In this document: one piece after another, positions 1-64,000 of the stretch
How the letters are laid out: each line of letters begins with the position of its first letter
Position numbering within the stretch: the first letter of the stretch is position 1
Origin: Candidatus Heimdallarchaeum aukensis
Lineage (GTDB): Archaea; Asgardarchaeota; Heimdallarchaeia; Heimdallarchaeales; Heimdallarchaeaceae
Reading direction: 5' to 3'
DNA length: 64,000 nucleotides
Assembly (NCBI GenBank): GCA_021513695.1
Contig: CP084166.1
Span: 1,312,001-1,376,000, forward strand
The notes under the pieces: model-generated
Databases searched by the model: none
Told to the model about the DNA's origin: nothing
The model's input: the letters and a program-made list of their open reading frames with translations, nothing else
Translations under genes and position numbers: made by a program

Positions 1-856
1 AAGTATTGTTTATGTATTAAAGTCAATTGTTGAACTGCCTACAGTAACAATGGGGGTAAAACAAGATTTCATTAAATTTGCAGGGCACAATATTCAAATT
101 TCAGATATGGGAGGACAAAAAAGATTTCGTGAGATTTACCTAACTACCCCTGATTTGTATTTTGAAAGAACAAAATTGGTTTTCTATGTAATTGATATTC
201 AAAATAAAAAAAGAATAGATGATTCTCTCGAATATCTGAAAAGATTACTTGCAATTTACCGTTACTTGCACGAAAAACCGTTCATTTCTATCTTTTTCCA
301 CAAATTTGATCCTGATTTATCCTACAACTTAAAATATGATATTCCACCCATAAAGGAGAAAATAGAGAAAATTTTTTCTCACTATACCGAATTTCAGTAC
401 AATTTTTTCTACACTTCTATTTACAACCCACCTAGCATATACGTGGGAATTGCTTCAACTCTATCAGAGATATTTCCAGTAATGAGTATTTTAGACGTTT
501 TACTTAAGGATTTTGCAGAATTACACGGTTTTGATGGTTTACTTATAATGGATAGTACAGGAATGTTAATTGGTCAATTCATACGAGGAGAACAAGAATC
601 ATTGGTGGAAGAAACCTATTCTGCTTTTAAAGAAGCAAGAAAGATTGAAAAAAACCCTTTCGGCAATATTGTTTTACGAAAAAATATAGCAGACCCTCCA
701 GGAGGAGAGATAGTTGTACAACAAATCTTTTTACCACACAATGATGGTTTTATCTTTTACTGGAAAAAAGAAGATACTGAAATTGATTTATCAGAGTATA
801 TGTTAAGTGAGATAACAAAAACCCTTAATCCATGGTTGTATAACCTATTATCGTGA
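1..856 (+). CDS. Rag/Gtr-family small GTPase fused to a C-terminal roadblock/LC7 domain; 5' end truncated by the window edge (frame is open to position 2)
   Basis: G3 motif DMGGQ; G4 replaced by HKFD (FFHKFDPDL), the Rag/Gtr hallmark HKxD rather than NKxD; P-loop would lie upstream of the window; C-terminal FDGLLIMDSTGMLIGQF matches the roadblock/LC7 pattern. Confidence 0.6.
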   Translation, partial: SIVYVLKSIVELPTVTMGVKQDFIKFAGHNIQISDMGGQKRFREIYLTTPDLYFERTKLVFYVIDIQNKKRIDDSLEYLKRLLAIYRYLHEKPFISIFFHKFDPDLSYNLKYDIPPIKEKIEKIFSHYTEFQYNFFYTSIYNPPSIYVGIASTLSEIFPVMSILDVLLKDFAELHGFDGLLIMDSTGMLIGQFIRGEQESLVEETYSAFKEARKIEKNPFGNIVLRKNIADPPGGEIVVQQIFLPHNDGFIFYWKKEDTEIDLSEYMLSEITKTLNPWLYNLLS

Positions 857-929
857 AATAATTTAGATATCAATAGTCTTTAATAAAGAAATACTTTTTA
901 ATCTATCAAATTCTTTCTGGTTAATTTAA

Positions 930-1448
930 ATGAAAGATAACGAATATGACCAAGAAAATAGTGGAACCAAAATTGCAAGAATTCACTTAAATGGAAAAGT
1001 AGAAGTGTTAAAAAACATTCATTTCTCTTGCAGCTCTTGTGGAGTATGTTGTAGACTTAATCGTATTCCTGTAAGAGAGGAAGATATTTTACGTTTTCAA
1101 GAACATGGTTTTGAACTAGATCAGCTATTAATTGACTTGAGCCCTGTTCTAATTCCAAGTAAAAATGTTGATGGCAATTTTATAAAAGCATATATTTTAA
1201 GGAAAAAACCATTTGTAAATGAATGTATTTTTTTGGACGATAACAATCGCTGTAGAGTTCATGAATTTAAGCCATTAGCTTGTAGACTCTATCCTTTTGC
1301 TTTAAGAAGAGAAAATGATGAAACAGTAATTATGCAAATTCATTCAAAATCTGTTTGTCCTTCAGTAAAACTAGATGTATCTGAAGAAGAATCAAATACT
1401 TTAGAATTGGTAAAACAAATGTACGAGTTATTTGATTTAGAGGAATAA
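930..1448 (+). CDS. YkgJ/UPF0153-family cysteine-cluster (CxxCxxCC) protein
   Basis: CSSCGVCCRLNRIP ... ECIFLDDNNRCRVHEFKPLACRLYPF, typical of the YkgJ Zn/Fe-chelating domain. Confidence 0.55.
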   Translation: MKDNEYDQENSGTKIARIHLNGKVEVLKNIHFSCSSCGVCCRLNRIPVREEDILRFQEHGFELDQLLIDLSPVLIPSKNVDGNFIKAYILRKKPFVNECIFLDDNNRCRVHEFKPLACRLYPFALRRENDETVIMQIHSKSVCPSVKLDVSEEESNTLELVKQMYELFDLEE

Positions 1449-1480
1449 AAGTATACAATACATTTTTCTATCATTTGTCT

Positions 1481-1591
1481 AGTACTTCCGCAATAAGTTG
1501 ACTGATTTCTATAGGTTAAAATTATAGGAGTTCATACTATCATTGGCGTGTTCTCAATTCATACTTTTTGAGATAATTCGGAAGTACTAAT
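1481..1591. repeat. 11-bp perfect inverted repeat (tagtacttccg / cggaagtacta) with about 90-nt spacer in the YkgJ-subtilisin intergenic region
   Basis: read directly: arms at 1481-1491 and 1581-1591. Confidence 0.5.
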
Positions 1592-1635
1592 TTGTCATAG
1601 AAAAATCTAAAAGCAATAAATGCTCAATTATAGTT

Positions 1636-4623
1636 ATGCAAAGAACTGGGTTTGTTTTTTTTATTTTCTTAATGCTATCTAGTCCTTTTGTTTATCCTAC
1701 ACTAGCAAAACAAGAAAATAAAATAGACTTTATGTCCAATAATAATAATCAATTGATTTCTTCAATTCAAAATAACAAAAAAATCGTTTATGCTAATGAT
1801 CTTAGTAAAACTTGGGACACTCCACTTTCTGACGAAGAGTTAAAAAAACAATTTTTAGAAGCAGAAGGGAGAGCAATTATTTCTTTTTTCAGTTTTGCAG
1901 AACAGAAAAAAGCGATTGATATACTTGAAGGTCAAGGTATAAATGTAATTCTTAAGTATAATTCTTTTCCTGGACTAAAAATTGAATACAGCTGGAAAAA
2001 AGTAACGGATATTAGTTTAGATAATTTAAGAGTAAAATATGTTTCTCAAATTGGAAAAGATACCTTTTACTCTATTTCATTAGAACAAAATAAAGATACA
2101 ACTTTAACTGGTTTAATCGATCTTTCCGAATTAAGAGCAGCTTTAGAAATAGACTTCCTCCACAATCAAAAAGATAAAAATGGAGACTATCTCTTCGGAA
2201 AGAACATTACAATTGCAGTAATGGATAGCGGTATAGAATCTTCTCTAAAAGGCCTTAATAAAAAATTTAAATATCTTGGAAACGGAGCAATTCAACCTAC
2301 TGATGAGGATAAAATTGTCTACGATTTTAATGCTGTTCCTGGTGAGGATAAAAATGATTTAAGCGGTCATGGTACTCATATAACTTCTATTCTTGCAGGG
2401 AATGGATTTTTCACTGTTGATGGAAAAGTACAATATGAGGGAGAATATGGAATAGTTCCTGAAGCATCTTTGATGAATATTAAAGTTTTGAATGCAAGTG
2501 GTTATGGGAAAGATGAGTGGTTGGTTGATGGTTTTGATAAAGCTATTGCAAATGAGTTAAACATTGTTCCTGATATTATAACTGCAAGTTTAACTTCAAT
2601 TACTTTTTTAAGTGAACATGACCCACTTAATGAAATTGTGCAAGAAGCAGCTAAAAAAGGAATAATGATAGTTACTTCTGCAGGAAATTATGGACCAACG
2701 AGTTCATCTATTGGTTCTCCAGCTGTATGGGAAAACGTTTTATCAATTGGCAGTACCTCAACTATGAAAGATATCTCACTATTCAGTTCAAGCGGTCCAA
2801 CACCATATTTAACAGCTGGAGTGGATTTAGTAGCACCAGGAAGATTAGTTTTAGGATTAAATAGTAGTACAGGAGAAAAGAGATACACATCTGGAACATC
2901 AATTTCAACACCAATAGTTTCAGGAATACTGGCTTTATTAAAACAAGCTTTTCCAGAGTACAACTCTTCACAGTTAGAATCGGCAATATTAAACACAGCA
3001 GACGATTTGAATAAGCCAATAGTTTTTCAAGGAAATGGATTAGTAGACGCTAGAGAAGCTTATTTCTGGTTAAAAAACAACCCAGGGATTACTTTTTCGA
3101 TTCTACCTAAGCGTATTTCACCTGAAAATCTATTCTTTTACTCATGTGTTGAAGGAACACAATCATCTTTCAAAGTGAAAACAATATCTAGTGATGAACA
3201 GCATTTATGGACAAATATAACTGGAGACGATGAGATAGTAGAAATCGGAGAAGAGATAGTTCTTTCAAAGGGTTGGAATATCTTTTCATTTAACATTACT
3301 ATTCCTTATAATAAACCTATTAAGAATTACCAAGCTGTAATAACTTTTACAAATTCTGAAAATTATACTGAAAATATAACAATTAATCTTCAATCTAGAT
3401 ATTACAGAGGATCGATTCTCTTTGATATTAGCCATGATAGTGATATAACAAACAATTCATGGTTTGGTGGATCGTCTCCTTATGGAGCTCATCTATATAT
3501 GGCAAGAATGTTAAAAGATAGAGGTTTTAAGATAAGCACTTTTTCTGAAGGAAACTTTTCTGATGAATTGAGCAAAAATGACATTTTGGTTATTTCAGAC
3601 CCTGAAAAGCATTTTTCTATAGATGAAAGAGAACAGATATATAATTTCATAAAAGACGGTGGTTCATTCTTGCTTTTAGTAGATAGCTATAGAATAGAAG
3701 TAGAATCTGCTAAAGAAGATCCAATTTATCCAAGTAATTATACAGCTATTGACAATTTAGTAGGTTCTCTTGGTATCACAATAGATCCCGATTTCCATTC
3801 AATGCAAACTCCTTATGCTACTGTGTTTTCTAGTGGGCATTCAGATATTACAGATGTAGAGGAAGCATTCTTTTTAGGTTCATGTTTACAATTCGATAAT
3901 GATACAAATTCAGATGTAAAACTTTCTCCTTTATCTGCGATTAATATAGGTACAGAAAAATCTCCGTTCTGGAAAATTACTGGTGTAGTTGGAGAGTATG
4001 GTAAAGGAAAAATAATTGTTTTCGGTTCAGGATACACATTCTCTAATTTTGGATTAATGTATGATGAATTCGATGTAGACTACAGAAATAGAGGTGCAAT
4101 TGGATTAGGGAGTATAAGTTATAACCATTTGTTCAGTGATGAGATGGATAAAAACAATAGAGAACTTATAAATGATACCTTTAGTTGGTTATCGACTTTC
4201 AACAGACCAATAATCGATTTTAGCTTGGATCAAGAAAAGATTCTAATTAGAGAAGAATTTACTATTTCTGTCTCAGTGACTATGACAAGTGAATTTCAAC
4301 AAGGGAATCCATATGCAACTCAATATCTTAATGGAACAATTCTTTTCAGCGACAATTCAATTAGATATGTTGTTCTCTCTGCAGTTGGAGCAGGAATTTA
4401 TGAGCTTTCTACTTCAATTTCGCGTTATGGAGAATTTACGTTATTTATTCCTTTGAAGTTAGAAGGGCACAACCCCACTGACGGGAGAATAGACTTGTTT
4501 TGTGATGTTGAACTTTGGGATCAACAACAAGAAATTGCAAACATAGCAAACCTTGTTCTCACTTTATTTTTCATTGTTCTGCTTGGTTTACCTTTTGTTA
4601 ATTATCGCTTCAAAAATAAATAA
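1636..4623 (+). CDS. secreted subtilisin-like (S8) serine protease with large C-terminal extension and C-terminal TM anchor
   Basis: N-terminal signal peptide; catalytic triad motifs AVMDSGI, GHGTHITS, SGTSISTP; C-terminus LVLTLFFIVLLGLPFVNYRFKNK. Confidence 0.85.
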   Translation: MQRTGFVFFIFLMLSSPFVYPTLAKQENKIDFMSNNNNQLISSIQNNKKIVYANDLSKTWDTPLSDEELKKQFLEAEGRAIISFFSFAEQKKAIDILEGQGINVILKYNSFPGLKIEYSWKKVTDISLDNLRVKYVSQIGKDTFYSISLEQNKDTTLTGLIDLSELRAALEIDFLHNQKDKNGDYLFGKNITIAVMDSGIESSLKGLNKKFKYLGNGAIQPTDEDKIVYDFNAVPGEDKNDLSGHGTHITSILAGNGFFTVDGKVQYEGEYGIVPEASLMNIKVLNASGYGKDEWLVDGFDKAIANELNIVPDIITASLTSITFLSEHDPLNEIVQEAAKKGIMIVTSAGNYGPTSSSIGSPAVWENVLSIGSTSTMKDISLFSSSGPTPYLTAGVDLVAPGRLVLGLNSSTGEKRYTSGTSISTPIVSGILALLKQAFPEYNSSQLESAILNTADDLNKPIVFQGNGLVDAREAYFWLKNNPGITFSILPKRISPENLFFYSCVEGTQSSFKVKTISSDEQHLWTNITGDDEIVEIGEEIVLSKGWNIFSFNITIPYNKPIKNYQAVITFTNSENYTENITINLQSRYYRGSILFDISHDSDITNNSWFGGSSPYGAHLYMARMLKDRGFKISTFSEGNFSDELSKNDILVISDPEKHFSIDEREQIYNFIKDGGSFLLLVDSYRIEVESAKEDPIYPSNYTAIDNLVGSLGITIDPDFHSMQTPYATVFSSGHSDITDVEEAFFLGSCLQFDNDTNSDVKLSPLSAINIGTEKSPFWKITGVVGEYGKGKIIVFGSGYTFSNFGLMYDEFDVDYRNRGAIGLGSISYNHLFSDEMDKNNRELINDTFSWLSTFNRPIIDFSLDQEKILIREEFTISVSVTMTSEFQQGNPYATQYLNGTILFSDNSIRYVVLSAVGAGIYELSTSISRYGEFTLFIPLKLEGHNPTDGRIDLFCDVELWDQQQEIANIANLVLTLFFIVLLGLPFVNYRFKNK

Positions 4624-4782
4624 TTAATTTTTTCATTTATTCATTTATTCTCAGTATAAGACTCCATATACCAAATATTTATGAAAAATCACCAAAAATA
4701 TTAGATTTGCTTCTTACACGTTGAGAAAATTAGGTATTTATGTTTTTCAGAGCGCATACTCGCAACATAAAGTTTATATAGA

Positions 4783-4805
4783 TGTGTGAGAATTTGTCAC
4801 ACACA
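4783..4805. promoter_or_regulatory. 7-bp perfect inverted repeat TGTGTGA-n7-TCACACA immediately downstream of a TATA-like box (tttatata at about 4771-4778); candidate autoregulatory operator of the downstream wHTH regulator
   Basis: palindrome read directly; lies at the TSS/operator position between the TATA box and the SD-preceded ATG at 4818. Confidence 0.45.
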
Positions 4806-4817
4806 AAGGTGGTTAAG

Positions 4818-5081
4818 ATGAAACGAGAAAGATTACCCAAAGGGTCTCGTGAAGTAATTCAATTACTTGAAAAAGAGGGAGCATTAACTCAAAAAGCAAT
4901 TATTGATAAATTAAAGGACATGAAACCACGTTCTGTAAGATATACAGTTAGACAACTAATTGATAGATCAATTCTGTCAGAAATAGCTAACTTCTCAGAT
5001 ATGAGATCAAGCCTTATTGGTTTGAACAAACAAAATGAGGAAATCATTAAACAATTATCAAAAATTTCAGTTTCAACATAA
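4818..5081 (+). CDS. small winged-helix transcriptional regulator (ORF opens at 4782; start at 4818 preferred because of the aaggtgg SD)
   Basis: 88 aa; pattern GALTQKAIIDKLKDMKPRSVRYTVRQLIDRSIL is wHTH-like. Confidence 0.5.
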   Translation: MKRERLPKGSREVIQLLEKEGALTQKAIIDKLKDMKPRSVRYTVRQLIDRSILSEIANFSDMRSSLIGLNKQNEEIIKQLSKISVST

Positions 5082-5242
5082 GAAATGATAAACCAGAATT
5101 TTTCTGTTAATTATCATTTCTATTTTTTATAAAACATTCAATTTTTCTACTCTGATTAAAGAAAACCACATTAACTTTATTAATTTCTTTTCGCTTAAAG
5201 AAATACTTTTTTATGTATTATAATTAATTATCTTTGAAAGCT

Positions 5243-6529
5243 ATGACATTAAAGATATTCCTTACAATAGGAGGTTTTTTTGTCTTAGATGACAATAATG
5301 ATGTTATATCTACTAAGACTTTTGAACCTGACCCAGTGTATGTTAGTACAAAGATCTTTAATTTAGAAAGATATAATGAATCTGAAGAATTAAATGCGAT
5401 TCTAGAAGAATATGCTGACACGGAAATTAAAACTAACTCTAGTTTAGTTCGTGATTTTATTCGTTCAAGAAGAAGGAAAGTTTCTTTAGATAATTCATCA
5501 GATGACTTCTATTCATTTCAAAGTTCATTATTTAGCAATTTAGCAAAACATACTAGTATTAAAACAGATGAGATTTATCATCAACTTGTTCGTGAAACTA
5601 ATATATTAATATCAAAAAAACGTGTTGCTGTCGCTAGTCAACGAACTGATAAAATGGTTGTCCATGCTATATTAAGTTTGGATGATATTGTTACTACAAT
5701 CAATCTTTTTATGAGTCGGATTCGAGAATGGTATGGGATTCATTTTCCTGAAATTTTAAAGGAAGTTGAAAACCATGAAACATTTTGCAAGATAATTACA
5801 GAAATTGGAGCAAGACAATTCTACTCAAAAAAAGCATTAGAAGAGTATGGATTTTCTGCTAAAAAAACAGAAAGGATCTATAATTTAGCAAAAAGTTCTA
5901 TGGGCGCAGAATATGATAACAAAGACCTTCTCCCTCTACAACGCTTAGCTCAGCAGACTCTACAATTATTCGAAGAAAAGCGTATGCTCGAAAATTGGAT
6001 AGATGAGCAAGTCAATAAGATTGCTCCTAATTTAAAAGCAATTGTTGGTTCAGCTATTACAGCAAGACTTATCGCTCTTGCTGGAGGTCTTCAAGAGATG
6101 GCACTTCTTCCTTCTTCTACAATTCAACTTCTTGGTGCAGAGAAAGCTCTCTTTAGAGCCTTAAAGACAGGTGCAAAACCCCCTAAACATGGTGTCATTT
6201 ATCAGACTCCTGAACTTCACAGTTGTAAATGGTGGCAAAGAGGTAACATCGCAAGAGCTATTGCTGGAAAATTGACAATTGCTGCCAGAATTGACGCTTT
6301 CCAAGGAGAATACAGAGGAGACGAATTAAAGATGGACCTCGATCAGAAAATTGAGGAAATAAAGGAGAAATATAGTGAACCTCCACAAGGAAAAAAAGAC
6401 CCTGCTCTAATACGTCAGCAAAGACCCCGCGGAAAACCAAAATCTCGATCAAGACAAAAAAACTATGATAAATCCAAAAGTAGGAAACACAAAGGTGGCA
6501 AAAACTATTCCAAAAAAGGAAAAAAATAG
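5243..6529 (+). CDS. nop5: Nop56/58 (Nop5) C/D-box sRNP core protein with lysine-rich KKE/D-like C-terminal tail
   Basis: NOP-domain region (ALFRALKTGAKPPKHGVIYQ); tail PRGKPKSRSRQKNYDKSKSRKHKGGKNYSKKGKK; directly upstream of fibrillarin (conserved archaeal operon); ATG at 5243 follows a TTG-opened ORF. Confidence 0.85.
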   Translation: MTLKIFLTIGGFFVLDDNNDVISTKTFEPDPVYVSTKIFNLERYNESEELNAILEEYADTEIKTNSSLVRDFIRSRRRKVSLDNSSDDFYSFQSSLFSNLAKHTSIKTDEIYHQLVRETNILISKKRVAVASQRTDKMVVHAILSLDDIVTTINLFMSRIREWYGIHFPEILKEVENHETFCKIITEIGARQFYSKKALEEYGFSAKKTERIYNLAKSSMGAEYDNKDLLPLQRLAQQTLQLFEEKRMLENWIDEQVNKIAPNLKAIVGSAITARLIALAGGLQEMALLPSSTIQLLGAEKALFRALKTGAKPPKHGVIYQTPELHSCKWWQRGNIARAIAGKLTIAARIDAFQGEYRGDELKMDLDQKIEEIKEKYSEPPQGKKDPALIRQQRPRGKPKSRSRQKNYDKSKSRKHKGGKNYSKKGKK

Positions 6530-6539
6530 GTGACAAATA

Positions 6540-7226
6540 ATGGTAGAACTAAAAAAACACAAATTTGAAAATCTTTTCTGGTTGCATTTTTCAGATGGAA
6601 AGGTTCGATTAGCTACTAAAAACAGCGATCCAGGTAAAAAAGTGTATACAGAAAGGCTCGTAAGTGTAGATGGAAATGAATATAGAACATTTGACCCCTA
6701 CAAAAGTAAATTAGCTGCCGCAATTAGATCGGACTTACAAAACTTTCCTTTTGATGAAGGAGTTAAAGTTCTTTATCTAGGTGCTGCATCAGGAACTACT
6801 GTTTCTCATGTTTCAGATATCATAGGAGATGATGGAGAGATTTATGCAGTAGAATTCTCTCCAAGATCATTAAGAGATTTAGTAACAGTAGCTGAAAGAA
6901 GAAAAAATATTATTCCTATTTTAGCTGATGCAAGGTATCCTGAGACTTACTCTTTCACTGTCCCCCAAGTTGACATTGTCTTTGAGGACGTAGCACAACC
7001 TTTTCAGACTGAGATTTTATGGGTAAATGTTCAAACCTTCCTTAAAAAAGGAGGCTTCTTCTTTATAGCTGTAAAAGCAAGAAGCATAGATGTTACAACT
7101 AGCCCAAAAGTTATTTTTGAACGAGTTAAAAAAGAGATTCTTGAATATGGATTAGAGATAGTCGAAGAAATCAACTTAGAACAATATGAAAAAGATCACA
7201 TGATGTTCGTGGGTAAAAAACCTTAA
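6540..7226 (+). CDS. flpA: fibrillarin (rRNA/tRNA 2'-O-methyltransferase)
   Basis: SAM-binding motif VLYLGAASGTTVSHVSD; about 228 aa; follows nop5 with a 10-nt gap and an aggtga SD. Confidence 0.9.
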   Translation: MVELKKHKFENLFWLHFSDGKVRLATKNSDPGKKVYTERLVSVDGNEYRTFDPYKSKLAAAIRSDLQNFPFDEGVKVLYLGAASGTTVSHVSDIIGDDGEIYAVEFSPRSLRDLVTVAERRKNIIPILADARYPETYSFTVPQVDIVFEDVAQPFQTEILWVNVQTFLKKGGFFFIAVKARSIDVTTSPKVIFERVKKEILEYGLEIVEEINLEQYEKDHMMFVGKKP

Positions 7227-8350
7227 CTCTCTAAATTTTCTTTTAGCATTGCATATTTTTTGATATATTCCTTAACTAAATCAAACGCTTTTTTCATTTC
7301 TTGTAGTTCGTCTATTGTAAATGTGGGAACTAGTTCTGAAGCTGGATGGTCTTCTTCATCGATTATCAAAATAGGTCTTCTTTTTGCAATAGATGCAATT
7401 TTTTGTGTCATTTCTACACGAGTAATGACATTTTTTCCGTTATCTTCGTCTACACACAACAAAACATTTAATCCGCTTTTTATGTCATGATTTCCATGTT
7501 CTCCATAAGCATCAAAAGGCATTTTTTTAACCCAGAACTGTGATATTAGTCCTAGATCTTCCAATAGAATTGCGATTTCTTCTTTCCTCGGAGTTAGTTT
7601 TTCTATTGAACTAACTGTATCTTCTTCTAAGCTGAATTTAATATTAAAAATAGGTATTCCTTGAGTTAAAGAGGTGTCTAAAATATCTTCCAGTAGAATT
7701 GCTGTTTCTGGAGGAGGATTTATAGAGTGCTCATATTCATACATTGTACGTCTTGAAATACCAATTAAACGTGCTAATTCACCATAACTTAGGTTTTTAT
7801 CCAATCTTGCTTTTCTTAAACTATTTCTATTTATACAGACATAATACCCTCCTCTATTACAATATACTACAGGAGGTAAACCATCGATCATCAAATTCAA
7901 AAATGTCTCAGGACTAATTACTGGGATGTCATGTCTGAATAAGACTAACCCATCTTGAATTTCATCAAATCTTTTTCCTCTTACACCAATAATAACAGGA
8001 GAAGCTTGGAGAAAAGCTGACAAGTTTTTTAATTCTTGAGCTTGTGCTTTTAATAAATTATCAATGTAGGGTTCGATTTTAATGATTGTTAACTTGCTTT
8101 CTTTTTTTGCAATAATATCAAAACATGTATTTGGAGTATTTGTGAGGTCGACAAATGAATAATTCAATTTAGTAAAAACTTTGAGAAGAATTTTTCTTAG
8201 AATCTCCTTTGCTTGACGCGAAGACGAATCCATCAACTCTCTCAGGTTTTCATTGAATTGTTTAATGTCGTCCTCAGAAAACATAGTGTTTCCTCTTTTA
8301 TTCTCAAAAAACATCACTTGTTTATAAATATAAATTTGTCTTTCGTGCAA
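7223..8350 (-). CDS. HTH (XRE/Cro-C1 type) domain protein, putative transcription regulator
   Basis: LSYGELARLIGISRRTMYEYEH helix-turn-helix; convergent with fibrillarin (4-nt overlap). Confidence 0.5.
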   Translation of the reverse strand: MHERQIYIYKQVMFFENKRGNTMFSEDDIKQFNENLRELMDSSSRQAKEILRKILLKVFTKLNYSFVDLTNTPNTCFDIIAKKESKLTIIKIEPYIDNLLKAQAQELKNLSAFLQASPVIIGVRGKRFDEIQDGLVLFRHDIPVISPETFLNLMIDGLPPVVYCNRGGYYVCINRNSLRKARLDKNLSYGELARLIGISRRTMYEYEHSINPPPETAILLEDILDTSLTQGIPIFNIKFSLEEDTVSSIEKLTPRKEEIAILLEDLGLISQFWVKKMPFDAYGEHGNHDIKSGLNVLLCVDEDNGKNVITRVEMTQKIASIAKRRPILIIDEEDHPASELVPTFTIDELQEMKKAFDLVKEYIKKYAMLKENLES

Positions 8351-8353
8351 AAC

Positions 8354-9946
8354 TCAAAGAATTTTACTCATATATGGGCCATCTCTTTCGTAGCCTAGTT
8401 TTCTATAATAATCTCTTACACCAACGCCAGAGATGACAGAAATTTTCTTATAACCTTTTTCGACTCCAATGTCCTCAGCTTTCTGAACTAGTTCTTTTCC
8501 AAAACCTCTATGCTGCCATTCATATTCTTCTTCTCCTTTTTTATGAACAGAAAGGGATTCACCGTAAACATGTAACTCTCTGATAACGATTGTAGGTTGA
8601 GATAGAAATTCAGGTCGATATTTATCCTCACTTAACTCTCTCAGTCGAAGGAAACCAATAATTACATCATGGTTTGTTTCTTCAAAAGACAAAAAGTATT
8701 CAATTCCCTTACTTGCTTTATATTTTCTTTTTACTAGTTCAATTGACTGAGGATCAAATTCTCCTTTGTTCTTGTAGAGATAATGACCAACTTCTCTACA
8801 TCTAATACACCTACACTTTTTGCCTTGTGATTCCATTAAAGCTTGTACATCAAGCCTTAAATCACTTTTTTTGGGACCAGCAACTATTTGATGTGCAGGA
8901 ATGTCTCTTAAAATTCTTTTTATTCGCACGTAAGGAGGAACAAATTCTTTTATTTTGGCAATGAGTTTAATCGTTTCTTCATCTGTTAAAGCTTGGTATT
9001 CTCCTTTTTTCCATAGGTCATAAAGTTTTGTACCAGGTATAACCATTGTAGGATAAATCTTAATTTCATCAGGTTGATAATCTTGAGATTGAAAAATTGT
9101 TTTAAAAGCTTCTATATCTCTTTCTTTTGTTGAACCTGGGAGTCCAGGCATCATATGTGCTGTTATTTTCAATCCTGCATCTTTTGTAAGCTGAATAGCT
9201 CTGATTGAATCAGTAACAGTATGCCCCCTAATCATTTTTTCGAAAACATCATCATAAACTGTTTGAATACCTAGTTCAAGTCTTGTAACACCATAATTTA
9301 ACAATTCATCTATCGTTTGTTTATCTATTTGATCTGGTCTCGTTTCTGCAGTTAACCCAACACATCGATGTTTAGCGTGTTCATTAATTTCATGAGCTTG
9401 CTCTATTGTATCAGAATCTACCCCATTAAATCCATCAAACATTCTTCTAATAAACCATTCTTGGTATTCTTTCGGTTGGTAAGTAAAAGTTCCTCCCATA
9501 ATAATAGCATCTATTTTTTCTGTAGAATGACCTATAGCTTCTAACTGATTAATCCTTTCAGTAACTTGAAGATAAGGGTCATAGTTATTTCTTATCCCTC
9601 TTCTTGATGTAGGTTCATAACCTGTATAACTTTGAGGTCTGTCAACATCTGGTCCCCCAGGACACATAATGCATTTACCATGAGGACAAGCCCAAGGCCT
9701 AGTCATTACTGCGACGATTGCCACACCAGATAGTGTTCTAACTCTTCTTTTCATTAAATAAGGACGAAGTTTTTCTAGTTCTTCATCATTACATATAGCG
9801 AGAATATCACTATTTCTAGGGAAAAAGGATAGAGAATACTCTTTAGATATCTTTCTTTTAATTTGATCAACGATTTTATCAGTTAATTTAGACTGACTCA
9901 ACAACTGTTTTTTAATTTCAGTAAAAGCAGAAAGAGATTTGTTCAT
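8354..9946 (-). CDS. elp3: Elp3 homologue (radical-SAM plus GNAT tRNA-modification enzyme)
   Basis: N-terminal basic region; radical-SAM Cys cluster CPHGKCIMCPGGPD; SYTGYEPTSRR; C-terminal GNAT region (QHRGFGKELV). Confidence 0.85.
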   Translation of the reverse strand: MNKSLSAFTEIKKQLLSQSKLTDKIVDQIKRKISKEYSLSFFPRNSDILAICNDEELEKLRPYLMKRRVRTLSGVAIVAVMTRPWACPHGKCIMCPGGPDVDRPQSYTGYEPTSRRGIRNNYDPYLQVTERINQLEAIGHSTEKIDAIIMGGTFTYQPKEYQEWFIRRMFDGFNGVDSDTIEQAHEINEHAKHRCVGLTAETRPDQIDKQTIDELLNYGVTRLELGIQTVYDDVFEKMIRGHTVTDSIRAIQLTKDAGLKITAHMMPGLPGSTKERDIEAFKTIFQSQDYQPDEIKIYPTMVIPGTKLYDLWKKGEYQALTDEETIKLIAKIKEFVPPYVRIKRILRDIPAHQIVAGPKKSDLRLDVQALMESQGKKCRCIRCREVGHYLYKNKGEFDPQSIELVKRKYKASKGIEYFLSFEETNHDVIIGFLRLRELSEDKYRPEFLSQPTIVIRELHVYGESLSVHKKGEEEYEWQHRGFGKELVQKAEDIGVEKGYKKISVISGVGVRDYYRKLGYERDGPYMSKIL

Positions 9947-9994
9947 CTAAATCTTCGCTCGAGTGATAAAAAGACAAATTGAATAAAAGAATGA

Positions 9995-10177
9995 TTACAT
10001 GTTATGCCTGCGTGAACCCATACTTGTTGGTTGTCCTGGAAACTTTCCTTTAATTACTCTTCTAATATAATTATTTCTGTGTCCTAGTCTTGGTATAGGA
10101 CTAACACGTTCTTTTCCTTGTACTTTTGGCGTTTGTTTTCTTACTTTTCCAGCTTTTTGTAACGAACCGTGACCCAT
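9995..10177 (-). CDS. rps30e: ribosomal protein eS30 (S30e)
   Basis: 60 aa, MGHGSLQKAGKVRKQTPKV...GKERVSPIPRL is the eS30 signature. Confidence 0.75.
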   Translation of the reverse strand: MGHGSLQKAGKVRKQTPKVQGKERVSPIPRLGHRNNYIRRVIKGKFPGQPTSMGSRRHNM

Positions 10178-10221
10178 TTAATCACTTCCACAAATTTCCT
10201 ATTTCATTGCAGATAAGAACT

Positions 10222-10232
10222 ATATAAAAATA
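10222..10232. promoter_or_regulatory. TATA-box-like element (tatataaaaat) about 30 nt upstream of the ncRNA candidate and about 45 nt upstream of the eS30 start on the opposite strand
   Basis: read directly; near-palindromic so could serve either strand. Confidence 0.35.
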
Positions 10233-10261
10233 TTTAGATTTCGTTGAATTCTCAGAAAAAT

Positions 10262-10492
10262 TTGTGCCCAGATAGGAAGGAAATCTTTCTCGATGCTTCA
10301 GAGGTCTGGTAATTGAGGTTATACCTCTTTTGGGGGTTCTGGCAGACTAAAAGTCTGTGTTCTGGGGTTTAGAACTTTGTTAGGAGGTCATTCCTATAAA
10401 AAAGGGGGTGTTTAACCAAACTCATTCGCGCCCTTCACGGAGGGATTGAGCATCGGTTACTCTTCCTATCTGGTTTACACTTCCCTTTTTTA
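10262..10492 (+). ncRNA. GC-rich structured RNA candidate of about 230 nt (SRP/7S RNA or RNase P RNA are candidates; identity and strand unresolved)
   Basis: local GC far above surroundings; 12-bp terminal helix ccagataggaag (10266-10277) / cttcctatctgg (10462-10473); second nested helix cgatgct (10291-10297) / agcatcg (10450-10456); internal hairpins agaggt..acctct and cagact-aaa-agtctg; T-run at 10484-10490 on +; TATA-like box upstream. Confidence 0.45.
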
Positions 10493-10571
10493 GCTCTAAC
10501 TCATCAAAGTATCCACAACATTATTTATAAATCTTTTTCTGATTGTAACGTATATTTAAGAAAGAAAAAAA

Positions 10572-11759
10572 TTATAAAATGTCTTTAAAGCTATTTAAAA
10601 AACCAAGAAGAGCGTAAATAGCTGTTCCTTTCCAAAGTACACTTTCATCTACATCGAATTTCGGATGGTGATGAGGTGCGATTATTCCTTTTTCTTCATT
10701 TCTTACTCCAAGTGTAATAAAAGCTCCTTTGGTCTTTTTTACATAATAAGCAAAATCTTCTCCCCCCATCGTCATTTTTGCTTCACCGACATTGTCTAAA
10801 GCTGAAAGAGTTTTTTTCGCAAGTTCCACTGCTTCTTTATTATTAACTACAGGAGGATAGGTAGGATCATGGAATTTTATTTCAGCTTTGCATCTCCAAG
10901 CTTTACTATAACCTTCTGCTACTTCTATCAATCTATTAATAATATGTTCTCTCACCTCTTCATTAAAAGTTCTAAATGTACCTTCTAAAACTGCTCTAGC
11001 TGGAATTATGTTATGAGCATCACTTCCTGACAGTCTTGGGCTTGATAAAACTACATGTTCCAAAGGATCAATTTCTCTAGAAATTATCTTTTGAAGAGCA
11101 TTATAAATGTCCACTAGCACGGAGGTAGGGTCGAAAGTTTCATGAGGAGATGCGGCATGCCCTCCTTTTCCTGTTACTGTAATTATAAAACTGTCTGAAG
11201 AAGCTAAAAATGGTCCGACACGAGTTTCAATTTTTCCTGCATCATTATCGCCCCACACATGCAATCCATACACATAATCTACATCATCAAGTATTCCTTC
11301 CTCTGCAACTATTTTTCCTCCTCCATCTCCTTCTTCTGCTGGTTGAAAAATCAATTTTACTTTTCCTTCTAATTTATCCTTGTAGTCGTAGATTATTTTT
11401 GCTGCACCTAATAACATTGCAGTATGTGCGTCGTGACCACAAGCATGCATTTTTCCTTCATTTTTACTTTTATACTCTACTTCATTTTCTTCCTGAACAT
11501 TTAAAGCATCAATATCAGCTCTTAAACCAATAGTATAACCTTGTTTTTCTCCTTCTAATATAGCTAATACACCTGTTTTTGCTATTTTCTTTGTTTCATA
11601 ACCTATTTTTTGCAGTTCTTTTTCAATAAAAGCTTGAGTTTCATATTCTTCAAAAGCTGTTTCAGGGTGCATATGCAAATGTCTACGCTTTTCAATTATA
11701 TAGGAACTTAACTCTTTTGCCTTATTTATAATATCTTTTTTTAATTCCTCATTACTCAT
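10572..11759 (-). CDS. M20D-family amidohydrolase (aminoacylase / hippurate hydrolase type)
   Basis: metal-binding motif HACGHDAHTAMLLGAA; typical M20 dimerisation insert; 395 aa. Confidence 0.8.
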   Translation of the reverse strand: MSNEELKKDIINKAKELSSYIIEKRRHLHMHPETAFEEYETQAFIEKELQKIGYETKKIAKTGVLAILEGEKQGYTIGLRADIDALNVQEENEVEYKSKNEGKMHACGHDAHTAMLLGAAKIIYDYKDKLEGKVKLIFQPAEEGDGGGKIVAEEGILDDVDYVYGLHVWGDNDAGKIETRVGPFLASSDSFIITVTGKGGHAASPHETFDPTSVLVDIYNALQKIISREIDPLEHVVLSSPRLSGSDAHNIIPARAVLEGTFRTFNEEVREHIINRLIEVAEGYSKAWRCKAEIKFHDPTYPPVVNNKEAVELAKKTLSALDNVGEAKMTMGGEDFAYYVKKTKGAFITLGVRNEEKGIIAPHHHPKFDVDESVLWKGTAIYALLGFLNSFKDIL

Positions 11760-11918
11760 TTAAGTCACTCCTAACTTAATAGAAAAATGAAAAGTTTTGT
11801 TTAAAAAATTTTTTGAACAAAAAGAGTATAATCAATTTTCAAAAAAGATAAATTTGTTGATATGCCATTTCTCGCCAAAAAGTAGTATTAATAAGCGTTT
11901 AAAGAAATTTCATCAAGA

Positions 11919-13781
11919 GTGTATAAGATGACAAAAAATTCTAAGATTCCTGAAGAACGAAAAAAGAAGATACCTAAAGGGCTTATTTATTTACTTGCTT
12001 TAATTTTTATTATCACAGCAATTTTTGCGATAATAGTTTTTGTCCCACAACCACCACCTACAAATGCTCTTTTTTCTGTATCTATTAGGTCATACACAAC
12101 AGGTTATGAAAAAAGCTATTATTCTGAGTATTCTACAACTATACAAACAAATTTAGGATTAATAGGAATAAATGCAGAAGTAAAGAGTACAGATTATGCA
12201 ACATTTTTGGATAAAGTAGTAGTAAACAAAGATTATGATTTAGCCATCTTAGAATTTGAGATGGAAAGCTCTCCTCATCTTGAAGTATTATTTAGAGAAA
12301 ACGCGAGCTTAAATATTTTCAATTACAAAAATGATTTAGATAATAGTTATGTTATAAATAAGATAAATTTAGCAGAAAAAACAATTGACTTTGAAGAAAG
12401 ACGAAATATCTATTTTGACATTCAAACATATTTAATGAAGGATGTACTACCTTTTGTTCCTTTGTTCACTCCTGTAAACACCTTTGCTTATTGGAAACAA
12501 GTAAATAATTTCTCTGCAGAATTAGGTCTATCAGACAGTCTTCCTTACATGTACCTATCTGATGCTTCAAAAGAGCAATTAAAAGTTGGAATAGGTTATT
12601 GGAACAATATTGACCCTTTAAACTCTAAAAGAACTTCAGAAAAACAACTAGTTTCTCTCTTCATGGACAAATTAATCAAAACTGCATCTGATGGTTCTAT
12701 TATCGGTGGGGGATTAATTAAAAAATGGAAATTTGAAAATGAAACCACATTACTACTTACAATCAGATCAAATGTTTATTGGCAACAAGATGTTGATAAA
12801 GAATATACTGATGAACAGTTTACTATAGATGATGTCATTTTTACTTTAAATGTCTTCAAAAGCCCTTATGTGAATAATGAATATCACCAATATGATTGGA
12901 TCAAAAAGATTACAAAAGTTAACGAAACAACAATAGCGATTGCAATAGACTCAGATAGAGAAACAAAGGAAAACGACCCTTATGCTTACGCTTTAGATGA
13001 TTTAAGCATTTATGCTCTTCCAGAGCATTATCTTAATGTTACTGGTTCTTGGGAAGGAATAACTAGTTCAACAAACTGGGTAAAATTTAGTTCCTATCCT
13101 TTTGGAACAGGGAAGTATAAAATAAACTTTGAAGAAACAGAAAAGGGAGTAACAATTGTTCTTGATAAATTTGAGAAATGGCATGGAGCAGGAGTAATTC
13201 CTAATTCTCCTACAGATCTAAACATTCAAACTTTATGGATAAATACGTATAGAGATAATTATGCTCTTCTGCTTTCTTTACAAAATAAAGATGTAGATTT
13301 TGCTATTTTTGGAAAAGATTCACAAATAGCAAACCCTGTATCAAATTCAGAAATAGAAATTCAACATTCTCCATCTAACTCAATAGTTGTATTAGCATTT
13401 AATTTAGATAACAAATACTTTGGAGGAGATAATAATTTTGTAAATACAACAGAAGAATCAGTTTCTAAAGCGTTGGCTGTTAGAAAAGCAATTGCTTACG
13501 CGGTCAATAGAGAACAGTTAAACGAAGGTTTTCACGATAGTTTCTATATTATAACAGATACAATAATACCCTATGGTACAAAATACTATTATTCAGGAAC
13601 AGAGAAATATGATTTTTCAATTCAAAAGGCCATAAATTACTTGGAGATAGCTGGATTTTCAGCAAAAACAGAGAACAACACAGAAACTAGTACAGCTCCT
13701 GGGACATTATGGTTTTCATCTTTTGCCGTCCTGTTTATTTCAACAACAAAAATAATACTTCGGCATAAAAAAGAGAGATAA
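11919..13781 (+). CDS. family-5 (oligopeptide/nickel type) solute-binding protein homologue with N-terminal TM and C-terminal TM plus basic tail; no permease genes adjacent
   Basis: KAIAYAVNREQLNEGF motif typical of SBP_bac_5; C-terminus LWFSSFAVLFISTTKIILRHKKER. Confidence 0.55.
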   Translation: MYKMTKNSKIPEERKKKIPKGLIYLLALIFIITAIFAIIVFVPQPPPTNALFSVSIRSYTTGYEKSYYSEYSTTIQTNLGLIGINAEVKSTDYATFLDKVVVNKDYDLAILEFEMESSPHLEVLFRENASLNIFNYKNDLDNSYVINKINLAEKTIDFEERRNIYFDIQTYLMKDVLPFVPLFTPVNTFAYWKQVNNFSAELGLSDSLPYMYLSDASKEQLKVGIGYWNNIDPLNSKRTSEKQLVSLFMDKLIKTASDGSIIGGGLIKKWKFENETTLLLTIRSNVYWQQDVDKEYTDEQFTIDDVIFTLNVFKSPYVNNEYHQYDWIKKITKVNETTIAIAIDSDRETKENDPYAYALDDLSIYALPEHYLNVTGSWEGITSSTNWVKFSSYPFGTGKYKINFEETEKGVTIVLDKFEKWHGAGVIPNSPTDLNIQTLWINTYRDNYALLLSLQNKDVDFAIFGKDSQIANPVSNSEIEIQHSPSNSIVVLAFNLDNKYFGGDNNFVNTTEESVSKALAVRKAIAYAVNREQLNEGFHDSFYIITDTIIPYGTKYYYSGTEKYDFSIQKAINYLEIAGFSAKTENNTETSTAPGTLWFSSFAVLFISTTKIILRHKKER

Positions 13782-13870
13782 AGCATGAAGCAGTCTAAAT
13801 AACATTTTTCTGATTAATAATGAAATTTTGGTAAATAGAAAGTTTTTTTAGAGAATCATAGGATTGTAAA

Positions 13871-14893
13871 ATGATTTGTTTGAAAAAATTAGACATGAAG
13901 TTTTTTGAAACACTTTTTGATATTATGCCAAATTTAGTAGTAATTCTTGATAATAAGGGGCATATAATTAAGTTCAATAAAAAAGCTGAAATAGTAACAG
14001 GATACAAAGAAGAAGAAGTATTACACAAAAATATTTTTGACATATTTATATTAAAAGAGGAACTAGAAGACGTTAAAGGTGTTTTTTCTCAATTAAAAAG
14101 AAAAAATTTTCCAAATCGTTTTGTAAATTCATGGATTACGAAGAATGGTGAAAAAAGGCTTATCTCATGGAATAATACTTGTAAAATTGATGAAAATGAT
14201 GAAATTAGTTTTATAATATCTATTGGGACAGATGTTACTGAAAAGGTAAAAGATGCGGAGCGGATGCAAAAAATGTATGATAAAATCGAAATAATTAATA
14301 AAATCCTTATTCATGATTTGCAAAATTCCTTATCAGTATTGCAAGGTTACCTAGATTTATACGAGGAAACAAAAGATGACTTATATCTACAAAATATAAA
14401 AAGAATAGTTGAAGAGAATTTTAAAACATTAAAAAGAATGGAAACTGCCACACAGAGTTCAGAAGAGTTTAAACAAAAAAGAGTGAAATTATCTAAAATC
14501 TTTGAAGAAATAGAAGAAAGATATCAGTTTTTCTCTGACTTAATTATTCATTTTGATAATGTAATAGATACTGAAATAGAAGTAGATGATAGTTTATATT
14601 CAATATTCGACAATTTATTAATGAACTCGATTATGCATGGAAATGCGAAGAACATTTTCATTTCATCATTCAAAAACGATAATAAAATAAGTATAATCCT
14701 TGAAGATGATGGCAAAATAAGCAAATTGGATATAAAGAAAATAATAAAGGATCTTGATTCCTATTCTTTAGGAAAATATTCAGGTTTAGCATTAGTTGGC
14801 AAATTACTGAAAAATTTAAATGGAGATATCTCTGTTTCAGAAAATGAACAAGGTGGAATTAGAATAATATTGTCTTTTCCAGAGTCAGATTAA
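13871..14893 (+). CDS. PAS-domain sensor histidine kinase
   Basis: N-terminal PAS-like region; H-box HDLQNSLSVLQGYLDL; C-terminal HATPase region (GLALVGKLLKNLNGDISV). Confidence 0.65.
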   Translation: MICLKKLDMKFFETLFDIMPNLVVILDNKGHIIKFNKKAEIVTGYKEEEVLHKNIFDIFILKEELEDVKGVFSQLKRKNFPNRFVNSWITKNGEKRLISWNNTCKIDENDEISFIISIGTDVTEKVKDAERMQKMYDKIEIINKILIHDLQNSLSVLQGYLDLYEETKDDLYLQNIKRIVEENFKTLKRMETATQSSEEFKQKRVKLSKIFEEIEERYQFFSDLIIHFDNVIDTEIEVDDSLYSIFDNLLMNSIMHGNAKNIFISSFKNDNKISIILEDDGKISKLDIKKIIKDLDSYSLGKYSGLALVGKLLKNLNGDISVSENEQGGIRIILSFPESD

Positions 14894-15066
14894 ATTTAGT
14901 TATTTTACATTATTTTTACCTAAAAAGTTCTTTATTAGTTAGTTTTATACTCTGGTCTAAAAAGTTAAAGACAAGCATTGTTTTACAAGTTCAAGTTCTT
15001 AAAATAGCTTAAAAAAGTATAATTCAGAAAAGTATTTAGTCGGATAATAATAGTAATACTAGTAAG

Positions 15067-15855
15067 ATGAAAGCTCTTTCAATACAAAAGTTCTTAGAAG
15101 ATATTGAAAAATTTGGATTAAGTAAAACATATATTGATTTACTCTCAAAGAACAAAGAACTCTTTTCAAAAGAAAAAATAACAGAGATATTAACTGAAAA
15201 TCTTAATATTTACACAGATTACTCTGTATTACTTGATTTTCTGAATTATGTTTGGTCAAAAGAAAATTCGAGTCCTCTTTTACTTTATTATTTATCAGGC
15301 ATAGTTCATCGCTTGTTTTATCTAACAAGAGAATATTTCGAAAAAAAAGAGAATCACTTAGAACAATCAAAAAAGCATGTGTCGTCAATATTGTCTAAAT
15401 TAGAAAAAGTCAACCCTAATAGTTCATACAAAGAACAGAATAGCAATAAAGAAAGAAAAGAGAAAGGCACAAACTTTCATTCTGCTAGAGATTTTATTTT
15501 GTTTTTGAAAAGTATTCCTAAAATCGATGAAAATTTGTTTAAATGTTTAAAAATTACTGGAAAACTTTTTTTTTCTTTGCTTTCTTTCCCCCAGCAACAA
15601 ATATGTAATGCAAATGATCAAGCCATGTATATATCGCGAGTTTTTCTGTTATGGAAGTTAAATGCGCTGACTGATCAACAAATGATTAAGATTTTTGAAT
15701 ATTTAAAGAATAACCAAAAAAATGACATTTCATTAGATGAATTTACTAATATTCTTTTTTTAGAATTCAAAAACTATCAGTTTTTACAATTAGGAATAAA
15801 TAGAGAGATAGTTTCTTACATTGCACAATTTATTCTTTCTAGTTTTGAGAAGTGA
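15067..15855 (+). CDS. hypothetical protein
   Basis: 262-aa ORF, Lys/Asn-rich, no recognisable motif. Confidence 0.4.
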   Translation: MKALSIQKFLEDIEKFGLSKTYIDLLSKNKELFSKEKITEILTENLNIYTDYSVLLDFLNYVWSKENSSPLLLYYLSGIVHRLFYLTREYFEKKENHLEQSKKHVSSILSKLEKVNPNSSYKEQNSNKERKEKGTNFHSARDFILFLKSIPKIDENLFKCLKITGKLFFSLLSFPQQQICNANDQAMYISRVFLLWKLNALTDQQMIKIFEYLKNNQKNDISLDEFTNILFLEFKNYQFLQLGINREIVSYIAQFILSSFEK

Positions 15856-15953
15856 CAGCTATATAGTAGAGTTAGGTAACAAATTAGCCTATTTTGAACT
15901 TTTTTTTATTTTTATTACGAAATGCTTTTAAAAATTATCGTTTCAATTGAAGC

Positions 15954-17123
15954 ATGGAACTTTCTGTTTTCCTTTCAGTTATAGAAGTTGGTCCCCCGTA
16001 TATAGGCTCACTAGCAGGAACACGTCGTTATGCTTATTCTCTAATTAATTCTTTGGCTTTACAAGGGATTAATATTACTGTGGTTTCTACAAACAAACTG
16101 GATAGTAAAGACGAGTTATTAGATCAACCAAATATCAAATTTTATTATATAAAACCCCGTAAGAAAAGAAAAGAAGGATACAGAAAGAATATTAGTTCTA
16201 TAAAGAGAGAGAGTAAATATTTTTCTAAAAAATCTTTAGAATACTTCTTAGAACTACAAAAAAAACAGAAGTTCCATATTATTCATACAATTGATTTTTC
16301 CTCTTTAGCTTTTATTAAAGCTAAAAAAGAAGATAAAATTATAACACCTGTTATTGCTTCGATAAGCAATCCAATTATTGCTTATTATTTAAAAAGAAAG
16401 CATGTCAACTGTTTAGATCAAATAATTTATACTAATAAAAAATCAAAAGAGAAATCTTTAAGGTTATTTCCAAATACAGGAAATAAAAGTGTGGTCATAC
16501 CATTATCAATAGATTGTACGAGATTTTCTCAAATACCAAAAATTGAGGATATAGATGAATTTACTCAAAAATATGATTTACAACGAGAGCGAGACATTAT
16601 TCTTATCCTTGGACCCTTTATTCCTCGAAAGAAACAAAAAGAACTTGTTTCTCTTTTCCCAAGAATTGTTCAGAGAAATCCCAACTGCTTTTTCTTGTTC
16701 TGTGGAGAAGGGCCTACTCTTACATCCATTAAAGAAAAAATAATTAGTTACCATTTAGAAGATTATTCAAGCTTTACAGGATACATTACTGAAGATGAGT
16801 TACAGATCGCTTATCACATTAGTTCAGTATTAATTTATCCAGCAGAAAGTGGAAGTTTTGGGACTCCAATAATTGAATCTTTAGCATCAGGACTTCCAGT
16901 CATAGCTGCAGATAAACCACCCATGAATGAGATAGTAAGTAAAGAGTATTTATATTCCATAGAAAATAGAGATAAAATAGTAGATATTATTATTTCTACA
17001 ATTGAAAAAAGAAAGAATGAAAATATAAGCACATTCGACTTACAAAAGGACGCTATTAAAGAATATCACCATACTATAGTTGGTAAAAAAATTTTGAAAC
17101 TATACGAAAAAATAGTTGAGTAG
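15954..17123 (+). CDS. GT4-family glycosyltransferase (glycosyl transferase group 1)
   Basis: C-terminal motif ESGSFGTPIIESLASGLPVIA (E-x7-E GT4 signature). Confidence 0.7.
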   Translation: MELSVFLSVIEVGPPYIGSLAGTRRYAYSLINSLALQGINITVVSTNKLDSKDELLDQPNIKFYYIKPRKKRKEGYRKNISSIKRESKYFSKKSLEYFLELQKKQKFHIIHTIDFSSLAFIKAKKEDKIITPVIASISNPIIAYYLKRKHVNCLDQIIYTNKKSKEKSLRLFPNTGNKSVVIPLSIDCTRFSQIPKIEDIDEFTQKYDLQRERDIILILGPFIPRKKQKELVSLFPRIVQRNPNCFFLFCGEGPTLTSIKEKIISYHLEDYSSFTGYITEDELQIAYHISSVLIYPAESGSFGTPIIESLASGLPVIAADKPPMNEIVSKEYLYSIENRDKIVDIIISTIEKRKNENISTFDLQKDAIKEYHHTIVGKKILKLYEKIVE

Positions 17124-17205
17124 AAAATTAAAATAATTTCTGCTCAATATGAGAAAAATCATTTCTTTTGCTACAAAGAAATGGAGATAGGTTTAAATAA
17201 TTGTC

Positions 17206-17823
17206 TTGATAAAAGACAAATGTATCATGTCAGCAAAATATTTCTGTCCTAACTGTGGTGCAGCAGTCACCCCAGAAGATAAATTTTGTCAGAACTGCGG
17301 AACAAAACTAGAAAATGTACAAGGAGTTTCTGCTCCAGCTTATCAAGCTCCAGTCTCACAATCTGGTCCAGTAACACCTGCTCCACCATATCAACAACCG
17401 AGTCAACAATATCAACCTTATCAACCTTATGTTGAAAGTCAAAGAATACAACAAGTTCGCGTGGTAGATCCTTCTCAATATATGCAAATAAAAGCTTCTT
17501 TAGGCAACAGATGTTTAGCCAATTTGATTGATTCTATAATTTGGTCTTTGATTTCTAGTTTTACGGGAGGGCTAGGTGCTTGTGCTGTACCTTTTAAAGA
17601 CTCTATCCCAGAAGAAGGTAAATCTTTTGGAAAACAAGCAATGCATATACGAGTAGTAGATTATAACACAGGTAAAGCAATGACTGTTGGTCAAGGATTT
17701 GTAAGAAATTGCTTAGGTTATTTAGTAACGCTAGGATTTGATATTTTCGTTCCTATTTGTACAAGTGATGGCAGAAGAGTTGGAGATTACCTAGCAGGAA
17801 CAATAGTAATCGAAGATATGTAA
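17206..17823 (+). CDS. zinc-ribbon plus Pro/Gln-rich linker plus RDD-family membrane domain protein
   Basis: CPNCGAAVTPEDKFCQNCG; PQ-rich low-complexity stretch; C-terminal hydrophobic RDD-like region. Confidence 0.5.
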   Translation: MIKDKCIMSAKYFCPNCGAAVTPEDKFCQNCGTKLENVQGVSAPAYQAPVSQSGPVTPAPPYQQPSQQYQPYQPYVESQRIQQVRVVDPSQYMQIKASLGNRCLANLIDSIIWSLISSFTGGLGACAVPFKDSIPEEGKSFGKQAMHIRVVDYNTGKAMTVGQGFVRNCLGYLVTLGFDIFVPICTSDGRRVGDYLAGTIVIEDM

Positions 17824-17840
17824 TCGTTCAATTTTTTTGG

Positions 17841-19937
17841 TTGCTTCCGATGGTTGATAACAAGTTAAAGCAAATAAAAGAATTATTCAAAAAGGGGTAT
17901 TTTAGTGAAATTTTGTCTATTATTCAAGAGAAACTCTCTGAAGCAGATAATAGACAAAATTTATGGGAGTACTATTTCTATTTAGCACAAGTTCAATATA
18001 TGCTTGCAAAGAACAAAGATGCTTTAAAAGCTATAGAAAAAACCTTATCTCTCATTAAAGAGATCCAAATTGAAACTAAGAGCGTAATAGAAATTCAGAT
18101 TATGTATGGTAAGATTTTAAGAAGAAACAGGAAACTTCAGGAAGCAAGGCAAGTATATTTAGATTTATTAAGAAAGGAAGAAAAAGACATTAGTAAAGAG
18201 ACAAAAATAGTTATTTTTCATAATTTAGCTAATGTTTATTTAGAATTAAAAGAATACAAAGAAGCCGAGAAACTACTAAAAAAAGCTTTATCCCTCTCTA
18301 AAGAATTAAAAAAAGAAGAAAAAATAGCTACAGTATATTCAAGTTTTGCTGCTTTTAAATACTTATTAGGCGAAGTAGATACAGCCTTAGAGTACTATTT
18401 AAAAAGCCTAGATATTCGAGAAAAACTTCAAGATGAGCAAGGAAAAGCAATGTTATATTTCAACATTGGAACAATATATTCTAATATACAAAATAGAGAA
18501 AATGCTGAAAAATATCTTTTAAATGCTATAAAATTATTCAAATCTACGAACAATTCCAAAGGAGAGACTGCAGCAAAAGAAACACTAGCAACAATGTATT
18601 ATAATTTAGGTAAAATAGATGAAACTATTAAGTGGTTAGATCATCTTATAGACGTTCCTGAGTATAACCCTAAACAACTTCAAAAGGTATCTATACTTAT
18701 TGACTGCCTTTTACAACGAAATCAAATTAAACCACTAGAAAATATTTTATTAAAATCAATTAACTCAATAAACAATTTAGAAAAAAATATCTTAGAGAAG
18801 TATTGGAAAGAAATTTTTCGGATTAAATATATCTATGTTACCTTTATTTTAGAAAAAGAAGACCAAGAAAAGGCTTTAGAAATGCTAGAAGAACTAAAAA
18901 ATGAAGAAAGCTTAAGAAACAATTGGGATAATATAATTCTTGTAAGCTTAGAAAAAGCACGCATATATGAAAACATGTCGAATTTAGAACATGCAATCAA
19001 TGAATTAGAAATTGTAGAAGAAATTGGAAAAAAACAAAAAAGAAATATTAAACTAGTTATGATAAAGGAAAGCCAAATATATTTTAGATTAGGAAAATAT
19101 AAGAAAACGCTTAAGAAACTTGAGAACGTAAGAGATTTAGTTGAAAACAGGCATAAATATATCATTGAAACAATTATTCGTTCTTTGAAAATAGCTTTAA
19201 AACAAAAACTTATAGATTCAACAAAATTATTAGAATCAAATTTCAAAGATATTGATTATGAATTAGTTTTCTTACAAGACATATTAGTTCAAATTCAGAA
19301 AAATAGTTTGAAGATCAAGAATGTTGACAAATTATGCAAGAAAATAGGAATATGTAGTGAAAAACTTACTTTTTCAAACTATCTCTTGATTCACAAATTA
19401 TTAACAAATGAGGAGCTCGACAGAGAACTTTATTTGGAAAGCAATTCAAGATTAGAACAAATTTACAGAAGAGTTATTGAAAATCAAATACTTCCTGAAG
19501 AATTTAGAGAACATTTTGAAAAATCATTTCAAAGTGATTCTTGGGATTATAAAGAAAAGAGTAGAATTCTAGACATTTTATGTATAGGAGTTTTGAATGA
19601 CTTAATATCAAAAAATGTAATTTCACAAGTCTCTTGGAAAAAAGAAGAAAAGGCAATTAATGAAAGTTTATTGAAAATAAAGAAAATATTATACACAAGG
19701 CTCATTGAAGCTCATTCGCTATATGATTTCCAATTAGAGAATGAAGAAAAAGGAGTGTTCCTATTAAAAGAATCACAGCAATTTATTAGACAGTTGATTT
19801 ATACAATAACAGATTTTATAAAAAGTAATTTTTCGGAATTTACAAGAGAACAAATTCAAACCTATCTGTTTATCGTTGTGAAAGTAACCATAGGAACAAT
19901 TGAACAATTATTTTTAGTTGATTTTAATGAAAGATAA
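17841..19937 (+). CDS. TPR-repeat protein
   Basis: repeated 34-aa degenerate TPR units (e.g. LANVYLELKEYKEAEKLLKKALSL). Confidence 0.65.
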   Translation: MLPMVDNKLKQIKELFKKGYFSEILSIIQEKLSEADNRQNLWEYYFYLAQVQYMLAKNKDALKAIEKTLSLIKEIQIETKSVIEIQIMYGKILRRNRKLQEARQVYLDLLRKEEKDISKETKIVIFHNLANVYLELKEYKEAEKLLKKALSLSKELKKEEKIATVYSSFAAFKYLLGEVDTALEYYLKSLDIREKLQDEQGKAMLYFNIGTIYSNIQNRENAEKYLLNAIKLFKSTNNSKGETAAKETLATMYYNLGKIDETIKWLDHLIDVPEYNPKQLQKVSILIDCLLQRNQIKPLENILLKSINSINNLEKNILEKYWKEIFRIKYIYVTFILEKEDQEKALEMLEELKNEESLRNNWDNIILVSLEKARIYENMSNLEHAINELEIVEEIGKKQKRNIKLVMIKESQIYFRLGKYKKTLKKLENVRDLVENRHKYIIETIIRSLKIALKQKLIDSTKLLESNFKDIDYELVFLQDILVQIQKNSLKIKNVDKLCKKIGICSEKLTFSNYLLIHKLLTNEELDRELYLESNSRLEQIYRRVIENQILPEEFREHFEKSFQSDSWDYKEKSRILDILCIGVLNDLISKNVISQVSWKKEEKAINESLLKIKKILYTRLIEAHSLYDFQLENEEKGVFLLKESQQFIRQLIYTITDFIKSNFSEFTREQIQTYLFIVVKVTIGTIEQLFLVDFNER

Positions 19938-20508
19938 TAAAGCTAAAGCTAGGTGGATGCTTTATCCATATCGCCTTGCTCATCACCCAACATGTGAAAA
20001 GTACAAAGATCATGTTTACACAATAAAAGGAATAAAAGTTTGCAGAGGATGCTTTAACCTCTACCTGGGTCAGATAGTTGGTTTAATTTTAGCCTTTATT
20101 CTAAGTTTTGTTTTAGATGTAGAATTCTGGATACCTTTTATTTTAACTTATGTTCTCTATTCTTTTACACTTCTTAATCTAAAGTTCGAAATTCCTAGAT
20201 TAATTAAAGACTTTTTCAGATTTTTATTAGGTATTGCAGTAATTATGTCTTATTTAACTGTAATACTATCAATATTTGAACTAATTAAAGGAATAAATAT
20301 CCTTGCTATAGTCTCACTTTTTTTAGTTGGATTAACACACCTTTTATCAAGAACACTATTAGTGAAATGGAGAAATGGTCAAAATAGAAAAATCTGTCTC
20401 AGTTGTGAACAATATCATCTTCCTCGATGTGAAGGAATGAAATTAGCATACGATAGAATGATTTCTCTTCAAGTCTCAGAGTTAGGAGATGCTTTTAGTG
20501 ACGATTGA
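19918..20508 (+). CDS. integral membrane protein with two Cys clusters
   Basis: CRGCFNLY ... CLSCEQYHLPRC flanking 3-4 TM helices. Confidence 0.4.
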   Translation: MILMKDNKAKARWMLYPYRLAHHPTCEKYKDHVYTIKGIKVCRGCFNLYLGQIVGLILAFILSFVLDVEFWIPFILTYVLYSFTLLNLKFEIPRLIKDFFRFLLGIAVIMSYLTVILSIFELIKGINILAIVSLFLVGLTHLLSRTLLVKWRNGQNRKICLSCEQYHLPRCEGMKLAYDRMISLQVSELGDAFSDD

Positions 20509-20565
20509 AATTCTTTCCTTACAAAAAAGTTTTAAAAAAAAATTAGAGCCTTTCTTGAATATTAA

Positions 20566-22137
20566 ATGGCAATGAATTCATTAACTTTAAACATTTTAGG
20601 GTTAGTTATTTTATTTATATTTGTTTTTTCTGTTCTAGCAACAGTAGAAATATTAAAGATAAAACAACTTTTAGAAGGAAAAACATCAAGAAAAGTAATT
20701 CATATATTAGTAGGAAATGTGGTTATTGTTTTTCCATTTGTTTTCTCAAATTTATGGTTTGCTTTAGTGGGCCCATTATTCTTTGTACTTTTCACTTATT
20801 TAACATGTCCAGGAAGCCCTATTAAAAAATTCAGACTTAAAAGTGTTGAAGAGGGACACACTTATGGTACTGTTTTTTATGCAATATCTTTAACAATTCT
20901 TGTTGTTTTATTTTTTGAACCAGAACACTTCAATCAAAAAAATGTAATAATTTTTGCTTCTTTTCTTCCTTTGGTATGGGGAGATGGAATTAGTGCTGTT
21001 ATTGGATTAAAGTATGGTAAAAAGGGAGAATTTACGATATTCAAAGACAAAAAATCACTAATTGGAAGTTGGTCTCTTGCTATTTCTTCTTTGGTTGTAG
21101 TTACTATTATATTGACCTTTTTCCAGATTAATTTCTTTGTTTCTCTTTACATTGGATTACTTATAGCTTTTATCTCAACCATAATTGAAGTAGTTTCACC
21201 AAAAGGGTTAGATAACATCACAATTCCAGCAGTTAATGCTTTGGTTCTCTATTTAATGTTTAAATCGTTAAATAACAATTTTAATACTTTAGAGGAAAGG
21301 ATTTCAAAAACCACCATCCTTATCGCATTATGTTTATCTTTTGTCATAGCTGCAGCAAGTATTTCAGTAAAAGCACTAACGTGGGATGGAGCTCTAGCTG
21401 GATTCTTTTTTGGCATTGTCATTTTTGGATTAGGTGGGTGGAGTTGGGGCGCGATGTATTTTGCATTTTTCCTAATTGGGAGCTTAACCACATTCTTTAA
21501 GAAAAAGGAAAAAAGCGACATAACCAAGGAATTTGAAAAAGGATCAACAGCAAGAGATAGCATACAAGCTTCAGTGAATAGTTTTATTCCTGTAATTGCA
21601 GCTTTATTGAATTTAATTTTTCCTTCGCACTTTTTCACTGTTATAACTGCAGGAGCTTTAGCTACAAGTCTAAGTGATACTTTAGCTACTGAAATAGGTT
21701 CGCTATCCAAAAAAAACCCAAGAGAAGCAATTAGACCATGGAAAGAAGCAAAAAAAGGTTCTCCAGGAGCAATTTCAATATTAGGAACATCAGCTTCATT
21801 ATTGGGTGCAGGAATAATAGCAATAGCAGGATGGATAGGTAGTCTCTTTGAAAAAACTTCTTTATTCCAAAATAATACAGCCATATTACTTTTAATAATA
21901 ACATTTAGTGGTTTCATTGGAGCTTATTTTGATAGCGTTTTTGCAGAAACAGTTCAATGTCTGAATAAATGTTCAATCTGTGGAAAAATAACAGAAAAAA
22001 CTTATCATTGTGAAACAAAAACAGAGTATTTTAGAGGTATTAAATTCATAAAAAATGATTTGGTAAACCTACTAAGCATCACAGTAGGTTCAGTTCTCTC
22101 TATTACCTTCGTATTTCTTGTTGAGCTATTGTATTAG
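20566..22137 (+). CDS. fusion membrane protein: VTE5-like polyprenol (phytol/dolichol) kinase domain (CdsA/CTP_transf_1 superfamily) plus DUF92/VTE6-like polyprenyl-phosphate kinase domain plus C-terminal Zn ribbon
   Basis: N-terminal half VWGDGISAVIGLKYGKKGEFTIFKDKKSLIGSWS (CdsA-like FGK...K(S/T).EG motif); C-terminal half ATSLSDTLATEIGSLSKKNPREAIRPWKEAKKGSPGAISILGTSASLLGAGII (DUF92 pattern); terminal CLNKCSICGK...YHCETK. Confidence 0.55.
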   Translation: MAMNSLTLNILGLVILFIFVFSVLATVEILKIKQLLEGKTSRKVIHILVGNVVIVFPFVFSNLWFALVGPLFFVLFTYLTCPGSPIKKFRLKSVEEGHTYGTVFYAISLTILVVLFFEPEHFNQKNVIIFASFLPLVWGDGISAVIGLKYGKKGEFTIFKDKKSLIGSWSLAISSLVVVTIILTFFQINFFVSLYIGLLIAFISTIIEVVSPKGLDNITIPAVNALVLYLMFKSLNNNFNTLEERISKTTILIALCLSFVIAAASISVKALTWDGALAGFFFGIVIFGLGGWSWGAMYFAFFLIGSLTTFFKKKEKSDITKEFEKGSTARDSIQASVNSFIPVIAALLNLIFPSHFFTVITAGALATSLSDTLATEIGSLSKKNPREAIRPWKEAKKGSPGAISILGTSASLLGAGIIAIAGWIGSLFEKTSLFQNNTAILLLIITFSGFIGAYFDSVFAETVQCLNKCSICGKITEKTYHCETKTEYFRGIKFIKNDLVNLLSITVGSVLSITFVFLVELLY

Positions 22138-23410
22138 CAACTGTGAATTCTATTTCTTCTTTATCTGAAAGGCACTCAATACCTGGCAGCAGTTCTCCTT
22201 TCATTAAAGCTAAACTTGCACCTCCACCTGTAGATATAAAACTAATGTCATCTTGAAAACCAAATTTCTCAAAAGCTGCTGCAGAGTCTCCACCACAGAT
22301 AATAGAATAGATTTTATTTTCAATTAAAAAGCGTGCAATTTCTTTAGTACCATTCTCAAAGTCTTCTTTTTCAAAAACCCCTAGAGGTCCTTGCCATATA
22401 ACTTGTTTTGAGTTCTTAAGTACTTCTTTGAACATTTTAATTGTCTCACTGCCTATGTCTACTCCCATATGATTTTCTTGTATTGTTGTAATAGGAACTT
22501 CTTCAACATGTGTTGGATCATCTAACTCATCACAAACAACCACATCAACGGGCAAGTGAATTTTTGTTCCATTTAAGTTGGCTTCATGGAGATAATTCCG
22601 CACATCATCTAATTTAGATACATCTATTACTGATTTACCCACATTATATCCTTTAGCAGATAGAAAAGTGTAAGCCATTCCTCCCCCAATTATTATATTA
22701 TCAGCAACACCAATTAAATACTTAATCACATCAAGTTTATCTTTAACCTTCTTTCCACCTAAAATTACAGTAAATGGGCGTTTAGGGTTACTTAAAGCTT
22801 GGCTGAAAAATTTCAATTCTTTCTCAACCAAAAATCCATACCCTGCTTCCTCAAAGTATGCAGCTACACCATAAGTAGATGCGTGTTTTCGATGAGATGT
22901 GGCAAAAGCATCATTAATGTAGACATCAGCTAACTTTGCTAGTTGTCTTGCAAATTCTGGGTCATTTGCTTTTTCACCAGGATGAAAACGAGGATTTTCT
23001 AACAACAATATTTCTCCAGGTTTAAGTTTTTTTACCATCGCTTCAACTTCAGGCCCAATACAGTCTTTTGCCCTATAAACTGTCGTAAGTGGAAAGAATT
23101 CTTTTAATCTTTTATATATGGGAAGTAAATTGTAACGTTCATCTCTTTCTCCCCCTGGTCTTCCTAAGTGTGACAAAACTATAATTTTACAGTTTTCATT
23201 ATGAAGATAGAATAGAGTTGGTAATGTAAATCGAATTCTTCTTGCATCTGTTATTTGCCTGTAATCATTCAACGGTACGTTAAAATCAACTCTTACAAGA
23301 ACTGTTTTATTTCTTAAATCAATATCTGTTATAGATTTCTTCTGCTTAAATTTCAGAATATTTTTCATTTTTTCTACAGTTTCTGCGTCTAAGTGATTGT
23401 TATAGTTCAT
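22103..23410 (-). CDS. pgk: phosphoglycerate kinase
   Basis: TVLVRVDFNVPL N-terminal motif, overall PGK architecture; short N-terminal extension (the true start may be the internal Met at MKNILKF). Confidence 0.85.
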   Translation of the reverse strand: MNYNNHLDAETVEKMKNILKFKQKKSITDIDLRNKTVLVRVDFNVPLNDYRQITDARRIRFTLPTLFYLHNENCKIIVLSHLGRPGGERDERYNLLPIYKRLKEFFPLTTVYRAKDCIGPEVEAMVKKLKPGEILLLENPRFHPGEKANDPEFARQLAKLADVYINDAFATSHRKHASTYGVAAYFEEAGYGFLVEKELKFFSQALSNPKRPFTVILGGKKVKDKLDVIKYLIGVADNIIIGGGMAYTFLSAKGYNVGKSVIDVSKLDDVRNYLHEANLNGTKIHLPVDVVVCDELDDPTHVEEVPITTIQENHMGVDIGSETIKMFKEVLKNSKQVIWQGPLGVFEKEDFENGTKEIARFLIENKIYSIICGGDSAAAFEKFGFQDDISFISTGGGASLALMKGELLPGIECLSDKEEIEFTVANTIAQQEIRR

Positions 23411-23436
23411 GCAGTTAACCCCAATACAGATAATGA

Positions 23437-23461
23437 ATCAATACGTATTATCAATACGTAT
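23437..23461. promoter_or_regulatory. two direct copies of ATCAATACGTAT (each holding the 8-bp palindrome ATACGTAT), 13 bp apart, in the divergent pgk/GNAT promoter region
   Basis: read directly at 23437-23448 and 23450-23461. Confidence 0.4.
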
Positions 23462-23601
23462 AACCCATAACGGAAACAAATATAGCATAGTATTAAAATA
23501 TTCCCCTTCCATCATGTGTGATAATTTTAAAAGAAAATAACTTTTTCAATTAAGAGAAAAACAGCAAAAAATATTAAGTACAAAACTTATTTTCTCTGTG
23601 A

Positions 23602-24099
23602 ATGGACCACATTAAACAAGAATTAAAATATAATGTTAGTGAAGCAACTTTGAAAGATATCCCAAAGATTGTACTTCTATGGGGAGAAGCAATAAATTGG
23701 CATGCTAGTTTAGATCAGTCGTTTATTTTACAAGAAAATGGAGAAGAAAAATATGCAAGTTTCTTAAGAGAAGCAATATTTTCAGAAAAGCAAACGATAC
23801 TTAAAGCAGAAAAAGACAACAAAGAGGTTTTAGGATTTATCTTTGGTTACATTAGTGATAAAAGCATGTTTTTTAGAAGGAAGATTACAGCTCATATTAG
23901 TGACATTGTAGTTCATAAGGATTACAGAAACAAGGGAATAGGAACAACACTAATGGAAACTTTTGAAAAAGGGTTTGCAAAAAAGCATAATGCTTCCTCA
24001 ATTACCCTTTATGTTCATCCATTAAATGAAATAGCGTTAAAGTTTTACAAAAAATTAAAATTTAAAGAACAATTGAGATTACTAATAAAGGAAATTTGA
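23602..24099 (+). CDS. GNAT-family N-acetyltransferase
   Basis: acetyl-CoA binding motif RNKGIGTTLME. Confidence 0.7.
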   Translation: MDHIKQELKYNVSEATLKDIPKIVLLWGEAINWHASLDQSFILQENGEEKYASFLREAIFSEKQTILKAEKDNKEVLGFIFGYISDKSMFFRRKITAHISDIVVHKDYRNKGIGTTLMETFEKGFAKKHNASSITLYVHPLNEIALKFYKKLKFKEQLRLLIKEI

Positions 24100-24119
24100 A
24101 GTGAGCGAAATGTTGAAAT

Positions 24120-24542
24120 TTAAATTAAGACACCTATAGAAAAATTTGAAGAAGGATAGTAATTTTCATCATTTTTTTTGAGAATAAAGCCCATTCCTGT
24201 ACCAACAGAAGTAGAAAAAACACCCATTTTGCCATTTTGTACTTGCAATATGACTTCTACTTTTCTTTGTGGAAAAACTGTTTTTTCTAAAAGAAAGGAA
24301 ATTTCACCTTCTTTGGTATTAGTAAATTCTTTTTCGATTACTGGATTTTCATCAATCAATAGGCTTAGTTGTGCTTTTAAGTTCCCTTCTAAATTTGAAA
24401 TTTTAGCGACAACGCCTTTAATTCCTGTATCTCTAAAGAGAATACTTGCAAACATTTGCTTTATTGAAGATATATCATCCCCTAACCATAGAACTTTAAA
24501 TGATGGGGATGATATATCATATCCCCATATTGGTTCAGTCAT
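24120..24542 (-). CDS. hypothetical protein (preferred over the antisense ORF 24178-24573)
   Basis: 140 aa, co-oriented and 5 nt downstream of the upstream secreted-protein gene; composition more protein-like than the antisense ORF. Confidence 0.35.
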   Translation of the reverse strand: MTEPIWGYDISSPSFKVLWLGDDISSIKQMFASILFRDTGIKGVVAKISNLEGNLKAQLSLLIDENPVIEKEFTNTKEGEISFLLEKTVFPQRKVEVILQVQNGKMGVFSTSVGTGMGFILKKNDENYYPSSNFSIGVLI

Positions 24543-24546
24543 TCAA

Positions 24547-25509
24547 TCACCTTTTCTTTTGTTTTATATATAAAGCAATAATTGCAACCACGGATAACGG
24601 ACCAATAATTATTAGAAAGATGACCGGTAGGCTTGTAGTCTTGTAAAAGTAATTAAGTAAATTGTTTACAAATAGTTTTCCTTGTATGGGACTACCGTGT
24701 TCTCCCTCTTCTCCATACATATTTTTATATGTACTGAATAGTACTTCTCCAGAAACAATAAGATGTGATTCTCCAAAGTCTTCGTATACTACAGCGGGAT
24801 AATTTCCTTTTTCATCTAGAGAGATGTAGAAATCACTTTCAGTGTTACTATAATCTTGATCTAACATTTCAGCAGACTCATTATAAGAGAACAGGACTTC
24901 TATTCCTTCAATTGTTTGTGTTCGTAAATCGACAAAATTTCCATTTTCCATTCCATATACAGCTGTTGGGCCATGAAGTAATAGCCTTTCTACTCCTTCA
25001 TTTACAACAGAACCGATATCTCCTGTTCCAGGATTGGTTGCAATAACACGGTATCCTGTACCGTCATTAGAGTATAGGTCAGAAACTGCACCAGAATCTA
25101 ATCTCAATTTAGAATCAATGTATTCTAGTAATGGATTAATGGACTTATGTGAGATAAATTGACCTGCATAATCAGAGTCCCCTGCTATCCATAGCAATTT
25201 ATCAGGATTTGAAAACCATGTTTTAATAACATTCATTTCATCCGAAGTGTAGTTTATTCTAGAAGCAGGAATTAGTAACATATCATAATCGTTAATATTC
25301 GTGAAATTTTCGATTTCATCGACAATATTACCACTTTCTAAGTAATCAGTTTTAAAAAGATCATAGGTTATATGCATAGGAGAGTGGCCAATGTCAATAG
25401 CTATCTTCTTTTTAGATAACCTAATTTCTGAAGCTTGTACTAAAACCACAAAAGAAATTTGTTCAGTGACTAAAAATAATAAAAATAAAGTTGTTAATAT
25501 TTTTTTCAT
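24547..25509 (-). CDS. secreted protein of unknown function, paralogue A (signal peptide; C-terminal TM plus basic tail)
   Basis: shares blocks with 25687-26676: IDIGHSPMH, WF..GDSDY.G.F, RLDS...SD...NDG..YRV.A..PGTGD, GNYPAVV...G.S.L...GE..F..YK.MY, FVNNL.NYF. Confidence 0.6.
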   Translation of the reverse strand: MKKILTTLFLLFLVTEQISFVVLVQASEIRLSKKKIAIDIGHSPMHITYDLFKTDYLESGNIVDEIENFTNINDYDMLLIPASRINYTSDEMNVIKTWFSNPDKLLWIAGDSDYAGQFISHKSINPLLEYIDSKLRLDSGAVSDLYSNDGTGYRVIATNPGTGDIGSVVNEGVERLLLHGPTAVYGMENGNFVDLRTQTIEGIEVLFSYNESAEMLDQDYSNTESDFYISLDEKGNYPAVVYEDFGESHLIVSGEVLFSTYKNMYGEEGEHGSPIQGKLFVNNLLNYFYKTTSLPVIFLIIIGPLSVVAIIALYIKQKKR

Positions 25510-25686
25510 AGGAGGAAAAGAACTATTTTTTTAAAAAAGTTTATGTTTAGTCTTGTTATGAGGATTTACACATCTAAAAGAATAATGTCGATGTATAAAT
25601 ATTTTAAAACTTATTATATTCTATGAGAAATATTTAATTATTGGAATATTATAACATATTCAGCACAATCGTGCGGTGAAAAAAAG

Positions 25687-26676
25687 ATGAAAAAAACAAT
25701 TGTAGGCCTACTTCTAATAGTGACAATTTTAGCCACTGTCCCTTCAACTTTTGCTTATGACACATCAATCAAAGTAAAAAATAAAACAATCATGATTGAT
25801 GTAAGTCATGGAGCATATCATACATCAGTTGAAAATTTCAAGGGAAATCTTACTGAAGCAAAGAATACAGTAGTAATGCTAGAGAGCGATCTCTTGACTA
25901 ACTTTACTGCTGAAGCTGATGCTCTGTTCATGTCAGGACCAGACGAAATGTATACTGGTGAAGAAACCGAAAAGATCAAGGATTGGTTCAACCAAGGAGG
26001 AAAATTCCTCTTCATTGGTGGAGATTCTGACTACGGTGGTTACTTCTCTCCAGTAGCTATAAACAACCTTCTAAGAAACTTAGGAGCTAACATTAGATTA
26101 GACAGTACATCAATCAGTGATGAAAATAACAACGACGGAGCATCATACAGAGTTGCAGCTACTCAACCAGGTACTGGTGATGTTGCTACAAAGGTAACAG
26201 AAGGTATGGAAGCTGGTTTCATTCTTCATGGACCATGTTCTATACTTGGAATCAACACTTCAACAGCAGTTCCTGAATATCTTGACCTAAGAACTGCAAC
26301 ACTTCCTAATGTTGAAGTTTTATACAAATATTCAGCAGATGCTGTATCAAGTGACAGTGACGTTAGTGGATTGCCAACTGACTTATATGCAGAGTCTGAC
26401 ACAACTGGAAACTATCCAGCTGTAGTCTTAGAAACAATTGGCAATTCATACTTAGTATTAGCTGGTGAAGCCATCTTCACTGACTATAAGTCTATGTATG
26501 ATCAATTCACTGAAACTGGAGAATATAATGGCGGAGTAACCTATGGACAAATGTTCGTTAATAACCTAATTAACTACTTCCTAGGTGAAGCTCAAGCTCC
26601 ATTACCAATTGCTCCAGTTGTTGCTGCCTTAGCTTTATTTGGTGGCGCATTAGTCATTGTTAGAAGAAGAAAGTAA
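25687..26676 (+). CDS. secreted protein of unknown function, paralogue B (signal peptide; C-terminal TM plus RRRK tail), divergently transcribed from paralogue A
   Basis: same conserved blocks as 24547-25509; C-terminus APVVAALALFGGALVIVRRRK. Confidence 0.6.
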   Translation: MKKTIVGLLLIVTILATVPSTFAYDTSIKVKNKTIMIDVSHGAYHTSVENFKGNLTEAKNTVVMLESDLLTNFTAEADALFMSGPDEMYTGEETEKIKDWFNQGGKFLFIGGDSDYGGYFSPVAINNLLRNLGANIRLDSTSISDENNNDGASYRVAATQPGTGDVATKVTEGMEAGFILHGPCSILGINTSTAVPEYLDLRTATLPNVEVLYKYSADAVSSDSDVSGLPTDLYAESDTTGNYPAVVLETIGNSYLVLAGEAIFTDYKSMYDQFTETGEYNGGVTYGQMFVNNLINYFLGEAQAPLPIAPVVAALALFGGALVIVRRRK

Positions 26677-26837
26677 ATAAAGTTTTAACTTTATTTTATT
26701 TTTTTATTTTTTTATTTTGTTTCTAAGATTCATTTTTTATGTCTTAACTTATCATAATTTTTTAAAGCAGAATCTTCCAATAGTACATAAATTTATTAGG
26801 GCTACTTCATTATAAATACAAGGACTCTGGGATAATA

Positions 26838-28445
26838 ATGAATACATTTGGGTTAATTATTAATTATTTAAGGAAAGGAAGACTATTTTCTGTCTCTCCA
26901 AATACCGTTTTATTACCAAATGATATTTTATTATTATCCATTAGGAGTAATATTCAACATTTATATTTTCAAGAATGGCTAAAGGACGAACAACTAGTTG
27001 TGAATATTATTTCACCAATTGGTACAATTGTTGATAGTTTAGATATAGATCTAAAGTATACTGGATTAGAAGAATTTTATTCTTTTGAAATATCGAATAA
27101 TCTATATTCTGGTGTTTATATTTTATCAATTCAAGGGAAAAACACAGAAATTAAAAGAAAAATCACAATAAAAACAAACAGGAAATTAGTTAATCATTAT
27201 ATTCTTACTTATGGAGCTAAAATTACTAACACTAGTGAAGAAAATCTTACCGGGTTTATTGCTGATATTGTAATTCCACCAAATATAGGACAATTTCAGG
27301 AAGTTCAAAAAATTAAATTCAATATTAATCCTGTTGAAAAAAAGTGTGACATTGATGGAAACTGTTGGGCAAGGTTTCATTTTCCTATAGTCTATCCAAA
27401 TGAAGATATTATTTTAGAATACAAAGCCCTTGTTACCACTAAAATTATAGGTTATGATGTTACTCGCATAAAAACAATTAGAGAATTAGAAGAAGTAAAC
27501 TATGAATTTTTTGAGAGATATACTAGAAATGAACCCTTTATTGAAAGTGATGACATTTTAATTAAGAAAGTCACACGGTCATTAAAATCAGAAAATCCAA
27601 TAGACAAGGCCATCAATATTCTAAATTACATTCAAAAAAACATTAATTACCAACATGAACTAGGTGACTTTGGAGCAAAATATGCCATAAGAGCAAAAAG
27701 GGGAGATTGTACAGAATTTGCAAGCTTATTCGTTGGAATGTGTAGAGCAGCTAAAATACCAGCTAGACTTGCAACTAGCTTAATAAAAGAAGACGGTTTA
27801 AGATGGGAAAAACATTCGTATGCAGAGTTTTTCGCAAAAGGTATTTGGTGGCAAATAGATCCGACACTAAACACAGATAAGCAATATTTAACAAGAAATC
27901 CAGAGAATATTGTCCTATTAAGAGGAAACTCATTAGCTAAAACTCATATTAAAGAAATAAGGTATTTTCATTCAGATCTAAAAAGGAAAAAAGTAAATGT
28001 CCAAATTTATTGGAAGGTTGAAGAAGTAAAAACTTTCAGTCAAAATAATGAAAAGAGAGGTCATGTTTGGGATAACCAAAATAATTCAAATACGCGATTA
28101 AATACACAAAGAAAAGACATTGTTCAAGATGCTAATAAAAGTTTTATCTCAATAAACGTTCCTACTTTACCTGAAGTTTCTACAGGGTCAATTTATAAAG
28201 TACCTGTAAGATTGATTAATAATTCCACATCAGAAGTATCAGGAACACTAGTTGTTTCTATAAATCGCGGAGGTATCTTCATTAGTCAGCTCTATCAGAG
28301 AACAATAAAAGCTAAATCAAACACTGGTATTGTTGTTGACATTCCCGCACAAAGCTATTTTGGTCCAGCAATGATTGAATTTAGTTTTCAAGATAACACT
28401 GGTTTTGTATTCTGTAAATCAGAAAAGAAGATTCAATTTCAATAA
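26838..28445 (+). CDS. transglutaminase-like (Cys-His-Asp) domain protein
   Basis: core motif RGDCTEFASLFVGMCRAAKIPARLATS followed by downstream His and Asp (YAEFFAKGIWWQIDPT). Confidence 0.7.
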   Translation: MNTFGLIINYLRKGRLFSVSPNTVLLPNDILLLSIRSNIQHLYFQEWLKDEQLVVNIISPIGTIVDSLDIDLKYTGLEEFYSFEISNNLYSGVYILSIQGKNTEIKRKITIKTNRKLVNHYILTYGAKITNTSEENLTGFIADIVIPPNIGQFQEVQKIKFNINPVEKKCDIDGNCWARFHFPIVYPNEDIILEYKALVTTKIIGYDVTRIKTIRELEEVNYEFFERYTRNEPFIESDDILIKKVTRSLKSENPIDKAINILNYIQKNINYQHELGDFGAKYAIRAKRGDCTEFASLFVGMCRAAKIPARLATSLIKEDGLRWEKHSYAEFFAKGIWWQIDPTLNTDKQYLTRNPENIVLLRGNSLAKTHIKEIRYFHSDLKRKKVNVQIYWKVEEVKTFSQNNEKRGHVWDNQNNSNTRLNTQRKDIVQDANKSFISINVPTLPEVSTGSIYKVPVRLINNSTSEVSGTLVVSINRGGIFISQLYQRTIKAKSNTGIVVDIPAQSYFGPAMIEFSFQDNTGFVFCKSEKKIQFQ

Positions 28446-28537
28446 AAAGATTTAGAGCCTTATCAATTAATCAATACTGTTTTTATTTTTACTCTAAACA
28501 ATTATCTCATTCCAACATAAGGAATACAGAGGAAAAT

Positions 28538-29248
28538 CTATTGGTTTAAAAAATAAATTATTACACTAATCGATAATGGAATATAAAGATTATCAAATAA
28601 GTTTTTACAAATAAATTCTAAGACAGTAGCGAATATTGCTAATAGAAAGATAATAAGAAAGTTCTCAATAATACTGATTTTGTACATATAATAAGTAATT
28701 GTTAAAGCTGTAAGAGAACCCAGAAAAACAGCAAATGAGCCTTCTAAGGTTTTTGGATAGTTTCTAATGACTTTGGATTTTCCGAAAGATCGACCCACAA
28801 GTTCTCCCATTCCATCGCCAAGAGATAAGACAAATATTCCTCCCACAAAAGCGAAAGGAGAATCAAGAGTTATGAAAAAAACGTAAATTAGCATTAAAGC
28901 AGTCAGAATAATATTTATACCTAATTCTTTTTTTGGTTCATCGATTCTATGATCTTTTGAAATAAAGAAATCAAATAATTTTATTGACGGAATTATTGAC
29001 AAAATACCCACAATCAGAACAGAAATAAAAAAGATTGCTAAAATGTCATAAAAATTAGTGTTTAGAGCTCTTAAAATTCCAATATAAAGGAGAAAGGACA
29101 TATGATCAAGTTTCCTTTTTCTCCAAGAGCAGAGCTTGGTTTTTGAAAGTAAAAAAGAAGCTAAAAAAAGAAAAGCAAGTCCTAGTACTGATAGAAAAAT
29201 TGACACCCAATTCATTTCTTTGTAATCGAAAATCATTATCAGGTTCAT
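28538..29248 (-). CDS. CdsA/CarS/dolichol-kinase-family membrane protein (CTP-dependent polyprenol kinase-like)
   Basis: SLGDGMGELVGRSFGKSKVIRNYPKTLEGSFAVFLGS matches the CdsA-type C-terminal motif; 6-7 TM helices. Confidence 0.55.
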   Translation of the reverse strand: MNLIMIFDYKEMNWVSIFLSVLGLAFLFLASFLLSKTKLCSWRKRKLDHMSFLLYIGILRALNTNFYDILAIFFISVLIVGILSIIPSIKLFDFFISKDHRIDEPKKELGINIILTALMLIYVFFITLDSPFAFVGGIFVLSLGDGMGELVGRSFGKSKVIRNYPKTLEGSFAVFLGSLTALTITYYMYKISIIENFLIIFLLAIFATVLEFICKNLFDNLYIPLSISVIIYFLNQ

Positions 29249-29277
29249 TTTATCGCCTAAATAAGTAAATAGGGGGA

Positions 29278-32200
29278 TTAGACCCCAGTTATTGCTTCTG
29301 TTCTTGAGCCAAGAATGATATTTGTAAATACTAGACTAAGTATTTGTAGGAACATTAAGATTACTCCTAAAGCACAGAATATTTGAAACCTTGCATTAAC
29401 TTGATTTGCCATCATCCATGTTAATGTTCCACCAAGTTCTGAAGTGATTAGAAAAACTGTAGTTGAGACTTCAGACAAGCAGTACAAGAACGAAACAAGA
29501 CTTCCTGCGAACACATTAAGAGAAATCATAGGTACAGTTATTTTTGCAAAAGTTTTCATTCTTCCAGCTCCCAGATTAAAGGAAGACTCTTCTAGCACTT
29601 TATCCATCTGTTGTAAACCAGCATATGCTGCTCTAACTGTGAATGGGAATTTTCTAATTGTATATGAGAGTACTAAAAGTACATAAGCGATACCCACAAA
29701 AGGATCAAGGTGCGCTTTTACTACAAATTTATTCATAAACAAGTTAAATGAATTAGGATTGTTAGTGAAAATTGTACCCCAATCAAAAGTTCGATAATAT
29801 CCAAGCGCTAAAACGATTCCAGGTATAGCAATTGGAACAGTAACCAGTGAGTCAAAAGCTGCTTTTCCTTTAAACTCTTTTCTACTCACCACATAAGCTG
29901 CCAATGAGCCTAAAATAACAATTAATATTGTTGCAGCAAAACTGTAAAGTAGAGTATTTCGGACAAAACTTGGAATATTATACTGCGAAGATACAAAGAT
30001 AAGTCTATAATTTTCTAAAGTAAAACTCATGTTTTTTATATTAGATGAACCTAGTGTTTCGCTAATTGACATCATTATTATACCAACATGTACGATTAAA
30101 GAAAGTGCGAATAGGATAACAAGGAATGGATAAATAATCAACAACTTCCATTTTGCTTTACTTAACCTATATTGGCCTGCACGCCCCTTAGAAACCATAG
30201 AATACTGTCTTAGCGAAACATATTTTCGTATAACTAGAAATCCTGCTATAGCAATCACTAACAGAAGACCACCCAAGACACATACTTCTGGAGTTATAAT
30301 GTTAGAACTTGAAAGTTGAAAATCAGAAAAGATGTAGTATGTTAGAAATTGCCTTGCAAAATTATCTCCCATACCAACGAAGATAATTGGTGTTCCTACA
30401 TCTTCCATTGATAATATAAGTACTAAAATAGCTCCTGCACCAATACCAGGAAGAGCTAGAGGTAAAGTCACAGTAAAGAATAATCTAAAACTACCAGCTC
30501 CAAGGTTTTCAGCTTGTTCTTCCATACTTGGGTCAACATTAACAAATGAAGAGAAAGCGTTTAAATAAACTAAAGCATAAAAATGAAAACTTTGTACAAA
30601 GCAAATTGCAACAAAACCTTCAATAATAAATCTTGAATGGAAGACTGGAATAAGGAAGAGGGTATTAAGTAATCCATTAGGGCCTAAGAAATATCTGAAA
30701 CCCATTCCGCTAATAAAGGGTGGAATAATTAAAGGAGCGAGGGCTAAAACACTGAAGAACTTCTTTCCAGGAAATTCGTACCTAGCTAAAATAAAAGCTA
30801 ATGATGTTCCTAATAGAACTGAAATAAGAGTGGTAACAAGGCCAAGAATTAATGTGTTTAGAACAATTCCCCTTGATACACCTACTAGCTTGTAAGTTGT
30901 AATCTCAATATTATCTTGATATTGGTATATTTTTTCAAATTCTGTCATATCATGAGTATCTAGAATTAGTACTCCATCACCCCCATTTGCAACATATACA
31001 AAATCAGTTATTGGGTCATAAAATATATCTTCTACACCAACTATTCCTAAACTATAGGATAAAAGGTGAGATATATTGTACGGATTTGTAACATTATAAG
31101 CTTCTATACTATAAAAGTCTCCAATTTTCGAAGTTATAAATGCTTTATTATTAAAAACGTTGATATTATCTGCACGCCTGTTTTCTCTGTGAACCAAAGT
31201 AATGTTAGAAGGGTCTGAAATATCAAGAACTACGAAACCTGTACTTCCCAGTGACAAATATGCGTAATCATCAATAATTTGTATTTCTTTTGCTCTCAAA
31301 CTTATACCGTCGATCTCTTCCACTCTTGAATATAAAGAAGGATTCGAGGGGTCAGAAATATCAAAAATCATTAACCTTGAATATGAACCAACTAAATAAG
31401 CATAATTATCTTTAATTTTAATATCATCTGAATCTGTCTCTAATGTAGCGTTTCCAATTAGTTCTGGGGCAGATGGATCACTTATATCATAAATTAAGAA
31501 ACCATCATCTTGATAGTCAAGAAAAGCGTAATTATCATGTATAGTAATAAATTCTGTTTTATTGGTGGGTAAAGGAGTTATGGATACAATGTCTGTACCT
31601 TCACCAACATCGCTTACATTGAAAATCATTAATCCCTGTCTTGAATCTGAAGCAAATAGTAGTTCTCCACGTTGTTCAATATCTGTTACAAAACTATTAT
31701 CAAATTTTATTTGGTTGATTTCCTCAACATTATTGTAATCAGTTACATTTAGAACTTCAATCCCTTCAAAACCCTCTGCGGTATAGATATAACCATTTGA
31801 ATAGAGTATAGACTTTGCATAACCTCCAAATTCATAATTCTGGTTTTTTGTAAAAAATGAAGTTGAGGAATCACCTTTAAAATTAAAGAATTTTTCATCA
31901 GAAAAAACACGACCAAAAGCGTAAAAAGTTATTTGACCTGACTCTTCTAAATAAATTGCAACATTTATCAAATATTCTCCTGTTCCTTTATTTGAGTAAA
32001 CAACTATATCCCATGTTACGATACCTGTTTCAGGAAGATCAGGAGATTTAATGACCACGCGTTCATTTTTTGTGTTTGAAGGATAATATTTTGCATTTGG
32101 TATCGAATTTTCTTTTACTTCTGTATTTAAGTTTCCACCTGTACGCCTATCTTGATGATCAATTACAGACAAATCAAAATCTGATCCTTTTGGCGTTTGA

Positions 32201-32514
32201 AGAAAAATGACAATTTTTCCAATTCCCTCTGTTGCATTAATATCAAACGTGTGATAAGGTCCTGTTTGATGAACAGTAGTTATTTCTCCTCTGAAGGCAA
32301 ATGTTTCTGCTGCACTTGGTATATAAACTGCACCAGAAAGTATCAAAAGGAGAGGTATAACCATCCAAATAATAAAGACAATAGAAACAATAGCAATAAT
32401 CACATTAGTTGAAGGGTCTCTTAAAAGCTTTACATAAAGCGTGTCAATAATCTTTCTCTTTCTTTTTAGCTTTTTTCTTTCTGATTTTTTCTTATTTAAA
32501 CTTAAAGTGGCCAT
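29278..32514 (-). CDS. fusion protein: N-terminal TM plus extracellular LVIVD-repeat beta-propeller (about 550 aa) plus two tandem ABC-transporter permease domains (FbpB/iron(III)-type double permease)
   Basis: at least 6 LVIVD-type blades (DNYAYLVGSYSRLMIFDISDPSNPSL, DDYAYLSLGSTGFVVLDISDPSNITL, DFVYVANGGDGVLILD ...); two EAA permease motifs (EEQAENLGAGSFRLFFTVTLPLALPG and LEESSFNLGAGRMKTFAKITVPMISLN). Confidence 0.7.
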   Translation of the reverse strand: MATLSLNKKKSERKKLKRKRKIIDTLYVKLLRDPSTNVIIAIVSIVFIIWMVIPLLLILSGAVYIPSAAETFAFRGEITTVHQTGPYHTFDINATEGIGKIVIFLQTPKGSDFDLSVIDHQDRRTGGNLNTEVKENSIPNAKYYPSNTKNERVVIKSPDLPETGIVTWDIVVYSNKGTGEYLINVAIYLEESGQITFYAFGRVFSDEKFFNFKGDSSTSFFTKNQNYEFGGYAKSILYSNGYIYTAEGFEGIEVLNVTDYNNVEEINQIKFDNSFVTDIEQRGELLFASDSRQGLMIFNVSDVGEGTDIVSITPLPTNKTEFITIHDNYAFLDYQDDGFLIYDISDPSAPELIGNATLETDSDDIKIKDNYAYLVGSYSRLMIFDISDPSNPSLYSRVEEIDGISLRAKEIQIIDDYAYLSLGSTGFVVLDISDPSNITLVHRENRRADNINVFNNKAFITSKIGDFYSIEAYNVTNPYNISHLLSYSLGIVGVEDIFYDPITDFVYVANGGDGVLILDTHDMTEFEKIYQYQDNIEITTYKLVGVSRGIVLNTLILGLVTTLISVLLGTSLAFILARYEFPGKKFFSVLALAPLIIPPFISGMGFRYFLGPNGLLNTLFLIPVFHSRFIIEGFVAICFVQSFHFYALVYLNAFSSFVNVDPSMEEQAENLGAGSFRLFFTVTLPLALPGIGAGAILVLILSMEDVGTPIIFVGMGDNFARQFLTYYIFSDFQLSSSNIITPEVCVLGGLLLVIAIAGFLVIRKYVSLRQYSMVSKGRAGQYRLSKAKWKLLIIYPFLVILFALSLIVHVGIIMMSISETLGSSNIKNMSFTLENYRLIFVSSQYNIPSFVRNTLLYSFAATILIVILGSLAAYVVSRKEFKGKAAFDSLVTVPIAIPGIVLALGYYRTFDWGTIFTNNPNSFNLFMNKFVVKAHLDPFVGIAYVLLVLSYTIRKFPFTVRAAYAGLQQMDKVLEESSFNLGAGRMKTFAKITVPMISLNVFAGSLVSFLYCLSEVSTTVFLITSELGGTLTWMMANQVNARFQIFCALGVILMFLQILSLVFTNIILGSRTEAITGV

Positions 32515-32585
32515 TATGTAGTCTTTTTATTATGTCTTTTAATATTTTTCTCAAAGGAAGAAAAAAGAAATAAAATAGAAAAACT

Positions 32586-34082
32586 CTATCTTCGCTTCCT
32601 TCTTAGTACAATAACAAGAGTTGCAAAACCAATAATTGAGAACAATGTTGATACAGGTGTTTTTGTAGGAGTTTCTGTTGTATTATCTTCTCCTGGAATT
32701 CTACCGATTTCATCAATTATTGCATTATATTTTTGTTTAGCAAAATTCTTCCATTCACTTCTCTTTGCTGAAGCAAAGTTGGGGTCGGTTTGAAATTCAT
32801 CATTCCATTCAATTGATTCGTTTAATGTCATTCCTACCTCAGTCAACTGAGCACTTAGCTCTTCAAATTTTTCTTGTGTAATATTACCGTCTTTTAGCCT
32901 TAAAACCATTGATCCCCAAGCTTCTCTTAGAAGATCATGATTTGCTGTAATTGTTTCATGGAAATAGTAAATTGTTGTATCCAAGTTAGAAACTGCGAGT
33001 TCTTCATCAAAGACAATTCCTTCATTATCTAAAGTTTCATTATACAGTGCGTAAAGAGCTTGACCATTTTCAGTTTGACCAGCATCTGTGTGGAAAGCAG
33101 ATTCTAATACAGGTAACCTATCTAATCCCTCTGTAAACCAAACAGCTTGACCTTCTGGGGATTCTACAAATTTAATAAAAGCTTTTGCAGCTTCATAATC
33201 ATCAACATTAGCACCGAGAGCGATGGGATCACCATTGACAATTGATTGACCTTCTGGAATTATATATTCACAATTGGGATTTTCTCTCATTGCGATAACT
33301 CCATAAAAGTCTATTGTCATAGCAACTCCTACTTCACCATTAATAACAGCTGCACGAGTATCTACAGAACCAGGATAAATACCAGCATTAGCACCCATCT
33401 TGGTTATAATCGCCCATCCTTTTTCCCATCCAAATGCTTGAAGAATAATTTGGTAAATCCTTGTATTAGAAGTTGTTTCAGGTGGATCACCCATGCTTAT
33501 GGCTCGAACATCAGGGGAAACATAGAACTCGGGAGAAGCTAGTTCTTCCCATGTATGAGGAACTGGAAGACCTTTATCACTTAAAAATTGATGATTGACA
33601 GTGAAACCAAAGGAGGAAATTGCGGAAGCAACAAACAAAAGGTTGTTATCTTCATCCCACCACTTCATTGCAGCTCCTGCAATTCTATCAGGAACTGTTT
33701 CATTTAGATAGTTTAGTAAATCAGGGTCATCTATAGGTTTAAGAGCTTTATAATTGGCCATTGTACTAAATAAAGCTGGTCCTCCTCCCCAAGCTACATC
33801 TACACCCTTTGAGGCATCTTTGAGTAGACTTCTCCAACCATCATCAGTACTTACTGATTTAAAATCAATATCACTAATTCCTAGATTTTGAGCTTCTTCA
33901 GTAGCTAAGAATTTCTCCTTAAATTCATTTGTAATAGTTACGTCGTGTCTCGTAACAACTGTAAGAACGATATCGCCTTTCAAATCAGATTGATTATCTC
34001 TTGTTATATCTCCGTTAACTGCTGCAGTTGAGGATACAGCAATTAAAATAACGAGGATAAGAAAATTAATTTCTCTTTTCAT
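32586..34082 (-). CDS. ABC-transporter substrate-binding protein (family-1 type) with signal peptide and C-terminal TM anchor, co-directional upstream of the permease fusion
   Basis: 498 aa; secreted; C-terminus LFSIIGFATLVIVLRRKRR; position in operon. Confidence 0.5.
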   Translation of the reverse strand: MKREINFLILVILIAVSSTAAVNGDITRDNQSDLKGDIVLTVVTRHDVTITNEFKEKFLATEEAQNLGISDIDFKSVSTDDGWRSLLKDASKGVDVAWGGGPALFSTMANYKALKPIDDPDLLNYLNETVPDRIAGAAMKWWDEDNNLLFVASAISSFGFTVNHQFLSDKGLPVPHTWEELASPEFYVSPDVRAISMGDPPETTSNTRIYQIILQAFGWEKGWAIITKMGANAGIYPGSVDTRAAVINGEVGVAMTIDFYGVIAMRENPNCEYIIPEGQSIVNGDPIALGANVDDYEAAKAFIKFVESPEGQAVWFTEGLDRLPVLESAFHTDAGQTENGQALYALYNETLDNEGIVFDEELAVSNLDTTIYYFHETITANHDLLREAWGSMVLRLKDGNITQEKFEELSAQLTEVGMTLNESIEWNDEFQTDPNFASAKRSEWKNFAKQKYNAIIDEIGRIPGEDNTTETPTKTPVSTLFSIIGFATLVIVLRRKRR

Positions 34083-34260
34083 AATAATACCTTCTTTTTT
34101 TTTAGTTATTATAACAATCGACCAAACTCTTTAAATCTTTTTGTTATCTTATGGTGATAATTTAATAATACTTGAAAAATTTAAATTAAAAGAATTTTAT
34201 TTCAAGTAAGTTTTGTATATAGAAAAAAATATTAAATGAGTATATAAAGAAAGTTAAAAG

Positions 34261-35838
34261 ATGATAATAATGAAAAAACAAGTAATTTCACTTATTTCAT
34301 TACTACTAATTTTTAGTATGATTCATTCAAATTACTCTGTTAGTTATACTTCAACTGATAGAGATTTAGAAATAATAAACTCTGAAACTAAAGAAATGCC
34401 TAGTTACAACAAAGTTGTTTTCATAACATGGGATGGTGTTCGAGAAAAATGGTTTGAAGAACTTACAGCTGACAATACCTTGGGAAATGCTAGTAAAGTT
34501 GTTCAATTAGGTCATCTACAAAAAGTAAGGATTACCACCCATATAACTTCAACAGACCCAGGATTGAGTACTATGGAAACTGGATACGGTGACGCTATTC
34601 ATGGAATATCAGCAAATCAATTCGGCCCTGGCTCTCCTAAATTAAGCATCCCTGATGGACTAACAACAACAGAAAGGTTGAAAGCTGCTTTTGGAGATAA
34701 TATTAAAACAGGAATGTTCTTGCCTTGGTCTTTTCACCAAATAAACGAAGAATATATGATGCAAGAAGGAAATTATACCGATACTATTTTTGCAAATATA
34801 AAAATTGGTGTAGATGTAGATTATTGGTTTGCTTCTGAAAATTTAAGTTGGACACCAGATGATAATGAATCTCTTAGAGCAATATATGAGGGATACTCCA
34901 ACGATAATCATGGTTTTCATCCTGATGTAGGTATGTTTTCAGATCCTTTGATTAAAAGCTCGTATCTTGCTGAGCAGATAACCAAATTCTTGGATTTATA
35001 TGCAGATGATTCTTTCTATATAAGAACTCACTTCACAGAACCAGATACAGTTGGACATGGATATTTCGAATCAAAAGATGGAGTCATAACACCAGAATAC
35101 AAAACTGCACTGATACAGTGTGACGAGGCATTAGGAATCATATTAAATAAACTTGAAGAAGAAGGAATTTTAGAAGATACATTAGTTATTGTTGGAACAG
35201 ACCATGGTTTCTATAAAGAGTCTCACGATGGAGAACCTTGGCCTAATGGAAAAATAGCAGTCACTCAACAGGTTTTTGCAATAAGTAAGAATGATGTTAA
35301 GACCAGTCAGGATATTGCAATTGCTCAAATGGACATTGCTCCCACAATACTATCAGTTTTAGGAGTGGATATTTCTACTTTGACTCCTGCGTACACAGGA
35401 GAAGATGAAACAGGAATACCTATCTGGGATAAAATTGATGATGATGCACCTAGATTAATTAAAGTTCAATATCAACTAGAAACACAATACATTCCTAGAG
35501 ATTTCGAAAACGGTTCTAAAATTAATGAACCATTTGATCTATACTTACAAATAAATGAATGGAGTGACATCAAAGCAGTTTCTATGAAAACTGAAGATGA
35601 CAAAATAATCGAACCTTCATCGATATCGAATACTCAAATAATCTGGGAAAAACTAGACAAGAGTGTGCTTGGAGGAGGTTCTCATAGTTTAGTCGTTACA
35701 ATTACAGATGAGTTCGATTTGACTACTCAAATAACTATAAACATTAATGCTGGAGGAGTTAGTTATAGCTGGTTCTATTCAGTTATTGCTTTGTCCCTAG
35801 TTGCTATTCCAATACTTGTAAAGAGATACAAAAAATAA
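34261..35838 (+). CDS. alkaline-phosphatase-superfamily enzyme (type I phosphodiesterase/nucleotide pyrophosphatase or sulfatase-like), secreted, C-terminal TM anchor
   Basis: metal-ligand motifs VFITWDGVREKWF and IVGTDHGF; signal peptide; C-terminus WFYSVIALSLVAIPILVKRYKK. Confidence 0.6.
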   Translation: MIIMKKQVISLISLLLIFSMIHSNYSVSYTSTDRDLEIINSETKEMPSYNKVVFITWDGVREKWFEELTADNTLGNASKVVQLGHLQKVRITTHITSTDPGLSTMETGYGDAIHGISANQFGPGSPKLSIPDGLTTTERLKAAFGDNIKTGMFLPWSFHQINEEYMMQEGNYTDTIFANIKIGVDVDYWFASENLSWTPDDNESLRAIYEGYSNDNHGFHPDVGMFSDPLIKSSYLAEQITKFLDLYADDSFYIRTHFTEPDTVGHGYFESKDGVITPEYKTALIQCDEALGIILNKLEEEGILEDTLVIVGTDHGFYKESHDGEPWPNGKIAVTQQVFAISKNDVKTSQDIAIAQMDIAPTILSVLGVDISTLTPAYTGEDETGIPIWDKIDDDAPRLIKVQYQLETQYIPRDFENGSKINEPFDLYLQINEWSDIKAVSMKTEDDKIIEPSSISNTQIIWEKLDKSVLGGGSHSLVVTITDEFDLTTQITININAGGVSYSWFYSVIALSLVAIPILVKRYKK

Positions 35839-35856
35839 CAAATAATTCTCTTTTTT

Positions 35857-36300
35857 TTAAATTTGTCCCCAAGAAATAAATTTTCCATCTTTTCTCTTAA
35901 CTAAAACAGAGCCAAATTTTCTCCATTGCTCTTCTCTAAATCTAATAATTTGGTAGTCGTCTGGTGTAGTTTTCTTTTTTAGTTGAAGTAGTTCTGAAAG
36001 CGAGAGTTTTTTCTCATAAAAAAGCCGAGTAATATATTTCCCTTCTTTCTCTCCCAGATCCACTTCTTTTGCGATGTTTAACAAATGTAAAACAGGAAGG
36101 TTAGAAAAAAGAGATGAGTGAGAAGAAGTATATACAGAACCTGGACATATAGGTTCATTTTTGTATTCCTCCACGCATTTCTCACAGAAAATTAATTGGC
36201 ATCCGTTACATATTTTCCATTGTTCAAGTACAGCCTCTTTTAGTGGAGATTGGTTTTTACAAAACGCACATTGGACATAATAATCTAAAATATTAGTCAC
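35857..36300 (-). CDS. Zn-ribbon protein, last gene of the SMC operon
   Basis: CAFCKN...CNGCQLIFCEKC; 4-nt overlap with the upstream gene. Confidence 0.45.
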   Translation of the reverse strand: MTNILDYYVQCAFCKNQSPLKEAVLEQWKICNGCQLIFCEKCVEEYKNEPICPGSVYTSSHSSLFSNLPVLHLLNIAKEVDLGEKEGKYITRLFYEKKLSLSELLQLKKKTTPDDYQIIRFREEQWRKFGSVLVKRKDGKFISWGQI

Positions 36301-36875
36301 AGTTTCTCATACTCCTCTTTAATTTTTATTCTTTCATCTTCATCAAACTCAAGGAGAGTTCTATAGTTATAATCTATAAAATTTGATTTTTTTCTAATAT
36401 AACCTTTATATGTAAGAGATCTTATGCTTTCATTTACTAAATACTCCTTGAGATAATCATTAGATGTTAAGAACTCTTTAATTTTTTTAGTCGTTATCTT
36501 TTTCTCTGATTCTCTTAAACCTATTATTACTCCCAAAACAGTTAATTCTGCTTCATTTAATTCTGGAGGAGCAAAATAGTTGGATTTTAGGCATAACCAG
36601 GTTTCAACACCTATTTTGTAATAAACTAATTCTAGCCCCAGAATTGAAATAAAAGCTTGATACTCTTCTAGAATGTGTTCAAGTGTTGCTATGTCGACTC
36701 TGGTTACTATTAATAGATCTTGTTGAGAAACGCCAAAAACTTCAACATTATCTTTAATCCATCGTCTGGTTAATATCGTTGTTAATTCTCTAAAAAGTTC
36801 TTGCCGTTCTTTATCTGTAATTAATGGAGATAATTTTTGTTCTTTATCTGTATTATTGTTTTCCATTTTATTCAT
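36297..36875 (-). CDS. ScpB-sized winged-helix protein (candidate kite subunit)
   Basis: 192 aa; overlaps neighbours by 4-8 nt; size and position downstream of SMC and a ScpA-sized gene; the assignment rests on size and position only. Confidence 0.35.
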   Translation of the reverse strand: MNKMENNNTDKEQKLSPLITDKERQELFRELTTILTRRWIKDNVEVFGVSQQDLLIVTRVDIATLEHILEEYQAFISILGLELVYYKIGVETWLCLKSNYFAPPELNEAELTVLGVIIGLRESEKKITTKKIKEFLTSNDYLKEYLVNESIRSLTYKGYIRKKSNFIDYNYRTLLEFDEDERIKIKEEYEKL

Positions 36876-37563
36876 CTTCTTCTTTTTTTGATGATAAAAG
36901 GAGTGAACTTGACATCACAGCTCCCTCTTCAGATGAGGGTTTACAAAAACATATCTTATCTCCATCAGAGACAGCAATTAGTTTCTTTTCAGATGTCATC
37001 TTTGAAAGCACTTCCAATTCTATGGAACTCAATAACTTTTCGAGTTCACTTTTTCTCATTTCTTTATTCAACAATTTTTCTTCTACTTGTTTTTCTAAAC
37101 TCATAAGATCACCATAAGTTAATATTTCAGACTCAAGCTTTTTGTCTCGTCTTATATCCCAGAAATCGTATTTTTCATCAATTTTGGGTTTAATTGTCAG
37201 TTTTTCTGGTTTCTCAAGTTGAAATATAGAATAGGGGGATGTCTTTTTTCCTATTACAGAAATTAAAGGAGTGGCATTTTTTCTTACAAAATTAGAAAAA
37301 GACTTTATCCTACTTTTACTTTTCAGAATGTTTTCTAAATTAAGTTCTTCTCTAAGTTCATGCATTAAAATATAGTCTTCATAAACCTCTGCATCCAATA
37401 TTTTTTCTCTGTTTTGCATTAGATATTGATAAATGTCAGAAGTTTGTTCTCTATCCTTTTCTGACTCTTCAACAGATAATGAAATCTTCTTTTTTAATAA
37501 TTTCTTGTATTTTTTTTCAATTTCAAAAAGTGTAAGCAAGAGAACATCATAGTCTTCTTCCAT
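36868..37563 (-). CDS. ScpA-sized protein (candidate kleisin subunit)
   Basis: 231 aa; start overlaps the SMC stop by 1 nt; acidic C-terminus. Confidence 0.35.
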   Translation of the reverse strand: MEEDYDVLLLTLFEIEKKYKKLLKKKISLSVEESEKDREQTSDIYQYLMQNREKILDAEVYEDYILMHELREELNLENILKSKSRIKSFSNFVRKNATPLISVIGKKTSPYSIFQLEKPEKLTIKPKIDEKYDFWDIRRDKKLESEILTYGDLMSLEKQVEEKLLNKEMRKSELEKLLSSIELEVLSKMTSEKKLIAVSDGDKICFCKPSSEEGAVMSSSLLLSSKKEEDE

Positions 37564-47696: not shown

Positions 47697-48932
47697 ATGA
47701 ATATTGTGTATGGCACTTTAATTTTACATGCAAACCTTCAATATGCGGAAATTCCGAAATCTGAAATTCCTAATGTAGTTAATAACAGTTATATTCCTGT
47801 AATTTCAGAATTGATTGATAAACCTAAAGTCCAAGTTGCTTTTAATTTTACAGGAGTAACTTTAGAGATTCTGAGTAATGAATATCATGAAGTTATTGAT
47901 CTTCTAAAAGAAGGAATAAAGAAAAAGAAGTTTGAATTAACTGGTTGTGGCTATTCACACCCCATATTTCCTCTTTTACCCATTAATGATATAAAAAAGC
48001 AAATAGAATACAATGAAGCTGTACTGAAAGATGTTCTCAACTATAAACCCACAGGATTTTGGTTACCAGAGTTGGCTTATGACCCAACTTTACCTAGAAT
48101 ACTGAAAGAGTATGGTTATTCATACATTTTCATTGATGATGATTTGTATTCCAACAGCGAAGAATTAAAGAATATTGCCAACCCTTATAATTACCTTAAA
48201 CCAAATTTGGAAGCATATATTTCTGAATTTCTTAAAACGAAAAGTTTAGTTAAAAAGATCTTCAAGTTCTTTAAAATCAAAAAGGAGATACTAAATAGAT
48301 GTAAGATGCAAGACTTTTATCCTATTGAATTAAAAGGAGTAGGAGACACAATCACTGGGATAAGAGCTCCAAGAGCATGGTTTGTGCTAACTTATTCAGC
48401 TCTAATGAATTATCCTACAATTAATATCAATACTATCAAAAAGATGCTTTCTTATCAAAAGAACAAAAATGGATTAATAGTCCTTTATGCTATGGATCTT
48501 GAGTTTTTTGGTTATAGGAGTTATGTTGAAGGACATTTGGTTGATCACAAAGACTTGGGAAACATGCTAAGTAAACTAGTAAAAAATGATGAATTAAAAT
48601 TGATTCTACCCAGTGATTATTTACAGAAATTTAAACCAAAGAAATTAGGATACATGAGAACAGGTAGTTGGGCACCATATGGCTCATTAGATATCTGGAC
48701 GCAAGATGAAGACAATAAGAAACTAGAAAGATTGTGCAATGATGTTCGAATTTATTTAAATCATCTTCCTCCATCCGAAGAGAAAGAAAAAATATGGAAA
48801 TTACTATTACTTGCTGAAAATTCTGATGGAAGAGGATGGGACCCAATTCCAGAAAGAAGATTGGATTGTTTTTCTTACGCTGTAGAAGCATTGAATAGGG
48901 CAAAAAAAGAGTATGAGAACACTTTACTTTAA
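47697..48932 (+). CDS. GH57-family glycoside hydrolase (alpha-glucan acting)
   Basis: GCGYSHPIFPLL and GFWLPELAYD blocks typical of GH57. Confidence 0.6.
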   Translation: MNIVYGTLILHANLQYAEIPKSEIPNVVNNSYIPVISELIDKPKVQVAFNFTGVTLEILSNEYHEVIDLLKEGIKKKKFELTGCGYSHPIFPLLPINDIKKQIEYNEAVLKDVLNYKPTGFWLPELAYDPTLPRILKEYGYSYIFIDDDLYSNSEELKNIANPYNYLKPNLEAYISEFLKTKSLVKKIFKFFKIKKEILNRCKMQDFYPIELKGVGDTITGIRAPRAWFVLTYSALMNYPTININTIKKMLSYQKNKNGLIVLYAMDLEFFGYRSYVEGHLVDHKDLGNMLSKLVKNDELKLILPSDYLQKFKPKKLGYMRTGSWAPYGSLDIWTQDEDNKKLERLCNDVRIYLNHLPPSEEKEKIWKLLLLAENSDGRGWDPIPERRLDCFSYAVEALNRAKKEYENTLL

Positions 48933-48951
48933 TTTTTTCTTACTATTACAG

Positions 48952-49848
48952 TTATTCTTTGTAATTAATTATTGTTTCTGCAACTCTTATAGCTTCCAAA
49001 GTTTCTTTAACATCATGTGTTCTAAAGATATGGGCTGAATTAATTAAAGCAACGATAGATGCACCTATAGAACCATACAATCTATCTTCAGGAGGTGCAT
49101 TGTTTAATATTTTTCCTATAGATGTTTTTCTGCTAATTCCAATATAAATAGGTTTTTCTAGAATTCTAAATTCTTCTAACTGATTAATTATTGCGTAATC
49201 ATGATGGTAGTCTCTAGCTTCCCATGAACCTATCCCAGGGTCTATGGAAATTTTTTTGGGATCTATTCCTGCATCTAAACCCAAAGAGACCGACTTTCTC
49301 AATTCTTCAATTATTTCAGGAATTAAGAAGATGTCTCCTGGTTCTTTTCTTGCTGCCATTAATACAGCTGAGGCGTCATATTCAGCTATTAAATCAGCAA
49401 GTTTAGGGTCTTTTTTAAATCCAGAAATATCATTAATGATCTGTACTCCTCTTTTTAGTGCAAGTTCGGCTACATTATATCTCATAGTATCTACAGAAAT
49501 TTCAACGTTAGAATAACTTGAAACAACATCTAAAATAACATTTAGTGCATTTTCGATCATTTCTTGTTCTGTAGATGCATCTACTCTTCCCTCTCCCCCA
49601 TATATTTGTATGGGGCGAGTGGATTGTGCGCCTATATCAAGGCATAATGCTCCATCTTTGATCATTTGTATTGAAACTTTCTCAAGTTCCTCTTTAGAAA
49701 TCTTAATTGAACCTTTGTAAAATGAGGATTCGGAAATGTTTATTATTCCTACAATACAAGCAGGAAGGTTATCACCTACCTCAATTTTTCCTAAATAACC
49801 TTTAATACTCATTTTTTTCTTTCTCCACTTTTTCTTGAATACAATCAA
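48952..49848 (-). CDS. folP: dihydropteroate synthase-like pterin-binding protein (FolP family)
   Basis: GALCLDIGAQSTRP and SVDTMRYNVAELALKRGVQIINDISG motifs; the true start may be the internal MSIKGY. Confidence 0.7.
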   Translation of the reverse strand: MIVFKKKWRKKKMSIKGYLGKIEVGDNLPACIVGIINISESSFYKGSIKISKEELEKVSIQMIKDGALCLDIGAQSTRPIQIYGGEGRVDASTEQEMIENALNVILDVVSSYSNVEISVDTMRYNVAELALKRGVQIINDISGFKKDPKLADLIAEYDASAVLMAARKEPGDIFLIPEIIEELRKSVSLGLDAGIDPKKISIDPGIGSWEARDYHHDYAIINQLEEFRILEKPIYIGISRKTSIGKILNNAPPEDRLYGSIGASIVALINSAHIFRTHDVKETLEAIRVAETIINYKE

Positions 49849-50620
49849 ATAATGGCCCTATAAACATGCAATCCTTTGCAGTGATAAGATTATTTATATC
49901 TTTCTCGTCTCTATTTTCAATTTTTATCATAGGATATCCTCTGATTATAACAAAAGGTATTTGTTCATTGGTTTCTCCCATTAACAACTCAGCAGCTGTA
50001 GCTAGTTGGTCAGCGATTGCTCTTTGAGTAATATGCATCTCTCTATTAAATAGATCTGTTCTTCCTCTCTCATCAAGAACAGCTTTAAATCCATAAGTTC
50101 CTAAAGCGCATCCTACAGTTCCTAGTCTCAAAGGCATAGTCCTGGAATCAGCTATAATAATCCCTATTTCTTTTTTTGTGATTTTTGACAGTTGTTTATG
50201 AATTCTCATTGCAGATTCCTTACTATTCTTTGGAAGAAGAACTATTCTTTTTTCTCCTACGTTAGATTGGTCAGCTCCAGCATTGGCCAATAACCCATAT
50301 TCATTATATGTTGTAATAGCTCCTGGAACAGTCCCAATGTAATTATAATCACATTCTTCTAAAATCACTTGTGCAAACTCTGCTGAAATTTTTGCTTTTT
50401 CTGCTATTTTTCTTGCAATAGGTGTAACTCTTTTCTCAATATCTTTGAAGTCTAAAACATTCTTTTCCGAAAATGAAACAACTTTGCTTGCGAAAACTAT
50501 GATATCTTTATCTTTTATTTCTTTATTGGCTTTCTCTAAAGACTTTAGAAAAATATCTACTATATCATCACCAACATCTACAACTTTTATTGATGGTATT
50601 GGGATAATTTCTATGCTCAT
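49802..50620 (-). CDS. cofE: CofE-family (F420-0:gamma-glutamyl ligase-like) protein
   Basis: ASKVVSFSEKN and LANAGADQSN motifs. Confidence 0.65.
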   Translation of the reverse strand: MSIEIIPIPSIKVVDVGDDIVDIFLKSLEKANKEIKDKDIIVFASKVVSFSEKNVLDFKDIEKRVTPIARKIAEKAKISAEFAQVILEECDYNYIGTVPGAITTYNEYGLLANAGADQSNVGEKRIVLLPKNSKESAMRIHKQLSKITKKEIGIIIADSRTMPLRLGTVGCALGTYGFKAVLDERGRTDLFNREMHITQRAIADQLATAAELLMGETNEQIPFVIIRGYPMIKIENRDEKDINNLITAKDCMFIGPLFDCIQEKVEKEKNEY

Positions 50621-50655
50621 TGATATAGGGAAAAAAGTAGTAAATAAAAGAGTAT

Positions 50656-51819
50656 TTATTCTTTCTCAAAGAATTTCACACCATCATCGACATTGACGGC
50701 CCATACTGGCAAAGATAACTCATTTCTCAATTTAGAAGCAATTAAGTTCTTTTCTTCATTATATGTTAAAATGACCACACACCCCCCGAGCCCAGCTCCT
50801 GTCAATTTTCCGCCTAATGCGCCAAATTTTATACCTAAACCAACTATTTTATCCAATATTGGAAGAGAAACACCTATTCCTTCTCTTAATGCTTTTTGTT
50901 GGGATGTAAGTAAAGAACCCAAAAATTCTAGATCAAGGGAACTCTTATTTAACTCAACTTCTGCACTTTTGGTATCATCTCTAATTGAGATAATAGCTTT
51001 AAGTAATTTATAGTCGACAGAATTAAATTCGTGTTTATACTTTTCTAGTTGTTCCAAGGTAATTCTTTTTATAGGAACTGAACTTTTCTTGTAGAGTTCA
51101 GCCACTACTTTTTTACTTTTATTTACAACTTTACTGTGTACATCATTTGTTTTTTTGGGCACACAGCTATTTACTACCACTAGCCCAAGATCAGGATTAT
51201 CAAATTTTTGAAATTTCACATTCTCATCATCTTCTAAATCTAAGCTTATAATAGAACCTATAGATGAAGAATATTGATCCATTTTTCCACATGGAATGCC
51301 TAACAAGTCATGTTCTGCAACATAAGCTAATTCTGCGAGAGTTTGTTTATCGATTTCAATATTAGATGATTGTGCAAGCAGATTTATCCACCCGACAAGT
51401 AAGGCAGCTGAGCTAGATAGTCCACTTTCTAGAGGTATCATACTTGAAATTTCAACCTCTAGCGGAATAAAAATTTCATCAGAAAAGTGTTTCTTTAAAC
51501 TTAAATAACCCGCTTCTAAATAAGAAAGAAAAGAATGTTTTCCAGATAATTTTCTTAATGAAGTAGGAATAATTTCAGTTCGCTGCAAATCTAAAGACTT
51601 TGCTATATATCGAGGTTCTACAATTTTTTTGGCTCGAAGTGAAAGGCGTAGGTCAATAGCTGCAGGAATTACTTTTAATTTCAAATAATCTTGATGTTCT
51701 CCATATAAACACACTCTAGCTGGTGCAGATGAAAGTACCATTAGTTTTGAAATCAGTAGAGAGATATTAAATTTTTCTAAAAAAATAACTAAACTAATAG
51801 TTACTATAACCGTAAACAA
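50656..51819 (-). CDS. GHMP-family sugar kinase, galactokinase-like (the true start is probably the internal Met MVLSSAPARV, about 51741)
   Basis: galactokinase signature ARVCLYGEHQDY; GHMP motif PLESGLSSSAALLVG. Confidence 0.6.
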   Translation of the reverse strand: MFTVIVTISLVIFLEKFNISLLISKLMVLSSAPARVCLYGEHQDYLKLKVIPAAIDLRLSLRAKKIVEPRYIAKSLDLQRTEIIPTSLRKLSGKHSFLSYLEAGYLSLKKHFSDEIFIPLEVEISSMIPLESGLSSSAALLVGWINLLAQSSNIEIDKQTLAELAYVAEHDLLGIPCGKMDQYSSSIGSIISLDLEDDENVKFQKFDNPDLGLVVVNSCVPKKTNDVHSKVVNKSKKVVAELYKKSSVPIKRITLEQLEKYKHEFNSVDYKLLKAIISIRDDTKSAEVELNKSSLDLEFLGSLLTSQQKALREGIGVSLPILDKIVGLGIKFGALGGKLTGAGLGGCVVILTYNEEKNLIASKLRNELSLPVWAVNVDDGVKFFEKE

Positions 51820-51863
51820 ACTAGAAAAACTAATAAAGATTAACTCTTGTATCCATACAACAA

Positions 51864-53066
51864 ATGAAAATTTTGGAAAATATCTTCAATGTTAATCTCT
51901 ACTTAAATAAGGAAAACATTGACATAAGAAATAAAGAACCTTTAAGAGACCCGTGGGTACAAAATTATATTCCTGAACTTTACATAACCTCTGAGAGGAT
52001 AAACAAAGGTGTTGCAGACATCATTGAAAAGGTATTGATGGGAAATTGCGTGTGTTCAATAATTGGAGACTTTAAATCAGGAAAAACATATTTATCAAAA
52101 CTTTTAGCTGAGGGTTTCAGGCAAAGTTTACATGAGTACTGCTCTTACAACAAATTCTATGTCATTTTTTTGACTCCTGATAATTTTCCAGAAAGATATT
52201 CACTTTCAAACTTCATGAGAATTATTTCACAGGAAGTTTTAGGAAAATACTATCAAAGTAAAGAAAAGATTATAGTTGAACTAAAAAAGCATATTTCAGA
52301 AGAAAATGCACTTTTAATAATTTTTATTGATAACTTCACAAAAGAATCCCTCTTACAGATTCTTAGTGATAGTTTAAAGTTAACAAAGTTACTTAAAAAC
52401 CACTATTCTTGCATTTTCAGTTGTAATCGTCCTGATTATGAACATTGTGCACAGTCTTTAGAGCAGAGATTTGCTTCAACATGCACTTCAAGTTTTCATA
52501 TTCCGACTTTTGATTTAGAACAAGCTACTAAATTACTACAAACTAGATTAAATTACGCTTACATGAAGTCAAATATTGAAATATCAAGCATTTTTAATAG
52601 TGATGTAATAGAAAAAGCATGGATATATTCTGATGGAAATCCATGGATATTACTTGCATTATTCTCAGATTCTTTCGGATACGCCAAATCTGTTGGTGCA
52701 AATAAGGTGACTGAAAAGCATTTAGACAAAGTGCGTTCATTATTTTCACGTAAGAAATTTATTGGAGATTTAGATGATGGTGGAGACAAATTCTTAATTC
52801 AGCAAGCTTTAAACGAATTTCCTAATAGAGAAAGACAAGTTTGTGAGTATTTACTATACAAAGATGCTACTGCAAAAGAAATTACAAAGCATCTATATGG
52901 AGATATTAAAGCTCAGGAATATAGAACAAAATATATGGGTACAAAATCCTTCATCAGAAGATTAAGAGATAAAAATATGATAGTTATCAAAGGAAAAAGA
53001 GGGAGAGCACTGCTTTTTGGTATAAACCCAAATCTTAAGGCTTACTTACAAGAAAAAAAGGTGTAA
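51864..53066 (+). CDS. P-loop NTPase (archaeal ATPase-like)
   Basis: Walker A IIGDFKSGKTYLSKLL; Walker B-like LIIFIDNF. Confidence 0.45.
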   Translation: MKILENIFNVNLYLNKENIDIRNKEPLRDPWVQNYIPELYITSERINKGVADIIEKVLMGNCVCSIIGDFKSGKTYLSKLLAEGFRQSLHEYCSYNKFYVIFLTPDNFPERYSLSNFMRIISQEVLGKYYQSKEKIIVELKKHISEENALLIIFIDNFTKESLLQILSDSLKLTKLLKNHYSCIFSCNRPDYEHCAQSLEQRFASTCTSSFHIPTFDLEQATKLLQTRLNYAYMKSNIEISSIFNSDVIEKAWIYSDGNPWILLALFSDSFGYAKSVGANKVTEKHLDKVRSLFSRKKFIGDLDDGGDKFLIQQALNEFPNRERQVCEYLLYKDATAKEITKHLYGDIKAQEYRTKYMGTKSFIRRLRDKNMIVIKGKRGRALLFGINPNLKAYLQEKKV

Positions 53067-53070
53067 AACC

Positions 53071-54204
53071 TTATTCTATTCTCTTTAAAATAGGTCGTAG
53101 AATAAGAGCTATTATGAAAACTACTATTAGATTAATTAAAAGCAGGTTTGTGTATAGAGTAGCTAAAACGTACCAAGTTTGCATTTTTAAATAAAAGTCA
53201 GATATGTTCAATTGATACCAGTAGTAACTGAATATTCCTAGTACAAATGCAAGAGGAATGTTCAAAGCGAAGTAACTTCCTTCAAAATCAAAAGTTAGAT
53301 CTCCGGTCGTTCCTTGGGCTCTTTGATAAACTATTAATGCTAACCCAATACCGATAACCATTCCAGCAATTGGTAGAACATAGAACACATTAAGAAGAGT
53401 AAACACAGCAAAGTTGTCTACTGTTGTTTTTTGAAATATATGGTTTAAGAACAGTAAATTACTATCACCAAATATCTGTCTAGCTGTCTCTTGTGTAAAT
53501 GTTTCTTTAAACAAGATATTAACGGCTAGTGTCCCAGCTAGAGCTAAAAAGATGATTATTTGTCCAATAATTTCACGTAAATTATTTTCTATAGAAGAAG
53601 AATGCACTCGTCGTCCTAGTATAATAAATATTACCATGTAAATTAATCCAACAACCATAACAATTAAGTCAAAAAATGGAAATGTGTCAAGTGGGTTCCC
53701 TATAGATATATTCTGTACTTGATTGATATAATATTTTTGAAAAGAATCATTAATATATAGTAGCATATTAATTGCCGCACCAAGTATTGCTTGTAAGCCA
53801 AAAATAATTCCTATCCAAGTTAAAGCTGTTTGACCTCTCATTTCGACGGTAGCAAACAAACCTGTAAATAATGCAATTGACAGGTAAATTACAACAATAC
53901 CAACATACCCTACTGTGTTATAACCAGCAGGATTATAGAAACATAATGAAGCTGAAAGAGAAATAACTATAGAAGCAATTATGTTTTTCGCAGTTGCTGA
54001 AGTTAGTACAATTACACTTATCGTAAACAATATCACGGCAGGTGTTACCCATTCAGTAAATGTAGGCATTATACCTAAAAAAGGAATCAACCATTCAGTA
54101 ACTATAACCAAAGCAATTCCGACTACGCTAGAAATAAGAGCTCGTTTACTGATAAATTGACCAGGGTTAAAATATTTTATTTCATTCATTTTTATCATTC
54201 TCAC
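53071..54204 (-). CDS. polytopic membrane protein, unknown function
   Basis: 377 aa, about 9-10 hydrophobic helices. Confidence 0.45.
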   Translation of the reverse strand: MRMIKMNEIKYFNPGQFISKRALISSVVGIALVIVTEWLIPFLGIMPTFTEWVTPAVILFTISVIVLTSATAKNIIASIVISLSASLCFYNPAGYNTVGYVGIVVIYLSIALFTGLFATVEMRGQTALTWIGIIFGLQAILGAAINMLLYINDSFQKYYINQVQNISIGNPLDTFPFFDLIVMVVGLIYMVIFIILGRRVHSSSIENNLREIIGQIIIFLALAGTLAVNILFKETFTQETARQIFGDSNLLFLNHIFQKTTVDNFAVFTLLNVFYVLPIAGMVIGIGLALIVYQRAQGTTGDLTFDFEGSYFALNIPLAFVLGIFSYYWYQLNISDFYLKMQTWYVLATLYTNLLLINLIVVFIIALILRPILKRIE

Positions 54205-54302
54205 ATTATTACTTTACTAAAGTTAAAACTATAAAAGATAAAAAGATTTTGGAAAAATTCTAGGAAAAAAATGTAATACTTTTTTGGTATAGGTGTTAGT
54301 TT

Positions 54303-54689
54303 TTATCTTCTGTAACTATCTCCAACGCTCATCAGAGTAGATCCGATATATGTAAGTAATCCAGATAAACCTGCTATCAAAATTGTCCATATAGGATCAA
54401 TAACTGCACCTAAAGCTTCATTATCACTTTGCCAGATGATTAAGAACACAGTCAGTAATATCAACGCAGCTAACATGAAACCTGTTAAAGTTAGATACGC
54501 ATTTTTTTCTTTTTCTTGATATACCGCAGATACGGAACCTAGAGAAAAACCTCCAAGAATCCCAATACCTAGGTAAAATAAGAAATACCAAAATTGGGGA
54601 TTCGTAAGTTCAACTATTGTTATTATTACACCAAATATTCCTGTAGCCGTTAAAGCTCCTCCTAAAAATGCTGCTGGTTTAGGCATCAA
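54303..54689 (-). CDS. small 4-TM membrane protein
   Basis: 128 aa, hydrophobic. Confidence 0.4.
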   Translation of the reverse strand: MMPKPAAFLGGALTATGIFGVIITIVELTNPQFWYFLFYLGIGILGGFSLGSVSAVYQEKEKNAYLTLTGFMLAALILLTVFLIIWQSDNEALGAVIDPIWTILIAGLSGLLTYIGSTLMSVGDSYRR

Positions 54690-54829
54690 TAATCACCATA
54701 TTTTTATTCGCTTAATGGTAAATAGTTTCTCTTGATTTATTAATATTTCTGAATAAAAAATCCTTATCAACCTAAAAATCAATATTAATGTCATATTAAC
54801 TGTTAAATAAAAAATAATGGAAAAAGAGT

Positions 54830-56647
54830 TTATCTCTTTTTTTTCCAAAAGAAAATTATTACACTGAGTGCAAAAATTGAAAATGTCCATGCAAATGGAG
54901 TTGTTTGTGTTGTTTCTTCTTGTAATTCGATTGAAAAGATTACAGAAACAGTATAATTGTTTCCAGCTTTGTCAGTTACAGTAATCTTGGCCTCGAAATC
55001 TCCAGAAGAAATATACTGATGAGCAGCTGAATATGAATTTGTTGCATTCCAGACCGTTCCATCTCCCCAGTCTATGTAGACATAGGCTACACCAAAGTTG
55101 TCTTCATAATTAAAGAATAGTTCTACATAACCATCGGTGCTTTTGGATATAGAAGTATTAGTTGATTTAGGATCTATTGAAAGCGTTGGATTTTCTAAAT
55201 CTATATAGATTAAACTAGAAATATTCTCTGACGTACCAAGTGTTGTTTCAACGTATAAAGACACATTATACACTTCTGATTCATTGGCAAAACTATGAAC
55301 AGTCGACATTTTTTCAAAATCAGTTATATTCTCTGTGTTTCCATCACCAAAATTGAAAAATATTTCAGAGATATCTCCCTTTGCTAGTTGAATTGTATAG
55401 TTGAAGGTAATTGTATTGTAGTTAAAGTATGTTTGACTACGAGGTAAGAGAGTCAATTTAGGCTTTGAGTCATATATTTGTAACTCGTGGAATTCCCCTT
55501 CTGTTTCATTGTATTGTTCACCATAGTATAAATTAAATGCTCGGAAATAAACCACATTTCCTACATTGAACTTACCTAAATTAAATCTATATTCACGTAT
55601 TGTATCATTCCACCCATCTGAATTAGTAACATTTGTTTCATTTATTAAAACACCATTAGTTAAATCAGTCAAAGGAACAATCTCTGTTCGATTTGTTTCG
55701 CTTTCCTCAACTTTGTAGCTTATTCCAAATTCATCATTCTTTGTTTCATTTAAAGTTTGTAAAATTACAATTACATCGTCAATATCTGTGTAATAATCAC
55801 TTTCTTCAGGGTATGATTCAAAGTTAAAACCATTTTGTAATCTATATATTTGCAGTTCTCCTGTTTCTGCATTCAAATCCCATCCAGCAGAATTATTTGC
55901 AGCAAAATAGATCATTCTTTCAGTGAGATTAAAAGATATTGTATAAACAGGAAAGCCTGTTCCAGTATCATTAGTTTCATAGTCCATTTCAAGGAAGGTT
56001 ACTCCTTCATAATTAGTTAAGTTTGCATTAGAAATTCTATCTCTATAAACAGAGAGAGCTAATGTAACCTTATCTGCTGGATTTCCATTTCTTACAATAT
56101 ATTTTAATGTGATTGTTTGATTAAGTTCAGCTAAAAATGCATTAGTACCAACTTTTGGTAATGAGATTATATCTTCGTCAAGATATGGAGGATGTATGCT
56201 GTTACGAGCATAAATGTAGTGCCATGCATCCATATGATTAAAGACTGGTAAATCTTCATAAGTTCCGTTTGTAATCTCTCCACTCCATGCATATCCTTTG
56301 AACTTTGTATTCTCTGTTAGATTAAAGACTCCGCTATAGTAGGATAGATCTCTATAGGAATGAGAATAATTTAGCGCTAATGCTGAATTTAAATCGGTTG
56401 TTAAACCTGAGCCTTCACCAACAAGAAATACTCCATCAATACCAGCGAATCTTGGAACTGTATAATTTACTGTAATCAATGTTCCATTTTCAATAGAAAA
56501 ACCTGCGGGAGTATATTCCTTTAACTTTGGTGCAGGAACATTGTTCGCTGAGATTTTAATTGTTTGGTTAAATACAACCATCATTGATAATGAAATAACT
56601 AATACAAGTATCAACGTACCTTCTTTTCTCTTGTTCATACTCTTCAC
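54830..56647 (-). CDS. secreted protein with two C-terminal PKD domains and C-terminal TM plus basic tail
   Basis: FNFGDGNTENI...HSF...YNVSLYV and IDWGDGTVWNA...HQY...FEAKITVTDKAGN; C-terminus PFAWTFSIFALSVIIFFWKKKR. Confidence 0.65.
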   Translation of the reverse strand: MKSMNKRKEGTLILVLVISLSMMVVFNQTIKISANNVPAPKLKEYTPAGFSIENGTLITVNYTVPRFAGIDGVFLVGEGSGLTTDLNSALALNYSHSYRDLSYYSGVFNLTENTKFKGYAWSGEITNGTYEDLPVFNHMDAWHYIYARNSIHPPYLDEDIISLPKVGTNAFLAELNQTITLKYIVRNGNPADKVTLALSVYRDRISNANLTNYEGVTFLEMDYETNDTGTGFPVYTISFNLTERMIYFAANNSAGWDLNAETGELQIYRLQNGFNFESYPEESDYYTDIDDVIVILQTLNETKNDEFGISYKVEESETNRTEIVPLTDLTNGVLINETNVTNSDGWNDTIREYRFNLGKFNVGNVVYFRAFNLYYGEQYNETEGEFHELQIYDSKPKLTLLPRSQTYFNYNTITFNYTIQLAKGDISEIFFNFGDGNTENITDFEKMSTVHSFANESEVYNVSLYVETTLGTSENISSLIYIDLENPTLSIDPKSTNTSISKSTDGYVELFFNYEDNFGVAYVYIDWGDGTVWNATNSYSAAHQYISSGDFEAKITVTDKAGNNYTVSVIFSIELQEETTQTTPFAWTFSIFALSVIIFFWKKKR

Positions 56648-56783
56648 TCAAACATTGCTTGGCTTTCTATTAGATAAGTATTTTTATTCTTTTTGTCTTG
56701 AACTTAATTTTATTATTTATCCACATATAAAAATATAAATAAATATCTCCGAAAGGAGTGTAAGGACATATTTAGGTGGAAAA

Positions 56784-58079
56784 ATGCAAGACTTCGAACA
56801 GATTTTTAAAGATAAAGAGATTGAATATATTCAGTTTCAGTTTACTACAATTTTCGGAGACCTTAAAGCCGTTGAATTTCCAGTAAAAATTTGGGATAGC
56901 ATGAAAAATGGTACAGGAGTAGACGGTTCCTCATTAGGTTTTCTTAGTACTGAACAAAGCGATATGAAAGCAGTACCTGATTATTCTACATTCGCTATTT
57001 TACCTTGGGAACCTAGAGTAGCAAGGTTTATCTGTGACATGTATGATAACCATGGAAACCCTCATCCTGCAGACCCAAGAAGCATATTAAAGAGCGTGAT
57101 AAATAAAGCAGAAAAGATGGGTTTTAACTATAAAACCAGACCAGAACTAGAATTCTATTTTCTTGATTCAGAAGGAGAACCTTTTGACAATGGGCTATAT
57201 ATGGACACTGGTCCATTTGACCCTTTAGCAAGTCTTAGGAGAGAAATAACTGATGATATGATCGAAATGGGAATGGGCGTTAAAACTATTCATCATGAAT
57301 GTGGAAATGGTCAACATGAGGTTGAATTCACAACATTAGATGCTTTACATCAAGCAGACAACGTTCAAACAGCTAAATTAATTGCAAAAACAAGAGCATT
57401 ATTCAATGGAGTAATATGTACATTTATGGCTAAACCCATTTTAGATCAAGCTGGAAGCGGATTACATATTCATCAATATTTGACCAGGGATGGAGAAAAT
57501 GCTTTTTCTGATGAAAAAGAAAAAATAAGTGACACATTAAAATTCTTTGTTGGAGGGATATTAGAACATGTCGACGAAATAACAGCTTTTCTTAACCCCA
57601 CAACAAATTCATACAAGAGACTTGTACCAGGACATGAAGCTCCTGTTTATAAATCATGGGGAGTAGGAAATCGGACTGCGCTAATAAGAGTTCCAGGATA
57701 TGAAAATAAAGCAAGAATTGAATACAGAGCTGCTGATGCTGCAACAAATATATATCTTGCAAGCGCTCTATTACTGGCAGCAGGATTAGATGGAATAGAG
57801 AAAAAGATAGAACCGATTAAACCTACTACTAAAAACATAGAGAAACTTTCAGACAAAGAGAGAGAAGAGATGAAAATTACTGGATTACCAAGAACACTAG
57901 AAGAAGCATTAAACTATACAGAAAAAAGTTCATTTGTACGTGAAATTCTTGGAGATCTTATAGTAGATATTTTCATCAGAGAAAAAAGAAAAGAGATAAA
58001 GAAACTTAATTCTACAAATCCTAAAAACGATTATGATGAATTAACCTGGGAATACGAGCAGTACCTTGAGAGAGTTTAA
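56784..58079 (+). CDS. glnA: glutamine synthetase (type I)
   Basis: GS N-terminal beta-grasp region and catalytic-domain motifs (KPILDQAGSGLHIHQ; NRTALIRVP). Confidence 0.85.
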   Translation: MQDFEQIFKDKEIEYIQFQFTTIFGDLKAVEFPVKIWDSMKNGTGVDGSSLGFLSTEQSDMKAVPDYSTFAILPWEPRVARFICDMYDNHGNPHPADPRSILKSVINKAEKMGFNYKTRPELEFYFLDSEGEPFDNGLYMDTGPFDPLASLRREITDDMIEMGMGVKTIHHECGNGQHEVEFTTLDALHQADNVQTAKLIAKTRALFNGVICTFMAKPILDQAGSGLHIHQYLTRDGENAFSDEKEKISDTLKFFVGGILEHVDEITAFLNPTTNSYKRLVPGHEAPVYKSWGVGNRTALIRVPGYENKARIEYRAADAATNIYLASALLLAAGLDGIEKKIEPIKPTTKNIEKLSDKEREEMKITGLPRTLEEALNYTEKSSFVREILGDLIVDIFIREKRKEIKKLNSTNPKNDYDELTWEYEQYLERV

Positions 58080-58257
58080 CTTTTCTTTTTTTTTCATTCA
58101 TCTTTTTGTAAATCTTAATAAATGATATTTACACATTATTACTAAAGAGGAATGGTGATATATTCTGCAATTCAAAAGAAGTGACGTTTTTAACTTAGAG
58201 TCAATTGAAGTTTCTCTACCAATAAGATTTCGAAATATAATTCTAAAGAAGCTTTAT

Positions 58258-60228
58258 TTGTTCCGAGAACTAAATGTTCAAAAAATTGCAGAACAACTAA
58301 CAATTGTCCCAGAAGAGATTAAAGAATACATACGCTTTCTTATTCAAAGCATGGTTTTGAGAGGTTTTTATAAAAAAGAAACATTTTATGTAAATGCTTT
58401 TTATTTGTGGCCATTTGTTGAATCAGTAAATTTTAATGAAAGTCAGTATATAATTATGGGGTTATTGTCTTCGAGAAGAGTTATGCCTTTTACAGATGTA
58501 GCTAATTTTTTAAAAATAACTAAAGAGCAATTAATAGCACAACTAGAGACTTTAATTTATCATGGAGTTGTAATTTGTTACATTAAAAGAAATAAAATAA
58601 TTACTGACTGGCTATGGAGACCACCAGATGAAATTAAAGTCTCTGAACAAGATGTTCATATAATTGGAACTGCAATGATGCTTAGAAAAGCTAAAATCAA
58701 AGATATTGCTAAATTTTTAAAATATTCTGAAGAAGAAGTTGTCCAGAAAATTTCTAAATTGCTACTTTTTAGAAAGGTAGAAGCTGAATTTATCCTTAAA
58801 ACTAAATTTTTTGCTAAAGATACCATATCAATTATTGTTAGAAAATTCATTATTCAACCAGAAAAGAAAGAACTGAGCTTACTTCCAGTAAACGAAAAGG
58901 AAATCATAGGATTTCTTTTATTAACAAAAAAAGCGAAGTTAAAATCGATAAGCCGATTTATAGAAAAACCAATTAATGAAACAGTAAAACTACTAGCTTC
59001 ATTAACAGCAAAAGGAACATTTCAATTCATTTTTTCATCAAAGAAAACAGTTAGCCCCGTTATAATACCAGATATAAAACCTAAAAGAACTATTGAAGAA
59101 ATGGCTTCATTATCTTTCTTTAACTATGAAGCATTGTTAGGTATGTTAACTACAAGAAAGAGGATAAAAGTCAAGAAACTCTCTTTTTGGATGAATAGAG
59201 AAGACGACGAAATAATCGAGGCATTAATTAACTTATATTTGGAAGGATTCATTTCATGTACTTTGGTAAAGAAGGTAGTATATATTGAAGGGATATATCA
59301 ATATAGTAGAACACAAGAGGGAAGTTTAGAACGGTGGGAAAAAATAATTCTAGGAATGGTTATAGCTAAAACCATAATCTCTGTAAAAGATATTAGTAAA
59401 TCATTTGGTACTGATAAACTTATAGCACGTGAAAAACTGTATTCTTTTTATGGAAAGGGTCTAATAAAAGGAGAACTACATGATTTTAGAATTAATACAA
59501 AATTAATTCCAGAGGAAATTCCTGTGTTTCCTCCTTTGAATCAAATCGAAGATTTTCCAATTCACTATCAAGAAATTTTTGGATATATTATTTCAAATAT
59601 TACTGTAAACGTTTCAAAAATGGCTAAAATATGGAACAAAAGCAAAAACGCGATTAAAAATATTATTTATGAATTAACAGGGGCTGGTGTAATTAATGTC
59701 ATACAAAATCGTAACGTCTTTATTCTACAATCAGCTCAAAAATATTATCCAACACAAGAAATAAACGCTTTAGGACATGAATATGTTCAGATTATAAATG
59801 AAATTGAAAAAAGCAGGAGAAGAAGAGTAAGAATTGAGCACATTCAAAAACGAGTAAACATCCCTCAGATCGATATTTTCAAGATTATTTGTCAATTATT
59901 AGCTCATGGCTACTATAGAGGAACAATTTCTGAAAAAGTTTTTATTAGAAAAGGAAAGCTTATTGTTCCTGTTGGCAAACTCAAATGCTATTACTGCGGA
60001 CATACTATAGAAGACAGTCACCTATCATGTCCAAATTGTTCAAAGGCACAACCATTGTGTATCATCTGTAACGGGTTAATAAAAAGAGGACAAGAAGTTC
60101 TAGAATGTCCCAATTGTGAAAATGTTGGACATAAAGAACATATGCGAAAATGGATTTCTATAAAGGAAGAATGCCCAATTTGTAAAACTCAAATATCAAA
60201 GAGAAATCTAATAGAAAAAGTAGCGTAA
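58258..60228 (+). CDS. multi-winged-helix-repeat protein with C-terminal Zn-finger cluster (RING/treble-clef-like)
   Basis: about 6 repeated about 80-aa units with the WH-like pattern (L..KEQLIAQLETLIYHGVV); C-terminus CYYCGH...CPNC...CIICNG...CPNCENVGHKEH...CPICK. Confidence 0.45.
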   Translation: MFRELNVQKIAEQLTIVPEEIKEYIRFLIQSMVLRGFYKKETFYVNAFYLWPFVESVNFNESQYIIMGLLSSRRVMPFTDVANFLKITKEQLIAQLETLIYHGVVICYIKRNKIITDWLWRPPDEIKVSEQDVHIIGTAMMLRKAKIKDIAKFLKYSEEEVVQKISKLLLFRKVEAEFILKTKFFAKDTISIIVRKFIIQPEKKELSLLPVNEKEIIGFLLLTKKAKLKSISRFIEKPINETVKLLASLTAKGTFQFIFSSKKTVSPVIIPDIKPKRTIEEMASLSFFNYEALLGMLTTRKRIKVKKLSFWMNREDDEIIEALINLYLEGFISCTLVKKVVYIEGIYQYSRTQEGSLERWEKIILGMVIAKTIISVKDISKSFGTDKLIAREKLYSFYGKGLIKGELHDFRINTKLIPEEIPVFPPLNQIEDFPIHYQEIFGYIISNITVNVSKMAKIWNKSKNAIKNIIYELTGAGVINVIQNRNVFILQSAQKYYPTQEINALGHEYVQIINEIEKSRRRRVRIEHIQKRVNIPQIDIFKIICQLLAHGYYRGTISEKVFIRKGKLIVPVGKLKCYYCGHTIEDSHLSCPNCSKAQPLCIICNGLIKRGQEVLECPNCENVGHKEHMRKWISIKEECPICKTQISKRNLIEKVA

Positions 60229-60252
60229 ATAATCTAAAAAGCGATATTATTT

Positions 60253-60996
60253 CTAATTTTTCTTTTTCACGTACTTATCAGAAACTATAGTACCATCATG
60301 CATTGTAATTTGCCTTTGAGCTAGTTTTGCTTGTTTTGTGTTATGTGTTACAAAAATTAATGTTTTTTCTTTCTCTTTTGCGATATCCAGTAATAGATTC
60401 ATTATACTATTTCCAGTTTTACTATCTAGATTACCAGTTGGTTCGTCTGCCAATATTATTTTTGGGTCATTTGCTAAGCTTCTAGCTATAGCAACTCTTT
60501 GCTGTTCTCCTCCTGACAGTTGATCTGGTTTATGATCTCCTCTTTCTTCTAGTCCAACTAATTCCAATAATTCTTTAACCCTTTTTTTCCTAAATTCTTT
60601 TGGTTTTTTTGCGAGTATTAAAGGCATTTCAATATTTTTTGCAGCATTAAGTTCTTCTAATAAGTTAAACTGTTGAAAAACATATCCCAAAGTGTCTCTT
60701 CTTAAACGACTTAATTCTTTTTCAGAGAGAGCAGCTAAATTTTTTCCTTCAATAAAAATTGACCCCTTATCAGGATAATCCAAAGCACCAATTAGATTTA
60801 AGAGTGTAGTTTTACCACTTCCAGACATTCCTACTATTGATATTATTTCGCCTTCATTAATTGATAAGTTAATATTTGATAATGCATTAACAACAGTATC
60901 TCCTAATCTATATCGTTTATGCAAGTTTTTAATGACCAAAATGTGCTTTCCATAAGTAGTTTCTTCATTTGGTTTTTTCTTCATTATCTGAAACAT
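60253..60996 (-). CDS. ABC-transporter ATP-binding protein (LolD/MacB-type)
   Basis: Walker A GMSGSGKTTLLNLIG; signature LSGGEQQRVAIARSL; Walker B ILADEPTGNLD. Confidence 0.85.
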   Translation of the reverse strand: MFQIMKKKPNEETTYGKHILVIKNLHKRYRLGDTVVNALSNINLSINEGEIISIVGMSGSGKTTLLNLIGALDYPDKGSIFIEGKNLAALSEKELSRLRRDTLGYVFQQFNLLEELNAAKNIEMPLILAKKPKEFRKKRVKELLELVGLEERGDHKPDQLSGGEQQRVAIARSLANDPKIILADEPTGNLDSKTGNSIMNLLLDIAKEKEKTLIFVTHNTKQAKLAQRQITMHDGTIVSDKYVKKKN

Positions 60997-61339
60997 CTAA
61001 ATCTCTCTCTTTACGCACATTATTTAATTTTTCTCTTGGAAATCGGTCTTTCATTATTTTGAGTTCTTCCATCCATGCTTTCTCTAGATCGACATCTAAA
61101 ATCAAAGAAAGTTGCAATAGTAAAGTGAATGATTGAGCCAATTCTCTTTGTAGATCATGTTTATTAGGTTTTTTATGTCCCATTGATTCTGTCTTATATT
61201 CTATATCAAAAAGGATGTGCTTTCCTACTTCACCAAGTTCTTCGATTAAATGAATAAAAACTGCATGTGCCGGAAAGTTCAACCAATCTCTTTGAATCAA
61301 AAATTCTCTTAATTCATTTATAATTTCTTTGAATTTCAT
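60965..61339 (-). CDS. MazG-like nucleotide pyrophosphohydrolase domain protein
   Basis: LIEELGEVGKH and ELAQSFTLLLQLSLILDVDLEKAWMEEL (EExxE/D metal-binding helices). Confidence 0.55.
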   Translation of the reverse strand: MKFKEIINELREFLIQRDWLNFPAHAVFIHLIEELGEVGKHILFDIEYKTESMGHKKPNKHDLQRELAQSFTLLLQLSLILDVDLEKAWMEELKIMKDRFPREKLNNVRKERDLDVSDNEEKTK

Positions 61340-61600
61340 ATAAAAGATGTGTCTTAATAATATTTATAAATATCCGTTTTATTATATTATAAAATTGTAC
61401 AAATATAAATTGAGAAAAAAGGTCACTATAAAAAAGAAAGAAAAGATTACAGAATAATATTTCTGCATGACAATGTAATTCGATATTTGAAAAAGATTAT
61501 TAGGAAGGTAATCAAAGAAACAAACAATTACTGGTGTATCATGTTCGTTAAAAGGTTTGAAGCTAAACTATCAGCAGAATAAAGGGGTGTTTAATCTAGT

Positions 61601-63381
61601 TTGCCAAGAAAACAAAATAAAAATAAAAAAATCGATCATGTTTTACAAAGCAGTGACAAACTATTGGATTTTATCACCTCTGAAATATTAAATGCTACAG
61701 AAAAAATTTATGCATGTTTTCCACCAGGAGAAAGATTAGGAAAACTTTTTGAGTTTAAGCAAGAAACTTTTTTCACTGTTTTTAAGAAGAATTTTCTACC
61801 TATAAAAGAAACCTTAATGAAAGATATTAACAACATCCCAAAAGAAAAGACAAATAAATTACTAATTGTAGGAAACCTATTTTTTGAGTTAAATGATTTA
61901 GATTCAGCAATTAAAATATATGAAAGAATAGTCAAATTAGATGAAACAAATATTTATGCTTGGAGTAACTTATTAACAATTTATCTTGAAAAAAATAAAA
62001 ACAAAAAGGCTCTAGAATGCTATATCCATATTCCACCAAATTTTATGCAAAGCACCATTTATGAGAAGATGAACAGAAAACTTGATGCTTATAGGATATT
62101 GAATATTTCCTCTTTAATCTCATATGAAGAAAAAATTTTTTCAATATCAAATGCAGAAACCATGCCTGAAGAACAAAGAGTAGAGTATGAAAACAAGTTA
62201 AGAGAACTCTACTCAGATATTGAATTTGCTAAAGGTCAAGAAGCATTAGCAAATGGGGAAATTGACGAAGCATTAATTTACTTTACAGGGTTAACAAGAA
62301 AGTATCCTAAAAGCGACATCTTGTTTTATATTTTAGGAAAAACAGCTCTTGATGGTAAACATTACGTAATATCAGAAGAGTACTTAAAAAAAGCAATAAA
62401 GATAGCGAACAATGTTCCTGATTATTGGGTTGCTTTATCAAGATGTTTTTTTGAACAACATAAAAATGAGCAAGCAGTTAAAGCTTTAAAAACAGCATTA
62501 ACACTTAATCCTTCAAATTCAGAGGCATGGGAACTAGCTGGAAAAATGGTTAAAATTTTAGAAGCTCTCAATGAGTATAATTATCTAATTAATAAGTTAA
62601 AAACTATTTCCACAAACACTGCGTATTCTTTATTTGCTAATGAACTTATTGCTTCCAAGAAATACTCTTCAGCTTTGGAAATATTACAATACGGAACAGA
62701 AAAATTTCCTGATGATGTCAGTCTCCTTGAGAAACTTGCTTTGGTTTACGAAAGGATGATGAAATTTGACGAAGCAATCACCATTTACGAAAAACTTATT
62801 CGAGTAGGAAGTAATAGTCAAAAATATCTGAGGAAAATAACCTCAATTCTCACAATATTACATGATGACACACGTTTAGTAAAGATCCTAAAAATGGTAT
62901 CAGCTTATATTCCAATAAATGAACCTGCATTGTGGGATAAAATTGGAAATATTTTACTTAAAGCAAAAGATTATTTTGGAGCGAGCGAAGCTTTTCGCAA
63001 AGTAATTTCTTTTAATCAAAATGACCCTAAAGTTTTATTTAATCTGGCCTTAACATATCAAGAGCTCTCACTTTACAAAAAAGCAGAAGAAACATATAAA
63101 AAAGTAATAGAGTTAAATCCACACGATCACGCAGCCCTAAACAATTTAGGAAATGTACTAAAAGAACAAAAAAGTACGATGAAGCAATAGAATGCTATAA
63201 GAAAGCAGTTCAGATTGAGCCCGATAAAGCGATTTCATTTGCAAATCTTGGAATCCTTTATGAAGAACTAAGATTAAAGAATGAAGCCAAAGAATGTTAT
63301 AGAAAAGCGAAAGAAATTGCTCTAAAGAACAAAGATTATGATTCAGCAGCAAAGTTTGAAGAATGGGAAAATTCAGTGTAA
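61601..63381 (+). pseudogene. TPR-repeat protein interrupted by a frameshift in an A6 homopolymer (63168-63173); reading continues in the +1 frame to 63381
   Basis: the TPR repeat ...NNLGNVLKEQK|(K)YDEAIECYKKAVQIEPDKAISFANLGILYEE... is restored if the run is A7; ORF opens with TTG. Confidence 0.6.
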
Positions 63382-63927
63382 ATGTTATTGATAAAAATGG
63401 AAAAGAAAAAAGAATGGGCTATTGCTCAAGAAAAAATTACAGGATATATCCAAAAGCTTGGTTTTGATGTTTGGAAAGAAAGAAAAATAAACAACAAACG
63501 TGTTGATATTCTCGCTAAAAAAGTTTCAAGAGAGAAGATTACTTATCTAGTTTTTGAAATCAAACACTATAATAGAGTACATGCACATAATGAAAGAGAG
63601 TTTTTTGTACAAATTCAAGATTATGTGAAAGAATTATTACTCCGTGAAGTAGCCCGTAAATCAGCAAAAAAAGTATTAAGAGATTATATGTTCATTGGAT
63701 ACCTTGTTTTCACAAATGATTTTGGTTTATTTAAAAATAGAAAAAAAGATTGGAAAAGAAATTTTTTTCATCAAAGTGAAAAAGTTCTTAGAGAAATTTG
63801 GAGAAAGAAAGTTTCTTTTTTTTATTCTACTCCAGAATTTATTAAAAGAAATTTAGTAAGTTTGGGATTAGATTTAGATAAACAGTTAACATTAAACCAA
63901 CTTTTTAATTGTGAAGAAAACAAATAA
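63382..63927 (+). CDS. PD-(D/E)xK nuclease-fold protein (restriction-endonuclease-like), start probably ATG at 63397
   Basis: RVDILAKK ... YLVFEIKHY (D...E-x-K arrangement). Confidence 0.4.
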   Translation: MLLIKMEKKKEWAIAQEKITGYIQKLGFDVWKERKINNKRVDILAKKVSREKITYLVFEIKHYNRVHAHNEREFFVQIQDYVKELLLREVARKSAKKVLRDYMFIGYLVFTNDFGLFKNRKKDWKRNFFHQSEKVLREIWRKKVSFFYSTPEFIKRNLVSLGLDLDKQLTLNQLFNCEENK

Positions 63928-64000
63928 AAATAAAAGTAAGAAAAGAGCTGTTATTCTTAGATAATGAGTAAACTCGAAGATAGTATTAAAGAACATCTGG

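Follow-up and report, generated by a model that had tools for sequence, protein, structure and literature searches.

The window, which is the whole 64-kb stretch of Candidatus Heimdallarchaeum aukensis DNA that was analysed, opens within a real gene, which encodes a small GTPase of the Rag/Gtr type joined to a roadblock domain. The initial annotation had read the gene in this way and was right, and the find is an ordinary one, since the family is already known to be abundant in Asgard archaea. The best explanation is a single-copy gene of a Heimdallarchaeaceae archaeon, with the window starting inside it. Taken as a whole, we consider it very probable that the product of this gene is a member of the Asgard RagGtr family, a guanine-nucleotide switch in which an N-terminal helix-hairpin-helix (HhH)/SAM-like domain, a Rag-type G domain and a roadblock domain follow one another.

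The 3' part of the gene lies at 2..856 on the + strand and consists of 284 codons and a TGA stop at 854-856. Frame 2 of this strand contains no stop from base 2 up to that TGA (2-853), in agreement with the earlier remark that it stays open as far as the window edge. The G+C content of the window is 31%, and its base composition gives a chance of 0.078 per codon of meeting a stop (about one per 13 codons), so that 285 open codons would arise with a probability of about 1e-10. The ATG at base 50, given as the start in the ORF listing, is internal and is not the gene start. Judged by its orthologues, the fragment appears to make up the last 284 residues of a protein about 386 aa long. The closest protein found in a large protein database was 96% rather than 100% identical to the fragment; this is P0001, a 386 aa protein from a JGI metagenome. 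A second 386 aa orthologue, P0002 (Candidatus Heimdallarchaeum endolithica locus K9W46_06050), is 91% identical, and further Heimdallarchaeaceae orthologues show 42-62% identity. In both P0001 and P0002 the P-loop GLSQAGKT stands immediately before SIVYVLK, the first residues of the window, which implies that the window cuts the gene one residue past the P-loop. The third base of the P-loop Thr codon is base 1 of the window, and comparison with the orthologues puts about 102 codons, comprising the HhH domain and the P-loop, 5' of that base. The expectation that a P-loop would lie upstream of the window is in keeping with GLSQAGKTS in orthologues 96% and 91% identical to the fragment.

Because the gene is seen only in part and its listed ORF begins at an internal ATG, the fragment could be taken for a decaying or truncated remnant rather than a functional gene. 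That reading is extremely improbable, as the frame is open to the edge, the orthologues are full length (386-397 aa) in at least five lineages, and every G motif is intact. Substitutions are also strongly synonymous. Between the fragment and the H. endolithica orthologue, which are 87% identical at the nucleotide level, 75 of the 100 differing codons are synonymous and 83 of the 111 nucleotide differences fall at codon position three, a pattern that indicates a functional gene under purifying selection.

The GTPase domain occupies 2..472 (+ strand), as delimited by alignment of the orthologues and by the secondary structure of residues 103-259 in the AlphaFold model of P0001. Within the window it extends from the residue that follows the P-loop GKT to the end of helix alpha5. 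Switch I with the G2 motif (PTVTMG, containing the conserved Thr) is found at 38..55, where P and T are nearly invariant among 80 family members. The G3/switch II motif DMGGQ, of the DxxGQ form with a catalytic-type Gln, lies at 104..118, and D, both glycines and Q show little or no variation across the family. The G4 motif at 299..310 reads HKFD, with H202, K203 and D205 nearly invariant in the family. The same alignment column holds HKMD or HKVD in RagA, RagC and Gtr1 and NKQD in Arf; the motif is accordingly of the HKxD form characteristic of RagA/Gtr1 and not NKxD, as had been noted from the sequence. The G5 motif TSIY (413..424), in which T240, S241 and I242 are invariant in the subfamily, aligns with the TSIW/TSIY of RagA, Gtr1 and RagC, the Rag form being TSIWD/TSIYD. 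All of these motifs are encoded on the + strand.

Profile searches place the fragment in the Rag family. Pfam Gtr1_RagA (PF04670) matches residues 14-195 over profile positions 32-214 of 232 with 67.5 bits against a cut-off of 22, while Arf (PF00025) comes second at 36.8 bits, also over its cut-off. In four full-length orthologues Gtr1_RagA is again the top family in each (75-81 bits, versus 51-60 bits for Arf). The HMM comparison suggested in the initial annotation therefore favours Gtr1_RagA. A sequence search of the PDB ranked 8yl2 (4e-37) and 8zla/9m28 (5e-23), described as 'GTP-binding proteins', first, followed by human RagA (3e-11), Arf1 (1e-8) and Gtr1 (3e-8).

Structural comparison used an AlphaFold2 model of P0001, built from an 80-sequence alignment (mean pLDDT 82.6, pTM 0.68). 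When it was compared with the PDB by Foldseek, the first three ranks were taken by 8yl2 (E 8e-23, target-normalised TM of 0.82 over about 305 columns), the title of which is 'Homo Tetrameric RagA-like small GTPase from Asgard Lokiarchaeota (LokiRagO) in complex with GTP'. Chains of RagA, RagC, Gtr1 and Gtr2 filled ranks 4-39 with 300-320 aligned columns and TM values of about 0.61-0.79, most of them at least 0.7; within this range, at ranks 14 and 18, were the entries for the monomeric LokiRagM (8zla and 9m28), with TM values of only 0.44-0.45. Arf/Arl chains appeared first at rank 40 and were matched over the G domain alone.

Pairwise scores of the G domain are about equal and do not decide between Rag and Arf: P0001 gave 39.8 bits with human ARF1 and 33.7 with RagA, and the window fragment 25.9 and 26.7 bits, respectively. 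The decision comes from discrete characters. In a MAFFT alignment the window protein and its Asgard relatives share with RagA, RagC and Gtr1 the HKxD motif, the TSI form of G5, a switch II/alpha2 region that is longer by four residues, and an insertion between G4 and G5, and none of these four characters occurs in Arf, Sar, Ras, Rab, Ran or MglA. The references used for this comparison, eukaryotic proteins and MglA, were validated, nine of them by their Pfam family scores (163-336 bits) and MglA by an exact match to PDB chains.

The two families that compete with Rag for this protein are Arf and MglA, and the trees bear on both. A neighbour-joining (NJ) tree of 177 G-domain columns (Scoredist distances, gaps ignored, 1000 bootstraps) joined the Asgard family to Rag in 87% of replicates, to Arf/Sar in 2.8%, and to Rag together with MglA in 1.6%. 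Asgard small GTPases have been divided into the classes ArfL, ArfR, RasL, RagGtr, MglA1 and MglA2-5 (Vargova et al., bioRxiv 10.1101/2024.02.28.582541). With labelled G-domain sequences taken from Table S3 of that preprint, a clade of the query, the Asgard RagGtr sequences, human RagA/RagC and yeast Gtr1 received 91.9% bootstrap support, and groupings of the query with the ArfL, Arf/Sar or MglA sequences used received 0%. These trees are distance-based, contain few references, and resolve Asgard monophyly and the position of the eukaryotic Rags poorly (26-66%). On the placement that the initial annotation had proposed to test, Rag as opposed to Arf or MglA, both nevertheless speak for Rag. Phmmer searches with the same labelled sequences agree: the window G domain scored 49-70 bits against eleven RagGtr-labelled Helarchaeal sequences and had no reportable match to the ArfL- and MglA-labelled ones taken from the table, with which P0001 reached at most 17 bits.

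An Arf-family (Arf/Arl/Sar-like) GTPase with a superficial likeness to Rag would account for the Arf profile scores above the cut-off, the slightly higher pairwise score of the P0001 G domain with ARF1, and the name 'ADP-ribosylation factor-like protein' that NCBI gives to the orthologues. We think it unlikely to a marked degree. The Gtr1_RagA profile scores above Arf both in the window protein and in each of its close orthologues, G4 is HKFD and G5 is TSI rather than CAT/SA, and switch II carries an insertion of Rag length. The orthologues, moreover, have 386 aa with a predicted C-terminal roadblock domain, as opposed to a single domain of about 180 aa, and at their N-terminus stands an HhH domain where Arf proteins have a myristoylated or amphipathic helix; to this is added the scant bootstrap support for an Arf/Sar grouping in either tree. 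The literature, too, sets such Asgard proteins apart from the Arf clade (PMC11914678; bioRxiv 10.1101/2024.02.28.582541). Membership in the Asgard ArfL class specifically was also considered and rejected, given the low scores and 0% bootstrap with the ArfL-labelled sequences used and the lack of NKQD. A fusion of GTPase and roadblock domain could in principle also derive from MglB, itself a roadblock protein, and the small GTPase with which it forms a pair (PMC9481161), in which case the protein would be an MglA-type polarity GTPase joined to its own MglB-like roadblock GAP as a self-regulating module. This derivation is scarcely credible, since Myxococcus xanthus MglA is among the most distant references, like Ras, Rab and Ran (Scoredist 2.65, versus 1.87 for RagA), the four Asgard sequences labelled MglA1 or MglA2-5 in the part of the table used gave no phmmer match, the tree support is negligible, and the Foldseek alignments to Rag/Gtr chains cover both domains, with order and geometry as in Rag. 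A Rag/Gtr-type GTPase is the reading retained here.

The C-terminal roadblock-type domain is at 476..853 (+ strand). DSSP of the P0001 model predicts an alpha-beta-beta-alpha-beta-beta-beta-alpha order of elements (H261-277, E281-286, E291-296, H301-316, E325-331, E337-345, E350-357 and H367-385), and pLDDT in this domain is a moderate 72-87. The segment FDGLLIMDSTGMLIGQF at 530..580 (+ strand), quoted in the initial annotation as a roadblock/LC7-like core, corresponds to strands beta1 and beta2 of the domain in the model. Pfam Robl_LC7 (PF03259) did not match the C-terminal half even at E <= 10, and the roadblock assignment is therefore one at the level of the fold. Of the earlier claim, the roadblock-like character of the C-terminal half stands on the predicted fold and on Foldseek alignments that span both domains, while a match to the Roadblock profile was not obtained. 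The domain that follows the G domain is thus predicted to have roadblock topology.

The orthologues carry about 87 residues ahead of the G domain, including an invariant G-I-G hairpin. Pfam HHH_5 scored 22.8-23.4 bits on them, which is under its cut-off of 27, and a search with a profile of the domain reached Dpo4-type polymerases, in their HhH, at 4e-5. AlphaFold models the domain confidently (pLDDT 91.9) with five helices, and a Gly-hydrophobic-Gly hairpin between two helices within a five-helix bundle is what defines an HhH/SAM-like domain. Foldseek superposed 58-60 residues at 1.4-2.0 A on the thumbs of Y-family polymerases, NusA AR2 and the N-terminal domain of Rad51, with weak E-values of 0.03-0.3. 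Among 269 fetched family proteins, about 40 matched an HMM of the domain, as did 32 of the 98 family ORFs found in the fetched loci; ORFs without the GTPase never matched it. Carriers were named from Thor-, Hod-, Odin-, Hel- and Lokiarchaeia, which makes the architecture of HhH, Rag-like and roadblock domains Asgard-wide. The Helarchaeal RagGtr sequence NVM28125.1 has an N-terminal extension that does not match this HMM. A literature search for Asgard, helix-hairpin-helix and small GTPase in combination found nothing, and published orthologue tables may contain the architecture.

Acidic and basic residues are about equal in number in the HhH domain of P0001; as the domain is not markedly basic, DNA binding by it is uncertain. 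A nucleic acid is one possibility for its ligand, and protein-protein association of the SAM type is the other. The HhH-bearing proteins span Heimdall, Hod, Thor, Odin, Hel and Loki and make up about one third of the fetched family members. Whether they constitute an undescribed, Asgard-wide class of Rag-type GTPases, in which the switch and roadblock are coupled to a nucleic-acid-binding or SAM-like polymerising domain, is a speculation that we put forward with considerable doubt. If it were true, a Rag-like switch would operate on DNA or RNA or on a polymeric scaffold, and not on a membrane-bound Ragulator. The HhH domain is the only aspect of the protein that is possibly worth pursuing, in that its ligand could hint at what such switches governed before the lysosome and before TORC1.

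As reconstructed from the orthologues, the full protein would consist of the N-terminal HhH/SAM-like domain, the Rag-type G domain and the C-terminal roadblock domain. It would act as a guanine-nucleotide switch, and we infer GTP binding and hydrolysis from motifs G2-G5, which are intact in the window, from G1 in the orthologues, and from the retained glutamine of DxxGQ. The roadblock domain probably serves as a platform for oligomerisation or docking, the role it has in the dimers RagA-RagC and Gtr1-Gtr2 and in the crystallised, homotetrameric Lokiarchaeal homologue. Self-association is likelier than a fixed heterodimer because no partner Rag gene is adjacent. Through the HhH domain, the switch would be tethered to a partner, either a nucleic acid or a protein. 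Like the nucleotide chemistry, the oligomeric state and the role of the HhH domain are inferred.

With the Asgard RagGtr GTPases, as represented by the labelled sequences taken from Table S3, the window protein shares the HKxD and TSI motifs, scores of 49-70 bits, fusion to a roadblock domain, a range confined to Asgard archaea and the occurrence of many paralogues per genome. It differs in G3, which is SDMGGQ as opposed to WDLGGQ in the family, and in the N-terminal HhH/SAM-like domain of its subfamily; the architectures described by Tran et al. (PMC10933270) are longin and/or roadblock fusions. LokiRagO (8YL2) is both its best sequence match and its best fold match, and the G domain precedes the roadblock domain in both proteins. 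However, identity is 28%, and 8YL2 has no HhH domain, its N-terminus being a short helix only. The solved Loki homologues include one homotetramer (8yl2) and one monomer (LokiRagM), and our literature search found no paper for LokiRagO, LokiRagM or 8YL2. RagA/B, RagC/D and Gtr1/Gtr2 have the same two-domain architecture, HKxD, TSI, the longer switch II and membership in PF04670. Identity to these eukaryotic proteins is 15-20%, with target-normalised TM values for the predicted fold in the range given above, and the HhH domain of the orthologues is absent from the eukaryotic Rag/Gtr chains compared. Eukaryotic Rags are obligate heterodimers of an A-type and a C-type chain that dock on Ragulator/EGO and function in TORC1 signalling, features of which the present data on the window protein give no sign. 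Arf, ArfL and ArfR are P-loop small GTPases of the same type with DxGGQ and comparable pairwise scores over the G domain. Arf and ArfL, though, as described in the parts of the preprint used, have NKxD, lack the Rag-type insertions and the C-terminal roadblock domain, and are separate in the tree, and ArfL often has an N-terminal longin domain.

The kind of protein encoded here is already known, having been catalogued, with hundreds of relatives and crystal structures. Asgard archaea have an abundance of Rag-family GTPases to which a longin or roadblock domain is fused (Liu et al., bioRxiv 10.1101/2020.10.19.343400), Rag-like GTPase-roadblock architectures are present in MK-D1 (Tran et al. 2024, PMC10933270), and in the analysis of Vargova et al. 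(bioRxiv 10.1101/2024.02.28.582541) the eukaryotic Rags branch within the RagGtr sequences of Asgard archaea. Our searches show the same abundance. A profile search recovered 128 family proteins among 8,000 candidates scored, exhaustive phmmer found 713 representative clusters at E <= 0.001 (of which only P0001 and P0009 had E-values below 1e-30), and a scan of one genome per species returned at least 494 relatives, essentially all of them in Asgard MAGs. Together with PDB entries 8YL2, 8ZLA and 9M28, these surveys confirm the statement, made when the gene was first read, that Rag-like GTPases are reported in Asgard archaea. The window gene adds one more well-supported case of a Rag-type GTPase-roadblock architecture that predates eukaryotes and opens no new question.

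Two observations concern the reach of these searches. The genome scan returned no Heimdallarchaeum locus, even though the H. endolithica gene, 88-91% identical, contains the pattern FYVIDIQN; masking of this region, or its absence from the genome collection scanned, may be the reason. An HhH-bearing RagGtr-type gene (DATKTP010000193.1; protein P0016) was found in a MAG labelled Candidatus Deferrimicrobium sp., which we take to be a bacterial name. As all other matches are Asgard, this case looks like mis-binning or contamination and not transfer.

The suggestion that the gene is a candidate for the archaeal ancestry of the Rag-Ragulator module overreaches. Within the labelled RagGtr set taken from Table S3, the Helarchaeal protein NVM31601.1 scored 67 bits with human RagA and 65 with yeast Gtr1, and NVM28426.1, also Helarchaeal, 46 and 51 bits, respectively. 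The window protein and P0001 scored 28-33 bits with RagA (25-33 with RagA/Gtr1 together), in the lower half of that set, so that RagA resembles other Asgard RagGtr proteins about twice as closely. In the NJ tree with these labels, RagA and Gtr1 tended to join NVM31601 and NVM28426 (47%), and the query fell in a large divergent Asgard group (44%). By these comparisons the window protein is not among the Asgard Rags nearest to the eukaryotic ones but a relatively distant cousin. On sequence grounds, and among the labelled sequences used, NVM31601.1 and NVM28426.1 would be better candidates for Rag ancestry. Both of these have FDCGGQ and SPDAKI motifs and are much nearer to RagA/Gtr1 than is the bulk of the family.

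The genomic surroundings weaken the ancestry claim further, as neither a Ragulator-like gene nor another Rag gene was found close by. When all six-frame ORFs of the 64-kb window with a length of 40 aa or more were searched with a family HMM, only the GTPase gene itself matched, and a Pfam scan of 10 small window ORFs detected no roadblock, longin or GTPase family. No second family member stands beside the orthologues in the neighbourhoods examined, and no heterodimer partner, Ragulator-like gene or GAP/GEF gene was seen near the window gene or at the orthologue loci examined. With no paralogue nearby and no roadblock or longin domain in the small ORFs, there is no local evidence for a Rag-Ragulator module. 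Elsewhere in the family, two GTPase ORFs of the family lie no more than a few kb apart in 12 of 86 fetched loci (among L007-L086), and such tandem paralogues could form heterodimers.

Gene order in the window matches that on the H. endolithica chromosome, where a rhomboid gene lies upstream of the GTPase and genes for a CxxCxxCC protein, an S8 peptidase, Nop56/58 and fibrillarin lie downstream. The order FtsJ-Trm1-RNase HII-Rhomboid-GTPase is kept in three Heimdallarchaeaceae lineages and was not found around a distant metagenomic HhH-bearing relative. It was therefore treated as inherited synteny. The rhomboid protease gene is directly upstream of the GTPase in L001 (9261-9896), L002 (7241-7927) and L004 (7263-7898, inverted), loci from three Heimdallarchaeaceae lineages with GTPases 42-91% identical to the window protein. 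This adjacency, which is gone around the distant HhH-bearing relative, is the only hint of a connection to membranes.

Downstream of the GTPase gene by 74 nt, at 930-1448 (+ strand), is the gene for a 172 aa CxxCxxCC protein of the YkgJ type (zinc/iron-binding). Its counterpart also adjoins the GTPase gene in L001 and, inverted, in L002, and is missing in L004. A subtilisin-like S8 peptidase of 995 aa with a hydrophobic N- and C-terminus is encoded at 1636-4623 (+); its orthologue in L001 has matches to ABC_transp_aux and DUF4350, and in L002 it is on the other side of the cluster. Orthology with L001 identified the adjoining Nop56/58 and fibrillarin genes at 5234-7226 (+) and a 530 aa ELP3-like radical-SAM/acetyltransferase at 8354-9946 (-). 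In conjunction with the synteny, these genes confirm that the DNA derives from an archaeon near Heimdallarchaeum, and the GTPase result confirms a Heimdallarchaeaceae (Asgard) genome as its origin. Farther along the window, and unrelated to the GTPase, are a zinc-ribbon and RDD-family membrane protein at 17206-17823 (+) and, at 42635-43279 (-), a 214 aa N-terminal fragment of an AAA_23/SMC_N-type ATPase or small ORF.

Follow-up and report, generated by a model that had tools for sequence, protein, structure and literature searches.

A candidate gene for an undescribed structured RNA with a bulge-helix-bulge-like terminal stem in Heimdallarchaeum and its relatives

Heimdallarchaeia are the archaeal group closest to eukaryotes, and, to our knowledge, very few stable non-coding RNAs beyond the universal ones are known in Asgard archaea. 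Archaeal pre-rRNAs are cleaved by the endonuclease EndA and circularized by RtcB, and the SRP RNA of Thermoproteus is said, in work by Plagens et al. in 2015, to be circularized, permuted and matured through a bulge-helix-bulge motif. RNAs flanked by such motifs are, as far as we know, rare outside tRNA and rRNA. Orphan GC-rich structured RNAs such as HgcC, OLE and raiA have been found by composition or covariation in AT-rich archaea or bacteria. [quoted passage not shown] Here, we describe a locus in Candidatus Heimdallarchaeum aukensis that, in our judgment, is somewhat more probably than otherwise an independent gene for an undescribed, highly structured non-coding RNA, processed in the manner proposed below.

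The locus occupies positions 10253 to 10493 of the window, the 64,000-nt stretch of DNA analyzed. Its GC content is 0.43 versus 0.313 for the whole window (z = 2.8), and it is the sole 240-nt stretch of the 64 kb with a GC content of at least 0.42 outside a long ORF, in agreement with an earlier note that had described it as GC-enriched, non-coding and unique in the window. No ORF of at least 30 aa overlaps the locus in the window. In related genomes, gene callers sometimes place a spurious ORF on the RNA gene, such as one of 64 aa in L025. The fold energy beat all 200 of 200 dinucleotide shuffles on both strands (z = -3.4 for plus and -4.5 for minus). The same note had listed several pairings by eye, most of which were recovered. 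The 12-bp perfect terminal helix joins ccagataggaag (10268-10279) to cttcctatctgg (10462-10473), its left arm lying 2 nt to the right of where it had been placed, and the nested 7-bp helix joins cgatgct (10291-10297) to agcatcg (10449-10455), its right arm 1 nt to the left. The hairpin cagac(t)-aaa-(a)gtctg is present at 10343-10357. The sequences agaggt (10300-10305) and acctct (10323-10328), separated by 17 nt, are also there, but the conserved pairings in this part are GAGGU/ACCUC (10315-10319 with 10323-10327) and a long-range helix using 10301-10303, instead of the hairpin first suggested.

Homologues were sought beside Elp3/eS30 homologues and by DNA-pattern scans, and were found in eight lineages, all relatives of Heimdallarchaeum, with one copy per locus. 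A strict 28-base pattern used in a metagenome scan retrieved only three loci, two of which are new lineages. A relaxed 17-base pattern gave 59 matches in viral contigs, none of them a homologue by nhmmer or by covariance model; these are chance matches. The covariance model (R1), built from the window's genus only, recovered each of the nine loci over its full length (E <= 7e-11), with no further match in 295 kb. No copy was found within the flanks of more distant Elp3 loci (Bathyarchaeia, Thermoplasmata, bacteria, L096 at 52% identity, and L097). As far as could be searched, the RNA gene is restricted to Heimdallarchaeum and its relatives.

Comparison of these homologues supported 10 helices by compensatory changes, and the terminal and nested helices proposed in the earlier note, which had suggested such a covariation analysis, were kept across relatives. 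Hand and model-based alignments were used because MAFFT alone misaligned the variable inner region. In the hand alignment (A3), which was made with the structure in mind, 93.6% of cells were paired versus 38.8-49.4% with slid partners. Changes on both sides were seen there in 31 of 65 pairs versus 13.0 +/- 2.2 in shuffles (0 of 500 reached 31), in eight lineages from one narrow clade in which shared ancestry inflates pair counts. The model-made alignment, itself fitted to the model, gave 91.4% paired cells and both-side changes in 31 of 60 pairs. RNAalifold independently recovered P-1, P0, P1, P2, P6 and P4.

All helices are described here in the minus sense, which is favored below. The outer helix, P-1, pairs a leader strand (10486-10493; RNA CUAAAAAA) with 10253-10260 and shows both-side changes in seven of its eight pairs, as in CUGAAAAG/CUUUUCAG of L029 versus CUGUAAAG/CUUUACAG of L022. 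The central helix, P0, pairs GUGU (10477-10480) with GCAC (10264-10267); it is always 4 bp long, and its first pair is G-C in five hits and C-G in four. P1 follows, with a 13-nt 5' strand (10461-10473, containing the 12-bp helix) pairing with 10268-10280; both sides changed in 6 of its 13 pairs, and its inner half, AGGAAG/CUUCCU, is invariant. Next comes the internal loop J1/2, in which GUAAC (10456-10460; consensus GAAUC) faces 10281-10290 (RNA AGAAAGAUUU; consensus AG..AGAAU..), both sides being semi-conserved in sequence. P2, an extension of the 7-bp helix, pairs 10447-10455 with 10291-10299 and has both-side changes in four to five of nine pairs, for example CGAUGCU/AGCAUCG versus CGAAGUUUC/GAAACUUCG in L032. 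We propose that P1, the internal loop and P2 form a rod capped by a three-way junction.

The first arm of this junction is P6 (10431-10444), a hairpin with a CCCU/AGGG stem and a variable loop, which is 100% paired and becomes UCCU/AGGA in L027 and CGCC/GGCG in L030. The second arm is enclosed by the long-range helix P3 (5' strands within 10413-10423), whose lower part pairs GAG (10421-10423) with 10301-10303 and whose upper part pairs UGGUUA (10413-10418) with 10307-10312. The lower part has A-U in seven sequences and G-C in four; the upper part changes from UGGUUG/CAACCA to CGACUU/GAGUUG in L030. In the model-made alignment, P3 shows both-side changes in three of three lower and five of six upper pairs. 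Within P3, an optional hairpin, P3a (10315-10327; GAGGU/ACCUC), is replaced by GUUCG/CGAAC in L027 and is missing in L025, L030, L032 and L034. P4 (10343-10357; CAGAC/GUCUG) is 97% paired and almost invariant, so it gives no covariation evidence; it is duplicated in L027-type lineages. P5 (10381-10396) carries the 9-mer GACCUCCUA (10381-10389) and has a conserved UAG/CUA stem, extended differently in the two groups.

The terminal stem has the order helix, 3-nt bulge, 4 bp, 3-nt bulge, helix. The inner bulge between P0 and P1 (AAA, 10474-10476) is exactly 3 nt long in all lineages (AAG in L030), with a continuous opposite strand, so the inner side is strict throughout. The outer bulge is 3 nt long (4 nt in L030), and the outer helix is present and covarying. 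Opposite the outer bulge there are five unpaired nucleotides in the window's genus (GGGAA, 10481-10485, a 3 x 5 loop; placed by manual alignment, with 0-1 nt in other lineages), one nucleotide in six lineages (3 x 1) and none only in L027, which is canonical. By its geometry, the terminal motif reads as a relaxed bulge-helix-bulge in most lineages. In pre-tRNA, helix positions 32-35 (the anticodon-intron pair) precede the bulge at 36-37. The corresponding handedness, in which the 4-bp helix comes before the bulge 5' to 3' on each strand, is found in the minus sense and is missing in the plus sense. When cut sites are placed after the second nucleotide of each bulge, as in pre-tRNA, the predicted product is a 213-nt body (10262-10474), possibly circularized; body length is about 210-260 nt across lineages.

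We propose, then, that the leader and trailer pair as P-1, which together with P0 and the two 3-nt bulges would create the relaxed motif. The (alpha-beta)2 tRNA-splicing endonuclease EndA, with its broad specificity, would cut both bulges and release the 213-nt body running from 10474 to 10262, and RtcB may then close this body into a circle. The circle junction would join ...CUGGGCACAA (ending at 10262) to ACCAGAUAGG... (starting at 10474). The resemblance to archaeal pre-rRNA stems, the helices flanking 16S and 23S rRNA, is close: they too have a covarying leader-trailer helix and two 3-nt bulges 4 bp apart with the correct handedness, their product is an excised, structured, GC-enriched body, as predicted here, and their pathway is documented in Asgard archaea (PMC12918454). 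Unlike them, the locus has a body of only about 213-260 nt, no match to an rRNA model and the form of a stand-alone gene with its own promoter, and in most lineages its outer site has a relaxed form (3 x 1 or 3 x 5).

A candidate promoter for this gene was recognized by its conservation. A BRE-like purine block, AGAAAAAG (10533-10540, minus strand), common to all eight lineages, stands directly 5' of a TATA box, TTTATAAA (10524-10531), located 30 nt upstream of the outer helix, in which TTTA.A.A is invariant in the alignment. The arrangement AGAAAAAG-N-TTTAWAWA is present in eight of eight lineages, 26-62 nt 5' of the outer helix and with differing upstream genes, and no other site in the window matches the 17-mer consensus without a mismatch. 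Read in the plus sense, the same block includes a T5 run. From the usual archaeal TATA-to-start spacing, transcription is predicted to start near 10500. Downstream, T-runs in the RNA sense (U5 at 10256-10260, within the P-1 3' strand, and U5 at 10226-10230) are candidate terminators at which transcription would end, and the eS30 promoter region follows. A U5-U7 run occurs within about 50 nt past the outer helix in the seven lineages with flanking sequence; L034 has no flank on that side. The conserved BRE and TATA elements, the downstream T-runs and the handedness of the terminal motif make us fairly confident that the minus strand is transcribed.

Placing the same gene on the plus strand is an unlikely reading, although several cues point that way. 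The exposed strands would then be G-rich (GGGGGUUCUGG, GUUCUGGGG and the T-loop-like GGGGGUUCAAACC), together with a Shine-Dalgarno-like UAGGAGGUC, and the terminal bulges would form no endonuclease site. The conserved internal homopolymer would be a harmless A-run, not a U-run. In the window, the TATA-like TATATAAA (10221-10228) ends 24 nt before the outer helix, and a T6 run (10486-10491) forms the far strand of that helix. These are the box and the T-run that the earlier note had recorded when it left the strand open; both exist, but as plus-strand cues they are probably misleading in view of the promoter conservation and terminal-motif handedness, which favor the minus strand. TATATAAA falls within the 75-nt spacer preceding the start codon of eS30 (10177), where the promoter of that gene is expected, and is more plausibly the eS30 promoter than that of the RNA gene. 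No TATA is present at a consistent distance on that side in L029, L022, L025, L032 or L030, and the conserved BRE/TATA block is on the other side in all lineages. The plus-strand reading also leaves the strict 3-nt/4-bp/3-nt geometry without an explanation. Counts of G-U versus A-C pairs are equivocal: in the plus sense there are 12 G-U versus 6 A-C, which favors that strand, but 6 of the 12 come from one terminal column. In the window's genus, the last pair of P0 can form as U-G when read as minus-sense RNA, whereas the plus-sense reading turns it into a C-A mismatch. The plus-strand reading, including a possible G-quadruplex from three or four G-runs, was demoted after the promoter comparison.

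In five of the eight lineages, eS30-Elp3 follows directly on the minus-strand RNA and shares its orientation, and in the window only modest T-runs separate it from eS30. Both observations would suit a cis-acting structured 5' leader, or a bulge-helix-bulge intron, of the eS30-Elp3 transcript, which we nevertheless consider improbable. In L022, the copy is inverted and lies beyond the M20 gene, convergent with another gene, and on the L024/L032 contig it lies about 6.8 kb from eS30 and still keeps its promoter block and structure. Being moved or inverted relative to its neighbors in two lineages, the RNA behaves as an independent gene and not as a leader. Moreover, a separate TATA-like element precedes the eS30 start codon by about 45 nt, and in L022 and L097 eS30-Elp3 is preceded by a spacer of only about 135-145 nt with no copy there. 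In L023, L024 and L026, a 108-aa ORF occupies the slot upstream of eS30; the L024 contig has the RNA elsewhere.

Several single strands of the minus-strand RNA are strongly conserved. On the 5' side of P4, CCCCAGAAC (10359-10367) is invariant in all lineages; on the 3' side, within CCAGAACCCCC (10332-10342), CAGAACCC is likewise invariant. The 9-mer GACCUCCUA in P5 is invariant in seven of eight lineages and carries one substitution in L034. A further strand, AACACCCCCUUUUUUA (10397-10412), has a C-run followed by a U4-U6 tract that is kept in all lineages; this tract is a possible Sm/Lsm-like site or partial terminator. In a minus-sense RNA, such a conserved internal U4-U6 tract could terminate the archaeal polymerase. 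We propose that the large junction arm holds four invariant strands at fixed positions, namely CCCCAGAAC, CCAGAACCCC, GACCUCCUA and AACCCC with the U-tract. The ACCUCCU within P5 has what we take to be the same sense as the 3' end of archaeal 16S rRNA. A target search in the window showed no enrichment of sequences complementary to the invariant strands, and few of its ORFs are preceded by a Shine-Dalgarno motif; the latter weakens the idea of an anti-Shine-Dalgarno mimic.

The RNA was next compared with known families. With Rfam 15 at gathering thresholds, no match was obtained for the window and 13 related loci. A relaxed threshold of E <= 10, applied to both strands of three divergent members (the window, L027 and L030), yielded no RNase P or SRP match, only scattered chance matches (PreQ1, mir-223, Termite-leu, suhB and snoRNAs), all with E >= 1. 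This search, which the earlier note had suggested, matched no family on either strand. The RNase P or SRP/7S identity put forward there finds no support in it, and the signature motifs are absent from all eight lineages. A literature search on Asgard non-coding RNAs, on the motifs of the RNA and on RNase P and SRP RNA in Heimdallarchaeia found no description of it. ARAGORN detected no tRNA, split and permuted forms included, either in the window or in 13 copies that had been doubled to mimic circles, and no tmRNA in the doubled copies. A C/D-box guide RNA was rejected, as RUGAUGA is absent from all lineages on both strands and, by eye, the internal loop contains no K-turn. The arrangement of an H/ACA guide RNA is likewise absent by eye, the distance from loop to 3' CACAAA (about 25 nt) being too long against the 14-16 nt of ACA. 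The Rfam snoRNA matches in L027 (E = 5) do not touch the conserved core.

A small or minimal RNase P RNA, in which P1-P2, the hairpin and the long-range helix would correspond to P1-P2-P3-P4 of the catalytic domain, is a very improbable identity. The likeness is to the minimal type T of Pyrobaculum (RF02357), which is similar in size (about 215-260 nt here) and whose catalytic-domain topology resembles this fold: in the minus sense, one or more terminal stems are followed by a hairpin and by a long-range helix closing the remaining hairpins. CAGAAC also recalls the ACAGAA of CR-V. Nevertheless, RF00373, RF02357 and related models found nothing in the three divergent members, on either strand, whether at gathering thresholds or at E <= 10, and GGAAAGUC/AAAGUCC and ACA.AA...GGCUUA are absent from both strands of all eight lineages. 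A regular-expression scan for variants of CR-I (GNAAAGUCC) and for CR-V (ACAGAA...GGCUUA) gave no match in the same set, as the earlier note had found by eye for the diagnostic motifs of both families; isolated GGCUUA matches fall in a lineage-specific stem. The long-range helix covaries freely, without the universally conserved P4 sequence. Unlike type T, the RNA has no CR-I, CR-IV or CR-V and carries a large P1-P2 internal loop. Its distribution is confined to one clade, with no copy next to the more distant Elp3 homologues; RNase P RNA, by contrast, is nearly universal.

A guide or accessory RNA of a mobile element or defense system (bridge RNA, omega RNA or reverse-transcriptase-associated ncRNA) is harder still to credit: the RNA is of a fitting size, repeats rich in C such as CCAGAACCCCCAAAA have the look of templates, and an IS (HTH + rve) adjoins the RNA in PR6, but that IS was inserted in a single lineage, 5' of the promoter, none of the eight lineages has an adjacent transposase, TnpB/IscB or reverse transcriptase, none of the 59 viral-contig matches is a homologue, and the gene is single-copy and vertically inherited in a conserved housekeeping neighborhood. 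An SRP (7S) RNA, or a reduced version of it, can be set aside almost entirely, for although the closed ends, the long rod and a two-arm junction ordered like helix 6 and helix 8 recall it, and an SRP19 gene lies about 1.7 kb away in L022, Archaea_SRP (RF01857) gave no match even at E <= 10, the helix-8 GNRA + AGG/AGCA pattern had no match on either strand in any lineage, the loop of the small arm is variable with no GNAR, neither arm has a conserved GNRA/GNAR loop, and the RNA is about 100 nt shorter than archaeal SRP RNAs. The Thermoproteus SRP RNA remains a precedent for a stable non-coding RNA matured by EndA cleavage and ligation, as predicted here; that RNA is recognizable as SRP once permuted, whereas the present one has no SRP or RNase P signature in any register.

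With no Rfam family matched and helices supported by compensatory changes, the evidence favors what the earlier note had kept as a fallback, a different or novel structured RNA. In this it resembles HgcC, OLE and raiA, with which it shares a GC island in an AT-rich genome, a complex multi-helix fold, invariant junction strands and a function not deducible from context; it differs from them in having no Rfam 15 match and in its bulge-helix-bulge-type terminal stem. Our committed guess is that it would be a stable, trans-acting RNA working through its exposed C-rich strands, serving a dedicated RNP as its RNA subunit or scaffold, or else base-pairing with G-rich targets that resemble Shine-Dalgarno sequences. 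The RNP role is the likelier of the two because the conserved junction is complex. That the excised, circularized RNA is a subunit of a new RNP, or a ribozyme, specific to Heimdallarchaeia, with an invariant core rich in C, an ACCUCCU that mimics the 16S 3' end and a U-tract resembling an Sm site, is a speculative extension that we hold as doubtful.

Rfam-based annotation leaves this RNA gene blank, which is a practical warning, and model R1 together with the predicted 10262-10474 junction makes the idea directly testable. If real, this would be an RNA specific to its lineage and under strong constraint, in which about 40 unpaired nucleotides do not vary. It would also be a new client for excision and circularization by EndA/RtcB, and would imply a partner, either protein or nucleic acid.

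The segment at 10253-10493, between the eS30 and M20 genes, has a G+C content of 43% against 31.3% for the whole window (z = 2.8), and it is the only 240-nt segment of the window outside long ORFs with at least 42% G+C. No ORF of at least 30 codons was found overlapping it, which confirms its earlier description as a GC-enriched, noncoding stretch. On either strand, none of 200 dinucleotide shuffles folded as well as the native sequence (z = -3.4 plus, -4.5 minus). The whole 64-kb window contains no tRNA genes (ARAGORN) and no Rfam families at gathering score, as do 132 kb of related loci. A weak PreQ1-riboswitch-like match at 10574-10612 (15.6 bits, where the gathering score is 39; E = 1.5) lies inside the M20 coding sequence, at its 3' end, and was judged to be due to chance in A-rich sequence.

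The Elp3 encoded beside the RNA locus shares 95% identity with its Candidatus Heimdallarchaeum endolithica PR6 counterpart. In contigs encoding an identical eS30 protein, the RNA locus is 96 to 100% identical, and the few differences are located in hairpin loops. Diverged copies of 62 to 76% identity (loci L029, L022, L027/28, L025, and L030/31 of Heimdallarchaeum relatives) were reached via Elp3 homologues of 65 to 77% identity, and a pattern built from invariant motifs added two lineages from metagenomes (L032 and L034), for a total of eight, with one RNA copy per locus. The neighborhoods of more distant Elp3 genes yielded no copies, and the 59 pattern matches in viral contigs all proved nonhomologous to the RNA. 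A 64-aa gene call lacking a Pfam match lies atop the RNA gene at L025:2999-3193, on the strand opposite the favored RNA sense, and is probably spurious, an artifact of the RNA being unannotated.

The comparative structure has ten helices. As read from the outside, P-1 pairs leader with trailer, and P0 (4 bp) has two 3-nt bulges on opposite strands, one on either side. P1 is the perfect 12-bp helix noticed in the earlier note (10268-10279 with 10462-10473; the left arm had been placed 2 nt too far left), or 13 bp including a terminal wobble. After an internal loop of semiconserved sequence, P2 extends the nested perfect 7-bp helix, also noticed there (10291-10297 with 10449-10455), to 8 to 9 bp. 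A three-way junction then bears the small hairpin P6 and the long-range helix P3 (lower 3 bp, upper 6 bp), within which lie the hairpins P5, P4, and optional P3a, with invariant single strands between them. The predicted hairpin cagac/gtctg is present at 10343-10357. The arms agaggt and acctct, proposed as another hairpin, are both present, 17 nt apart, but their pairing is not the conserved one; acctc pairs with a nearer gaggt to form P3a (GUUCG/CGAAC in L027), and the gag of the first arm pairs long-range with ctc at 10421-23.

In an alignment of 12 sequences, built by hand with knowledge of the structure, standard pairs fill 93.6% of pair cells versus 38.8 to 49.4% with partners slid by 1 to 3 columns, and both-side changes occur in 31 of 65 pairs versus 13.0 +/- 2.2 in column shuffles (0/500 reach 31). 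Because the structure had guided this alignment, a covariance model was also built solely from five near-identical sequences of the window's genus, and Infernal aligned the other lineages. Here, 91.4% of cells are paired, versus 38 to 48% in slid controls, with both-side changes in 31 of 60 pairs; such counts overstate independent events, because the eight lineages are related. The statistics are not tree-aware. Every lineage is recovered full length by the covariance model (E from 1e-94 to 7e-11), and RNAalifold recovers P-1, P0, P1, P2, P4, and P6 from a plain MAFFT alignment and from the model alignment. As P4 and the P5 core hardly vary, their support comes from conservation only. Overall, compensatory changes support the fold in both alignments.

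Rfam 15 at curated thresholds gave no match in the window or 13 related loci. When three divergent copies were searched on both strands at E <= 10, no match to an RNase P, SRP, Y, vault, snoRNA, or riboswitch family recurred. No lineage has RNase P CR-I/CR-V, the SRP helix-8 signature, or box C on either strand. RNase P RNA and SRP RNA, the identities preferred in the earlier note, fail their defining tests. No tRNA or tmRNA was detected in the RNA locus, also after circular permutation, and no transposase, TnpB/IscB, or reverse transcriptase adjoins the RNA in any lineage. This is a novel structured RNA, as that note had cautiously allowed; literature searches found no description of it.

The plus-strand reading, which had been cued by a TATA-like box and a T-run, is disfavored by a conserved minus-sense promoter block and by the P0 closure, which in the window's genus is a U-G pair in minus sense and a C-A mismatch in plus sense. 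No plus-sense TATA box lies at a consistent distance across lineages, and the TATATAAA cited for that strand is located where the eS30 promoter is expected. In minus sense, every lineage carries AGAAAAAG-N-TTTAWAWA (a purine-rich BRE and then a consensus archaeal TATA box) 26 to 62 nt upstream of P-1, at 10524-10540 in the window. No other block in that flank is conserved, and this one is kept whether the gene beyond is M20, PAC2, or other. In the opposite flank, U5-U7 runs occur within ~50 nt in 7/7 lineages with flank sequence available. Against the minus sense, G-U versus A-C counts are nondiscriminating, the minus-sense RNA has a conserved internal U4-U6 tract, and the promoter block also includes a T5 run in plus sense. 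On balance, the minus strand is likely the transcribed one.

The RNA locus is an independent gene. It lies directly upstream of eS30-Elp3 in five lineages, inverted on the far side of the M20 gene in L022, and ~6.8 kb from eS30 in a contig common to L024 and L032; in PR6, an insertion sequence separates it from M20 and leaves it untouched. That element (L012:1667-2614, CP084167.1; breakpoint at about window position 10553, between promoter block and M20) holds an HTH_23/28/29 ORF, an rve integrase-type transposase ORF, and a 55-aa ORF, and is absent from the window and other close relatives. In L022 (region L022:1-892), the moved gene has an SRP19 gene at a distance of ~1.7 kb and an eS8 gene at ~1 kb; this locus yielded no SRP RNA. 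Across the window (~5228-10177) and loci L022-L031, L094, and L097, the order eS30, Elp3, PDDEXK_19/HTH protein, fibrillarin and Nop5 (opposite strand), a 92-aa ORF without Pfam match, and a large S8 peptidase is conserved, and the upstream side of eS30 (M20, SBP_bac_5, PAC2, RNA) is repeatedly rearranged. In one lineage group, a 108-aa ORF without Pfam match lies upstream of and divergent from eS30 (L023:3288-3614, L024:3288-3614, L026:155-481, L025:3293-3619); it takes the position held by the RNA gene in the window in L023, L024, and L026, and L025 has both.

The strongly constrained fold holds ~40 invariant unpaired nucleotides in fixed positions. In the RNA sense, these are CCCCAGAAC and CCAGAACCCC, which flank P4, GACCUCCUA in the loop of P5, and AACCCC followed by a U-tract after P3. 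The RNA may be stable and act in trans through these strands. Complex junctions with invariant joining strands are typical of RNP scaffolds and ribozymes, not of simple antisense regulators, and by this analogy we favor an RNP-type role. Speculatively, the interhelical U-tract might serve as an Sm/Lsm-type site. The RNA contains ACCUCCU, which matches the 3' end of 16S rRNA, suggesting that the RNA either pairs with Shine-Dalgarno-like sequences or mimics the 16S tail. This lead is weak, since Shine-Dalgarno motifs are rare in the 22 nt upstream of 45 window ORFs of at least 150 aa (GGAGG 1/45, GGTGA 2/45) and no enrichment is seen for sites that would pair with the invariant strands. Initiation in the window seems mostly leaderless or Shine-Dalgarno independent. 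Among the few genes with a Shine-Dalgarno-like motif is eS30 (GAAGUGAU, 5 nt before the ATG at 10177; GGUGAU in L027).

In minus sense, the 5' strand of the terminal stem runs P-1, 0 to 5 extra nt, P0, AAA, P1, and the 3' strand P1, P0, AAA, P-1. In the bulge-helix-bulge of pre-tRNA (anticodon-intron pair), the 5' strand runs from the anticodon stem through a 4-bp helix (positions 32-35) to a bulge with the 5' splice site, and the 3' bulge separates the 4-bp helix from the anticodon stem. By this comparison, the minus-sense strand order corresponds to the archaeal bulge-helix-bulge arrangement. All lineages keep the 3/4/3 spacing (bulge, P0, bulge), and covariation is seen in both flanking helices. 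The inner side of the motif is strict and the outer side relaxed; facing the outer bulge are 1 nt in six lineages, 5 nt in the window's genus, and 0 nt in L027. An (alpha-beta)2 tRNA-splicing endonuclease whose L1 loop confers tolerance of relaxed motifs has been reported in Asgard archaea, including a Heimdallarchaeote (PMC5829648). One study observed circular rRNA transcripts in Asgard archaea and identified the endonuclease EndA and the ligase RtcB, which make circular rRNA intermediates in model archaea, in every genome it examined (PMC12918454). From the arrangement, the spacing, and these reports, we infer cleavage in both bulges, putatively after the second nucleotide of each. Cleavage would free a body from 10474 to 10262 (213 nt; 210 to 260 nt in other lineages), possibly ligated into a circle. 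We lean slightly toward such a processing step at the terminal stem. The new element would be a bulge-helix-bulge-type stem, with predicted processing, around a clade-specific RNA in Heimdallarchaeia.

What the first reader, a model, noticed from the sequence alone, without database searches (positions are those of the whole stretch)
29278..34082. ABC importer whose double permease is fused to an extracellular LVIVD beta-propeller
The 1078-aa protein starts with a basic cytoplasmic N-terminus and a TM helix. It then has about 550 aa of extracellular sequence with at least 6 clear LVIVD repeats, followed by two BPD-type permease domains that each carry an EAA loop (FbpB-like double permease). 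A 498-aa anchored substrate-binding protein is encoded immediately upstream, and no ATPase is adjacent. A beta-propeller fused to a transporter permease is a highly unusual architecture. It suggests substrate capture or processing, or a cell-surface interaction, coupled directly to the translocator.
Basis: partly seen in the sequence, partly recalled or inferred. Interest (0 to 1): 0.55.

Follow-up and report, generated by a model that had tools for sequence, protein, structure and literature searches.

The report
ABC importer permease carrying extracellular propeller
A nutrient-uptake (ABC importer) membrane protein of Heimdall-group Asgard archaea carries a large seven-bladed propeller domain inserted into one of its outward-facing loops, an arrangement found only in this lineage and not found described in the literature searched, and the transporter's usual ATPase gene has left the operon.

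Summary
ORF 29278-32514 (-) encodes a 1078-aa fused double permease (2x BPD_transp_1, both EAA loops intact) with seven LVIVD repeats. A membrane-anchored substrate-binding protein (SBP) is encoded directly upstream, and no cognate ATPase lies within about 29 kb.

Three refinements:
1. The propeller is not an N-terminal add-on with an extra anchor helix. It is inserted in the first extracellular loop, between the canonical TM1 and TM2. This loop is 58-75 aa in about 100 relatives and about 500 aa here. It is the site equivalent to the MalF P2 loop.
2. This sub-clade also has a PPC/collagen-binding-type beta-jelly-roll (residues about 62-195) ahead of the propeller.
3. All 13 non-redundant propeller-bearing loci examined (Heimdallarchaeaceae, including Ca. 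Heimdallarchaeum endolithica and Heimdall AB_125) lack the ATPase gene. It directly follows the permease in all 40 short-loop relatives with enough downstream sequence.

It is not a frameshift artefact. There are 33 full-length protein clusters, and dN/dS is 0.07 for the propeller and 0.015 for the permease.

The propeller's function is unknown. The best guess is an extracellular docking or binding platform beside the SBP site on a still-functional importer whose ATPase acts in trans. I rate it a new variant of a known kind, of moderate interest.

The parts
32586..34082 (-). Substrate-binding protein (498 aa). It has an N-terminal signal-like segment, an SBP_bac_8/6/1 core and a C-terminal Thr-rich linker plus TM anchor plus RRKRR.
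   Evidence: It lies immediately upstream of the permease in every propeller-bearing locus that has upstream sequence. The weak best matches are PhnS2 and, in the PDB, a PLP-binding SBP (6wce) and an Fe(III) SBP (8x1a).
29278..32514 (-). Whole permease gene, 1078 aa plus stop codon.
   Evidence: It is 100% identical to P0001 (Heimdallarchaeaceae MAG). Its 90% cluster includes the Ca. Heimdallarchaeum aukensis and endolithica proteins.
32347..32514 (-). Basic cytoplasmic N-terminus (residues 1-37) and canonical TM1 (residues 38-56) of the first permease half.
   Evidence: There are 12 K/R in residues 1-30. The columns at residues 47, 50 and 54 are nearly invariant across 112 homologues, including short-loop forms.
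31930..32331 (-). PPC / collagen-binding-domain-type beta-jelly-roll (residues about 62-195). It is present only in the 1076-1096-aa forms.
31840..31929 (-). Remnant of the ancestral loop 1 (residues 196-225, motif F..F.D..FFNF.GD), shared with short-loop homologues.
   Evidence: F204 is nearly invariant in the 112-sequence family alignment. The same motif is visible in short-loop proteins.
30886..31839 (-). Seven-bladed LVIVD beta-propeller (residues 226-543), extracellular.
30175..30885 (-). First permease half, TM2-TM6 (residues 544-780), with EAA loop 1 at about residues 659-689 (nt 30448-30540).
   Evidence: PF00528. Residue 550 aligns to ModB 2onk_C residue 73 and residue 551 to MalF residue 281. 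EAA residues E665, E666, A668-A673 are invariant.
29281..30174 (-). Second permease half, TM7-TM12 (residues 781-1078), with EAA loop 2 at about residues 965-995 (nt 29530-29622).
   Evidence: PF00528 best stretch 866-1063. L974, E976 and N980-A983 are invariant. Foldseek's top PDB hit is the fused permease FbpB, 9j4r_A.
34261..35838 (+). Possible accessory gene. It encodes an anchored extracellular alkaline-phosphatase-superfamily enzyme (Phosphodiest/Sulfatase, 525 aa) and is divergent from the SBP gene.
   Evidence: Pfam. N-terminal signal-like and C-terminal anchor segments. It is a divergent neighbour of the SBP gene in 7 of 13 propeller-bearing loci. The link to the transporter is inferred only.
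28538..29248 (-). Multi-TM protein (236 aa), 29 nt downstream on the same strand and possibly co-transcribed. It has no family assignment.
   Evidence: Homologues follow the permease only in L004/L005, L009 and L015.

Best explanation
The gene encodes the membrane subunit of a binding-protein-dependent (type I) ABC importer of the fused double-permease kind (FbpB / ThiP / PhnU2-like, 6+6 TM helices).

In the Heimdallarchaeaceae lineage, the first extracellular loop between TM1 and TM2 of the first half was expanded from about 65 aa to 380-510 aa. This is the same site as the MalF P2 loop. The expansion is a seven-bladed LVIVD beta-propeller and, in some members including this one, a PPC-type beta-jelly-roll as well.

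Shown:
- The architecture and the insertion site.
- The outside topology. This rests on a Kyte-Doolittle hydrophobicity scan, the positive-inside rule and homology, not on a dedicated topology predictor.
- Purifying selection on every part.
- Retention of the adjacent anchored SBP.
- Unchanged EAA coupling loops.
- Clade-specific absence of the ATPase gene that directly follows the permease in all 40 short-loop relatives with enough downstream sequence.

Inferred:
- The protein still works as an SBP-dependent, ATP-driven importer, with its ATPase encoded elsewhere. A candidate is a Heimdall-specific clade of orphan TOBE-type ATPases that carry an insertion of about 50-150 aa.
- The ectodomain is a non-catalytic binding platform standing beside the SBP docking surface.
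- My preferred specific role, at roughly 35%, is P2-like: holding or positioning the tethered SBP and possibly relaying its state.
- The substrate is unresolved. The weak best matches are to phosphonate, PLP and Fe(III) systems, and a phosphoesterase gene is a frequent neighbour.
For: - Domains: Pfam; NCBIfam; best match is the fused permease PhnU2.
- Topology and site: (12 TMs, K/R-rich cytoplasmic loops). (residue 550 aligns to ModB TM2 and residue 551 to MalF residue 281, just after P2, which spans 91-276 per PMC6906923). (the P54-to-N553 distance is 58-75 aa in about 100 relatives, against 379 or about 500 aa here).
- Conservation: (33 full-length clusters with both domains, all Heimdall). 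(7 GTDB species). (permease 76-79% mean pairwise identity, propeller 43%). (dN/dS 0.07 for the propeller, 0.10 for the PPC domain, 0.015 for the permease).
- Fold: (the top Foldseek PDB hit is FbpB 9j4r; the propeller matches generic 7-bladed propellers). (PPC jelly-roll).
- ATPase:. None of the 13 non-redundant propeller loci has an ATPase. All 40 short-loop loci with enough downstream sequence have one directly after the permease.
- EAA loops are invariant and match the family consensus.
- Orphan ATPase clade.
Against: - No direct evidence links the propeller to the SBP. SBPs from propeller loci have no clade-specific insertion or deletion compared with 40 other SBPs.
- The propeller evolves faster than the SBP: 31-34% against 55-61% identity between the long and short forms.
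- The relative position of propeller and permease could not be assessed. Whole-model pTM is 0.52 and neither coordinates nor PAE were available.
- The in-trans ATPase is a candidate only. Presence in the same genome was not demonstrated.
- No dedicated topology predictor was available.
Confidence: 0.6

Rival explanations
1. Ligand-capture or adhesin module. The propeller (with or without the PPC domain) binds something other than the SBP and so concentrates substrate or localises the transporter. Candidates are a polymeric or particulate nutrient source, a cell-envelope component, or the surface of a partner cell.
For: - LVIVD propellers are typical modules of giant archaeal and bacterial surface proteins (PMC2447325). 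One example is a 986-aa anchored LVIVD protein in a MAG that also carries the orphan ATPase clade (L064).
- PPC and collagen-binding domains are binding modules in proteases.
- The ectodomain evolves fast, as exposed surface domains do.
- The SBP shows no matching structural change.
Against: - No ligand can be named.
- The insertion sits inside the permease loop next to the SBP docking face rather than on a stalk.
- No carbohydrate-binding or other specific signature was found.
Confidence: 0.28
2. Catalytic pre-processing. The propeller is an enzyme (for example lactonase- or phosphotriesterase-like) that releases the transported solute at the mouth of the transporter.
For: - A phosphoesterase gene is a frequent neighbour.
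Against: - Those matches are no better than matches to non-enzymatic WD40 propellers, at about 10-15% identity.
- Invariant propeller positions are mostly G, F, L, I and P. Only E253 and E265 are invariant acidic residues, and no metal-site pattern is evident.
- I found no reported catalytic activity for LVIVD repeats (own knowledge; one search turned up none).
Confidence: 0.06
3. Repurposed permease. After losing its operon ATPase, the protein no longer transports. It serves instead as a membrane anchor or receptor for the displayed propeller.
For: The ATPase gene is absent from all 13 propeller loci but present in all 40 short-loop loci with enough downstream sequence.
Against: - The permease halves are the most constrained parts (dN/dS 0.015; 76-79% identity).
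- Both EAA coupling loops are invariant and identical to the family consensus.
- The SBP gene is always retained.
- A lineage-matched orphan ATPase clade exists.
Confidence: 0.05
4. Assembly or frameshift artefact joining a propeller gene to a permease gene.
For: None was found.
Against: - The same uninterrupted ORF appears in 33 full-length clusters from independent assemblies (NCBI, JGI, ENA, Logan), including two closed genomes.
- TM1 lies upstream of the insert and is homologous to TM1 of short-loop forms.
Confidence: 0.01

Closest known systems
MalF P2 loop of the E. coli maltose importer MalFGK2-E
   Same: - Both are type I ABC importer membrane domains with a folded extracytoplasmic domain inserted in the loop that precedes the core helix aligned here. 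Residue 551 aligns to MalF 281, and P2 spans 91-276.
- P2 binds the SBP throughout the transport cycle.
   Different: - P2 is an Ig-like domain of about 180 aa. Here the insert is a 7-bladed propeller of about 320 aa plus a jelly-roll of about 130 aa.
- MalF is not a fused double permease and belongs to a different permease subfamily.
- SBP binding by the propeller is untested.
Fused double permeases FbpB / ThiP / PhnU2 (COG1178), e.g. Thermus thermophilus FbpBC (PDB 9j4r)
   Same: - Both have two BPD_transp_1 halves in one chain, with 12 TM helices and two EAA loops.
- FbpB is the best structural match (TMt 0.65) and sequence matches support the relationship.
- Relatives have the SBP-permease-ATPase operon.
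   Different: - Scores are far below the equivalog cut-offs (PhnU2 138 bits against 593), so the substrate cannot be transferred.
- The known members have a short loop 1.
- Here the operon lacks the ATPase.
Type VII ABC systems (MacB, LolCDE, FtsEX) with a large periplasmic domain between TM1 and TM2
   Same: A large extracytoplasmic domain lies between the first two TM helices of an ABC membrane subunit.
   Different: This comparison rests on my own knowledge and was not tested here.
- The membrane fold is unrelated (FtsX-type 4-TM).
- These systems use no SBP.
- They work by mechanotransmission rather than import.
SBP-fused permeases (GlnPQ, OpuA; the Bdellovibrio MalE-MalF fusion mentioned in PMC6906923)
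   Same: An extracytoplasmic protein module is covalently attached to a type I importer permease.
   Different: - The fused module there is the SBP itself.
- Here a separate SBP gene is retained, and the inserted module is a propeller with no SBP fold.
LVIVD-repeat cell-surface proteins of archaea and bacteria (Pfam PF08309; Adindla et al. 2004, PMC2447325)
   Same: They share the same repeat family and an extracellular location. They often combine the repeats with jelly-roll or Ig-like modules.
   Different: - Those are secreted or anchored multi-repeat surface proteins.
- Of the 135 newly retrieved proteins among the top 150 representative hits, none contains a permease core.

Membership tests
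Type I ABC importer membrane domain (BPD_transp_1, PF00528) | Profile match above the Pfam gathering score | tested here: met
   52.9 bits against a 26.4 cut-off, in two stretches.
Type I ABC importer membrane domain (BPD_transp_1, PF00528) | EAA coupling motif in a cytoplasmic loop between TM4 and TM5 of each half | tested here: met
   The motifs lie at about residues 659-689 and 965-995 in K/R-rich loops. They are invariant across the clade and match the family consensus.
Type I ABC importer membrane domain (BPD_transp_1, PF00528) | Cognate substrate-binding protein | tested here: met
   An SBP_bac_8/6/1 gene lies 71 nt upstream. The arrangement is conserved in all related loci with upstream sequence.
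Type I ABC importer membrane domain (BPD_transp_1, PF00528) | Cognate ABC ATPase (nucleotide-binding subunit) | tested here: inconclusive
   None is in the operon or within about 29 kb. Candidate orphan ATPases exist in Heimdall MAGs, but presence in the same genome and physical pairing were not shown.
Fused double permease FbpB/ThiP/PhnU2 type | Two permease halves in one polypeptide, 12 TM helices, N- and C-termini inside | tested here: met
   Hydropathy scan and positive-inside pattern. PhnU2 profile positions 56-494 are matched. Foldseek gives FbpB 9j4r_A over 523 columns.
PhnU2 / WtpB / ModB equivalogs (substrate-specific NCBIfam models) | Score at or above the curated equivalog cut-off | tested here: not met
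   PhnU2 scores 138 against 593, WtpB 138 against 340, and ModB 128.5 against 182.6. The database name 'WtpB' given to the AB_125 orthologue is therefore not supported.
LVIVD repeat beta-propeller (PF08309) | Tandem repeats of about 42 aa matching the profile above its cut-off | tested here: met
   86-94 bits against a 20.2 cut-off. Seven cores with a 42-46 aa period.
LVIVD repeat beta-propeller (PF08309) | Beta-propeller fold | tested here: met
PPC (pre-peptidase C-terminal, PF04151) / collagen-binding domain | Sequence-profile match | tested here: not met
   There is no Pfam hit even at E<=10 on the isolated segment.
PPC (pre-peptidase C-terminal, PF04151) / collagen-binding domain | Beta-jelly-roll fold superposable on PPC/CBD domains | tested here: met
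MalF-P2-type SBP-docking loop | Folded domain inserted in the extracytoplasmic loop preceding the equivalent core helix | tested here: met
   Residue 551 aligns to MalF residue 281, and P2 spans 91-276.
MalF-P2-type SBP-docking loop | Ig-like fold homologous to P2 | tested here: not met
   The insert is a propeller plus a jelly-roll. The resemblance is analogy of position, not homology.
MalF-P2-type SBP-docking loop | Direct binding of the SBP | not testable with these tools
   Testing needs complex prediction or biochemistry. The only indirect test, for SBP indels specific to the propeller clade, was negative.

The most novel reading that the evidence does not exclude
In Heimdallarchaeaceae, an ordinary SBP-permease-ATPase importer was remodelled as a unit. 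The permease gained an extracellular propeller (with or without a jelly-roll) at the P2-equivalent site. At the same time, the ATPase gene left the operon and gained an insertion of about 50-150 aa in its helical subdomain, the part that contacts the EAA loops. On this reading the two changes are functionally coupled. They would create a new mode of ABC importer control in which binding of a surface ligand, or of the SBP, at the propeller is relayed across the membrane to a specialised ATPase. The result would be a receptor-gated importer, or a transporter that doubles as a surface receptor.
Probability: 0.12. Interest if true: 0.7.

Novelty: new variant of a known kind. Interest (0 to 1): 0.5.

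Why it matters
- Type I ABC importers are among the best-understood transporters. The maltose review PMC6906923 calls the MalF P2 loop a unique extended periplasmic domain, and it is the only folded accessory domain at this site that I know of.
- Here there is a far larger insertion of a different fold at the equivalent site. It is conserved and under purifying selection across a family of Asgard archaea, and it coincides with loss of the operon ATPase.
- It therefore offers a natural experiment on how extracytoplasmic domains modulate SBP docking and transmembrane coupling.
- The loop also appears to be a hotspot for accessory insertions. Kariarchaeaceae and Hodarchaeales relatives carry different inserts at the same site.
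- Current database names for these proteins ('WtpB', 'iron ABC transporter permease') are unsupported.
- The importance is limited because the substrate and the propeller's ligand are unknown, and nothing ties the feature to eukaryogenesis.

Tried and rejected
- Frameshift or misassembly: rejected.
- An extra N-terminal anchor helix: rejected in favour of the canonical TM1.
- N-glycosylation sequon enrichment as support for the outside location: there are 8 sequons in the ectodomain against 1 elsewhere, but this is not significant against shuffles (258/2000).
- Charge complementarity between propeller and SBP: all the extracellular proteins are equally acidic (pI about 4.1-4.4), so this is uninformative.
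- SBP insertions specific to propeller loci: none found.
- Pfam on the jelly-roll segment and on the Kariarchaeaceae 271-aa insert: no hits.
- AFDB Foldseek search for the same architecture: the library was unavailable.
- Position of the propeller over the permease: not assessable. No coordinates or PAE were returned, and the permease part of the model has low confidence.
- Proof that the orphan ATPase and the propeller permease share a genome: not obtained. The assemblies seen differ (GCA_021399395.1 against GCA_030668825.1). NCBI accessions MCE7738325.1 and MCE7742049.1 are 3,724 apart, which is suggestive only.
- Literature searches ('LVIVD'; ABC transporter + permease + beta-propeller + periplasmic loop; Heimdallarchaeum + ABC transporter; FbpBC): nothing on this architecture.
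- The 236-aa downstream membrane protein: no Pfam, NCBIfam or PDB match.


Full report
**1. What is in the sequence**

The minus strand carries two consecutive ORFs: 32586-34082 (498 aa) and 29278-32514 (1078 aa), separated by 71 nt.

Pfam finds LVIVD repeats (PF08309, E=9e-25) and two BPD_transp_1 stretches (52.9 bits against a cut-off of 26.4) in the large protein. It finds SBP_bac_8/6/1/11 in the upstream one. NCBIfam's best match to the large protein is PhnU2, itself a fused double permease. The match covers profile positions 56-494 and so omits the model's first helix. The score of 138 bits is far below the equivalog cut-off of 593.

A motif scan finds seven LVIVD-type cores at residues 252, 295, 339, 381, 427, 470 and 515. 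They are spaced 42-46 residues apart. No other ORF of at least 100 aa in the six-frame translation of the window contains the motif.

**2. Topology and the true nature of the 'fusion'**

A hydropathy scan gives 12 TM segments:
- The N-terminus has 12 K/R in 30 residues.
- TM1 is at residues 38-56.
- An acidic segment of 489 aa follows (33 K/R, 73 D/E).
- TM2 is at residues 550-568, followed by the remaining helices.
- Both EAA loops sit in K/R-rich loops.

Sequence comparison with solved structures aligns residue 550 to residue 73 of A. fulgidus ModB (TM2). It aligns residue 551 to MalF residue 281. The MalF P2 loop spans residues 91-276 between TM3 and TM4 (PMC6906923).

In a 112-sequence alignment with the closest relatives lacking LVIVD, the TM1 region is conserved; the columns at residues 47, 50 and 54 are nearly invariant. 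The distance from P54 to N553 is 58-75 residues in about 100 of them. It is 379 residues in the 955-998-aa propeller forms and 497-513 in the 1076-1096-aa forms.

So the first helix is the permease's own TM1. The propeller is an insertion into the first extracellular loop, at the site equivalent to MalF-P2. By the positive-inside rule and by homology, the insertion is outside the cell.

**3. Structure prediction**

An AlphaFold2 model was built from 33 orthologues (mean pLDDT 65.6, pTM 0.52). Residues 226-543 form 28 strands, that is, seven four-stranded blades, at pLDDT 80-93. The membrane part is modelled at lower confidence.

Fold searches gave the following:
- Foldseek against the PDB puts the fused permease FbpB of Thermus thermophilus first (9j4r_A, TMt 0.65). 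Generic propellers follow.

**4. It is a real, conserved gene**

The word-indexed protein search found 33 full-length clusters (and one partial, P0034) carrying both PF00528 and PF08309. All are at 51-74% identity, and all named ones are Heimdallarchaeota or Heimdallarchaeaceae. Every weaker hit is a protein with LVIVD only.

The 90% cluster of the window's protein contains the proteins of the closed genomes Ca. Heimdallarchaeum aukensis (UJG41946.1) and Ca. H. endolithica (UJG44768.1). A 956-aa form is in Heimdall AB_125, where it is annotated 'WtpB'. Seven GTDB species representatives carry the fusion.

Mean pairwise identity is 76-79% for the permease halves, 43% for the propeller and 39% for the jelly-roll. 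Compared with the H. endolithica orthologue, dN/dS is 0.015 for the permease, 0.07 for the propeller and 0.10 for the jelly-roll. Every part is therefore under purifying selection, although the ectodomain is less constrained. Invariant propeller positions are mostly Gly and hydrophobic residues. E253 and E265 are the only invariant acidic residues.

An NJ tree of the permease core places the propeller forms as one clade nested among short-loop Heimdall-type permeases. The insertion is therefore derived. The jelly-roll forms are not monophyletic in this rough tree, so loss versus gain of that domain remains unresolved.

An exhaustive phmmer search used residues 57-640 against 1.84 billion representative proteins. 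Only P0016 and P0034, both from this family, matched across the propeller-permease junction. Of the other top-150 hits, 135 were newly retrieved proteins, and none contains a permease core. Only the top 150 of about 31,000 hits could be examined.

**5. Operon structure**

tblastn across the fetched loci gives a sharp contrast:
- All 40 loci of short-loop relatives with enough downstream sequence read SBP-permease-ATPase. These relatives come from Heimdall BWSM_123, Thorarchaeota and many Thermoproteota. The ATPase (ABC_tran + TOBE_2, about 360-385 aa) begins within about 250 nt of the permease end.
- None of the 13 non-redundant propeller-bearing loci has an ABC ATPase within 3-10 kb downstream (7.6-10 kb for most). 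These loci are the window, L001, L002/L003, L004/L005, L009-L015, L068 and L075/L076; loci joined by a slash are near-identical copies.

In the window itself, the only ABC ATPase is a 247-aa ABC_tran-only protein 27 kb away. It has no TOBE domain and is 38% identical to the family's operon ATPase.

Both EAA coupling loops are invariant and identical to the family consensus. An ATPase partner is therefore still expected.

Searching with an operon ATPase revealed a distinct clade of 18 ATPase clusters (mean identity 74%):
- They are about 400-515 aa long and carry an insertion of about 50-150 aa in the helical subdomain.
- The only taxon names attached to them are Heimdallarchaeota and Heimdallarchaeaceae.
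- They always sit between two metallo-beta-lactamase-fold genes, with no permease nearby.
- In an NJ tree they branch next to operon ATPases of this transporter family.

This clade is a plausible in-trans partner. However, I could not show that it occurs in the same genome as the propeller permease.

**6. Other context**

An anchored extracellular alkaline-phosphatase-superfamily enzyme (34261-35838) is divergently adjacent to the SBP gene in 7 of 13 propeller loci. A Kariarchaeaceae relative has an EEP-family phosphoesterase in the same position.

Three further weak hints point the same way: the PhnU2 and PhnS2 best matches and a PLP-binding SBP as the best PDB hit. Taken together, an organophosphorus substrate is possible. 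All of these scores are far below family thresholds, so the substrate remains unknown.

SBPs of propeller loci show no clade-specific insertion or deletion.

**7. Interpretation**

The best-supported reading is a functional SBP-dependent importer whose loop 1 has acquired a non-catalytic extracellular binding platform.

Its position matches that of MalF-P2, which binds the SBP throughout the transport cycle. I therefore favour an SBP-holding or SBP-positioning role, at about 35%. A role in binding some other ligand or envelope component comes next, at about 28%. That rival is favoured by three observations: LVIVD plus jelly-roll combinations are typical of surface proteins, the domain evolves fast, and the SBP is unchanged. 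Catalysis, loss of transport function and artefact are all unlikely.

**8. Novelty**

The proteins are in public databases under generic or wrong names. I found no paper describing the architecture. It is a new variant of a known kind: a type I importer permease with an accessory extracytoplasmic domain. The lineage-specific loss of the operon ATPase accompanies it. Interest is moderate, at about 0.5.

Noticed in passing
L063-L067 and L077-L084 (e.g. L064:6001-7497, L065:6001-7530): A clade of orphan ABC ATPases (ABC_tran + TOBE_2, about 400-515 aa). They carry an insertion of about 50-150 aa in the helical subdomain, and the only taxon names attached are Heimdall. Each sits between a Lactamase_B gene and a Lactamase_B_3 gene, with no permease nearby. 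They are a candidate trans partner of the propeller permease.
   Followed up: partly
window 34261-35838 (+): A 525-aa alkaline-phosphatase-superfamily protein (Phosphodiest/Sulfatase) with an N-terminal signal-like segment and a C-terminal anchor. It is divergent from the SBP gene and is in the same position in 7 of 13 propeller loci. A Kariarchaeaceae relative (L008) has an Exo_endo_phos+fn3 protein there instead.
   Followed up: partly
window 25687-26676 (+) and 24547-25509 (-): Two proteins of about 320-330 aa with weak DUF4350 / GIFT (IFT52/GldG-like) / ABC_transp_aux matches. Homologues of the first also lie near the short-loop versions of this transporter in L007, L008 and L016. This hints at a recurrent association of GIFT-domain proteins with this ABC family.
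   Followed up: no
P0163 / L008:8001-10603 (Kariarchaeaceae); P0172, P0180, P0182, P0184, P0191, P0193 (one is named Heimdallarchaeota; the related P0171 is named Hodarchaeales): Other relatives have different inserts at the same TM1-TM2 loop. One is an unassignable 271-aa Asp/Tyr-rich segment, accompanied by a second insert with two extra hydrophobic helices in the equivalent loop of the second half. The others carry about 155-164 aa containing two extra TM-like helices. The loop looks like an insertion hotspot.
   Followed up: partly
window 28538-29248 (-): A 236-aa multi-TM protein lies 29 nt downstream of the permease on the same strand. It has no Pfam, NCBIfam or PDB match. By eye, a GDG..E..GR.FGK......KT.EGS segment resembles polyprenol/dolichol-kinase or CdsA-type motifs. 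It follows the permease only in L004/L005, L009 and L015.
   Followed up: partly
window 35857-40541 (-): A conserved block made of an SMC-like ATPase (992 aa) followed by three small ORFs (231, 192 and 147 aa) with no family. The 147-aa ORF has very weak RING/zinc-finger-like matches. The block is syntenic with the transporter in nearly all Heimdallarchaeaceae loci.
   Followed up: no
window 58258-60228 (+): A 656-aa protein with weak winged-helix matches and a C-terminal zf-RING_2 match (E=2.5e-4, below the Pfam cut-off). It may be an Asgard RING-type protein.
   Followed up: no
window 40659-42611 (-) and 43396-46443 (-): Two large proteins (650 and 1015 aa) with only faint CARDB / Ig-like matches, probably surface proteins. 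The 1015-aa one is syntenic in related loci (L001, L002, L004).
   Followed up: no
L064:1339-4299: A 986-aa anchored surface protein with about 14 LVIVD repeats plus Ig/fn3-like modules, in the MAG contig that carries orphan ATPase P0347. It illustrates the kind of gene from which the permease's propeller could have been acquired.
   Followed up: no
Database annotation of orthologues (P0024 = OLS32763.1, Heimdall AB_125; several 'iron ABC transporter permease'): Names such as 'Molybdate/tungstate transport system permease protein WtpB' are not supported. The window's protein (about 55% identical to P0024) scores 138 bits against the WtpB cut-off of 340, and its domain architecture differs.
   Followed up: yes
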